Shown here: piece by piece, positions 1-64,000 of the stretch
Layout: each line of letters starts with the position of its first letter
Numbering within the stretch: the stretch's first letter is position 1
Assembly: GCF_947568905.1 (NCBI RefSeq)
Contig: NC_079167.1
Coordinates: 68,944,001-69,008,000 of the forward strand
Reading direction: 5' to 3'
From: Ostrea edulis
Taxonomy: Eukaryota
Length of the DNA: 64,000 nucleotides
Position numbers and translations under genes: made by a program
Notes under the pieces: generated by a model
Told to the model about the DNA's origin: nothing
Seen by the model: the letters and a program-made list of their open reading frames with translations, nothing else
Database searches by the model: none

Positions 1-32
1 TATAACATTAAAGTCACTTGGTTGATACTCAC

Positions 33-439
33 CCGTGAACGCTATGCAGTATTTGGAGTTCTTGATCAGGTTAGCTATGTGCTCTGCCTCTCGCTGGACT
101 TTGTCGTAAGAGTTGTGGATTTCCGCCGTTTTGATCGCCTCCTTCACCATTTCTTTTTCCTCCTTGGTTAGGTTCGATTCCTGGGATTTATACGAGCTTT
201 TTAAAGCAAACCAGCAGTCTTCGTGAAAAGTCGCAAATCCGTTATCGTCCCAGTTCACGTGGAAACCTAAGGAGACCAAGTTTCAACAAGATGATGTCAT
301 GTCGTATATTTTAGTGAGTGCATGTGAATACAAAAATTACTATGCACTCTGACAGTACACTGGCTTTCCTCACAATGTTATAGCATCATCACTTCGTCTG
401 TTCGCTGTCACTGTTACATCGGATTAAAGATAATTGATC

Positions 440-479
<40 letters not shown>

Positions 480-717
480 AATATACTTTATTGCTCATTG
501 CTCAGTAAAGAGAATTTTAAAATAGCCATCCTTATGAACTCAGACCGAATGGTCAAATAAAACTATGACTGGTAACTATAATCTAACCTGAGCGTTTCCC
601 TTTGGGTACGATGAAGGCCCTGACATCCACCCGTCCGTCTGTCTGCCTGATTAGACATTTATCACACGCCACTACGGCACATTTCTTCTCCCGAGCATCG
701 TCTGTACCCGTCGCCAT
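33..717 (-). CDS. Class IV (SIRT6/7-like) sirtuin copy A, partial: exons 1-2, gene continues beyond the left edge
   Basis: Exon 1 717..588 (MATGTDDAREKKCAVVACDKC...KRSG, donor G|GTTAG). Exon 2 266..33 (GFHVNWDD...FHEDCW...CIAFTG, acceptor TTAG, donor G|GTGAG). About 97% aa identical to copy B exons 1-2; ends at the FTG that precedes the sirtuin GAGIST motif. Confidence 0.85.
444..475. repeat. (CT)n microsatellite in copy A intron 1; shorter homologue near 6654-6685
   Basis: Direct reading. Confidence 0.9.
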
Positions 718-1204
718 TGCGAGTTCGTTTATTGATTTTTCCCGTATTGACTGATTTTTAAAGTTCTTGGGGGTAAAACCACGAGTGTGTTTGTTGTTAT
801 TTTGGTTACGACGACCAGTCGATCCTTGTGATGACGCAAATTGGTAAAAATAGAAATGGAAATTCATTTAAAGGTATGAGTAGTTAAGCTTACAGGTATG
901 TTGACCAAGTAAACGTCAAAAATACTTTGATGACACACATTATACAAGAAAGACGACTGCCTCCTTGTATGTGTAAGGTTTATAAGGAAGCATTTGAGTA
1001 CTAATGATTTCATGTTTTAATTATTTTAAAATTTACTTGATAAAAACGAATTATTCTTCTTGAAAGAAATGATATCGGTTATCATTATTGCTATGATCAT
1101 AAGTTAAACAGAACATGAAAAGTCTTGCATTTCTCTTAAAAAGTGTATAAAAACAGGTCTGTTCATCAGTTTTTGCATGTTTAGTAACTTTGCTATTCAA
1201 CTAC

Positions 1205-1334
1205 NNNNNNNNNNNNNNNNNNNNNNNNNNNNNNNNNNNNNNNNNNNNNNNNNNNNNNNNNNNNNNNNNNNNNNNNNNNNNNNNNNNNNNNNNNNNNNNN
1301 NNNNNNNNNNNNNNNNNNNNNNNNNNNNNNNNNN
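1205..1334. other. Assembly gap (N run) at the position homologous to the 20-bp minisatellite at 8111-8937
   Basis: Left side belongs to the block matching 7300-7980; right side ATACCGTGTGGAAA matches about 8945 onward. Confidence 0.9.
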
Positions 1335-3039
1335 ATACCGTGTGGAAACGTTTAATTGGCGTAGAGAACCTTCCTTACGATATCTTTCTGTCATCGAATA
1401 TCGTTCCTTTCTATGGGATATTTACAATGTTCTAGTATTTTGTCAGTGTTCCTTTCTATAATTAGATATAGACATAAGGAATAAATGTTTAGCTTAGGAG
1501 TAGGAAAATGCATATTCATACTTTGAAACAAGACTTCCCCTTATCCATGTAAGTAATAATTTACTAATTAGAGATATATAGAGACATGTGTATTATTGTT
1601 TAATGTTTTCACAAATAAATTCTGTATGATAAACTCTATGCTATAATGTGTTCAATCAAATTAAACCCGAATGTTAGAGTTATATACCTAACCATAAAAG
1701 TGTCTTTATAATTACCTACACAAACGTGTTGAAAAAATAAAGGGGGAAAATAAAGAAACCTGTCCGATCAACTCCAACAGTAAAACTCTACATAATGTAT
1801 ATACTACATGTAAAAGCTTGATCGAATTTATCACATTGTTTAAAACAATCCTGAGTTTATTCCTCGATTTGTTGGGGGGGGGGGGTGGAGGTTAAAAATT
1901 TGGGCCTATGATCGGCGCTTACGGCTTTTGAGCAGGGAGGGATCTTTATCTTGCCACACTTCTTGCATATATAGTATATATCTGACTTTCTGTAGAGGGT
2001 GATGAGAACTGTTCCACTGGCTAATTCAAAAAGTTGAGGGATCTAATTTTCCCATTGAATTAAAACTGTCTACTGCTTTAATTTTCGCGGCTTCTTGTCT
2101 AAATCTATCTTCACGCACTTTGAATTCACGGCTTCGTGCCCATTGTAAATGTTGTGTCTTTTCCATACTGACTGCAGTTTTGATTTCACACTTTTTGTTT
2201 TTCCGTGAAAATCAAACTGCGGTGAAAATAAGGCTGACTATTGTACATCATCAGTTAACAAGGATTCCGTTTTCTCATTTGTTACAAATATCATTAACAT
2301 CGTTATTTTACGGATCGTTGGAAACTTCAAAAGTAATGAGGTACCATTGTTACATTGTTAAAGTAAAGATGTATAGTAATTATTTCAAGTAAACATAATA
2401 CAACATATGTCTTTCATATAATTTTAATATCAAAATCAACAATTACCATTATACTGAAAACATTGTACACTGAGTATTTAGGACATTCACATGTTGTGTG
2501 GCAAATTTTCGCCTCTTTTGCATAACTTGTACATGTATGTACCTCAACTGATTTTCTCTATATAAAAGTTACTGTCCATTTCCCTGAAAATGCACTATAT
2601 TCACCACTCTGCAAAATCAGTGCTCATCCCTTGCACAATTCCCGAGTCTATCGCGATATTTTTAACCAATACAAATACTCGCCGTCTCAAGAAATAACTA
2701 TTTTGTTACGGGGGGGGGGGGGGGTGCTATTTTCCTCATACATATTCTATAACTGTATTTTACATCTCTATATATAATTTTTATTTAAAAATTTCTGACA
2801 AGATAACCGAGACACAAATACGATATCTGAAGATATCTTATACAAGTGCAATTTTCTAAAATCCAAAGGTCCCTAATAACAGTAGGACATTGTCTCATTT
2901 TTCACTACACTTAGTGAGTCAAAGGTTCTGGTCAGTGAGCAAAAAAAGCAAACAAACAAAAACATGCATATCGTTCAACAAGATCTCATCGGTCCTCATC
3001 AAATGACGTGGAAATTTAAGACATGTACATGTTAGAAAT

Positions 3040-6000
3040 CTACAATTTGCGATTCAAATCGTAAGTGACTAGTCTCTCTTCACGCCTTGCTTCCCAATCT
3101 TGCAGTTCCTCTTCCGAAAGCATATGTCTCATAATATGTGACATCAATTTATCACAGTTGCCAAACACGCGGGAACCTAGCATAGACCTTTCATCCTCCT
3201 CCATCTTACAACAAACGGCGTCAAAGGAGGTGCTTTGTCTGAAAGGAAATGCAGTATTTTCATTCATATGTCGATTCAATATATCCCAGTAACACAGAAT
3301 CTTCGATATCTGCTTTGTACATAGATATTTTATTGAACATAGATCGATGTTAAAGGCAAACGAACAACTCAACTTTATTACAAACGGGATCACTTCAGTT
3401 TCTCCATCGTCAACTTCCCATTTCTATGTAGCAATATTCCATTATCACTTGCATATGGTGTTTATGTCTCTCGACTATTTCAATACACAAAGAGTTCGTT
3501 CTGCGTATGATCAGTCATTAAATAGAATCGGGTTTTTGACATACAAGTAATTGTTAGGTCGTTCTTTACACACTGATTTTGACTACAGATTACTCCATTT
3601 ACCTGATCAAAATATAAGGCTCATGGTGAATGTGACTTGTTCAACAGGGGATGCTTACTCTTTCTAGGCACCTGATCCCACCTTTGGTACATGTATGTCC
3701 AGGGGTTCGTGTATGCCCAACTGTTAATTTTATTTTCTTTATAGGAGTTATGAGATTGATACTGTTCGTAATCTTCATCTTTTCAGTACATGTATACATA
3801 TTGCAGTTAAATTTATAAACATTTTAGATATTGGTTGTTTTACATTTACATCAATCATGGTTATGTATATTACTATAGTATATTATTACGCTGCAACAGC
3901 AATTTAGTAAACAGTTTGGTGTTACCTGCAGATATACCTGCAGCTATGTCAAATTCGTTGTTTCAATTAAATTTCCCCAGAACCTATCACACTTTTATCA
4001 TACAGATGTGTATTTTAGAAAATTGTATCCAAGTATGCACCTGTTACAAATAACCAGGCGGGTTGGTCTTTTTCCCATTTCCACCAGACAGTTCGCTGGG
4101 TAGACTTGAAGGGTGGATCCAAGAGCTATGACGAGATCCGCCTGTCCGGCGTGGTGTATTGCATTTCGTAGTACATCTTCCTCCAAATAATCTCCAAAGT
4201 TGATGATTGTGTTCATCAGATAGCCTCTACATTTCTGAAGAAAAAAAACCATAATGCACCGCTACATTATGATTAAAATCAGATCTTTGATCCGCTCCGT
4301 TATTGTTAAAATACAGCGACGTAACAATAACAGATCAGATCAAATATCTTATCTAAATAAGATTGTTTACGTGTATATACCATCTTCAATATATGTCATA
4401 TGCATTATGTATTTCACTTGCATTATTTGACAAAACATGTAATAACACCCATGAACGGTTCTCAGTAAAAGATAGTCAATTGTAAATCGAAAAGCTCCCA
4501 AAGCATAATTTTAAGTGAGTATAATTAACTATATATTAGACATACAAAACGACTTTTGAATGTTATGTAATGGTCAACAACAATTATACTGAAATGTCGT
4601 AGTTTAATGGCTACTACGAATGTTACACATTTTCTGGAGTATTGGTTAGCAACATCAAAGACTAGCGCGGTTTAATATATATTATTTTCTCCCTCAGTGC
4701 CCTCGTCCGAAAATAAATATTTTCTTGACTATTTGATAATAACATATAACAGAAAAAGTGAATAGGTTGGTTGCGTTCGTTACAAGATCGCTTTTAATAA
4801 ACAAACATCAAATCAACAAAGCTGAAAAATCACTAATGAAAGCATATGAATTCAAAACTGAAAATGGGCTGGGTGGGAGGAAAGGCTAAGAAATACAAAA
4901 GCGACCTTTGTTGCTTGTAACGAACCTCGCACTGCCCGAAAACTGACCAGTAGGCGCAAAAGCGCTCGTGCATTCATGAGCTCAAAAACCCGCGAAATGT
5001 ATTTACGGAAAATAACAAAAAATGACGAAATGTAAAACGTAAAGAAATAAATGTACCGCGTCTATGTATACACGAAATTATAAAACATACCGGGTGAAAG
5101 CATTTGACCCAATGATAGGTTGTAATTTCATGTCAAACTAGATTGTTATAAAGACCATAGAATTTGCAAAATGCTGACTATGAACGGGACTGTCGAATAA
5201 TTCCTAGGCTGACGAATTATAACTCACCTTATCGTTACAGACACGCCCAGTTCGATGATTTATCCGGCATTGCTTACACATGATCACAGGAACATTGGTA
5301 GCTTTACCCCCACAACCGAAATTTCTCATGTATCTTTTCTTACACTTTTCACATTTCTCTATAAATGTGTTGCCATGCAGTTCTGAGATTTGACCTTCCT
5401 CAAGCCCAGAGAGACGGTGCAGCCCATCAACATTTTGACTGATCACGTGCTTCAAATCTCCGTTATCCATTAGTTTTACTATCGCTTCGTGGGTGTAAGT
5501 TGGTCGGAGCCTTTGAAAGTTGAGTGTAACCTGCTTGGATTTCCCTTTGGTCTCTGACAAATATAGGTAATTCATATATTACTAAGGATGTGGTCACAAA
5601 TATTCTGCTGTCTTATAAGTTGATTTTACATTGTTATATATGATTGTAAGAAGTACTTAAGCCTTTACGTAACAGGCAGGCACGTTGCTTAGTTTTTCAA
5701 AGTGGATAGGGCAGGAAAAACATTTAAAAACGACCCCTCCTTTTCATTTTTTCTGCGTTCCACAATTTGGTTCTTCTGATCTCCAATCTAATCAAAATCA
5801 AACTTCTTAGATCCGCGCCGTATACCTTGCGTAAGAAGCGATTGTGAGCGTATCCTAGGATCTGATTTTAATTAGATTGTTATGATCTCATGATAAGTAT
5901 TTTAAAAATGTAAATGAATAAGAAACAAAACGTGGGATAACGATATAGAATGTGATTCAGTGTACCCACAGGCAGACAATATTCATTTCACCGGTACTTT

Positions 6001-6651
6001 GATAAGTACCTTGCTTCTTATCTTTATCCCTCTCAGTCCATTTCCCCCGAATTCCTCGGTAATCTCCGATTCCTGCTGCGGTGGAAATACCCGCTCCTGC
6101 GTATGATAAAAACCAAGTTATGGATTTCTTTATTAGTAACTATGCTTAAAAGTTTTCTTTTCTCATTAAAATAAAGTATAATCCTCTTAATTTTGTGTAC
6201 ATTTAGAATGTAATAGTGCAGGAGAATACTATAACACTTGATTGATACTAACCCGTGATCGCTATGCAGTATTTGGAGTTCTTGATCAGGTTAGCTATGT
6301 GCTCTGCCTCTCGCTGGACTTTGTCGTAAGAGTTGTGGATTTCCGCCGTTTTGATCGCCTCCTTCACCATTTCTTTTTCCTCCTTGGTTAGGTTCGATTC
6401 CTGGGATTTATACGAGCTTTTTAAATCAAACCAGCAGTCTTCGTGAAAAGTCGCAAATCCGTTATCGTCCCAGTTCACGTGGAAACCTAAGGAGACCAAT
6501 TTTCAGCAAGATAGTGTCATGTCGTATAGTTTAGTTGGTGTGAATACAAATATTACCATGCACTATGACAGTAGACTGGCTTTCCTCATAATATGTTATA
6601 GCATCACCAAGTCATCTGTTCGCTGTCTCAGTTACATCAGATTTAAGATAA

Positions 6652-6683
<32 letters not shown>

Positions 6684-7517
6684 ATCAAATATACGTATTA
6701 ACTATACTACATTTTAACACCAAAAACATAACACTAACATACATTGCCTGACAGCCAGCCGTGACTGCTGGACGCCCGTAATTTATTGTATTCTAAATAC
6801 ACAATTCGCAGAAAAACAAGGCGTTTTCCCATGTACAAAAATTAAGATAACCTTCCAACTCCATATACAAAATATGAGCAATACATAAATATCAATACTT
6901 TTAAATATACCTCAAATCCCCTCTATATAGCATCAGGGCCGGCCAGGAAAAAACTAGAAATAAAACGATGAAAATCGCAAAAAACTCTAGAAAACCTGTG
7001 TCCGTTGCCAAGTGCCGCTGGATGCAGGGGTTTGTGAACGGACCTCACAACTTATTTGTAAATGTTTAACTTTTGCATGGCATGGATGAAAACATAAGAT
7101 TTAATTATCCATTAAGTTTCGTCTATCTCGTGACGAACGGCGGCTAGAAGTGTATTCTGAATTGCAGCTCGAAAACCTGTTTTTCTAACTCACATTCTAT
7201 TGGCTAAAAATGGATCATTCCAAACTACCTGTACAATATACTGTACCGTCAATACAACATTTTCCCGCTATTACTAACGAAACGCGGGAAAATATGATTT
7301 ATTGCTCAGTAAGGGGATTTTAAAATAGCCATCCTAATGAACTCAGACCAAATCGAATACAACTACGACTGGTAACTATAATCTAACCTGAGCGTTTCCC
7401 TTTGGGTACGATGAAGGCCCTGACATCCACCCGTCCGTCTGTCTGGCTGATTAGACATTTATCACACGCCACTACCGCACATTTTTTCTCCCGAGCATCA
7501 TCTCTACCCGTCGCCAT
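3040..7517 (-). CDS. Class IV (SIRT6/7-like) NAD-dependent deacylase copy B, 6 exons, 389 aa, N-terminal CCHC module
   Basis: Exons 7517..7388, 6486..6253, 6096..6010, 5553..5228, 4234..4041, 3238..3040; all GT-AG with consistent phases (1170 nt). Motifs GAGISTAAGIGDYRG, RPTYTHEA, SQNVDGLH, ELHGN (catalytic His), CEKC...HRTGRVC...C, GSTLQV, CNR, RVFGNCDKLM. Confidence 0.92.
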
Positions 7518-8110
7518 TGCGAGTTCGTTTATTGATTTCTGTCTTTAAAGTTCTTGGGGGTAAAACCACGAGTGTGTTTGTTGTTATTTGGTAACGACGG
7601 CCAGTCGATCCTTGTGGTGACGCAAATTGGTAAAAATAGAAATGGAAATTCATTTAAAGGTATGAGTAGTTAAGCTTACAGGTATGCTGACCAAGTAAAC
7701 GTCAAAAATACTTTGATGACACACATTATACAAGAAAGACGACTGCCTTCTTGTATGTGTAAGGCTTATAAGGAAGCATTTGAGTACTAATAATTTCATG
7801 TTTTAATTATTTTAAAATTTACTAGCTAAAAACGAATTATTCTTCTTGAAAGAAATGATATCGGTTATCAGAATGATTATTGCCATGATCATAAGCTAAA
7901 CAGAACATGAAAAGTCTTACAGTTCTCCTAAAAAGTGTATTAAACTGGTCTGTTCATCAGGTTTTGTACAGAAACTTTGCTATTCAACCACATGGTCATA
8001 TTAGTCACCACCACTCCCCCAACAGAAATTCTTCAATTCTTTTTTATAATTTTTTTTTTTATTATTTTTTTTTTTAGAAAATCCAAACCGTGTAGAAACG
8101 TTTAGTTGGT

Positions 8111-8937
8111 GTAGAGAACCTCCCTTACGAGTAGAGAACCTCCCTTAGGAGTAGAGAACCCCCTTAGGAGTAGAGAACTCGTCTTAGGAGTAGAGAACCT
8201 CCCTTAGGAATAGAGAATCTCTCTCAGGAGTTGAGAACCTCCCTTAGGAGTAGAGACACCCCCCTTAGAAGTAGAGAATTTCCTTTAGGAGTAGAGAACC
8301 TCCCTTAGGAATAGAGAACATCCCTTAGGAGTAGAGAACCTCCCTTAGGAGTAAAGAACCTCTCTTAGGAATAGGGACCCCCTTAGGAGTAGAGAACCTC
8401 CCTTAGGAGTAGATAACTTCACTTAGGAGTAGATAATCTCCCTTAGGAGTAGAGAACCTGTAGAGAACCTCCCTTAGGAGGAGAGAACCTCCCTTAGGAG
8501 TAAAGAACCTCTCTTAGGAATAGGGACCCCCCTTAGGAGTAGAGAACCTCCCTTAGGAGTAGATAACTTCACTTCGGAGTAGATAACTTCCCTTAGGAAT
8601 AGAGAACCTCCCTTAGGAGTAGAGAACTCCCCTTAGGAGTAGAGAACCTTCCTTAAGAGTAGAGAACCCCCATTAGGAGTAGAGAACCTTCCTTAGGAAT
8701 AGAGAACTCCCCTTAGGAGTAGAGATCCCCCCTTAGGAGTAGAGAACTCCTCTTAGGGGTAGAGAACCTCCCTTAGGAATAGAGAACCTCCATCAGGAGT
8801 TGAGAACCTCCCTTAGGAGTAGAGAACCCCCTTAGGAGTAGAGAACCTCGCTTAGGAGTAGAGAACCTCCCTTAGGAGTAGAGAACCTCCCCTAGGAGTA
8901 GAGAACCCCCTTATGAGTAGAAAATTCCCCTTAGGAG
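8111..8937. repeat. 20-bp minisatellite GTAGAGAACCTCCCTTAGGA, about 41 copies
   Basis: Head-to-tail degenerate units with no unique spacers. Confidence 0.95.
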
Positions 8938-10707
8938 AAAATCCATACCGTGTGGAAATGTTTAAGGCGTAGAAAACTTCCCTTAGGATATCTTTCTGTC
9001 ATCGAATATCGCTCTTTTCTATGGTGTATTTACAATGTTCTAGTATTTTGTCAGTGTTTCTTTCTATAATTAGATATAGACACAAGGAATAATTGCTTAG
9101 CTTGGGTGTAGGACAGTGCATATTCATACTTTAAAACAATAGTTCCCCTTCTACATGTATGTAATAATTTACAAATTATAGATACATGTATAGTATTGTT
9201 TAATGTTTTCACAAATAAATTTTGCATTATAAACTCTATGCTATAACATGTTCAATCAAATTAGGGCCAAATTTTAATATTTTATTTCTAACTACCCCTG
9301 TACATGTACCATAAAAGTGTCTTTATAATTACCTACACAAACGTGTTGAAAAAATAAAGGGGGGGGGGGGTTTAAAGAAACCTGTCCGATCAGCTCCAAA
9401 AGTAAAACTTTAAATAATGTATATATTCATGTAAAAGCTTGATCGAATTGATCACATTGTTTGAAACAATCCCGAGTTTATTAACTCGCTCCTAGCGTTG
9501 ATTTGTTGGGGGGGAGGGGGTAAAAATGTGGGTCTATGATCGGCGCTTACGGCTTTTGAGCAGGGAGGGATCTTTATCTTGCCACACTTCTTGCCTATAC
9601 ATGTATAGTACACGTATATATCTGACTTTTTGTAGAGGGTGATGAGAACTGTTCCACTGGCTAATTCAAAAGGTTGAGGGATCCAATTTTCCCATTGAAT
9701 TAAAACTGTCTACAGCTTTAATTTTCGCAGCTTCTTGTCTAAATCTATCTTCACGCACTTTGAATTCACGGCTTCGTGCCCATTGTAAATGTTGTGTCTT
9801 TTCCATATTGACTGCAGTTTTGATTTCACTTTTTGTTTTTCCGTCAAAATCAAACTGCGGTGAAAAGAAGGCTGACTATTGTACATCATCACAGTTAACA
9901 AGGATTCCATTTTCTCATTTGTTACAAATATCATTAACATCGTTATTTTACGGATCGTTGGAAACTTCAAAAGTAATGAGGTACCATTGTTACATTGTTA
10001 AAGTAAAGGTGTATAGTAATTATTTCAAGTAAACATGATACAACATATGTCTTTCATATAATTTTAATATCAAAATCAACAATTACCATTATACTGAAAA
10101 CATTGTACACTGTGAGTATTTAGGATATGCACTTGTTATGTGGCAAATTTTCGCCTCTTTTGCATAACTTGTACATGTATATACCTCAACTGATTTTTCT
10201 CTATATAAAAGTTACTGTCCATTTCCTTGAAAATCCACTATATTCACCACTCTGCAAAATCAGTGCTCATCCCTGGGACAACTCCGAGTCTATCGTGATA
10301 TTTTTAACCAATCAAATTGCTCGCTGTCTCAAGAAATAACCACTTTATTAGGGATGGGGGTGGGGGTATTTGCTATTTTCCTCATACACATTCTATAACT
10401 GTATTTTACATCACTAAATATAATTATTTTAGATAAAAAAATTCCAAGATAACCGATACACAAATAAGATACAATGTATCTGAAAATATTTTGTACAAGT
10501 GCAATTTTCTAAAATCCAAAGGTCCACAATACCAGTAGGGCATTGTTTCATTACTCACTACACTAAGCGAGACAATGAACTTTGAATAACGTAAATATAT
10601 AAGTTCTAGTCAGTGAGCAGAAAACAAACAACAAAACATATCTTTTTCAACATTAATTGATTCTCTTGAAATGACGTAGAAATTTAAGACATGTACATGT
10701 TAGAAAT

Positions 10708-13700
10708 CTACAATTTGCGTTTCAGATCGTAGGTGACTAGTCTCTCTTCACGCCGTCCTTCCCAATCTTGCAGTTCCTCTTTCGAAAGCATATGTCTCAT
10801 AATATCTGACATCAATTTATCACAGTCGCCAAACACGCGGGACCCTAGCATAGACCTTCCATCCTCCTCCATGTCACAACAGACGGCGTCATAGGGGGTG
10901 CCTTGTCTGAAAGGAAATGCAGTATTTTCATCAATATGTCGATTCAATATATCCAAGTGCCACAGAGTCTTCCATATCTGCTTTGTACATAGATATTTGA
11001 TTGAACATAGATGTTAAAGGCAAACGAAACTTTAATACAAACGGGATGACTTCAGCTTCTCCATCGTCAACTTCCCATATTTATGTAGCAATATTCCATT
11101 ATCACCTGCATATGGTGGTTATATCTCTCAACTATTTCAATACGCAAGAGTTCGTTCTGCGTATGATCAGTTTTAAAATCGAATCGGGCTACTGACGTAC
11201 AAGTAGATGTTACAGGGGTTTCAACAGTTTCGTTTAAGGTAATTCCACTAAGTTCAATTTTATATTTTATTATTGATTCTTCAAATAATACATCTTAGTA
11301 AGAAAAGGTGAAGATAACGAACAGTGATCGATCTCGATCATAACTCCTATAAGCAATAATAAAAGTGATAAAGTTAGTATGTTGCGGTTTTAATAATTTT
11401 TCATCAATTAGCACACATATATCTTTATCAATGTCAGAAAATTGCAATTTTCTTTAAACAGCATTACCAAAATTTCATAAAAAATTGTTAAAACAATATA
11501 ATAGTATTTATAACAATTTCATGAAACTGTTTCTTTAAAAAAAAAAAAATACAAACTGTTTGTGAAAAATAAAGGAAATCTATCGAATAATGGACTTGAT
11601 AAAGGATTCAATGAAAACAGAGTTATTGCCTTTGGATTCAATATTTTCAAACATATAATTGATTATTCAAATATAACTAAAACTTTTGAAATATTTCATG
11701 GTTAACAAGATTTTTAAAAATAACTATTGAAAAAGACTCCAACAAAATTTATGTTCCTGTCATGCATAAATCTTAATAAATCATTGACTTTGCAAAATCT
11801 TATGACGTCACAGGAGGGTGGAAATACGTTAAAGTCAGCATTTCGCAAAACTTTTATGGTCGTTATAACGATCTAGTTTGCCAATACAACCTGTAATTGG
11901 GTCAACTACTGTCTGACGTGTTTAATACCAATAGTTAGGTCGTTCTTTATACACTGATTTTTTACTACTACGGATTACTCCATTTATCTGATCAAATAGA
12001 GGGCTAATGGCGGATGCTTACTCTTCCTAGGCACCTGATCCCACCTCTGGTATGTCCAGGGGTCCGTGTTTGCCCAACTCTTAATTTTGTTTTCTTTCTA
12101 GGAGTTATGAGGTTGATCACTGATCTTTATCTTCACCTTTTCAGTATACAGATTGCAATTAAATTTAAAGACAGTTTAGATATTGGTTGTTTTAAATTTA
12201 CAACAATCATGGGTATGTAATATTATATTATTACGCTGCAACGGCAACTTGGTAAACAGTTTGGTGAAGAAATACCTGCAGCTATGTCAAATTCGAATTT
12301 GTTTCAATTAAATTTCTCCAGTAACCTATCACACTTTTATCATACAGATGTATATTTTAGAAATGCACCTGTTACAAATAACTAGACGGGTTGGTTTTTC
12401 CCCCATTTCCACCAAAGAGTTCGCTGGGGAGACTTGAAGTGTGGATCCAAGAGTTATGACGAGATCCGCCCGTTCTGCGTGGTGGACTGCGTTCCCTAGT
12501 ACATCTTCCTCCAAGTAATCTCCGAAGTTGATGATTGTGTTCATCAGATACCCTCCACATTTCTGGAAAAAACACAATGCACCGGTACACTCTGGTTTAA
12601 ATCAGATCTTTGATCCGCTCCGTTATTGTTAAAGTGCAGCGACATAACAATAACGGAGCGGATCAAATGTCTTATTTCAATCAGTTTGCGCACGTGTGTA
12701 TATACCATCTTTAATATATCTCATTTACATAATTAATGTATTTCATCTGCATTGACAAAACATGTAACAACACCCACGAACAGTTGTCATGAAAGGATCA
12801 TCAATTGTAAATCGAAAAGCTCCCAAAGCATCATTTTAAGTGAGCGTAAACAACTATATCTTAGCTATGCAAAACGACTTTTTGAATGTTATGTAATGGC
12901 CAACAACAAATAAACTAGAATGTCGTAGATTAATGTCTACAACGAATGTTACACATTTTGTGGAGTATTCGCAAGCAACATCAAAGACTAGCGCGGTTTA
13001 ATTAATAGTGCCGTACATATAGACGTAATGACAAAACCCACCTGGTTCATGCACACGCCCCCGGTTCGGTGATTTATGTGGCACCGCTCGCACACTTTGG
13101 GAGGAACAGAGGTAGACTGTGCCTTACATCTGGTATTCTTCTCATAACGTTTGCCGCATTTTTCGCATTTCTCCAAAAATGCATTACCGTGTAGTTCAGA
13201 TATCATGGATTCTTGTATTCCGGAAAGTCTGTGCAAGCCGTCTGTGTTTTGACTGATGACATATTTGATATATCCCAGCTCCACTAGTTTTAACAAGGCC
13301 TCGTGTGTGTACGTAGGACGTAAGTCTGCAAGTCTGTAGCCTCCTTTTTTAGATAAACCCCTTTGACCTGTTAAGTTGAAAAATATGCATATGAGGAACT
13401 ATTTTATCAGTATTTAAAAAAAGGGGGAGGGACACACATACATAAAGATTGCTCCATGGTTAATGAAATATCAACGAAGTTGAAGTACTATACGTCATTT
13501 ACGTTAGACCTTTTGAAATATACTCTTTCAAACATCAAAGTGAAAATGACACAAACTTTCTGAAGATTTCAGTGTACCGTATTGTTTGACTTTGTCTTGC
13601 GTGGTCCATTTGCCGTGAATTCCTCGAAAGTCCCCAATTCCGGCCGCTGTTGATATTCCAGCACCTTCATAAAAGTTAGTGTGTGGTAATCACATTATTG

Positions 13701-15240
13701 TTTCATTGTTCTTTGAAAATAAATTTAGAGCCTTTAACAAAACTTAACCCGAACATGTTTTTAAAAAAACCACAGTCATAAAAAAATAGCTGTGAATTCT
13801 GTGGAAGTTTTCCCCACCCCCCTTGAGAGGCTTCCCGCCCTCGGCAGTTTCCGGGCCACAATGCATATGTGTCCGGACCTTTAACTAAGAAGAATTGATT
13901 TATCATACCAGTGAAGGCGATGCAATAGTTAGATTTTTTGATGAGTTGAGCAATTCGTTCGCCCTCCTCCTTGATCTTTTTTAAGGAATGGTGAGTTTCT
14001 GCAGTTTTAGCGGCTTCGCGTATCATGTCTTTCTCCATTTCCGGCAGAACTACGATGATGCTGGATGGGCTTTTCGCACAGGCCGATCTCCACAGAGAAT
14101 TCCAACAGTCGATATGGAACATGGCCATTCCATTTTCATCCCACTTGACTTTGAATCCTAGTAAGTGTAAAGTTTGTTACAATTTAGTGAGTCACTTCAG
14201 TCTCGCCTTGTCCATCAGACTATATACAGGAATAGTCTTTTAAATTCCTTTCTTTTGATGAAGTTTCACGGTTAGAGTACAATTTAATGGCATAATTAAT
14301 AGGCAAATACCCTCAAGTGATGAAGCTTCATGTTTGCTCAAATCATTACCCCCAGGGACCAGGTTCGTCTCACCCCCCCCCCCCCCCGGCGGGAGGGGGG
14401 AGGGGGGCACAATTAAAATTTAAAGTTTTACATAAAGAATGTAGGGTTGAATAAACCTTCTACGAGCAATATGGGTTTCAGTTTGTCAAATAAGTATGAA
14501 AGCATCCTCATGAACTTCTGGGACCAATGAGATGGAGTCAAGTAAGTGTAAAATTGATTATCAATTTATTCATTCAATTCATTTATTGATAACCATAATA
14601 GGTGTAAAATGTAAAAATCTCCATGTCGGGTATATACCTTTTTTACTCTGGAGCCAGAGTGGGTCCACTACAGGGGTTTAAAGATTCCCATTCTCTAAGT
14701 GTCTCAACATATACATGTACATGCATCAACAATAACTGTCTTGACCCCGAACCCAAACCTGCGGGAGGGCAGGGATATTTCAGGTAAAGTCAACAGAAGG
14801 ACTGAATGTTAGATCTATTTTTTTTTTTTAATGATACAATCATCTACAAAGCAAGAGATCGAAATTAAATTCCAATATTTGAACACACTTTAATTTGATT
14901 TATAAATATTGATATCATACCTATGCTACGGATATGAAAAGTACCTTCTGTGTTTCTCACTCTATTCTAGATTTCTGTTGATAAGTTTAATCGTTGTACT
15001 GACAACCCCCAGCAATGGGCCCAAGTAGTTTTGGTTTGATCTAATTAATACATACATATCTAAAGTTTTCTTTTTCGTTATAAGGAAATATCAAATTCAA
15101 ACTAGATAGATCAATATACCTTTCTGTTCACATTTATCTACGCAGTATGCTCTTACATCCGTCCGCCCGTCTGTAATCAAAAGTGGATCCCTTTTGCATT
15201 CAATGAAACAACAATGCCCCATTACGTCTTTGCTTGCCAT
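10708..15240 (-). CDS. Class IV (SIRT6/7-like) NAD-dependent deacylase copy C, 6 exons, 391 aa, N-terminal CCHC module
   Basis: Exons 15240..15120 (MASKDVMGHCCFIECK..., ACCATGG start), 14157..13909, 13664..13578, 13367..13042, 12562..12369, 10906..10708 (1176 nt). Exons 3-6 have the same lengths as in copy B (87/326/194/199). Motifs GAGISTAAGIGDFRG, SQNTDGLH, ELHGN. Confidence 0.92.
12010..12142 (+). mobile_element. Dispersed repeat fragment (GGATGCTTACTC...CACCTGATCCCACC...GGAGTTATGAG)
   Basis: Also at about 3625-3785 (+) and, reversed, at about 11300-11360 and 43780-43880; class not determined. Confidence 0.6.
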
Positions 15241-15480
15241 GGTTTTTCGATCTCTGCAATGTCTATCACTGAGAATTTCACAATAACCTCACTTTCTGTA
15301 ACTTGAAGATCTATCTTTAATGTGGCATTGCGGGATACAACATGTATTCTATACGAGTCAGTGTTTATTTTCGTGAATTACGGAACGATCCTTTCTGTTT
15401 ACATCCGCAAAACTAGTAGATAGGTGACGTCATAGGTTAAAAATATACAAAGGGGTTTTCCATTGTTGACTAGGATATTA

Positions 15481-16130
15481 TAACAGAGGCCCACAGGCCT
15501 TATCGGTCACCTGAATATCAGACTATCTCCAAGGGCTACGAAATCCATACTAAGTTTCCTGTTCTGCTCATTATTCAACAGCAATATAAAACAAGATTTG
15601 TTATAAACAAAGAAACCGGTAATTTTGTCTGTAATAATAATAGTACGGGTCTAGATACCATACCACCACCCCTAATAATAATAATAAACTATCGAATACT
15701 GCGTTCCATCTAATTGAAGTTTTGAGTAAAAATTCGTTTCATGCCAAATTTGGTCCCACCGTAGCTGGAGTCAGAACCTTTAACCTGCATGCTCTAAGTG
15801 ACTACATGTATATACATGTATATGCATCAGGGTTTTTCTTATAGATATGCAATTTGAGAGAGAAAGATTTTTGAAAAATTATGAATGTTTGGTGGTATTT
15901 GCCCAGGTGCTTCTTTTTCAAATTTGAAAAAAAAAAATTTGGAAAGGTAGTTATCAAGAAGACATTAAAAATGTTCAGTTTAATATCAACATTAATGCAC
16001 ACATTTAATCACCATGGCTATTGTGGCCCCACCCTGGATCATGGAATTTACAATTTTGGTCTATACCTGTTCTATAATGACTATACATTTAGTTTTTGGT
16101 GAATCCTGAGACCCTGGGGATATAGGAGTC
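15481..16130. mobile_element. Truncated Helentron-like non-autonomous element
   Basis: Begins AACAGAGGCCCACAGGCCTTATCGGTCACCTGA, the same terminus type as 35745 and 48834; a related fragment lies near 34475. Confidence 0.5.
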
Positions 16131-16189
16131 CTGACAAGTTATGTCTTACATGTCCCAAAGATGCAGAACTTTTCAAAATTGATATGAAA

Positions 16190-17345
16190 TTGACAGCAAA
16201 TGTTTCATATCCAATTTTTACAGACATCTGGAGTGATGCTGTTGTACAGGTCTAAAGTTTGCAATAAAGGTGTCATCGTCAGGGTAGCCAAGATAGGAGC
16301 GTTATTTGATTGCAATAATTGGAGAAGAATCACACTTCTATCTATACAAGCAAAATAATGGCGAAAATCATGATCAAGAGGATTTCAGGATCCATCGACG
16401 GCACACTTAGGAAAAATCAAGCTGGATTCCAAAAGGGAAAGGGCTGTACTAACCAAATTTTCATACTGAGAAATATTATCGAACAATGTACTGAATGGCA
16501 AGGACATCATTGACTTTGAAAAGGCCTTCGAGAGAATCCATAGAGACAGCCTATGGAAAATATTAAAAATCACACTGTATTCCACAGCATGTCATAAACC
16601 TAATAAAGACATTTTCTAATAACTTAGATTGCACCGTCGGGATAGCGCTAGCTTTTCAAGTGAAAACAGGAGTTAGACAAGGATGATTCATGTCATCAAC
16701 TTTATCTATCATAGCCATTGATTGGGTGTTACGACAAACAACTTCAGACATCCCAATATATAAGCATCAGATGGGGAACCTTTTCAGCCCTAGAAGATCT
16801 CGTCTTCGTTGATATTCTTGCCTTACTATCATACACACATCAGCATATCCAAGAGAAAACCACCAGATTAGAACCATATTCCAACCAAAAATGCCTAACG
16901 AATCAACACCAAAAAATACAAAATCCTGATTCTCAACAACTCAAAACTCACCGTCAGTACTTCTAGACAAACAAGCCCTACCTCAAACAGATACATTTAC
17001 ATTTCTTAGCAGTATAGTAAGAGTAGATGGTGGTGCTGCTACTGATATTAAACAACATCTGTCAAAAGCAAAAGCTGCATTTGACAACTTGAAGAATGTC
17101 TAGAAATCTGGCCAGTACACCACACACATCAAATTGAAACCGTTGTAATACCAACCCTGTTGTATGGTTCAGAATGTTCGAGAATGACTGAGGCTGACCA
17201 ACAAAAACTCTGCTCTGCATCTTCCATATAAAGACCTTTAGAAGAATCATACAAATATTTTGGCCATATAAGATCTCTAACCAGGACCTGTTTATTAGAT
17301 GCAATCAGGAAGACACGAAGATCATCAGAAGGTGGAGATGGATTG
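16190..17345 (+). mobile_element. Degenerate RTE-type LINE reverse transcriptase remnant
   Basis: Frameshifted RT motifs: LRKNQAGFQKGKGCTNQIFILRNIIEQCTEWQ, DFEKAF..IHRDSLWKIL, FQVKTGVRQG, AIDWVLRQTT, LEDLVFVDILALLS. Confidence 0.85.
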
Positions 17346-17923
17346 GGCACCAATAGTAGGTCACCCAAGTAAATCAGTACCTATCTCCACTAAAATAACA
17401 GCTATCATCAGTCTATATTCTAAATTATTGAACTCGTTAATAACTTCCTGAGTCACAAAAAGCATTCACCATTATTTAAAACTGTAAGTATGACAATTGT
17501 TGAGTTGAGTGACAGTTTACATGTCTACCGATGTAAACACAATCCCATCAGTGATCCCACCTTACATGTAACACAGGGGAAAGTACTATATCGGAATTAG
17601 CTGCAATGATGTAGCCCTCTCCAATTTTTTTATTCTGACACCCCCCACCCCCAAATGGAGAGGGCTGTATTATTGCAGCTATGTTGTAGCTACCACGTGT
17701 CTCATGAGGATAAAGCTGAATTACCTCCGCATAAAATGCAATAACACACATACCCCAATCTGCGTAGATCGTTACACTTTACTAGTGTAGCGATCTACGT
17801 GAGCTGATAATAGGATCCGATTTTAATCAGATTGATACTGTATATACACCATCAAGTTTGAAAGTGCATCATAAAGTTTGGGCCGAAAAATGTTTATATG
17901 CATACACATCTATTCTGGATATT

Positions 17924-18271
17924 TTAAGGTGGCTCACTACACCCAGAAATAGTTTCTCAAATAAGTATAAATTGATTTAATTATAAAGATAATGATGATA
18001 TACAATAAGTATATATGCCAAAAAGGCAGAAATATACAAATTTGGATAAAAACATGATTTTCAAAAAAATTATTTCAACACATATGAATAAAAGACTCTG
18101 GGGGATTTGAACTCGAGATCTGCGGTTTACAAGCCCAATGCTTTAACCACTGAGCTACGATGATAGACAAACAAATAGATCGATACAAATAATTTCACAA
18201 AACATTTAAATCGCCATCTTGTGACGTGGTGTCATACAGAGTATAAGCTTTAGTGTAGTGAGCTACCTTAA
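17924..18271. mobile_element. MITE with TTAA-flanked TIRs (Kolobok-like) containing a tRNA-derived segment
   Basis: TTAA|GGTGGCTCACTACAC ... GTGTAGTGAGCTACC|TTAA; A/B-box-like sequence on the minus strand at 18100-18158. Confidence 0.75.
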
Positions 18272-18969
18272 GTCAATAAGCAAAATAAATAAAATAATTC
18301 ACTAATCATATGAATATTTTAAAGATAATTTATTTTCTACAGGTATCTTTCTTCGATTCTATCAATAACCCTACATTCATTGAAAAAGAACAAGTATTTG
18401 CCAAGATCGAATAATAATAGTCTGAAGAATACATGTAAATGGAAAATAATTTGTTTATCAAAATGCAATTAAAAGATGAAATTCAAAACTCAACATTTTG
18501 ACTTGCTAGTTACTACAAATATCATCTGAACCAATAACTTGTGCATCCATCAACATACATATGGCATACATGTGAGTGTGCCTTCAACAAAAACACAGGG
18601 GCTGAGCCTATTAGTAACTGGAGGGGTCAATGTAACCCTCAATGACCCCAAACACAAAATGTACAATACAAAAATTACCCTCAGAGAATGTTAATTATGG
18701 TAAGACACACACAAAGCAAAAGACAAGGAGCAAGTCAAACATTTTACAACAGATGTGTTTAAAAAAGAAAAGAAATGCATGTATATACTGACAATTACAA
18801 TTTTACTTTATACAAAAAACTTAAATCTTCTTCAACAAAAACCTAGTAAAAGCATTCAATGACTTTATAAGGGATAACATCTATATTTCATACAAAATAT
18901 TGTCAATAAGACTTAATCTATGTATGCATGTATTATTACCTCATTAACTTGATGCATAGAATTGGATTA

Positions 18970-20513
18970 GGCCACATTTAAAAATATGTTTGTTTCCCCT
19001 CTCCCGACCCTAAATTTCAGAGGAAGGTCGGTAGGTAGGTAAAAAGTTTTGTTTTTTTTAGCTAGCAGAATTTTATTTATTATGAAATTCCCATAACCAT
19101 TAACAATGCCCGATACCAAACGTCGTGAATCACATCATCCATGTTTCCTCATCAAACTCGTATAGTCAGTTCTCGCGTAAATTCTGCTTTGATTGCCACG
19201 TTTTGCAATTAGGGAAGGTGTCGATATTTCGGACAGTACTTCATGTATTTTGGAAATGCTCATTATCTAACCACTAAACTTAGGCATTGGACTACATGTA
19301 TACATATTGGTTGATTCGACGAACATTGGGTTTCATCAGAATTTTCTCTGCTATTTATGCCACATACTAACACTTAAATAAAGTTAGGGAGAATGTTGCA
19401 ACTATGGACAATGGTGTTAGTTTTGGACACATGGTGTTATAAAATTGGTAAACTCGGTTGCTGTCTTTTATTTATGGTTCACTGACATTTTATTCTTTTG
19501 TTTTTTGCACATTATCTTAATTTGTATATGATAGTGATTTTGATTATATTTTTAAATGATATCGGTAGATCTAGTTTACCAGAAAACGTTTCAACGGGAC
19601 TTGATTTTGCCGATCAAACAAAATGGATGCTGACATCAACCAATCAGAGCTGAGTTACAAATGTGCATATAATTAGGTGTTTTCCAGTTTGTAAATATAG
19701 CATTAGTTCAGAAATAAGTTAAATTCAGAATGCTTCTGATTGACTGTCAAAAATATCGCATCCGTCCGAAATATCAGCACTTTCCCCTACTGAAGAACAC
19801 AACTTGCACACTGGATGCCCCGAATTCTCTTGTTTCCTCGCTCCTCGTATAGACAACATTTCTCCATCTCGATCTTGCAGATCACTAGTCCGAATTGCGA
19901 GCCGAATTCAATGTTAAACTCACTTGTAACTAATCAATAAAACAATCATGATTCTTGTACTTATTAATATCGATTAAAAGAAAATATCAATCCAAAATTC
20001 GATATTAAACAGAAACCAACAGTTGTAGTCAACCGAATTTTCACTGTCATTTGAGCAAACGAGTCTCGTGACTCAAAACAAAGCTCGACAGTTTGATAAA
20101 ATGTTTTCAAGAGACTGTTTATGTGATGAAAGAACCCATAAAATCGATATTAGTAAGTACAAGAAGAATCGTTTTATTGATTAGTTATGAGCTTAAAATT
20201 GAATTCGGCTTGTAAGTATTTGAAATCAGCCAGAGAATGCTGCCTCCAGCTGGAGGCGGCGAAATTTCTAGATTTCGGACCAGAACACCTCCTGTATTCG
20301 TATTATTATTTTTTTTATTTTGGATCGAAACCAAAGAAGATATAGAAAATTTTTGTCATTATAAAATACTGATCTGCACCAGAAACGACCTTGAAATTTT
20401 CTTAAAATTAAAAAAAAAACTTCACCAGAATGGCGTAATAAAAACTTATGGGTCGGTGTGAATTTTCAGACTCGGTCGGGCGAGGGGAAACAAACAATAT
20501 TTTTATTTTGGCC
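18970..20513. mobile_element. Non-autonomous DNA transposon (PIF/Harbinger-like), about 1.5 kb
   Basis: Imperfect ~45-bp TIRs GGCCACATTTAAAAATATGTTTGTTTCCCCTCTCCCGACC / GGTCGGGCGAGGGGAAACAAACAATATTTTTATTTTGGCC, flanked by TTA on both sides. Confidence 0.7.
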
Positions 20514-21247
20514 TTATGTCAAGTTGACATGCACAGATCATCAGATCAAACTCAACACTTTGCGTGAAGTTTGATCTGATGATTTGTGCCTATCAACGAG
20601 ATGTGATCCTATTCTTTGCACCAAGTTACTGTAGTAATGATAAATTTATCGTTTGCCCCCTTATGTATCTTTAAATACACATTTACATTAACAATGAGAT
20701 GATAAAATAATTCCTTAGTTAGCCAAAAGACAAGCATACAGTGAAATAATTTTCTGTGTAAGCAGTTTTGTCTGTGACGCTGTTGATCAATTTCCACAGA
20801 AACCTGAGTGGATGCATTGTGACATCATCAGTTTCTGAGAGAGATGATGTAGAATCAGAAAACCAGAGTGTCAGATCACACTGTGAAATCAACAGCACTG
20901 ACAACAATGGGAAAACAATGCGTATATAATAAAACAGAGTATCACGTAGTCCATAATGTCAAACTCAAAATGTTTCCCCGACAGTCAGACGCAGCAAGAG
21001 TCGCTCTGTGTATGAATTGTCAGAGTTTACAAAGACAATCTACAATGAACATTCAATCCAATATCACCCTGACATTGTTCCCATATACTACTATCTAAGT
21101 CATAACTGTGACTTTATAACAACAGTATCTACAGATCGCAATAATATAGATTATCTACAACAAATGTTTCAAAACTTCAACCAATGTCCTGATAGGTATA
21201 TAAATTAAATCACATAGAGGATGCCCATAATGAAAGATAAGAGAACT

Positions 21248-24200
21248 TCAGCTGTTAACCTTTACAAACACTTTTGGACGGTTGAATATTTTCTTCGCTT
21301 CATCAATTTCTGCTATTTTCCCCTCTAGTTCCTGTTTCTGTGACCTGATTCTGAAAGTGTCCATGCGGAGTGGTAGAGCACTTAACTCATTCACAAGCTC
21401 CTTTTCCTCTGAAAGTGTAAAGTTTCAATTGTACTACACAGATACTGGCAAACTACTGAATTTTCTTGTTAATGACATTACTAAATTTTAAATTTAAAAA
21501 AAAATAATAAACCGAATATTTTAACTGTATCAGTATTTGTACACATTTTTAACAGCATTTTAACATTTGTACATGTACATGTAACAAGCACAGTATTAAG
21601 ACAATCAGATTCCAAATTCAAACTGGAACATCTACAGTGAAACCTGTATAATCCGACATGTCTAATCTGATATATACAGTGAAACCTGTCTAATCCAACA
21701 TGTCTAATCTGATACATACAGTGAAACCTGTCTAATCTGACATGTCTAATCTGATATATACAGTAAAACCTGTCTAATCTGATATATATACAGTGAAACC
21801 TATCTAATCCGACATGTCTAATCTGATATATACGGTAAAACCTGTCTAATCCAACATGTCTAATCTGATAAATACAGTAAAACATGTCTAATCTGACATG
21901 TCTAATCTGATATATACAGTGAAACCTGTATAATCCGGCATGTCTAATCTGATATATACAGTAAAACCTGTCTAATCCGACATGTCTAATCTGATATATA
22001 AGGTGAAACCTGTCTAATCTGACATGCCTAATCTGATAAATACAGTAAAACCTGTCTAATCCGACATGTCTAATCTGATATATACGGTGAAACCTGTCTA
22101 ATCTGATATATACAGTAAAACCTGTCTAATCTGACATGCCTAATCTGATATATACAGTAAAACCTGTCTAATCTGACATGCACCTCGAGACAGAATTTTC
22201 TGTCAGAATACAATGTGTCAGAATAAACAGTGTAAAACAATGAAAATATGAAATTGAGAATGAAAACAAGGGTCGGAATGCCCAGGTGTCGAATTAGGCA
22301 ATTTTCACATTATATGTCGTTCTCTCTAAGTTCGAGCGTTTCTTGTCGTTCTCTCTACACGTTTGTTACAGTTACTTCTAACTTAGTTTGAGCGTTTCTT
22401 GTCGTTCTTTCTACACGTTTGTTACAGTTACTTCTAACTTAGTTTGAGCGTTTCTTGTCGTTCTCTCTAAATGTTTGTTATAGTTACTTCTAACTTAGTT
22501 TGAGCGTTTCTTGTCGTTCTTTCTACACGTTTGTTACAGTTACTTCTAACTTAGTTTGAGCGTTTCTTGTCGTTCTCTCTAAATGTTTGTTATAGTTACT
22601 TCTAACTTAGTTTGAGCGTTTCTTGTCGTTCTCTCTACATCTTTGTTACAGTTACTTCTAACTTAGTTTGAGCGTTTCTTGTCGTTCTCTCTAAACGTTT
22701 GTTACAGTTACTTCTAACTTAGTTTGAGCGTTTCTTGTCGTTCTCTCTAAATGTTTGTTATAGTTACTTCTAACTTAGTTTGAGCGTTTCTTGTTGTTCT
22801 TTCTACACGTTTGTTATAGTTACTTCTAACTTAGTTTGAGCGTTTCTTGTCGTTCTTTCTACACGTTTGTTACAGTTACTTCTAACTTAGTTTGAGCGTT
22901 TCTTGTCGTTCTCTCTACATCTTTGTTACAGTTACTTCTAACTTAGTTTGAGCGTTTCTTGTCGTTCTTTCTACATGTTTGTTACAGTTACTTCTAACTT
23001 AGTTTGAGCGTTTCTTGTCGTTCTCTCTACATCTTTGTTACAGTTACTTCTAACTTAGTTTGAGCGTTTCTTGTCGTTCTTTCTACATCTTTGTTACAGT
23101 TACTTCTAACTTAGTTTGAGCGTTTCTTGTCGTTCTCTCTACATCTTTGTTACAGTTACTTCTAACTTAGTTTGAGCGTTTCTTGTCGTTCTCTCTACAT
23201 CTTTGTTGCAGTTACTTCTAACTTAGTTTGAGCGTTTCTTGTCGTTCTCTCTACATGTTGGTTACAGTTACTTCTAACTTAGTTTGAGCGTTTCTTGTCG
23301 TTCTCTCTACATCTTTGTTACAGTTACTTCTAACTTAGTTTGAGCGTTTCTTGTCGTTCTCTCTACATGTTGGTTACAGTTACTTCTAACTTAGTTTGAG
23401 CGTTTCTTGTCGTTCTCTCTACATCTTTGTTACAGTTACTTCTAACTTAGTTTGAGCGTTTCTTGTCGTTCTCTCTACATGTTGGTTACAGTTACTTCTA
23501 ACTTAGTTTGAGCGTTTCTTGTCGTTCTCTCTACATGTTGGTTACAGTTACTTCTAACTTAGTTTGAGCGTTTCTTGTCGTTCTCTCTACATCTTTGTTA
23601 CAGTTACTTCTAACTTAGTTTGAGCGTTTCTTGTCGTTCTTTCTACATGTTTGTTACAGTTACTTCTAACTTAGTTTGAGCGTTTCTTGTCGTTCTCTCT
23701 ACATGTTGGTTACAGTTACTTCTAACTTAGTTTGAGCGTTTCTTGTCGTTCTTTCTACATGTTTGTTACAGTTACTTCTAACTTAGTTTGAGCGTTTCTT
23801 GTCGTTCTTTCTACATGTTTGTTACAGTTACTTACTTGTTAGCAGAAGTTTGAGCGTTTCATGTCGTTCTTTCTCTGGCAGCAGACGGTGACCTGGGGGC
23901 ATCTCGGGGTCAGGGGTATTAGCTACCCGGTCCTCTTCTGTTTTCTTCCACTGCTCCTTGCGTACTTGGAGACTGAGAAAATGAAACACAAGTGTAATTT
24001 TCTAAGCTAATTTTGTTTACTTCTATGAATACAGTATTTGTTTAATTCTTGAATAATGCTAGTGAGTGAAAACTGAAAACAAATATAATGTACATGTACT
24101 AACTTGCTGATGGTACCTGTGATAACACCTAGTAATATTTCTGTTTTATTGTACATACTATTTCGGGACAGCTCCTCTGCGATGCTTATTGTACTCTTCT

Positions 24201-25700
24201 TCTTCTTTTTTCTTCAGGTCATCCAAAGCATTCACACTAGGACTTCTCTTTATTGTTTGATGCTTTGCTGATATTCCATTGACTCTGATAAAGTCTACAT
24301 CATTTCTATTAAATTTAATCTGCAAATGTAAAAGCATCCCATTATACATGTATTTCTGCTATTACCCAACTGCTGTATTACAAGTAGCTCCCTGCAAAAA
24401 CAACATTATATTTTTAAGTTAACAACATGAATTCAATTTCAAAGTTTAAAAAACTGAATCATAGACACAGGTATACATATATCAAATGTTGGATTAATAA
24501 ACATCAGCTGATTTTATAACAGTCACAAATCCGCCTGCAATGGGTACCCAAAATAACCGAAAACCATGGGTCATGTTGTTCAGGTCGGGTTTGGTTCCAT
24601 TTTTCGTATTTCGGTTCGGGTCTGGTTTTTACAACATATAGAAGTCCATTTAAACAAAATCTAGTCAAAATCCTCAAAGGTGGCTGTATTTTGATTAATT
24701 GTTAGATGATGGCATTGTGGACTAAACAATGACAGTATGTAAGATATGTCAGACGTATTTATAATATGCCACAGGATCAACATCGTCAATGACAAAACAT
24801 TGAAAGCAAGGAATTGAAATGAGTAGAAGTGACAATGCTGTTTCTAGTACCATGGATGTCGAGTCTAAACCACAGTCCACGTCCCCGAGTAATTACTGTA
24901 ACAAAATATAATAAAGGTTTTTGATTTAACTGTATATTAGATTTTTAAAATAGTTATATAGACCCGGACCGAAATACCCGAACCCAAAGTAAATTTTTTT
25001 AGAACCGACCCAACCCAAAAGTTTTGAAATCGTGACAGACCTAGTCACAAATGATTAGAGTTAATTAAACCAATAAACATAAACATACACTGGAATGATG
25101 TCACTAATTCGTCGACACCGCAGTGTTTAAAATTAATGCTTTATATTAAGTCACAAATGGCTACCAAAACTCTAATCAATGCAATTTTCAATACCATACA
25201 TAGTCTATGATGACTAAGAAGTGATTACTAGTATGTAAATCTATCAATGTTTTCTTATCAGGTATTGAATAAATTTTGATTTTCAGTTATAGTTTAACAA
25301 AATTATGAAAATCCTATATTTATATTGAATCACATTTGTGGTATTGTACCAATTTTGGGTCTGAGCCTCAAGTTTTCTTGGGAAGCAGTTCGTTACCATG
25401 CAGAAAAGTTAATCTGAAGTCGTTCAGTGATATGCAAGACTTACTTCACTTGAACACCTGGCTGGAGGAACAGTCAATTTTTCTGCTGGAGGGTCCGGGG
25501 TGCAGGGGCGAGAGATGTTTTTGATCGAAGGACCTGTTCTTGAGTGTGCTCGGAGAAATGTAGCAGACTTTGGCCTTGGAGCAGATGGAGGCCTCTGTTC
25601 ATAAAATAAAAATTGATACATATCTCATACATAACTTGATACCCAAACTAAGGAAAATTAACTTCAATGCTTTTTGATAAAATGTTTTGGATTACTATTC

Positions 25701-25763
<63 letters not shown>

Positions 25764-27745
25764 AGTCAGTCAAACCTGTATATCTTCCTTGATTTTTGAT
25801 GTAATCCCACTATATTTTTCAGATTTCCATAAAGCTTTAACTGGTTGGTGTGCACTGGCTTCTCTTTCTCTGGACTGTCTCTGAATTTGCCTCATCCTCT
25901 TCACATTTTCACTCAAATGGTCCCGCATTCTACTCTCTAATAACAAACATAATTATCTGGTCAATGGAATATGTATGAATTTATAGCTATACAAGAAACA
26001 TCTATTATTGAACTGCCTTGAATTATGGAACTGATATGTTAGCATAAGCCACTACTATTATAATAACTACTGTACACTTTATGTAAAGTTTTAAGACAAG
26101 TCAGTATTTCATTATGATTGATTTTAGCTTATCACAGAACAGATTTTCGGTAAGAAATTCAGAGAAAATTTGCCAAAATCAGACAGGTTGGCATCTCTGT
26201 AAACCTTCTGGAAAGATCAAGAGTTGAAATTGCTTGCCCAGTCAATCCAGTACACCTGGGAATTCAATTTTCTATTTGTCTCACTTTAATATAGAATTAT
26301 AATGTAACAGATTTTGTGTTATCAATTTACCTGAGCGTCCTCCATATGGCATTTGCCCATAGCTACTACCAGTAACCATCATCATACCTCCCCCATGCAT
26401 GGCTGATGTTGGATTTAAATACACTGATCAAGAAAGATTTTTTCCTCACTTAATGAACCAAATCTGCAAAACAATATATATATATCACAAGATGATGACC
26501 AGGAGCTGGTAATTTTGCCAGTAATAATGACAGTAGGGGATCTGTACTATACCACTTATTAGGGGGCAATATAGTATATACCTTTACCACTATCATTACA
26601 GACAAAATTACGGGTTCCTGCACAAGGGCATCTTATCCACTCTGTTCATTATCACACATATATAATAAATACGTACATTCAATTATCATCTGTGTGACAG
26701 AAAACAGAGCAAATAAGCTGACCCTGTGATGATGAGAGGAAATCTAACCTTATTTTTGTTATTCAAATACTCATAATGGCCACAGGTGCTTGGGTCATAA
26801 TATATATGAATACACATCCTAACCTTTATTCTCTTTAGAGAAGTCGAAAGGCATAGCCTTCATCGACTTCTCTTTGCAAGCATTCATGTTTTGATTCTGG
26901 AAAACGTGTAAATGCCGGAGTCGGTGACAGTTTAAGCTTCGAACGACGTTTCGACTCAGATGTGCCTGGATTTACGCGATAGACAACTTGTTTTCAAAAA
27001 TTCAATAGCAATACACAAAACCGTCACAAGGAAATCAAAACTTACTTGCTTTAAATCCATTTTCAACATGCCCCTGTGACAGCTCCCAAGACCAGTTAAC
27101 GTAAACCTGGGACAGGGGACATGTTGAAAATGGATTAAAAGCAACTAAGTGTTGATTTCCTTGTGACAGTTTTGTGCATTACTGCTAAATGTTTGAAAAC
27201 AAGTTGTCTATTGCGTAAATCCAGGCAATCTGAGTCGAAACGTCGGTCGAAGCATAAACCGTCACCGACTCCGGCATTTACGTTTTCCAGAATCAAAATA
27301 TGAATGCTTGCGAAGAGAAGTCGATGAAGGCTATGCCTCTCGACTTCTCTAAAGAGAATACCTTACCTTATACATATATGTAAATAAACATATATGTATA
27401 AGGTTAGATATGTATTCATATATTATGACCCAAGCACTAATGGCCGGGTGAAAGCAAAATTTTACTTTCTGCTTTGGTATTATAACATAAGTAATCAGAA
27501 ATGCTCTTGCCTTGTTAAGCTACATGCACTGAATGCGTAGCTTAGCTCATCCAAGTTTTTTTTTTTTTTTTAATGCGTGGGTTGTTTCTCAGACATAAAA
27601 TCAAATGTCATTTATTTATGTCTCTGATTGTAAATAGAAAATCTTAATCTCTAATTATAAATCCATCAAAAGTGATAGATCTAACAATTGGGGGTATTTG
27701 ACAAATGAAGTGGTTTCTATACACGCCAAAACACATACCTGCCAT
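21248..27745 (-). CDS. ENKD1: Enkurin domain-containing protein 1, 7 exons, about 289 aa
   Basis: Exons 27745..27739 (ATGGCAG|gt, tentative), 26423..26331, 25936..25776, 25594..25445, 24319..24159, 23972..23836, 21408..21248. Motifs DHLSENVKRMRQIQ, PVKALWKSEKY, GAVPKYL...W...PDPEMPPGH...ER.ETL, KIFNRPKVFVK match ENKD1. Confidence 0.88.
21633..22313. repeat. 42-bp minisatellite made from the amplified left TIR of a TA-flanked (Tc1/mariner-type) MITE
   Basis: Unit TACAGTGAAACCTGTCTAATCCGACATGTCTAATCTGATATA, about 13-14 copies with some shortened, 21633-22180; degenerate right TIR GTGTCGAATTAGGCAATTTTCAC near 22286-22313. Confidence 0.8.
22316..23835. repeat. 56-bp minisatellite, about 27 copies, derived from the ENKD1 exon 6/intron 6 junction
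   Basis: Plus-strand unit TTCTAACTTAGTTTGAGCGTTTCTTGTCGTTCTCTCTACATCTTTGTTACAGTTAC; it matches the 3' end of the exon (23850-23877) plus the start of the intron. Confidence 0.95.
24531..25043. mobile_element. hAT-like MITE with a damaged left end, in an ENKD1 intron
   Basis: Right end CGTGACAGACCTA; direct repeat GTCACAAA(T) at 24522 and 25044; internal CCGAA/ACCCG subrepeats. Confidence 0.5.
25702..25762. repeat. (GA)n microsatellite, about 30 units
   Basis: Direct reading; 14 nt from the ENKD1 exon 3 donor. Confidence 0.95.
26827..27360. mobile_element. Foldback/MITE element, about 530 bp near-palindrome, inside an older inverted-repeat element (26778-27445)
   Basis: TATTCTCTTTAGAGAAGTCGA...TCGACTTCTCTAAAGAGAATA with ~250-bp complementary arms; outer arms GTGCTTGGGTCATAATATA / TATATTATGACCCAAGCAC. 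Confidence 0.85.
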
Positions 27746-28047
27746 ATTGAAAGTCACGTGACCAATTTTGAACTGTTCTCAAGATGAAATAGAAAATATA
27801 ATTCAAAGTAGTTGCCAAATATAATAGAAAATTCTAAAATTCTTTCGATTATGAAACTAAAATAGAAATTCTTTCTGAAAAAAAAAAATTAGATAAGGAT
27901 CTCGAAGTAAACGAGAGCTTGTATTGTCTAGGTAACATAAACATCCGGTTTAGAGAAACGGAGCGAAAACATGGAAGATGTTTCGGCAATCGTTTTATTT
28001 GTCCGTGCATAGTTAATAGATTGGTTGTACAATATTAAAAATCAAAA
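27746..28047. promoter_or_regulatory. Bidirectional promoter region of ENKD1 and the C2orf81-like gene, with E-box (27754-27763) and X-box-like motif (27923-27936)
   Basis: Divergent ATGs with 302 bp between them; GTCACGTGAC palindrome; ATTGTCTAGGTAAC resembles the RFX X-box. Confidence 0.55.
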
Positions 28048-31000
28048 ATGTCGCGAGCTGCCGTGTCTAAATCACGGGCAGACAAGGGTTCAAAGCCTCC
28101 ACCTGCACACACACCGGTGGTTGCACATGAAATTGTTCCAGGGAAATTCACTGATCAAGATTGGTATGCAAACACTGTCTTTCGTTGCTTTTGAAAGTTT
28201 TATCTATACGTTTGTATCCGCCAATTTGAAGGTAGTGTCACTATTGTATACTCCAAGACCTGATACTCACAGAATTCTAACAATCAAACTATGATTAATC
28301 AGATCATGAATCACCATTTGTATGCTCAATTATTTTACAGGAATTTTATGCTTGATAAAGATGGTACAGAGGATTTCATTGAAGATATTATGGAGGAGTT
28401 GGTGGATACCACAATGGATAAAATATATGATATTTATGTAGATAAACAACTCCTTCCATTCACAGTTACAATGGCAAAAGATGCAATTCTTCAAATCATT
28501 GATGTAAGATTTATTGGATGTAAAAAATCGTAGAGATTTGATTTATAGATACTACCTAGTTTTTGCTACAACAGTGTTGACATGGACATTTGTATCTTAA
28601 CGATGAATAGTTTGATTTATTATTGATTTTTATATTATCATTTTATATTTTAGTGGCAGTTTCTTGCACGAGATGAAGGAGAAGTGAATATTGAAGCTGA
28701 TGCTGGATGGATGGAAGACGAAGGTAAAATATTCACACTGGGGAAAAAAATCATATTTATTGTCCGGCTTAGGTATAAATGTGCATTGTGTAACACTTGT
28801 ACTTTTAGAGCCAGACCCTGCCTCCACAGATTGCTGGGCTCAGGGATCTGTACCAAAACAAATCATTCCTCCAAGACCAATTTCTCCTGTGGCAGAAATC
28901 TTTGATGAAAGGCCTGATGATGAGGATGAAGATGTTTCACCACTGTTAGTATTCCTTGATAAAATGGCTTAGATCTTCTATGTATATTTGATTATTAAGA
29001 TGTATTTATTGTGTTGATATTAAATTGATTCTTTAGATTTTTTTTTAATATTACATCTACAGAGTAGGTTATTAATCTACATAAAACATGATAAATACAG
29101 TAGAATATTAAAGAAATGGGTATTATGCGAAAGATCCTGAAAAAACCATTCTGATCAATCTATAATGTGTAGGCCCAAGAAGGAAGATACAAAAGTGGAG
29201 GAAGAGGAACCAGAGATGGAAGACAAAGTCTCAGAGGCAGAGGAAGAAAGTACGGATAAAAAAGTCAAGATCCAACCCAAAGAGGTATAACAGTACTGTA
29301 GTCGTACTATAATAGAATATTATAGACTATATATTACATCAAGGATGCTGGTAATGAATACTTTTATAAAGTATTTTACTTCATGATTAATTTTTGTATG
29401 TAAAACTAATTCCAAATTTTGATGTCCCTATGTAGAATATTGTAAGTTTTGTATATTTAATGCAATGTAAAAAGAATTTGATTTGAGAATACTTTTTTAA
29501 CCTGCATTTTAACATATTAGGAAAAGAAAGAGAAGAAGCGGTTCAAATTCAAACCATACAAAGGTAGACTTGGCTCCAGTCATGTTAGCAGGATGTCTGA
29601 ATCATTGGAAGAAACAGAGATGAAAATGGTAGCAGCTGAAATTGAGGCCAGTTTAGAATTCAAACAAATGGATAAAGCCAGCGGTCTTCTTAATATGCCA
29701 GCTTCGTGTCATTCAATTCTCAAAGTAAGTTCTTGGGTGAACTATTGTTATGCCCCCAGAATCAAAGATTCGATGGCATATAGTTTTTGGCCTGTTTGTC
29801 TGTGGCAAAAAACTTTTACTCCATAAGAAGTAATTAAAGCTTTCATATTTAGCTGACACCAAAATCTTTGACCTCACCTGGTGACCTTAACATTAACCTA
29901 TGACCTACTTTTACAAAATTCGAATATAAGCCATACTTTCAAATCATAGAGGAGTACTGCTTTTAAATTTAGCATGTGCATTTTTTGTGAAAAGACCTTT
30001 CCAACAATACCAGATAATCCCGTGGGGATCCGGGTTAGAATAGGTCCTCAGTAACCCCTTGCTTGTCGTAAGAGGTGACTAAATGGGGCGGTCCTTTGGA
30101 TGAGACCAAAAAAACTGAGGTCCCGTGTTGCAGCAGGTGTGGCACGATAAAGATCCCTCCCTGCTCAATGGCCATAAGCGTCGAAATTTTGCAGCCCTTC
30201 ACCGGCAGTGGTGACGTCTCCATATGAGTGAAATATTCTCGAGAGGGACGTAAAACAATATTAAATCAATCATTAAATCAATACCAGATTTGTTGACCTT
30301 GTGACCTTAATATTGACCTTTGACATAGTTTTTGGAAATTTTCAAAAAACTTTAAACCTTGGTCATATCTTTTACACCATAAGAGGTAAAGCTTTCATAT
30401 TGTAGTATGAGTATTCTTTCCATTGATTCCAAAATCTTTGACTGGGTGACCTTAACATTGACCTTTGACCTATTTTTGAAAATTCAAATATAAGCCATAT
30501 CTTTCGAATTTATCGTAAGAGGCACTGTTTTTATATTAAGCATGTGCATTTTTTGTGAAAAGACCTTTTTAATGATAATATATTTGTTGACCTTGTGACC
30601 TTGACCTAGTTTTTGAAAATTTAAAAACAAAGTACCATTTCTTACATTTCCACTTTGTTGTAATCTGAGGACATCAGTTTTTCACAAACACATCTTGCCT
30701 TCCTTTTATATTCAACCAGTTACTAGACTGATGAAAAAAACCCATTAATCTGTTAATGGTATCTTTGCAAGCCAAGTGTCCGATTTGCTTATTCTCATCT
30801 CCTTTGCAAGCCAAGTGTACGATTCACTTGGCTTGCGAAGATGTGTTAATGGCTGATATATATACTGTAGATAACTTTGTCTAGTGTAGTCATTTGTCAA
30901 TGCTCTATAAAGGGGAATAACTCTTTCAGGTTCAATCTGGCAGACCACCTGGGAACAAAGATGTGGTTTATGATGAGATGGGAAATGTTTTGGCTGTGAT

Positions 31001-33384
31001 CAAATTGAACCCAGAAAAATTACCATCACATAAGTAAGCATATGCTTTGCTTAGATAACTTGATTTTCAGAAATTGTTATATATTTTAGAGAAAGAGTAA
31101 TCTAATGGAAAGATTGGTCCAAATTTAAAATTACTTATGTATTAAATTGCAGAAGTGTTTGTAGAAAGTTGAATATATCAAACTTATTATACAAAAGTAG
31201 TAATTAGTCAGAAATATATACTATGTACAATGTACATCACAAATATGTGCATCTCCTGACACTTTCCTTCAGCATAGCTTAAAAATTGTCATGTTTCTAA
31301 GATGTTTGTCCTCAGAGAGTATGGACCATATTGTTTAAATGAATTTAAAATATGTAATCATCAATTATTTTAATGTTGCATAAATTTTGAAAATACACTT
31401 GGTTGATTAACTTGATAAATGCAGCCAATGATTTCTAATTTTAAAAGTATCTGTCAAGTTGACATTAAATTTTTGAGGGATTTCAAAATACATGACGTAA
31501 TCACATTCGAAAATGGGAATCAATCTGGGGAAAATGAATTTGATTTAGGATTTTTTCAACATGGAAATGTTTAAAATTTAGGAACAGAAATGACTGCTGG
31601 TACACAGGAGTCTGAAGTTTTATCAATAAAAATCTGGGGGGGGGGGGATTATCCAAGACGATGGATTTTTTTTTCCAGATTGGATATTTTTTTCTTTGGA
31701 TTTTTATTTCAATTTTCATTAATAAAACTTCAGACTCCTGTGGGTGGTACAACTATAGTCCTATATATCTATGAAATAGGAGAGTTTTAACCATTTCTTA
31801 TTTATTGCAGAGTAAAAGTTAATTATCAAGTAGTCGATCCCTCCATTGAAGCCGCTCAGGCCAGATTAGAAGCAATGAGGCATGGAAAATTTATGAAAAT
31901 AAAATTAAAGAAAAAGAAGATGTCTCCAGAAGAATCATTAGATAAATCTATTGGTAAGGTTTGCTTCTGTTAAATAAATAAAACAATTTGGTAAACATTG
32001 ATATGGAAATGTGAGTAATGTAACATTTGATATCATATTTTTTGCAGATGGTGCATCACAGATGGAAACGGAAACAAAAACAGAGTTACCTCCCCCTATG
32101 GTAAGCGAAATAACTTTTTAAAACGAAGACTTCGGTAAATTTATCTAAATAAAAAAAAAATTCATTGGAGTAAATCCTTTTGATGTAACTTAACTGTTGG
32201 TTTGTTTGGTTGACATGGTAACTCATGTTCACAAATGCTAAGATAAGCAGGATTCTGATTGAAACCTTAGGTATTAATTGGGTCAGAAATGAGAAATAAG
32301 TCAATCTGGTTTATAAACCTGAGATTCTGTGTCATATGGTAGGCACTATTGATAGAAATGAGATAAGAGGCTTAATGGTTTTCTCTCCATATTGGTTGAT
32401 AAATCTTTATATCTTGTTAGTTTGATGCTTTAAAGTGACATTTCTATTCATTGTATGCAATCATTCAACCTCTGCATGACAATATATTCTATCAGATTGA
32501 GTCTATGGAACTTGCTCCTGGGGTCACAGTAAAGGAGGGTGGACGAGTTAGAAGAGGGCCAAAGAGGGTAAGTCAGTTCAATCAATATCAACTTACTGTT
32601 AAGTTCTGAAACACGTACGGTACAACTTACTGTTAAGTACCGAAACACGTACGGTACAACTTACTGTTAAGTACCGAAACACGTACGGTGCAACTTACTG
32701 TTAAGTACCGAAACACGTACGGTACAACTTACTGTTAAGTACCGAAACACGTACGGTTCAACTTACTGTTAAGTACCGAAACACGTACGGTACAACTTAC
32801 TGTTAAGTACCGAAACACGTACGGTACAACTTACTGTTAAGTACCGAAACACGTACGGTACATATACATGTACCTCCGGTCAGTTTCATGCACTGTCGAT
32901 ATTGAAGAATTTGCTCATGTCTGGTTTGTTAGTGAAAAGATTAACTTTGTGAAATTTTTTCATGATATACATGCAAGTAATACAACTGTAACTGAGGTAG
33001 TTGTGTGTTTGTAATATATTACAAAGTTTCCAGTTACTGACTACAAAATTATTATATAATACACACACCAAGTAAAATCATAAAAGACAAATCACGAGAC
33101 TAAATATATACTTTTACAGAAGATAAGTTTATACTAGTAACCTTTTACATAAAGGATTCTCTATTGACCAAGAAATTTTATTATTACAGTATGTACGTAA
33201 ATCTGATGTTTTATCAACAAATCTGCAAGGACTACATCCCGTTGCCAACAAGACAACCAAGCCAGCCCTCGAAGTTGTTGATCTGCTCGACAGACACACT
33301 CCCATCTTAAGACCAATCAGAGACTCTCCCCCATTACCCCCTATTGTACCCCACCCTCCTAGTCAGCCCCGAATATCAACATGA
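28048..33384 (+). CDS. C2orf81/DUF4639-like protein, 11 exons, about 455 aa
   Basis: Exons 28048-28163, 28341-28503, 28654-28723, 28809-28944, 29173-29284, 29521-29724, 30930-31033, 31811-31953, 32048-32100, 32496-32567, 33190-33384; phases consistent. EIVPGKFTDQDW...[26 protein letters not shown]...W.EDEEP....TDCWAQGSVP matches the C2orf81 N-terminal domain. AATAAA near 33625. Confidence 0.88.
29735..30700. mobile_element. Helentron-like non-autonomous element with TGACCTT-rich subrepeats, interrupted by a SINE
   Basis: Starts TTATGCCCCCAGAATCAAAGATTCGATGGCATA, ends GACATCAGTTTTTCACAAACACATCTTG; two to three internal subrepeats. Confidence 0.6.
30020..30275 (+). mobile_element. SINE-like element with (AATC)n tail
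   Basis: Near-identical to 44241-44510; flanked by the direct repeat CAATACCAGAT; fragments also at about 1905-1960, 9535-9590 and 63690-63748 (reverse). Confidence 0.85.
32589..32861. repeat. 34-bp minisatellite CAACTTACTGTTAAGTACCGAAACACGTACGGTA, about 8 copies
   Basis: Direct reading; starts about 20 nt after the exon 10 donor. Confidence 0.95.
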
Positions 33385-35744
33385 AAGAAACCTGTGTAAT
33401 AGACTTGATCAGTTGATAAGGGTCTGAATTTGAAATTTGTTGACAAATATTGCTTTTTATATAGCTATTTTGTACTACATATAATTGTACATATGTGCAC
33501 ATGTTAAATTTGGCTTAGCATTGATATCATATTTTAAATGATATAACAATGTGCCATCTGTGATATTTATTGATATGTAGTCTGTGAAAATTGATGTGAG
33601 CAAACTGAAATGTAATTGTTACCCAATAAATTTCCATTAATTTTCAGTTTATATTTTATTTCTATCTTACTGGTACTGATCAATGACTCATTAGGATTGG
33701 TTGTTTGGAAACACATAATACCTATATAAAAGGGAGAAAATGGAACATACCTGGGACCAATATTTGAACATGGACACGAAGAGTGTGTTCGAGATCGCCA
33801 TTTTCGTTCTCCAGAGTCATGAATGACAAGAACATGTGCGCATGAATGTGTTTTTGTTCTTCAACCACACTACTGACATAGGTGGTGCGAGTTCTTGCAC
33901 TTCGAACCCATTCTCGTGATGCGGACTCGGCGTTTGGGATCGGCAGGAATTTGTACTCGTGTGAATAACTGCAGTCTCGAACACACTCCCGCGTCTCAAG
34001 CTAGGTGTTTCACCTGCTGAGCCATCTGCTAACAGAACCATCCTAACTACCAAATTTGTCCCCCTTAAATGTTTTCATCCTGGAGAACAACCTCATATTC
34101 TCTCCTGGCAGACATATTCAAAAGTCAGTTCCAGGGACAGACCAAGTAACAAAATGTTATGGGAAGGGAGAAAATGGCAGTGCAATAAATTAAACTGAGA
34201 ATTAAGCTTAATATTCCTAAATATCATCAAGAGCTATACCAGCTGTTATTTGGTTACCACAATGGAACCTGTATCCATTGTAGGTTTTGTTGCTTTTATT
34301 GCCTTCATGAGTAGTATCAACACCATATATCCAACTGTTGCTTTGCAATTTTGTGATGTACAACTATTACTACAAGGATTCTCTTCATTTCTAGGACCAA
34401 TTGAGTCTTTCCTAAACATGGTCAAAATCTAGTAATCAAATTGATATGCTTTCATAATTAACCCCTGAATTTACAGGTCATATCGGTCACCTGCAGACGA
34501 TGAGCATCACTAGCTCCAAGGGCTATGAAATCAATACTAAATCTTTTGTTTGCATATCAATAAAATCTAATATTCAGCAGGAGTATAAAATGTGTTCTTA
34601 AAATACAAATGCTCCCAAAAGTGCCCATGCTGATGAAATACAGGACATGATGCTTCATACCAAATTTCAAATTAATTGGAATGGTAGTTATGAAGTTAAA
34701 ATTTGATTTAAAACACCAATGGCCGGGTTGCTTTAAAATATGTTTCGAGGAGTTTGTTGCACAAAGCAGGTACCAAGCTTCAACTCCATTTTCGAAGAAT
34801 GTCTGATCACTTCCAAAAAGACGCCTGCACATCTTCAATGTTTCTATAACACTGTACAAGGTCTGAAGGATGTCAAACAAATGCTGTAAGAGGAGTTGAT
34901 TACAAAAAAGGTAACATCTATTCAAGACATGCTTAAACGAGTACCACAAATGGTATATTATACGCCCGTCGGACAGTGAAATTCATCCTGCAAGCACATG
35001 CATTACACATTCTGAATAGAAATGCCTTAAAGTAGGTTATGGTGCACCAATCTATCTGACATGTGAACTGTTAACGTATTTCTCTGAGAGGGAGGTTGCA
35101 ATATCTGTATCCATGATGAGGAAAAGTTCAGGAAACTTTTTGACTTACTTTTAGTCCTAAATTAGGTCACCAACAGACAGACCAATCCATCAGAAATGCA
35201 AACTGAACTTGTATTCCTCCAAGAGGAAGATTGTGGTGAAATTTCAAGACAATATCTACATCTGTAATGAAAAAAAGTCCAGAAAACTGACCTCAATTTA
35301 GCCCATAAGTAGGGCATGGTGCACCAATCCAGCTGAAAAGCAAATTCATTCTTGCGCTTCTTGAGGGAGAAGTTGTGACCAAATTTAGAAACTGTACATG
35401 CATCTGTTACAGAAAAAAGTTTGGAAAACATAACCCAGCCAGACAGAAAGACAGCGCCATAACACAATACCGGCATATAAAAATGACAAAGTTCAACTGC
35501 ATGTAAATTTTTCAAAAAGACACATGCACATCTTCAATGTGTCCATAACAACTGTATAATGTTTGAGGAATGTCAAGTTAGAGGTGTGAGAGGAGTTGAT
35601 TACACAAAGTAGGTACCCTATTACAGGGACACCTGCCTGTCAGCCAACCCACCATTCTATAAGCCAGATGCATGTTGTGTAGCCCGGCCAAAAATGTTCA
35701 ATTGTTAACCCGCGACCAACGCTGACTAACTGCAGTAGGTAAAT

Positions 35745-37721
35745 AACAAGAGGCCCAAGGGCCTAGAATCGCTCTTCTGATAAATTGTACAACCCCGGCA
35801 TTTCTATTCTTAGCCTCTTAGTATTCTAAATCTTTAGTTAAATCCTAAGAATTCAAAAAAAGTAGGTCAATGTGACCTACTTTTTGGTTTACACATTTTG
35901 AGAACCCAAGAAATATCAACTGACAAAGTTTGATGATTTTAAGCCAATTAGTATCTGAATATTGAAATATAGCTGTCAAATTCCAATCGTAGGTCATGGT
36001 GACCTACTTTTTGGTCAGCGAACTCCGAACATGCAAGACCCATCAACTGACAAAGTTTGATGACTGTAGGTCAAATAGTATCTGAAATATATAAATATAG
36101 CCGTCCAATTCCAAAAGTAGGTCAAGGTGACCTACTTTTTCGTCAACACCCTTGAAACATGCAAGACCCAAAAACTGACAAAGTTTGATGACTGTAGGTC
36201 AAATAGTATCTGAATTATATAAATATAGCCGTCCAATTCCAAAAGTAGGTCAAGGTGACCTACTTTTTGGTCAACACCCTTTGAACATGCAAGACGCATC
36301 AACTGACAAAGTTTGATGACTGTAGGTCAAATAGTATATGAAATATATAAATATAGGTGTCCAATTCCAAAAGCAGGTCAAGTTGACCTACTTTTTGGTC
36401 GAAACCCTTCGAACATGCAAGACCCATCAACTGACAAAGTTTGATGACTGTAGGTCAAATAGTATCTGAAATATATAAATATAGCCGTCCAATTCCAAAA
36501 GTGGGTCAAGGTGACCTACTTTTTGGTCGACACACTCCGTAGACTCAAGATGCATCAACTGTCAAAGTTTGATGATTGTAGGTCAATTAGTGACTGAAAT
36601 ATATAAATATAACTGTCAAATGCCAAAAGTAGGTCACAGTGACCTACTTTTTGGTCGATACACTCCGAAGACTCAAGATGCATCAACTGACAAAGTTTGA
36701 TGATTGTAGGTCAAATAGTGTCTGAAATATAGTAATTTAGCTGTAATTTAGCTGTCAAATACCAAAAGTAGGTCACGGTGACCTACTTTTTGGTCGACAC
36801 AAACCGAAGACTGAAGACGCATCAACTGACAAAGTTTGATGATCATAGGTTTTACAGTGCCCAAAATATGCATCTAAAATTGAAAATGTGAAATTTGAAT
36901 ATTTGCAAAATTCAAAAAGTAGGTCACTGTGACCTACTTTTTTATAAATATGTTTCAAGGCCTCAAGATGCATCAACTTACAAGATTTGATGATTCTAAA
37001 CCTCTCGGTATTTGAAATAACAACTTAAAATATATCTATAAATGATAAGCCATAAAATTCAGAAAGTAGGTCACGGTGACCTATTTTTCAGTTGACGCAT
37101 TTCAAGGTCCCATAATCCACCAACTGACAAGTTTTGATGATCATAGGCTTCAAAGTGTCCAAGATATGCATCAAAATTAATTTTAAAATAAATACCTGCA
37201 AAATTCAAAAAGTAGGTCACCGTGACCTACTTTTGAGACAAACTTGACACAAGGTCCTAAGATGCATCAACTGTCAAAATTTGATGATCCTAGTCCTTAT
37301 AATGACTAAAATATCTAAGATTTAAGGAATTTAAAAAAATTTTAAATTTAGGTCAACTTTGAAGTGACCTTGAGACCACGCCCTTTGCCCCAGGGTAATG
37401 CCTTGAACAATTTTTAATCTACAACATATCCTCATCCTTATGTGTAAGTTTGGTGATAATCTGCCCTGTGGTTCTTGAGAAGATTTTTTAGCAACCACTA
37501 CTTTTGTTTGTATTTTCCTGATTATCTCCCCTTGTTAAAGGGTCACATCCCTCTATTTAATATGTATGAAAGCCCTTGGGCCAATGATACCCTGTAACAA
37601 ATTTGAAAAAAATTGGCCAAGGGGTTCTTGAGTTATAGCCCTTTTTCTAAAAAGTTTACGCACACCGCACAAATGGCCATAGCATTAGCTCTTTGAGCCT
37701 TTGGCTCAGAAGAGCTAAAAA
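35745..37721. mobile_element. Helentron-like non-autonomous element (HINE-type) carrying a ~128-bp tandem array
   Basis: Terminus AACAAGAGGCCCAAGGGCC; opposite-end hairpin TAGCTCTTTGAGCCTTTGGCTCAGAAGAGCTAAAAA; about 8 units of ~128 bp then ~147-bp variants, each with the palindrome AAGTAGGTCA..TGACCTACTT. Confidence 0.8.
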
Positions 37722-38427
37722 TGGTTACAACGAAGTACATGTATTTACCATGATACTCTAAATTCCTTCTATCAATATGTAATCCACATCAATAAAATAT
37801 TCTAGCATTCATTACAAACAGTGTTAAAGAAATATTCTGCATGACATAATTTAAAACACAATTCTGGAAAATAACATTAGAATTGTTTGTATGTAGTAAA
37901 GTATTGTGATTACATCATAATTGGTTGTCACTGTACAGATTTATGATTAGGGGGTCACACAGATGGTCTTTAGACTTGCAATTACAAAGTGTACCTGCAC
38001 ATGGTATCTGTACACAAGATATAAATAAAAGATACTGTACTACTTTCAAAGTACCAAGAAGCAGCTTTGATTACTCTCGAGGCTGGAGCAATGCTGCGGC
38101 ATCCGATGGCTGCTGTAGATGGCAGGTGGTTGTTGAACTATAAGGAAATCAAACAATTTTCATTCCTTTATTTGTGGTATAACAATTTAAGTAGGACAAA
38201 TATCACATTACGACATGTCCTTAACATACAGATATAACAACAAATGAAGTCCATAAACACACTGGACAAGGATGCAGTAATTCAACTGTATAACAGTGTA
38301 TATATAGCAGGTCTTGTGGTAAGTTCAAACTCGTACAAATGTAACGTGCACAGCATTAAGTGCACCTCACAAAGTCATAAATATAAACAAACGGAAAGAA
38401 ACGAGTCAACATTATCAAAATGATAGT

Positions 38428-39722
38428 ATAAAGAGGTATAGCGCACTTGGTATGCAATTTCGCCTACATAAATACCTTTTTCTTTAATATCATTTTTTAC
38501 AAATATTCTGCTATACAATGTCAGTTTATACTTGTGTTTACCCAAATTACTTAATAAAGATATCGATATGTTGATAGTATATTTATTTGACAAGCATAAA
38601 CATCACCGTGATTATATAGAGTATATAGTAGATGTAACGTAATGGGCATAAAAAATTGCAAACTGTTGCAAAAGGCCACCTTAAACCAGAAATAAAACAC
38701 TGAAGTTGTTTTACCTGCTTATGACTGTATATAAGTCCGTTTGAGGAAATTTGGTTTAAGGTGGCCCTCTTGTTGAAAATGGATAAAATATGAAAAAATC
38801 GTTCTCAAAATTTACCTTGAGATTTAGCAGCCTGTCAAAAGTTAAACCTTTAAACTTACAAGCCTGGGTGGCCTAGTGGTTTAGGTGCATGGTAATCCTA
38901 CACTTAAACCATCCATTCCCCCGAGTTCAAGTCCAATATTTTGCCAATCTATTTTTTTTATTTTTTTTTGCTTTCCATTTTTTGGGGTCGTTTTCTTGAG
39001 GGGGGGGGGGGGGGGGGTAAAATGTGATACATATATAACAAATATTTGTCATTTTCATCATAACTTCTAACATTTGCAAGTTACAACTTAAAGAAAGGGA
39101 ATTTATTCCGAGATCATTGTAGTTCCGCTTGTTTACACTAACATGTTCCTGTGTGCACAGGAATTTCAAACCGTAATGTGGATGACGAAAATCTAAACAA
39201 ATACTACAAGAAAAAGGACACAAATGCACAGCATGTAATAAGTAAAAATAAGTCAAGGGAGGAAAAGAACTGTTATACAGTTTGACTTCTCAAAAAAAAA
39301 AAAAAAAATCAAAACTCATGTAGCAACTGTCATATGATATTTAGGCAAAGATGAACACTCGAATTATCAACCAAAGGAAAATGAACTAATGACATCTATT
39401 AAAGGCGCTGCAGTCATGTCAGAACAGTGAGTTAAGTAATGCCATATGTAAAAGGGTTGTTGTGTAATATGAATGCACAGGTCTATGAAAATATTGTATT
39501 GTTCATCATTCCAAATAGGGAAATGGTTTATTAAGTAAAGAACGACTCATATAAATGTCAGTAATGCTAAACTGCGGCAGTTATTTATTTTGGTTAACGA
39601 AACATCAAAAACGTTGGCCTTATATCTAAATATAACACGCCAGTCTATTATTGGAAACCGGTGTTTTCCATTTAGATTTCTGAGTCGGCCGTATCGTCAG
39701 CAAATGCGCTATACCTCTTTAT
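38428..39722. mobile_element. Possible non-autonomous DNA transposon, about 1.3 kb
   Basis: Perfect 18-bp inverted repeats ATAAAGAGGTATAGCGCA / TGCGCTATACCTCTTTAT; an internal 15-bp inverted-repeat pair near 38675-38768. Confidence 0.45.
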
Positions 39723-40608
39723 GAAAATTAAGATATTTTCGATATCTAGCACACATATATCTGAGGTTCATAATTGCAAAAGTAATTCCTTGTTTTTATC
39801 CCCCTGCATTTCATAAAGCATTTTAAAAAAATCACATAGAAAACACCCATGTTCAAATGAAACCAAAATAACAAAATTTTCATGAAAACCTGTAGGAACA
39901 TCTGAATCATTTCATTTCAATGGCAGTGAAAAGTTATCAGTTTGTAGATTTTCCACATTGTGCACTTCAAAATGACAGAATGAAACATTCACATTGATCT
40001 CGAAACCTGTATGTATATAATAAACGGATTCAGCACTATGGAAATTTTACATTTAGAATATTACAAGAACATCTATAATGGCACCATTTAAATACCAGAC
40101 CTTTATCACTTCAACTGATAAAACCTTTAATGAAATACAAAATAGACAAAATGCCTGATGCAATTAAAACAATTCTATTAACCTTTCAAATTGATCCATA
40201 AAAAGAATTTCTTATTGAACAATCATACATTCCCTTAACCAAAACAAAAGACTGAAAATGACAACAGTACAATGAGGATATAAAATATTCACATTTTAAC
40301 GACATGCCTGACCAGTTAAGATCTGATATCCATTATCCACAGAAGAGGCTGTTAGTAAATTCCACATACTACTTACATATATCCATTTTCTACTTCAATA
40401 TAATACAATGTATCTTACGTCAATCACTACTCTATAATTCTGGTGATGCAATTTATTCACAATAAATAATTTTACATTTAATCTGTATGATGTGGGATTT
40501 GTAATATCAATAAAGAAAATAAAACAGTATGAAAAAAAGTTATCACTTCTCTTGGGATTCGTTGATTTCATGTTTTGGTATGGTTGAAATTTCTTTAAAA
40601 TTCCCAAC

Positions 40609-40838
40609 TACTGTAGATTACTAAATATATGCAAGGAATTTATAATCACGTAAGTTCGCAAGACGCATCACACGCGAAATAAAATTACCCGCTTTTATCT
40701 TTATATTGCTGAAATGCATGTTAAAACTATTGATCAATTTAATACACAATTCGCGAATTCATGATCATGTGATCTGACATCCACGAGTCATTTTGCAATA
40801 TTTGAAAAGTACTCGCGTAAAATAAGGAATCTACAATA
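40609..40838. mobile_element. Tc1/mariner-type MITE
   Basis: TACTGTAGATT...AATCTACAATA ends with a CGCG-rich interior. Confidence 0.5.
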
Positions 40839-42366
40839 TATCAAGAGAATTTTTAAATCATTGATGCCCTGAATATTTATTGCTAGAATTGTTCAAGCAT
40901 GCAATCTGCAGTCTCATGCTGATTTTATTTTAGCAATTCATGTAACACAATGGCAGTTTATTATGAAAACATTTTCCTCACACACACAAAACAAGCTATC
41001 GTTACTTAGACAAGATTGCAGTAGAATTTACACAGACTGTATGTGGAAGAAACAAAACTACAAACAACCTCAAACTACGGGGCGAGATCAAATGTTCAAT
41101 GTCTGACAAAAAAGTAAATTCACATAGTTTTCACCAAAACCTAAATATGATTAGTGTTGAAACTAATCGATTAACAAGTAAAAACATACGGGTATAAATA
41201 ACACTCGGTATACCTTTTCTACTGTTTATTCACAAATGATAGTATGCATTAACACTATCAAATGCGCATTAAAATGTAATATTATTAATATGTGTTTTTA
41301 AACAGTCACTTATCTTTTATCATTTTTCACTAAAGAGAAATCAATGTTGGATGATAGAAACTTACAGGAGGTTTAACTCCCCCTCCCCCTAACTATTTGA
41401 ATTTAGATTTTTATCTGACATCGATCTTTTGATCTCGACCCTAATACAGCAATGTAAAGGAATTATTTACATGACTGCATACAAATGCTGGGTAGTTCAT
41501 GTACAAAAAATCCCACAAAATTTGAGACATCGTTTTACAATTGTGATATAAAATTGTGTATTGATATGCAGGGGTGGGGGGGGGGGGGGGGGGGGGGGTG
41601 TCTTTAAACAATACAAACCTAAGTAACATGACTAGGAATTATATGTACATGCAGGTCAAACATAAATGCTTTCTTGATTATTCATATAAAATTTTAGATA
41701 TACATGCTTTGAGCTTCTTAACATACAATATTTATGCAGAATTACCTAAATGCAAAGGTGGTTTCTGAATCATGTTTCGACCAAGCTTCTAGTACATTGT
41801 GTACTGGAATTTTTTTTTTTTACCAATTTACATCCACATCCTGAATTGGCAAATTAAAAACTGGGTAAATCAAAATTTATTCATAACCCTGACTTAGTAT
41901 TACATTATAATACATAGCTTTAGGCAAATTTATAATGGGACAAATCTTTAAATCATTTTTCTAAGCATCTGAGCAAAAAGAATGAGTGAAAATTTCCTGG
42001 TATACAGTACATGCACGTATGATGAAGACTTTTACATACATGAACCGGAAAACAGAGACTGAGAATAGTGACTAGACAGGACCCAGTTTCAGCACATCTT
42101 CATACATGTATCATTTGAATACCACAAAAACTGTAAACACCAAATTTAAACAAAAATTGCTTTCCATAGAAACCATAAAGAGTACATATAAGTATATCAG
42201 CTGCATGTATCCAAGTGTTATTTCAAATCCGTAATTTATCAACAGTTTGAAAGATGGAGTACGTTCACCACAGCGGTACTGTGTATAATATGGAATGGTT
42301 AGATCATGAGGCAGAAAACAACCAGTGTAGAGAGGTCAATTACTGTTGTGGGTGGGTCGGTGTGTA

Positions 42367-45300
42367 CTATGCTGTGATCCCTGGGTGATTATTGCTGGTG
42401 GGTGATCCCACAGGGGACAGCCTGGCCGGAGAATCAGGGCGGGGCCCCTGTAGATTGTCTATGATTGGCTGAATATCACCCCAAACTTTTCCTAGCTGAA
42501 ATAAAAAAAAAAAATGTCCTCCTTGTCTCATTCTGACTACACACAATATGGTTATAATGACCCTTCCTGTATAGCATTTCATTTTTGTTCTTACAAGGAA
42601 TATTGGTTCATTTTACTTTAAAAACATGAATTTCAGACAAATGTTTTATTTCTAAAGAAATAAATGCCAAAGTTGAATGTACTTTGTTGGTAAAATTAAT
42701 CAATCCACCAACCTCTCGGTGTGCTTTTGCTTGAATCTTTGTCATATCCCCCAGAATGTCATATAAGATATCCAGGTTAGCGTGTATCAGCTGGGTCTCC
42801 ATTTGTAAACAGTGTAAGCTGTAGTAATTCCTGTTTTCCATATTGGCTATCTGACCCTCTTGCTACAAAAATTATTTGATATACCATTGCTGATTTGCAT
42901 CATTTGATAGTGTAAATACAACAGAAACATGTTGGTTATCAAAACAAATGACATTTCTGTTTTTAACTTGCCATGCTACAACTTACATCAAGAATTTTTT
43001 GTTCCAATTGTTCAACTGCACCAGCCTGTTTGAACAAAAAGTATTCAAATTTACCATTAACTAAATTTTCTGTCAAACAAAATCTAAGCCTACAATAAAA
43101 TGATCTACCCACAGAACATACTAGGTATTAAATAAATATCAGTCATGTTAAATCAATGTCTCGATTAAACAAATGTACACCAAACCTCAGAGGAGCTGAC
43201 AGTGGCCGACATCTTTTTCTTTTTATATTGCCCCATTTTAGCGATCGCCCTTTGATGATCTTGTAGTACCCCTTTCTCGTGTCTCTCACATAAGTCCTAC
43301 AAAATAAATGATGTTCCAGTGATATTTAAAATCCGTTGGAATCTAGTTTTGAACCACGATTATAAAGGTTCTGCTAAGCGGAATCACTTACTTTATTATC
43401 ATTGTACATTCATATAGCGCTTTATCTAATCAATATAATTACGCTAAAGCGCTAATATATAAATCACACTAAAACAGAACAATAAAATCAAATACATGTA
43501 CATAAAAAAAAAAAACATAAAATATTATTAAACTGAGATTAACATTATATTATAATAAGAATAGGCACAACTACATTACGCTTTTTTTTTGTTTTGTTTT
43601 TTTAATACTTACTCTGTAGGATATCAACATATCTTGGAAAAAAGATATTTTCTCTAAAACATGTTCATCTTCATCTGCAGCCTGCAAAAAGGGGAATTCC
43701 ATTGTGTAAAAAATGAAAAGATACAGATTTTTCAGCCCAAGATATTATCAGGAAATAATGTTGACTATCAATTGATGAAAGGTGAAGATAATGAACAGTG
43801 ATCAATCTCACAATTCCTATAAGCAATACAAAACAAAGAGTGTGGGATGAGGTGCATAGGAAGAGTAAGCATCCCCTGTCGACCGGTCACACCCACTGTG
43901 AGCCATATATCTTGATAGGTAAACGGAGTAATCCATAGTCAAAATCAGTCTGCCAAGAACGGCTTAACAATCGGTATGAAATATGTCAGACAGCATTTGA
44001 CCCAATGATAGGTTGTATTGGCAAATGGGAAATATTTCTTTTACAAAATCATTTTAATATTACCCAGGTTTAAGTAAAACTGACAAAGTTTATGGCCTCT
44101 CTTTGTTTGTTAGCTTTTCGTTTCTGTGTGTATTGTTTATTTTCACAAACAAATACAGAGTGCTTGAATCACTCATATTTAGAACATACATCGTACTCAG
44201 CATTACACTATCTATGCATGTTGATACATCTCTTTACCTCTAGTGGGGATCTGGGTTAGAGTAGGTCCTCAGTACCCCCTTGCTTGTCATAAGAGGCGAC
44301 TAAATGGGGCAGTCCTTCGGATGAGACCGCAACAAACGAGGTCCCATGTCACAGCAGGTGTGGCACGATAAAGATCCCTCCCTGCCCAAAGGCAGTAAGC
44401 GCCGAGCATAGGCCTAAATTTTGCAGCCCTTCACCGGCAGTGGTGACGTCTCCATATGAGTGAAATATTCTCGAGTGGGATGTTAAACAATATTCAATCA
44501 ATCAATCATTTCTTTACCTCGACTGAGCTTTTCTCCGATATGGCAGCATACTCTACTGAAAGATGTTTGAACCCTTTCTGCAGATGAGCCCATGTATCAT
44601 TAGTTCCAGTCGCCCAAGCAGAGATTTGGGTACTGTCGTTACTTAAATGACTATAATGAAAAGAATTCGCAAAATGAAGGATAAATCCTTATAAAATTCA
44701 AACAGATAAAACCCATTCATTTGATTTTGATTTGAGTGCTAATCTTGTCTTCAGTTTTTGATTTTTTGAATGATTAATCTGAGAGACAATGACATGAAAC
44801 TGCAAACTAAATATCGTGCCCACTGAAATGGATTACGATGGAACTGCTTAAATTATCTGGGCATGCCTACATCCATGAAAATGGAATCATCATTGTTTTT
44901 CTCATGTATGTCACAAAAAATTCCTAATTTAGTGATGAACTGAAATTCCTTTTAAATACTGAAAAAGCAGTTTTTGCATAATATTTTACACAAATCACAA
45001 TACATCAAAATTAATAAAAAGTACAGGAATTGTTTTCCCCTGTGCCAAAATGGCTCTTTAACATAAGTTCTGGTGTCAAGGATTCTCTGATATCAGTTAC
45101 ATAGATGTATACCTGCCTTAAATACATAAATCATAATACATGCAGTAATTTGCTGTAGCCTTAAGAATCAACCCAACTTGTTCAGGTAAATCACAGAGAC
45201 TATCTGTATTTGTAGATGGTCCTACCTTAATTCCTGCCCAAACTGCAGCATATCACAGGCATAGTTAGTGGCTCTGAACACCATTCTCTCAGTGATGTCT

Positions 45301-48300
45301 TTTAATTTACACACACTGTTATATAAAATCCTAATGTGTTCTTTACTATTAGAAAGCTGTGTCTGAGTGTCCATTGGAACTAGGTCCTGGAATGTAGAAA
45401 AGTGTAACGTACAGTAAAACACAAGGGAGACAGTGTAACACTAAACTCTGTATACTGTAAACAAACTTTTTTTCATGAGCAAGGAATTTTCGCTACAATA
45501 GCGAGAACCTAGTCCGTGCGAATATTTCTTGCTGTGAACCAGTCCAATAATGTATCTTGTATTTTTAAAAGATTATCTCAGTCGTGAAAATTAGTCACCA
45601 TGAACCAGTTCATCACTGATAAGTTGCGAAATAAAATTGTCATGAATAAAAGTTGGTTTACAGTACACTTTGTCACTTTAACATCTGTTTAGACTTAGTG
45701 TATATGTCACTTCAACATCTGTTTAGACTTAGTGGCCTACGTCACTTCAATATCTGTTTAGATTTAGTGTGTATGTCACTTCAACATCTGTTTAGATTTA
45801 GTGTATATGTCACTTCAACATCTGTTTAGATTTAGTGTATATGTCACTTCAACATCTGTTTAGATTTAGTGTACATAGAGTTGGTCGGCCAATGCTATCT
45901 TGGAGAGAGCTGACGGAGAAAGATCGTAGAGAATGGAAGCTCTCTATTGCCGACCCTCAAGAATGGAGATCTGAGGTGAGATCTGCCATGCGTGCAGCTA
46001 GCCAAATACCTGGAAGGGGGCCCACTGGTGTGGACACTACCCGTAATTCTGCACGGAAATAAAAAGGAATCGACAACAACAACATATGTCTACGTCACCT
46101 CAACATCTGTTTAGATTTAGTGTACATATGAATATCTGTTTAGATTTAGTGTACATATGTACACAGATTGAGTCTCCATGTTTTTTACTCATCAGAACTT
46201 GAGAAGTATGAACCTTAAATATTTTTGACCTTTGATTTACATGACTGTACACTCCATGAAAAAGCCTGCATTTAATTTGGAACACGAGTACAAGAAACAG
46301 TACAAAATTGGCCCCTAAGAAGTTGTGTAGGGTGTTTCTCTTATGACAGGAGTTGTAGAACTTTACTGAAGGTTGTATCAGGCACCATCAAGCTGTGACA
46401 TACATTCTTTTTCATTGTATGAATATCAGGTTCTTCAGGTTCAAAGCTTAAAAACTGTGACAGGGGATAAAATCGCCAATATTTATTATATTAGAATATT
46501 TCTTCAAAACTCATTAAGTTCAACAACCTGTAATTTTTTTTTTTAAAAATTAAAGAAATTTAAATCCTCCATAAAACATTGAATTTCAAATAAAAGGACA
46601 AAACTTCTGCAAGAGAGGTCGAAATGGCAACGTGATCTAGAGTGATTCACAAAGAAGCTACACAGCAAGTTTCAGTTTGAAATGTGATAGAGAAATGAAA
46701 ATAGAAACAGAAAACCCCAGACAGACGTACGTACTTACATCGCTGTACCATAATATGTCTAAACATGAGCGTATAAAAATATATTCCTGTTCATCTCTAA
46801 GCTTTAGGCCCATATTATGGCCTGGACTAGAATTTCATTTCTCATTCTATCAACAGCCTGGGCATACATTGCACAAAGACAGATAGACAAAGTGATTTCT
46901 AAATACCCGTCCCAATTTCTATTCCAGGATGTATAAAAATTTCTAATATATCTCTAGTTTCACCTCATCTTTACTAGCCAAAGGTTTTGGGTCCACTCTA
47001 CTCCCTGAGTGGACTGAAAACCCTTGACTAGCAAAGATGGTTTCACTTTTGTGGTCCCTTAAGTAGCCCTGGGACTATGGTTTAAACAAACTATTGCCTA
47101 AATACACTGTAACATGATTGTTTTTACAATACAAATTTCATACATTGTTGTTTTTGAGGAGAGGAACACTTCATGACAATTTCTTATCTCAGAAGGCTTT
47201 CCTAATAATACAAGATATACCTACATGTAAGTAAGTGGACCAAAGTTGACACATTTTTGCTTTGGGAGCTATAGTATATGCAATTTTGAGTCTATTAAAG
47301 GTAGCCTTATACACATCCCATCATTTTTTGACCCATGATGACTTATCAAAATTAATGGCTCAAAGACTTATCAAAATTAATGGCTCAAAGTAGAAAAACT
47401 GTATTGATTTTCACTCAATATAGGTTTATTCAATCAATAACCAAAGAAAATATATATGTTGCCAAGTTTTTAAAGATGTCAGACATAAAAAAAACCCCAA
47501 ACAAACAGAAAGTTTATATCAACATCAGAAAATCGCATATTTTCATTAAATAGCAAGATATCCATAAAAACTGTATAAAATGACAAATTTTCAATTTCAA
47601 CAGTTTCAAAACACTGCTACTTTATAAATATCTATGAATTAATTGTGGATATCGAGGAAATCATTGTAATAGACACCCAGTGGAGAAATAACAGCGTATG
47701 AGTTATTGCCCTTGACAACATTTTTTGTAGTATCTAGATAATTGATTATTATAGAAAACCTTTCCAATATCAAATAGTTTACCAAATTGTTTTATTATAC
47801 CCAGTCAACAAAATTCCTCCAAAAGATATACATGTGTGTATTTCTATCAATCACAAATTTTAATGAAATAAAGAATTTGCTAAAGTCTATGACATCATAT
47901 GAGGGTGGAGCTACCTGGTGAATAAAATTGAATATCCATTATCCAAGGATGCTTTTTCTAATCTTTTATTAAATCTGTTTTATAGTAATTCTATGGATGA
48001 AGGTAAAAATAAGAACATTCCTCAAACTAATGGCTGAACAAATGGTCAAGTGAATAGAAAAGTTTTTGGATTGTGTTTGAGCTAATGAAGAATAACATAC
48101 CTTTGCTTGACTTGCAAGATTACTGGTCATAAATTCATCTGGGATTCCCCTGAAAACTTCTTTAATTTTGTGTTGCATATCCTGTTTAAGAAAGGTGAAA
48201 ATAATGAGATTCCTATCAATTTGTAAACCACTATTTGTTTGTATTATGAATTTATCATACACACACTTATGGTCACATTTTAATACTTTTTGTTCTTCAA

Positions 48301-49249
48301 ATTTTTAGTTTTTATTGAAAATCATAAAGCAACAGAAATCTACCAATAGAATTAACTGCTTCTATCTATAATGAAGTATGGTTTCCGTGATGTAATTTTG
48401 TCAGTTGCAACAAGTAAACGATAAATGAGTTTTATAGCACTTTATGATGGGAGTTTTTTCTCCTAATGGAATGCCACAAAAATTAAACTTATACTTACTG
48501 TCCCTGAATAAGAGAAGAAGAATTTGACAAGTTTGTCATCATACATCTGTGGGTGTCGTGCGATGAGATTTAGGAAGCGTCGCAAGGATTTCCTCCTCTG
48601 CTCTATAAACTCTCGATTGCCTGGAAATACACCGCAAAATTTCAGCTGCAAATTTAACTAAAGATAGTGATGTATTTGTTAAAAGATAAGAGTGTCTAGA
48701 TCTGCTTCATATAACAGGCCTATCATGTTTGTCTCCACGACAAATTTTGTGAATAAAAGTCAACACTAACTGCCTCTTAAAAATAAATCAATTTAAAACC
48801 AGCTATTTGCATACTAGATGGGATTGTTGAAACAACAAGAGGCCCAGGGGCCTTATAGGTCACCTGAGTATCATGTAACAACCTTCCAATGTTTGAATTA
48901 GGTTTGTGTTTAAATATAAAAATCCTACTTTTGGATGGAAGAAACATTGAATAGCTATGTGGTCAGCCCCGCCTTTGCACCAGAACCCCTCACCCAGGGG
49001 CCATAAATTTCAGTTTTGAAAGAAGCATCCTTGATCATCATTATCATACTATTAGTTTGTCTACTTAATACCCAGCAGCAGAGGAGAAGATTTTCAAAGA
49101 AATAAAATGCATTTTCACTATATGATCAATAGGGCCCCACCTTAATACCAGAACCCCTGACCCAGGGGCCATGAATTTCACAATTTTGAAAGAGGCATCC
49201 TTGCTCATCATAACCATGCTATTGGTTTGTCTACTTAATACCCAAGGAC

Positions 49250-49299
<50 letters not shown>

Positions 49300-52200
49300 G
49301 AGCCCCACCCTAGCACCAGAACCCCTGATCCAGGGGCCATGAATTTCACAATTTTTAACAAGAGGTACTGTGAGCAATGCTCACTAAGAATACCCCCCAC
49401 TTAACCCAATCTCCCAAAGGGTGTTGGCGATAGGTATAAACTACCTCTTTTCTGAGTGTTGCTACTTCGATGTCCAGTGCGCATGACGTTTGACCTTTTG
49501 ACCCCAAAATCGATAGGGAACATCTTCATCCCATGGGTAGTCCATATGTATGATATGGTGACGGTAGGTGGAAAGGATAACGCTTTAGAGCCCGGAAACC
49601 ATATTGCTACTTCAATGTCCAGTGTGCTTGACCTTTGACCTTTTGACCCCAAAATCGATAGGGAACATCTTCATCCCATTGGGTAGTCCATATATATGAT
49701 ATGGTGACGGTAGGTGGAAAGGATAATGCTTTAGAGCCCGGAAACCATTGCATCTACAGACGGACGGACAGCCCGATTCCAGTATACCCTCCACAACTTG
49801 TTGTGGGGGTTATAAAGAGGCATCCTTGCTCATCATTACCATGCTATTAATTTGTCTACTTAATACCCAGAGACAGAGAAGAAGATTTTCAAAGAATTTC
49901 TACATTTTCACTATATGACCAATAGAGCCCCACCCTAACACAAGAACCCCTGCCCCAGGGGCCATGAATTTCACAATTTTGGTAGAGGGCTCAACGCTCA
50001 TTATAATTATGCCCACAGTTTGGCTTCTTGATGTCCAGGAGTAAAGAAGAAGATTTTTTAAAATTACACTCATTTTGATGGTTTTTGCCCCACCCCTCAG
50101 GCCCCAGGGGGGCAGGGACCACGAATTTCACAATTTTTGTTCCCCTCCACCCACAGATGCTATATGCCAAAATTGGTTGAAATTGGTTCAGGGGTTTCAG
50201 AGAAGAAGCTGAAAAATGTTCAAATGTTAACGCACGACGCACGATGAATGACGACGGACAAAAACAGATAGCAATAGGTCACCTGAATGAATTCAGGTGA
50301 CCTAATAAAAGATATATCAGGCCTGTTCAAACATGAGTGACAGAAGCATTGTACTGCTATCTTTCAAAACTTCACATAGAACATCAGGAAAAAATTGTCT
50401 AAGAGTATGTTTCCCCCCTCCCCTTTTTGCATGGGCCATCCACCACTTTTCTGCCTAATGTTATTGTAATGGATAAAAACCACAACAGTCTAATTTTTAA
50501 GATACAAATCAATAAAAAAAAATCCAACATAAATAAGTAAAAGGTGTATGAAATATCAACAGCTATCAGAATAACCTATATGAAACTTATATCAAACAAT
50601 TACTAGAGGTATATAAGCCTACCCGAGATCTTAGGTCTATAAAACAATCAGTCACTCAGTTATTCCTAAAAGTCGAACCGTAACATACGGGGATCGGTAT
50701 AGCTCCAAAACTGTGGAATGCCCTTCCAGAACATGTAAGGGACTGTAGAACACTGTGTGCATTCAAGAAGTCACTGAAAACACATTTTTTCCATCAAGTT
50801 TTCCAAGACTAGTTTATATCATTTCAGTCATTCGTGTAGGTTAGATTCTGTGAAAAACTGTGAAAACTAAAGACTGTGTGTCTTAGCTTTCGAGTACCAT
50901 TTTGTGATGTTTTATTAAAAAAAAGAATTGTATGTTTTAATGTATTATACCCGAGACATTATATGCTGTGTGTGCGTGTGTGTATTTCATTATTATTATT
51001 ATTTTAATACGCCCTGAAACTGATGTTTATTCTTATCTAGCATATTTATGGTATCTTGTATTTTCATGTTTTTTATGTACAATCAGGATAGGTACAGCTT
51101 TTAATGTTTTATTTATTTCCTATGTATTATGTGCATAACATTCTGTTGTAAGGTATATATATGTATTGTAAAGCACCTTTGAGCGTACATAGTGTATGAA
51201 AAGGGTGCTATATAAATATGGTATTATTATTATATTAAAACTAATCCATGAAATTAAGTTCTGAAATATCAAGAATTTATACCTGCTTGTCTACAATGTT
51301 TACAAACTGTCAATAATACATGTATATAGCCCTGCACTAACTCTATAAAATAACAAGCCTCACTTTCACATTTCAATGACAGCAGAGAAGAGTATGTGCT
51401 TGCTTAGGTACACTCTTGTGCAAATGATATCACACTGTGTTTGGTAATAAATAGATGCCTAACTATAATGATAGACTTATCAATGAAATCAATAAGTTTA
51501 TTATCCCCTGCTGTGGGACATTCTCTAACTGTAATCCAAGTGTCCACCAGATTCATGAGAAATTGCATGCATGAAACTAGATCTTAAAGTTTCTATTCAC
51601 ACTGACACAAACATTTGATGAAATACCTCAAAATCCCATAATTTCAATGTCTCCAATTCTAATGCTTTGCAGAAAAGTTTTATCTGGTATACTGCTTAGT
51701 GAGGTACTGATTTCACGAGAAGAGGTGAAATATTGTGTTTCTCTTCGATATCTTTTACATTCACATTTCATTACTTTCATACCACAAAATCTACAAAAAA
51801 TTTGACCTATAAAAATTCGAGATTTTACAGAGAGCGTATAGCTATAGTTACCTCCCATCATCTTCTTTGGAGGAAGTCTTGGAATAAGTCTGTATGGAAA
51901 CCGTGTCATTAACATTTCTTGGAATGCCAGAAAATCGTTGTATCTTCTTAACACAGTTGTTTTGCAAACCTGCAAAATTGACAAATGCTAAGATAATTAA
52001 AGTCTAAACTAAGAATAGCCCTAAGGACAGGAATTTCAAATAAGAGGACCAGAGATATTAACCGTCACATGTGTACCACACTGAGACAATGTAAAACTAA
52101 TACTGTATCAGCAGAATATTTAGAAAGAACTTAATTTTATCATTTTTCTCGACAGTGTTGAAATCGCTAAAATTGAATATCGCTCATATCAATTCCATAT

Positions 52201-55200
52201 CAGGAGTAATAGCTATCTTTCTTGGAATTATAAAGTTGATAAAATTAGCTTTCCATGAATATATATGGCCATAATTTTATGGAAAAATTTATGAATTTGT
52301 GCCTCGCTAAAAACACCACTTTAATACATATGTATACGGTATAATATGTGTTACATATTGATGATGCAGTGAGAGAGTTTTCCATTTGGAGAACGGGATG
52401 TAGTCAGTTCTTTATACAAACACAGTATGATGATGGAGGACAGATGGATATCTTAATTCCTTTAACCGCCCAAACTTTGTTTGCAGGGACCATAACTAAA
52501 GCTAGTTTGAGGTCAGGTGAGAAGAAGAATATAAATTACAATAAACACATTTTCATTATACAATTAAAGAGACACTACAGCTCATTTTGCATAAAAATCA
52601 TGAAATCACAATTTTCCCAGAGCTTTTTCAATTTTTGTTGCATTGTTGAATGTATGAACTTTGCGAAAATAACACTTATTTAAAGTCAAAAATTCTCATT
52701 TTAACGTAAAATTTAATACTTTTTGATGGCCTATACAAAAAAATATCGAGTCTCCTCCTTTCGGTCTTCAGACGCATGCGCATAGACAGTAAACAGTGCA
52801 GCATGTCGTCCATGAGAGAAAGTGTAGTGGATAGATCCAGAATTTTGACAGATTCTGTGAGAAAAGAAGTTAAAATAAAATGAGATAAAACTCATATGTG
52901 AAATAAAATTGACCTTGCGATCAGTATGACTGTTGGAAAACAAAGGCCTAGGAGAAACGATTGTAACTCAGTGGTGGATCTAGGATTTCTGAAGGGGTGT
53001 GTGAAAATCAAATATTAGCCAAAGTAATCGGCTTTCTGGGTGCAAAATTTGGATTTTCACTCACAATTTGTGGCGAGAGGGAGGGGGATCCTGCCCCCCC
53101 CCCCTAACTCTGCCATTGGGACAAGCCGCGAAGACACTGTTTTAAAAGTAAGTGCTATTTTTATCTGAATACGACGTACAGGTGTTAGTTGTAAAAACAT
53201 CGGTCAATTGGAACATGGAAGGGTTTCTGTTGAAACAATGATTTATATAATTATTTATTATAAGGAGCAGGGAATAATCGTATACTTGAAAGGTGTGGAC
53301 CCCTTTGAAGGGGAATTCACAAATAATTTCCTTCACAACACCTTTTGCTGTCATTCAAAACCACGTGATGTAAATAAGCATTCAAAAGTAAGAGTCAGCA
53401 TGAAGAAACCTTTGAATTCCGCACGATCTTCAAAGCGCATTTGAGAGTAAATTGATGTATCCCAATTGTTCAAAATTGTCAGTATCGATATGATATTTAT
53501 CATTTTATCAATACGTGTTTTCAAAAACACTTTATTAAAATGTGGAAAATGAGCTGTAGTGTCTCTTTAATATAGCTAAGCCCTAGGAGCCAAGGCCCAT
53601 GAATCCATGAACTTCAAAATACTGGTACAGACTTCAAATGTAATTATAACCCATGCATTCAGCACATGTGATAATGTTCCGGAATTAAAAATCAGGGCAG
53701 GAAATTCTTAAAATCACTACCTAAGATGTAACTGATTATCATATACTGTACTAATTACAAAAGGATAATAATAAATCTATCTTACATAAAAGTTTATATC
53801 AACATGATCAAAGGAAATTTCATATAAACTGGCAAACTGCATGACAAAACAGCCTTGAAATATGTAAAAAACACTTGTACATGATCCATCTCATATACGA
53901 GAAAGTTTCCTTTAATATTTTTAAAACATTAAAAACATAATTACACATCATCATGCTTTACTTTTTGAATATACAAATCACATGAACTCATTTCACAAGG
54001 ACACTTAAAAACCCTTGAGCAAGCATGGCATAAAATATGTGTGTTGAACAATGTTGACAAGTGAGATTTTCTTGTATGTAACTTCAAAATTTAAAATTTG
54101 CAACATGAAAATATATAAATGTACTGGTAAACAACAATATATTACTAAACCAATCACAAAGCTTATAAATATCTCAATGAGAAAAATGTACTGTCAGTCT
54201 ACTCCTGCAGGATGTGATTGTAAAGCTTGGTGCTTACTGTATAAGAAAATATGCCTTGAAAATGTTAGAAGGACATTTAGGGAGAATTTGGAGTAAAAAA
54301 CTAAACTCCAGTGGATAGACAGGTTGACCCAGAGAATACACAGTTAACTGTGCTTAAGTGCAGTATTCACAATTTCCATTGCTTGTAATTTTATACTGTA
54401 CACATATTTTACAACAAACACTTAAAAAAAAACCCATCCAGTCCATGTTGCATAAAACAAAGACTAAATTTAGCTTATCAGTAATAGAATTATAATTGTA
54501 GAATGTCACTTTGCCCATCAGCAAGTGTATCTAATATTCATCCAATCCCAACTCTGCTCACTCTGAAGTACTTCTACTTAGGTACAAGGATCTCCTTTTA
54601 ATCTGTGCTTCACACCCATGTACTATGTGCTATAATTTCATTTCCTCTCCAATGAAACATTTAAGAGGATAAGAGCTGTTAGGTAATTATAAAGTTATAG
54701 TGGTTAATGGCTACTATATGTAGTAAAGCACGATCAAATATCTTAAAGAAACATTAGCTCTAAATCTGAAAATAAAAGTGCTATAATGATAGATTTGTAT
54801 GTACATAATCATTGAAAAATTAAAACAAAGTTTTATCAAATAAAGATTTTGGTTCTATTGAATCTATAACATTATATAGAAATCAATTTTTATACGGGAA
54901 GACAACAATATAATTTTGCTTCATTCAGAAACTCTGAATAGATTTTCTAATACAAATATCAATAATAAAAGTTTACATACTTTATTTTTTTTCTCTCATT
55001 GAAATAGTAAACCAGTTTTGCAACAAAAATTTACGACACCAAATTATAAACTTCTAATATTGCTTTAATAATTATTTTCAACATTTTGAACTCTGGATCT
55101 ATAGCATAATACAAGTACAGTGTACATGTTCTAGTTTGCTGAATGAATCAACATGAATTTCATTTCCATTAACATGATTAACAAAATCAGAAAGAAAAAA

Positions 55201-56763
55201 AAAGTTCAGTCTGTATACATGTAATTCATCTGTTAGGACAACAGCTATCAACTAAACTATCTATAAATATTTGTTGTTTAGCAAGCTATTTACAGATTTA
55301 TCTTTATATATATTTGATTTCCTTATACATTGTTATATGTACATTTTTTTACCACGCAAAAATATATCTTGCTTTATAGCAAACAAAAGAATGAGAAATT
55401 TCATATCCATTAAACCTAGGGCTAGATAAAGTTTCAAATCAGTTACTACATGTAATAGAAAACCCTCCAGGAATAATATTTACCTGGCTTGTTACTTCAT
55501 ATTCCACATGTTTCAAAATAAGTCCTTTCTTTTCTGGTACAAGTTCTACTTTGATTGTGTCCAGTTTGCAAAGTTCATGGTAGGAATATCCCAGAACATT
55601 AGGAGATTTCTGTCTTCGCATTTTGATGCTTGTTGCTCGTAGGTCTGATAAATCACCTAGGTTAGGTCTGGGAAGTTCTATAAAAGATTATTAGAATTGA
55701 AGATGGCTATAAGTAACAATAACCTACAAAAGATCTGTGTTATTATTTCTTCTCCATCCTATTATGTTCAGTGGTTTCAGTATTTCGTTAAAAGAGATAT
55801 TCAGAAAATTCTTAAATGATAATTTACATAATTTTGATCAGACATGTAACATACAATACAATATCACTGAAATGATTTTTAAATGTTAGAAGAAGACAAG
55901 CATGGTAAGTGCTTTAATAATCATTAATATTATTATTCATTTATATATAATTATACAAAAAACTTTTATTTCAAGTGTATGAGTGAAGTAAGGGCTTCTC
56001 ATCACTTTATGTTTTAATTTAAAATACTATAATTTACAATCTCACCATGCCCAGAAAAACTTTCCAACAGTTTTTCACTGACAGTTTTGCCTTGTTGGGC
56101 CAGAGCAGTAAGAGCCAAAGCTTTGTACAGCCCGACGCGAGTTAGGTAGCCCTGCTTGCTCTCTACCATGTCCCATATCTAAAAATCATAGAAACTGATT
56201 TATGTATAAATACACCGAATAGTTAGAGCTGCATTATGTTTGTTATGTTTACACATGCCCTTCAAAGGTTACCAATGATTGAATAATACAACATAAAAGT
56301 AAATTCAAATATTCTTTAACATATGGGCCCACACATAACAATATATACTAGATTATAAGTATCTAGGCTAGTTAAAAATTTATGGTTTTATCTGCTTATT
56401 AATAGGAATGCAGTAATAGTCTGGATACCTGCCATGTTAAATTCTGCTTTGAATATATTAATTTCAATTTCCCTGACTAGTTCAAACAACATGATATGCC
56501 AGACTTGTAAACATGCATGTATAGAATAGAATATGATTTATTTCCAAATTAGGGCCCTCTCGGGCATACAGCATACATGATTGTTAACATTTCAATGTGC
56601 AATGACGATAAAAAGAAAAACAAAACAAGAGTAAAAATCTGCACTATTAGTATGAGCAATGTTCATACATGAGACGTTTGAACATGATAATACTTATTTG
56701 CATTATATGTAAGTACCACCGTGTATCCTAATGCAAAACAGTCAGAAATACACATAGGGAAAA

Positions 56764-56797
<34 letters not shown>

Positions 56798-58577
56798 TGT
56801 CTATATATATACACGTACATAACAACTCTACATGTAATAATAGTAAAGGTAGTAAAGTACATATGATTAACTCCACTGTAATGCAAAAGATACCACGGGA
56901 CAGTGCATTGGTACTAGATCAACATGTCATGTTTATAATGAGTGCATATGTGCAATATGGTTTCATATGGTTCACACATAATATACAGTAATGCTAGTAG
57001 TATGAGCTTAGACAATGTACATAACACGAGACATTACTTGATGTAATATATGTAAGTACCACCGTGAATCCTAATGCAAAACAGTCAGAAATACACATAG
57101 GGGAAAAAAATACATATACATATATAGATGTCTATATATATATACATGTACATAACAACTCTACATGTAATAATAGTAAAGGTAGTAAAGTACATTATGA
57201 TTAACTCCACTGTAATGCAAAAGATACCACGGGACGGTGCATTGGTACTAGATCAACATGTCATGTTTATAATGAGTGCATATGTGCAATATGGTTCACA
57301 CATAATATACAGTAATACTAGTAGTATGAGCTTAGACAATGTACATAACACGAGACATTACTTGATGTAATATATGTAAGTACCACCGTGTATCATAATG
57401 CAAAACAGTTAGAAATACACACAGGAAGAAAATAATAACAATATATGCAATGACACATAATAATATTAATAGACACGTAGTACAAGTACATATGATTGAA
57501 TGGAATGCAAAAGATACCACGGGACGGTGCATTGGTACTAAGTCAACATGTCATGTTTACAAGGAGTGCATAATTATGTATAAACATATTGGTTTGAACT
57601 TTCACATGTTTCATTTTATATTGCTTCTTTAATCAAATCGCAAAGGGCTACAAGTACATCAGTATTTTCACAATTGAGTAACCATATTAATCTATTCATG
57701 TTGTCAAGACTGGAAAAATGTTCACATTGTTGTTTTATAATTTCATACATGTTCTGCCTGAGTGAGTTATAAGTTAAACATTAAAAAATTAGATGAATTT
57801 CATCACCAATTTTACAAGAAGAACACTTTGTGCAAAATCTTAAATGTCTAGGGATTCCTGAATAACGACCTCGTTCTACTGGTAAATTGTGCGCTGATGT
57901 ACGTAATCTTGCAAGTGTTTTACGTTGTGCAGGTGGTAAGAGTGTTAAGTAGTTTTCAAAAACAAAATTAGTTTTAAATTTAACATAAGTTTCAAGTTTT
58001 CCATATTGTAAACTTCTGATATATATATATATGTATGTAATTATCTTCAGTTCATGTGCTTTGTATCAAAATCATGACTGATAAAAATGTAAGACAATCA
58101 TGAAAGTTTAGATTTGCACGAGTTACATATGTCCAGCATGCAAAAAAAATTTCCTCAAAGGTTAATGTTAAGAAATATGTAGCCATCTTGGGATCCGCCC
58201 ACTTCAATGTGGGAGGTACAGTATGGCAGAGTTGAGTACCTTGAAGATTTTTAACTATAAACTCTGTACCAAGTATATTAGATGATTTATATTTTACCTG
58301 TGATATTGTTGGGCGTGGCAAACTGGACTTTAACAACAGCTGTATAAAAAGATCTTTATCCACCTGTTCGTTGTGGGGGCACAAAATTTCATATACCTCT
58401 CGATAGTAGGCCGGAACGGACCCTTCAAATAAAGCAGAATACATGTAGAATGTATCAACTGTAATAGTTTTACAAACTTTAATGAATTCTAAGGAATGAG
58501 AGTCATGTCGCGTGACTTCGTGCAATTTATATCGTAAACAAATTAGCAAGCTTACCGAGAGTCAGATCCGCCGACAT
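42367..58577 (-). CDS. SNX8: Sorting nexin 8 (PX-BAR) with an N-terminal EH-like domain, 14 exons, 528 aa
   Basis: Exons 58577..58556, 58422..58298, 56178..56046, 55677..55484, 51969..51852, 48620..48499, 48181..48101, 45386..45226, 44650..44518, 43681..43613, 43296..43186, 43025..42987, 42862..42713, 42495..42367 (1587 nt, phases consistent). PX: LKHVEYEVTSQ..RRYNDF..FPYRLIPRLPPKK..REFIEQRR; BAR: DLCERHEKGVLQDHQRA, ENRNYYSLHCLQMETQLIH. Confidence 0.93.
44241..44510 (+). mobile_element. SINE-like element inserted at the SNX8 exon 9 donor site
   Basis: Same family as 30020; 10-bp direct repeat TCTTTACCTC at 44231-44240 and 44511-44520. Confidence 0.9.
45453..45665. mobile_element. Tc1/mariner-type MITE
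   Basis: TACTGTAAAC...GTTTACAGTA termini. Confidence 0.55.
45672..46160. repeat. 34-bp minisatellite interrupted by a LINE 3'-end-like fragment (about 45877-46080)
   Basis: Unit GTCACTTCAACATCTGTTTAGATTTAGTGTATAT, about 6 copies, then a GC-richer insert with AATAAA, then the units resume at 46088. Confidence 0.7.
46965..47040. mobile_element. Small palindromic MITE; second copy at about 60490-60564
   Basis: CATCTTTACTAGCCAAAGG...CCCTTGACTAGCAAAGATG. Confidence 0.6.
48834..50308. mobile_element. Helentron-like non-autonomous element with CCCAGGGGCCATGAATTT subrepeats, host of a nested element
   Basis: Starts AACAAGAGGCCCAGGGGCCTTATAGGTCACCTGAG; ends TAGGTCACCTGAATGAATTCAGGTGACCTAA. Confidence 0.8.
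49357..49813. mobile_element. Nested Helentron-like element, same family as 61392-61933 in the opposite orientation
   Basis: AACAAGAGGTACTGTGAGCAATGCTCAC...CAACTTGTTGTGGGGGTTATAA; splits a host subrepeat (CAATTTT|...|AGAGGCATCC). Confidence 0.85.
50610..51235 (+). mobile_element. L2-type LINE 3' remnant
   Basis: Degenerate PKSRTVTYGDR..IAPKLWNALPEHVR..C.FKKSLKTHFF, and tail GTAAAGCACCTTTGAGC...GCTATATAAAT...ATTATTATTA. Confidence 0.75.
52564..53570. mobile_element. Kolobok-like non-autonomous element with an internal MITE (about 52969-53120)
   Basis: TTAA|AGAGACACTACAGCTCATTTT ... AAAATGAGCTGTAGTGTCTCT|TTAA. Confidence 0.8.
56707..57560. repeat. Tandem repeat of about 325-345 bp, about 2.5 copies, in SNX8 intron 2
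   Basis: ATGTAAGTACCACCGTG recurs near 56707, 57051 and 57374. Confidence 0.9.
57690..57960 (-). mobile_element. LINE ORF2 C-terminal remnant (CR1/L2-like)
   Basis: LTLLPPAQRKTLARLRTSAHNLPVERGRYSGIPRHLRFCTKC...IGDEIH. Confidence 0.7.
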
Positions 58578-59364
58578 TTTGAAATGATCATGTGACCAAG
58601 GAACTTAGTCAACTCGTACCTTGACCAAATCGGACCCAGACGTGCATTTTAAGATTAGATATTTTTTTTCTTTAAACCATTTATTTTTTATAGATGATAG
58701 ATTTAGAAATAAGTATAGAAAAATCTTCATAAGTAGTTGTATAATGAAAATATCACAAAGCCCATTGAATAGTTTCTTTACTTCTATAGGAGGAAAAAAT
58801 TAAAAAAAAAAAAAGATTAATATTTTTCTTTAATTAAAGTAAATCGTACAATGGCTGATTAGTTACGAATTTTATTTACAATACAGTATATCAATACTCA
58901 AACAATTTTTACAATGTATTAGAATTACAATGCTACAATATTGCTACACATAGTTTTTTTCCTCAACTTGATCCAATATGTAGTAGCATTACATTTGCGA
59001 AAAAAGTTCATTAGTATTTTTTTTTTATCTCTCTGTGTCATCATTTTGGGAAGTTCTTTTTTTTTTAAAAGTTCCTTTTGAGTCTGTTGGGGTAATTCGC
59101 TGTACCAGGAATTTCCGTTGATTAGTCGAACCATTGACTTCCATGACACTGTTTACAAATGGTGTCAACAACGGACATATAGTTGTGATGGGAATGACGC
59201 CGCTAAAAGATCAAACAGAATTATAGAACATTTGCATATATATTTTTATATACATATTACTAGCTATATATAAGTCGAAATTAAATCAGAAGCATGCATT
59301 TTACGTGCACCTGAGAATTTAATTTTGATGTCAAGTTTGGACACGAGATCTATGCACGTTTACT

Positions 59365-62300
59365 ATGCCGAGAAAGCTTTTGGTGAGTGATTTTAATTCA
59401 ATTTTATTAGTAGTACGTATGCTTTTTATGGTAGCATTGTTACATATATTTAGTTGTCATAACGTACAAAACAACTGGACCATTTCTAAGATGAAATGAA
59501 GCCGAAGGAAAACTTGTACATCATTTCTATTTAAAGATTTTGTTTGATATAAATGCAGTTGTGCTTAGTAAATAAAACGACTAAATAGATTTTAGACTAT
59601 TTGGTTAGGGAAAATTTAAACTATTTATCGGACTTTTGATCCTGTGATGCTACGTACACCACATGAAATAAAGTCCCACAAGGATCATCATGATCGCACT
59701 AAACTACAGTAGCTCACTGATATTGATGGTAGACTACAACACACATCATTCTTTCCATGTGGCAAGCAGAGTGTGAGAATACATGTGCCTGTTTTTAGTA
59801 AACACATGTGGGAGAAATGCATCAATGGCCAAATCAAATGACATGTCAGCTGTTGTGATGTATTTCATCAGTCTTTATATCCACGGGCAATTATATCACC
59901 TGGGTTCTAATTTACTATTAAAAAGTACTCTATATAGTAAATTTGAACCCAAGTGATATGATATGGGCTAATTGTTTTTATCCAATGAATCAATGGTTCA
60001 GAGTGATCGTGGTATTAATATATACATGTACAGTGCCTCCAGTACAAGATTCTTGATATTGTTAGAATGTGCATCTTTATGTGCCAAAATTATTTGGGAT
60101 GCAAGAAATAAAAAAACAAAACAAGAGACACATTCTTGGATTCAAGCAAACCTTAGTTTAAAAAAACAACCAACAACATCTATTTAGTAGATCTACATGT
60201 ATTTGAATAACTTGTCATTGCGGTTCTGATAATGGCCTACACAGAAATCTGACATGAAGTACACTTAATAGCAATGCATGCCCAAAAGCTCTGAGAAAAG
60301 ATTTCATCCAATTTTAAATTTGCGTTGGCCCAGTTTTGATTTTGCCTCCTTAAGATGTGGGGGGAAATTGTGAAATAAATGATGTTACAATTATTTTTGT
60401 AGCAAGTTATGTTACTGAAAAATAAAGTATATTTTTCAGTCAATTTAAATTGCATGTTACAAACCAAGTTGAACTATAAGCTAGTCATTTTCACTAGCCA
60501 AGGGTGTTTAGTCCACTCTACTCTTCACATTGAGTGGACCGAAAACCCTTGGCTAGCAAAGATGTAGGCTATTTTATATTCTGGATAATCTTGACAGTAC
60601 ATGTAATTATTTCCCTTGACTGTGCCTTATTGATCAATTGATAGTTCCTGTTTTGGACTCTAATATAGGTACATGTATACAGTTTATATGCACATAGCAA
60701 GTTTTCATTCCTTGAGATTCCAGTTCATGTATATCTATTCTAACTCTTTTTTCAGAAATACAATTCAGATGACTATGAGTCAGATCCAGACCTGCACACA
60801 GTAACAACACTTGTAAGTTACAATTTTAACGAAATTAAATATATTTTTTTCTGTTTGACTTGGATGATAGCCTATTGATGGGACAGCGAACTTACATGTA
60901 TATAAACTTGAAATTTTTTTTTTGCTCTGTACAGAAAACTGCACATACTTTCAAACGGAAGCTTTCGTGGTAAATGATTAACATCAAAATAAAAGTAAAT
61001 TCTAATGCAGTATAAGATGTTTTGTATGAAAATTCCAGAGATGTTCACAACTGTCAGATTAAGGCAGAGCAAAGTTTTCATAAGTCCAGTATAAAGCTTA
61101 CTGTTGATATATATCCTGATGTTTGTTAAAAATATTTAGTTTAGTTATGTTAAAAGTTAAATTTTCAAAAAAAGTTTCCATTTTAAAAGTGTCCACACTA
61201 ACTACCTGTGCTTCACATAATTATTTTAATTTAAAGACTCTTCTGACTTTCAATTTGGTCAAAGCTTACCTCATTCAAATAAGCAGAGGTAAAAAAAAAA
61301 AAAAAGGATTACTATGACAATTTTGAAGTAAAAATTATAATCTGTGAGCCTGTGAAAAAATATATGAACAATAAGGCTACCCTGCTTTGATTTATTATAC
61401 CCCCCGCAACAAGTTGTGGGGGGGGGGGGGGGGGGGTATACTGGAATCGGGTTGTCCGTCAGTCTGTCGACGCAATGGTTTCCGGGCTCTAAAGCATTAT
61501 CCTTTCCACCTACCGTCACCATATCATATATATGGACTACCCATGGGATGAAGATGTTCCCTATCGATTTTGGGGTCAAAAGGTCAAAGGTCAAGCGCAC
61601 TGGACATCGAAGTAGCAATATGGTTTCCGGGCTCTAAAGCGTTATCCTTTCCACCTACAGTCACCATATCATACATATGGACTACACATGGGATGAAGAT
61701 GTTCCCTATCGATTTTGGGGTCAAAAGGTCAAAGGTCACGTGCACTGGACATCAAAGTAGCAATATGGTTTCCATTTAAATTCTTTAACGGCTTTTTTCA
61801 TCGCATGGAGATGCTGTGTTCCTAGATACCTTTTGGATCATAGTACTGAAGTTTTACCTATTACCAACACCCTTTGGGAGATTGGGGTAAGCGGGGGGTA
61901 TTCTTAGTGAGCATTGCTCACAGTACCTCTTGTTTTCATTGTTTGGGAATTTTGAAGCAGAAATTGAGGAAAATGCCTGTTGTTTAGCATTGGAGATGGG
62001 GCCTTATTTTGGTGTCATACAGATCCTTAAAAAATTCCTTAAAGCTTTGTTCAGGCCATAGTTTTGTTATGAAATAAACATGAGAGAAAACTAATAATAT
62101 CACTTTAAATAATGAATGACTAGAGTTTGAAAGAACTGTGATACTTAGGTGACTGTTAGGGCCCATGGGTCTCATAAGTCATCTCAGATTTTCTATGTTT
62201 TAGAAAATTTTTTGCTTCTTTCAAATGGATTTGATTTTAACCTACTAACTTTTTTTTACTTTTGGTTATTTCAAGGTATCAAGAAACACTGCACCTGTTA

Positions 62301-62747
62301 AATCTAAAAAGAAGGAAGGTAATTAAATTCTGGAACAAATCTTCTTTGTCATCGACATCGTCATCTTTGTTGTTGTCATCAGCACCAAATATTTATCTAT
62401 TTGTAAATGCTTATTTAAACAAGTTTGATGTTCACATTTTGAAGGTAAAAATAAAAAGAAAAAAGAGAAAAACAAGAAAACTAACAAAGGTATAGTATTT
62501 CATTTTTAATACACATGCTATAGTCATGACTATACTAACATGACTACACTAAATTAACGTAGAAAACAACAAAGTTATTTGATAGTACTTTTGAAATTTA
62601 CTGATCATTTATATTTGCAATGTTATCTTATTCATGAAAGAATTCTTGTAGTTACTCCACGCAACAGAGCCCACAGTGCTCCTCCTGCAAGGAGTGGTCG
62701 GACAGGTCATGACCTTTGGATGACAGCTGTCAAAAACAGGGAAACAT
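59365..62747 (+). CDS. 5' exons of an unidentified protein, probably continuing past the window
   Basis: Exons 59365-59382, 60756-60812, 62276-62318, 62652-62747 with canonical GT-AG and consistent phases: MPRKLLKYNSDDYESDPDLHTVTTLVSRNTAPVKSKKKEVTPRNRAHSAPPARSGRTGHDLWMTAVKNRET. Confidence 0.65.
61392..61933. mobile_element. Helentron-like non-autonomous element with two ~145-bp internal repeats
   Basis: TTATTATACCCCCGCAACAAGTTGTGGGGG ... GAGCATTGCTCACAGTACCTCTTGTT; reverse complement of 49357-49813. Confidence 0.8.
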
Positions 62748-63012
62748 GTAAGTTTTTAAGACAGTCCTGTTTTATATATAACTTTTAAATTCCATCCTTA
62801 GGATTGCAAAAAGTAGGAAGCAGTGTTTGGTTGCCTTGGATAATCACTTTATTTTTCCAGCTCATATGACCCAATAAATGATAGTAATAATGAATAATAA
62901 TGATACTTTATGTAGATATCTGATCAGTACATCACACTATCCCTTCATCGGGACCTCTCAAGGATATTCTTCCAAAAAGTGAGAAAGTAGTTGATAGTTG
63001 GTAAAATGTATG

Positions 63013-63188
63013 TACAGTCAAACCTCGGTACCTCAAACTTAATGGAACCAAGAAATTCAATGTCCGAGGATTTGAGATATATCGAGGGTTAAAATACTTC
63101 AAGAATAAGTGATTGGGACTTTCGAATCACTTCAACATAGCCATGGTATTTGAGATATCGGTGTTCAAGATATCGCAGTTTGACTGCA
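63013..63188. mobile_element. Tc1/mariner-type MITE
   Basis: TACAGTCAAAC...GTTTGACTGCA termini. Confidence 0.6.
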
Positions 63189-63779
63189 TTATAGGACAGC
63201 TTTCTGGTATTCAGTGGTAGAACTTTCTGAATTTTGTGTAAATGTAAATAATGTCATCAGATTTACATGCTGAATCTACAAGAAAATGATAATGAAGTGA
63301 CTGATGAAATTGAACATGAAACACGTTTTCTTCTTCAGCATTTTAAAGTATTTGTCCTGAGATGTGTAAATTTAGAACAGGATTATTTAACTTTTATTCC
63401 CTTGGCTGTGTTCCCATAAGCATATCATTGTTTTATCTGTATTCAAAACCATTTGGTTTCATAAACACAATTTTTTAATTTCATACAAGTTAGAACTAAT
63501 TAAGTGCTGATTCAATTAAACATACATAACTCGGATGTTTAAAGTTGTATTGTCAGCGAGGATTTCTATATTAGAATAATTTACACATAGAGGAAGGTCA
63601 TTAATAAACCATAAAACAATAAAAATACAATAAAATAAAAGGGTCTAAGTATTGATCCTTATGGTACTCCTGCTGTGATAGGTATTGATTGACTGATTGA
63701 ATGTTGTTTAACGTCCCTCTTGAGAATATTTCACTCATATGGAGACGTGCTGTGATAGGTGATATCAGATGTCACTCAT

Positions 63780-63970
63780 GCACTGTCTGGTTTCAGTCTT
63801 TATGCTGCTGCTGTAGGCCCAGTTCCAGTTGGCTTGCATGATTCTAAGCTTTTCTGTCGTGAGCTTATACTGACAGATTGCAGACTTTAATATCTTTTTT
63901 CACACGACCATGTCTTCCTGGGTCTGCCCCAACCTTTGCAACCTTGGTCTCTTAGGTACCTGACATACGA
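63780..63970 (-). mobile_element. RTE-type LINE 3' remnant
   Basis: Degenerate equivalent of the RTE C-terminal KVAL.W.P.G.R.RGRP..TW...AKDR region. Confidence 0.5.
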
Positions 63971-64000
63971 TGTACACAAACTTTTTTTTCACATTTTGGT

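What the first reader, a model, noticed from the sequence alone, without database searches (positions are those of the whole stretch)
33..15240. Tandem family of class IV sirtuins fused to an unrecognised N-terminal CCHC (zinc-finger-like) module
Seen: all three genes start with about 60 aa, split over exons 1-2 and invisible in the ORF track. B (389 aa) and C (391 aa) are only about 57% identical in exon 4, yet both keep C-x4-C...TDGR.DVRA...GF.V.WD.NG.A.FH.DCW (copy B: C13, C18, H58, C61). A helical linker leads into the sirtuin core. Known: human SIRT6/7 lack such a module; a terminal aromatic-H-x2-C-aromatic motif is typical of PARP-type and other treble-clef zinc fingers. Inference: a distinct, locally expanded sirtuin subfamily with its own DNA-, ADP-ribose- or protein-sensing finger. 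This is the best candidate for an undescribed system in the window.
Basis: partly seen in the sequence, partly recalled or inferred. Interest (0 to 1): 0.8.

Follow-up and report, generated by a model that had tools for sequence, protein, structure and literature searches.

The report
SIR9-type sirtuins with overlooked zinc finger
Three tandem genes encode SIRT6-like (class IV) sirtuins of the already named but little-studied animal family SIR9. Their conserved N-terminal Cys-Cys-His-Cys finger is real, is shared by the whole family from sponges to molluscs, and seems never to have been described.

Summary
On the minus strand lie three tandem sirtuin genes. A has only exons 1-2 inside the window; B is 389 aa and C is 391 aa, each with six exons, all GT-AG.

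Exons 1 and 2 together encode a ~60-residue module with C-x4-C ... H-x2-C (B: C13, C18, H58, C61). A profile built only from foreign proteins matches the spliced module end to end (E 1e-18 to 3e-15).

The assembly gap (1205-1334) is intergenic. It sits where the paralogous copy has a 20-bp minisatellite, so no exon is affected.

The module has no Pfam or PDB sequence match and is confidently predicted as a treble-clef-like zinc finger. No solved structure resembles it specifically, PARP fingers included.

It is not a local invention. 110 of 119 near-full-length relatives carry it (molluscs, Capitella, sponges, protist-like sequences). The Capitella protein is the one Gold and Sinclair (2022) used to define class IV family SIR9. 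That paper mentions neither zinc nor an N-terminal domain.

The window genes belong to a divergent clade shared with scallops. This clade lacks part of the SIR9 signature insertion and the basic tail after the finger.

RNA evidence could not be obtained. The function of the finger is inferred.

The parts
10708..15240 (-). Gene C, 6 exons (15240-15120, 14157-13909, 13664-13578, 13367-13042, 12562-12369, 10906-10708), 391 aa SIR9-type class IV sirtuin
   Evidence: model, GT-AG throughout; PF02146 on exons 4 and 5
3040..7517 (-). Gene B, 6 exons (7517-7388, 6486-6253, 6096-6010, 5553-5228, 4234-4041, 3238-3040), 389 aa; mosaic with a 5' end like A and a 3' end like C
33..717 (-). Gene A, exon 1 (717-588) and exon 2 (266-33) only; the rest lies beyond the window edge
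15120..15240 (-). C exon 1: first half of the finger (C10, C15, TDGRTDVRA strand)
14102..14157 (-). C exon 2, first part: second half of the finger (W, G, FH-x2-CW; H55, C58)
7388..7517 (-). B exon 1: first half of the finger (C13, C18)
6431..6486 (-). B exon 2, first part: second half of the finger (H58, C61)
588..717 (-). A exon 1: first half of the finger, 2 of 44 residues different from B
211..266 (-). A exon 2, first part: second half of the finger
1205..1334 (.). Assembly gap, intergenic (between the 3' end of B and the start of A); not filled
8111..8937 (.). 20-bp minisatellite (42 copies) in the C-B intergenic region, at the place paralogous to the gap

Best explanation
A, B and C are tandem paralogues of the class IV sirtuin family SIR9, which databases annotate as 'Sirt6-like'. 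Each encodes an apparently intact NAD+-dependent lysine deacylase / ADP-ribosyltransferase core. Ahead of the core lies a family-wide N-terminal zinc finger of about 60 residues, split over exons 1 and 2. The finger has a Cys-x4-Cys knuckle, short beta hairpins, and a His-x2-Cys at the start of a helix. Two helices connect it to the class IV N-terminal segment and the Rossmann fold. I infer that the finger binds one zinc ion and aims the enzyme at a substrate, a partner, or nucleic acid/chromatin, rather than taking part in catalysis. In canonical SIR9 proteins the finger helix runs into an Arg/Lys-rich tail. The window's clade (with scallop paralogues) has lost that tail and part of the SIR9 signature insertion, so its targets or localisation have probably shifted. 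Shown here: gene structure, family membership by similarity, conservation of the five finger residues, and the predicted fold. Inferred: zinc binding, the targeting role, and expression.
For: Gene models and conserved phase-1 intron. Sirtuin core: PF02146 on exons 4 and 5. GAGIS, QNxDGLH, ELHGN and the zinc cysteines are intact. SIRT6 is the best sequence match and the best structural match (E 6e-24). Family breadth: 129 hits with the exon 2 profile and 609 with the full-length profile, named from Mollusca, Capitella and Porifera. P0201 holds exactly the Capitella SIR9 motif of Gold and Sinclair, Fig. S4. Finger: in 74 sequences with mean column identity of 30%, the invariant columns are C, C, W, H, C. 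110 of 119 relatives of at least 330 aa carry it; eight of the other nine start inside or after it, and one is interrupted by a long insert. A profile built without any window sequence scores spliced A, B and C at 1e-18, 4e-18 and 3e-15 over profile positions 2-69 of 71. AlphaFold2 gives pLDDT 87.9 and pTM 0.74 for the finger alone, with the helix starting at the His. In the full-length model the finger has pLDDT 85-96. dN/dS is 0.18. Basic tail: mean net charge +3.4 in the family, against 0 and +2 in B and C.
Against: Zinc geometry could not be measured because model coordinates are not exposed. No structural neighbour gives a functional lead. The position of the finger relative to the core is not corroborated: the ESM Atlas model of the family aligns only over residues 87-393. 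No tree with SIRT6, SIRT7 and SIR8 outgroups was built. The window genes lack 13-15 residues of the SIR9 signature insertion.
Confidence: 0.8

Rival explanations
1. The module is a PARP-type (zf-PARP) zinc finger that senses DNA breaks and recruits or activates the sirtuin at damage sites.
For: It has the same C-C-H-C ligand order and an aromatic-H-x2-C-aromatic motif. PARP-1 fingers appear among the weak structural rows.
Confidence: 0.08
2. The finger is mainly an intramolecular element. It docks on the catalytic core and tunes NAD+ or substrate access (autoregulation) rather than recognising an external target.
For: The full-length model has pTM 0.85, with high pLDDT through the finger and both linker helices. 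The finger sits directly before the class IV N-terminal segment (AE[FIY]H.S, the counterpart of the SIRT6 N-terminal extension).
Against: An independent ESM model of a family member superposes only over residues 87-393, so the docking pose is not reproduced. No coordinates or PAE were available to inspect contacts.
Confidence: 0.2
3. The four residues do not bind metal. The module is a small beta-rich domain stabilised in another way, or the cysteines are redox-active.
For: No direct metal evidence, and geometry was not measured. Copy B has a further cysteine (C21), and some members use C-x2-C instead of C-x4-C.
Against: C, C, H, C are invariant across 74 sequences whose mean column identity is 30%. 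The arrangement of a knuckle plus ligands at a helix N-terminus is typical of treble clefs. The protein is intracellular, where structural disulfides are unlikely (general knowledge).
Confidence: 0.08
4. Exons 1-2 are not part of these genes (a false model), and the real proteins start near the Rossmann fold.
For: No RNA reads were laid. A few database relatives start after the finger.
Against: The finger is complete only when exons 1 and 2 are joined, and it then matches a foreign profile end to end. The intron position and phase are the same in the Argopecten gene. Full-length relatives of 430-460 aa lie on contigs of 1.5-1.9 kb, and intronless genes encode finger and core in one frame. dN/dS is 0.18.
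Confidence: 0.03

Closest known systems
SIR9, class IV sirtuin family (Gold and Sinclair 2022, Mol Biol Evol, PMC9486876)
   Same: The Capitella and Elysia proteins used to define SIR9 (P0201, P0058) carry the same N-terminal finger, GIGD[FY]RG, extra Cys/His in the zinc module, and the C-terminal RVFGDCD...W.....R...YD tail as B and C. The taxon spread matches: sponges, annelid, gastropods, bivalves.
   Different: B, C and their scallop relatives lack 13-15 residues of the signature insertion (the FYV.DD....Y.EE part) and the basic tail after the finger, and they sit on a long branch. The paper analysed only extracted SIR2 domains and Pfam hits, and mentions neither zinc nor an N-terminal domain.
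Human SIRT6 (and SIRT7)
   Same: Best sequence and structure match of the core: about 35% identity over about 273 residues, Foldseek E 6e-24. The catalytic His and four zinc cysteines align.
   Different: The first roughly 109 residues of the scallop relative have no counterpart in SIRT6. SIRT6 has GIPDFRG, no N-terminal finger, and a different C-terminal tail.
PARP-type zinc finger (PF00645; PARP-1 Zn1/Zn2, DNA ligase III)
   Same: C-C-H-C ligand order and aromatic residues around H-x2-C.
   Different: No HMM match, longer spacing, and a weak, non-specific structural score.
Generic treble-clef fingers (RING, ZAD, ClpX ZBD, HNH, ribosomal L24e)
   Same: These fill the list of weak structural neighbours, and all have a zinc knuckle plus ligands at a helix start.
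SIR8 with CAP-C domain (Gold and Sinclair 2022)
   Same: Another early-animal class IV sirtuin with an extra domain upstream of the core.
   Different: A different domain (PF08603), present in about half of the SIR8 sequences they examined. Here the finger is nearly universal in the family.

Membership tests
Sirtuin (Sir2 family, PF02146) | Match to the Sir2 profile above the gathering score | tested here: met
   Exon 4 scores 53.5 and 50.4 bits, exon 5 scores 26.5 and 26.2 bits, cut-off 24.
Sirtuin (Sir2 family, PF02146) | Catalytic His (HG motif), GAGIS NAD+ loop, QN.D.LH, four zinc cysteines | tested here: met
   All are present in B and C. The loop reads GIGD[FY]RG instead of GIPDFRG, as in the whole family.
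Class IV sirtuins (SIRT6/SIRT7 type) | Closer to SIRT6/7 than to classes I-III and U | tested here: met
   phmmer against PDB gives SIRT6 1.7e-18, SIRT7 8e-14, the next class 7e-8. Foldseek places SIRT6 first. This rests on similarity only; no tree with all classes was built.
SIR9 (Gold and Sinclair 2022) | The ~25-residue signature insertion in the zinc-binding module | tested here: not met
   B, C and the scallop 393-431 aa forms keep only the C-terminal part (..P....C..C..HRTG). 13-15 residues are missing. Canonical relatives have the full insertion.
SIR9 (Gold and Sinclair 2022) | Falls in the SIR9 clade of a class IV tree | tested here: inconclusive
   In a tree of 47 family members, B and C group with scallop paralogues (SH-aLRT 100) among bona fide SIR9 proteins. 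No SIRT6, SIRT7 or SIR8 outgroup was available, and the deep forks are unresolved.
SIR9 (Gold and Sinclair 2022) | Shares extra-core features with their reference proteins (my own criterion, not the authors') | tested here: met
   The N-terminal finger, C-terminal tail, GIGD motif and extra C/H residues are shared with the Capitella and Elysia references.
zf-PARP (PF00645) | Profile match | tested here: not met
   No hit at E up to 1 in 17 sequences with the contiguous module, nor at E up to 10 in the exon pieces.
zf-PARP (PF00645) | C-x2-C-x28-30-H-x2-C spacing (from my own knowledge) | tested here: not met
   The first pair is usually C-x4-C. The gap to the His is about 36-39 residues in the window and scallop copies, and longer in some relatives.
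zf-PARP (PF00645) | Fold similarity to PARP-1 Zn1/Zn2 | tested here: inconclusive
Treble-clef zinc finger (structural class) | Two ligands from a knuckle and two from the N-terminus of a helix | tested here: met
   In the model, C5 and C10 lie in the N-terminal extended, non-helical segment before the first hairpin, and H49 and C52 lie at the start of helix 50-65 (pLDDT 87.9). This is a prediction only.
Treble-clef zinc finger (structural class) | Tetrahedral zinc site formed by the four residues | not testable with these tools
   Model coordinates are not exposed, and there is no metal analysis.

The most novel reading that the evidence does not exclude
The N-terminal C-C-H-C finger is a hitherto undescribed zinc-finger family that arose with SIR9 before or at the origin of animals and occurs only there. 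It gives this lost-in-vertebrates sirtuin a targeting mode that SIRT6 and SIRT7 lack, for nucleic acid, chromatin or a specific partner. The bivalve clade in this window has rewired that mode by losing the basic tail.
Probability: 0.3. Interest if true: 0.65.

Novelty: new variant of a known kind. Interest (0 to 1): 0.45.

Why it matters
SIR9 is one of two class IV sirtuin families that the first animals had and vertebrates lost, and nothing is known of its function. A near-universal, strictly conserved N-terminal zinc finger gives a concrete handle. It defines the family better than the published insertion motif, which the clade in this window has partly lost. It also explains why domain scans see only 'Sir2', and it suggests direct tests: zinc content, binding partners, and activity with and without the finger. 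For genome annotation, these 'Sirt6-like' genes in molluscs, annelids and sponges are not SIRT6 orthologues. For this window alone the result is modest: three more paralogues of a known family.

Tried and rejected
A local tblastn in the sandbox did use the whole window file as subject.
- A second run search on exon 2 did not show the possibly-RNA runs to be RNA: share 0.24-0.28 against 0.17.
- A word search with the finger region of P0135 alone found only itself among 8 candidates, so it was uninformative.
- An ESM Atlas feature search of the finger, leaving out Sir2 clusters, gave no usable hit.
- Pfam on single exons and on contiguous N-termini gave only sub-threshold noise: Fer2_4, aRib, Prok-RING_1, Zn_ribbon_9.
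- A PDB profile search with the finger alignment gave one chance hit, E 0.7.
- Two general literature searches on sirtuin domain architecture were unproductive. A search for an N-terminal zinc finger in sirtuins found nothing relevant. The scallop sirtuin paper (PMC12102419) calls four copies 'SIRT6-1..4' and does not mention zinc.
- PARP-type membership was considered and rejected (see the membership test).
- A class IV tree with SIRT6/7 was not possible because no such sequences could be fetched under the caps.
- In one search, gene A's 121-residue translation was pasted from the output instead of being rebuilt from the window.
Full report
**What is there**

The first 15.2 kb of the window carry three sirtuin genes in tandem on the minus strand. 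I built the models by hand from the three-frame translation and the splice signals.

- Gene C: six exons between 15240 and 10708, 391 aa.
- Gene B: six exons between 7517 and 3040, 389 aa.
- Gene A: exons 1 (717-588) and 2 (266-33) only; the rest leaves the window.

All introns are GT-AG. A local tblastn finds no further copy in the 64 kb.

**The gap**

The N run at 1205-1334 lies between the stop codon of B and the start codon of A. Its flanks (497-1201 and 1335-3556) align colinearly, at 91% and 87% identity, with 7301-7988 and 8945-11212 in the C-B intergenic region. The interval between those two blocks holds a minisatellite of 42 copies of a 20-bp unit (8111-8937). The gap is therefore intergenic, probably over a similar repeat, and affects no reading frame. 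I did not fill it.

**Are exons 1 and 2 really part of the genes?**

Direct RNA evidence could not be had. The two runs guessed to be RNA hold exon 2 words at 0.24-0.28, against 0.17 for the 3-kb stretch, which looks like DNA of a relative rather than transcripts.

The indirect evidence is strong.

- A profile built from 74 foreign proteins (A3, no window sequence) matches the spliced N-termini of A, B and C at E 1e-18, 4e-18 and 3e-15 over positions 2-69 of 71. The module is complete only when exon 1 is joined to exon 2.
- The junction is a phase-1 intron one codon before the F-x-V-x-W motif in all three copies. It is at the same place and phase in the NCBI-annotated gene of Argopecten irradians, whose other four introns also lie at matching places, as judged from tblastn exon spans.
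- Between B and C the module has dN 0.51 against a saturated dS, a ratio of about 0.18.
- Relatives with finger and core in one frame exist on contigs too short to hold introns, and as intronless genes.

**The enzyme**

- Exons 4 and 5 match Pfam Sir2.
- GAGIS, QN.DGLH, ELHGN and the zinc cysteines are intact.
- The exon 4 peptide hits SIRT6 at 1.7e-18 and SIRT7 at 8e-14, and other classes at 7e-8 or worse.
- The AlphaFold2 model of the closest full-length relative, P0030 (Argopecten, 52-57% identical to B and C), has pLDDT 84.8 and pTM 0.85. It superposes best on human SIRT6 (E 6e-24, about 35% identity).
- The first roughly 109 residues have no SIRT6 counterpart.

Class IV is confirmed by similarity.

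**The family**

A profile of exon 2 searched against 1.84 billion representatives gave 129 hits. Apart from a few repetitive bacterial surface proteins, all are sirtuin N-termini. A full-length profile search gave 609 hits at E 1e-10 or better. The named ones come from many bivalves, gastropods and a chiton, from Capitella teleta, and from the sponges Amphimedon, Dysidea and Oopsacas. They are annotated 'Sirt6-like' or 'SRT1-like'.

Gold and Sinclair (2022, PMC9486876) named two new class IV families, SIR8 and SIR9. SIR9 is marked by a ~25-residue insertion and occurs in choanoflagellates, ctenophores, sponges, cnidarians, Capitella and molluscs. Their Fig. S4 motif for Capitella ELU05314.1 is found letter for letter in P0201, and the Elysia motif is found in P0058. 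Both proteins carry the finger. So the architecture belongs to a described orthologue group.

That paper worked on extracted Sir2 domains and PfamScan. It contains neither 'zinc' nor 'N-terminal'. It is the only paper in the library that uses the name SIR9.

**The finger**

- In 74 sequences chosen to be less than 55% identical (mean column identity 30%), the invariant columns are C, C, W, H, C. E, G, A and W are nearly invariant.
- The consensus is C-x-L-K-x-C ... R-V-E-V-K ... V-x-W-x3-G-E-A-x-F-H-x2-C-W. A minority have C-x2-C in the knuckle.
- 110 of 119 relatives of at least 330 aa carry a near-complete finger. Eight of the other nine start inside or after it, and one is interrupted by a long insert.
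- Pfam gives nothing on 17 contiguous N-termini at E up to 1. A profile search of PDB sequences gives one chance hit.
- AlphaFold2 folds the finger alone with pLDDT 87.9 and pTM 0.74: short hairpins, then a helix that begins at the His. This is the treble-clef arrangement.
- Foldseek finds no PDB match below E 4.
- In the ESM Atlas the only close shape is the family's own cluster (TM 0.79).

The finger is thus a generic treble-clef-like zinc finger by prediction, with no specific known relative. The PARP reading is not supported. Zinc geometry could not be checked because coordinates are not exposed.

**Where the window genes sit**

In a maximum-likelihood tree of 47 family members, B and C are sisters (SH-aLRT 93). 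They lie inside a well-supported clade (100) with two groups of scallop paralogues (393-395 aa and 425-431 aa). This clade is apart from the canonical mollusc SIR9 clade, which also contains a scallop gene. No SIRT6, SIRT7 or SIR8 outgroup was available, so the tree does not prove nesting within SIR9.

This clade lacks 13-15 residues of the SIR9 signature insertion. It also lacks the basic tail that follows the finger helix in the rest of the family: mean net charge +3.4 over 14 residues in the family, against 0 in B, +2 in C and -3 in a scallop copy. By the published motif the window genes would fail as SIR9. By the finger, the C-terminal tail, the GIGD loop and the extra Cys/His residues they belong with it. 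I read them as a derived offshoot.

**Mechanism**

- Shown: an intact class IV core preceded by a conserved, confidently folded C-C-H-C module.
- Inferred: one structural zinc, and a role in aiming the enzyme at a substrate, partner or nucleic acid.
- The high pTM of the full-length model hints that the finger may be docked on the core. However, the independent ESM model aligns only over residues 87-393, so an autoregulatory docking remains a rival, not a finding.

**History of the array**

Exons 1-2 of A and B differ by dS 0.04. Exons 5-6 of B and C differ by dS 0.23. The 5' halves of B and C are saturated, and nucleotide similarity between the units stops in intron 4 (4676 / 13002). Copy B is a mosaic, as the scan's note s1-279302 proposed.

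**Verdict**

The genes are new members of a known family. What appears new is the recognition of the family-wide N-terminal finger and of a derived bivalve clade without the signature insertion. Interest is moderate.

Noticed in passing
window 8111-8937 and 1205-1334: A 20-bp minisatellite (42 copies, 82% matches) lies in the C-B intergenic region. The assembly gap sits at the paralogous place between B and A, which probably explains why the assembly broke there.
   Followed up: yes
window 15-4676 versus 6235-13002: The duplicated unit runs from intron 4 of one gene, through its exons 5-6 and the intergenic region, to exon 2 of the next gene. B is therefore a mosaic: dS 0.04 to A in exons 1-2, 0.23 to C in exons 5-6, and saturated in between. 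This agrees with note s1-279302.
   Followed up: partly
P0030 residues 222-267; window exon 4 of B (5553-5228) and of C (13367-13042): Besides the four cysteines that align with the SIRT6 zinc ligands, the family has three further invariant residues in the zinc module (C252, H256, C262 in P0030 numbering; C-x2-C-x3-H-x5-C-x4-C). This may be a second metal site or a rearranged one.
   Followed up: no
window exon 3 of B (6096-6010) and of C (13664-13578): The NAD+ loop reads GIGD[FY]RG in the whole family, where other sirtuins have GIPDFRG. The Pro to Gly change is nearly invariant in the 39-sequence alignment.
   Followed up: no
L002 (ENA contig, 122 kb) and L001: Two relatives (P0034, P0121) are intronless genes on metagenome contigs. 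P0034 lies next to a NUDIX gene on the opposite strand. P0121 is very divergent and of odd composition, perhaps from a protist.
   Followed up: no
L003 (Argopecten irradians, CM084264.1): The closest scallop gene has the same six-exon structure but a much shorter intron 1 (about 180 bp against about 900-960 bp here). No second sirtuin gene lies within 10 kb on either side, so the tandem array seems specific to the window's lineage.
   Followed up: partly
I worked beside them.
   Followed up: no
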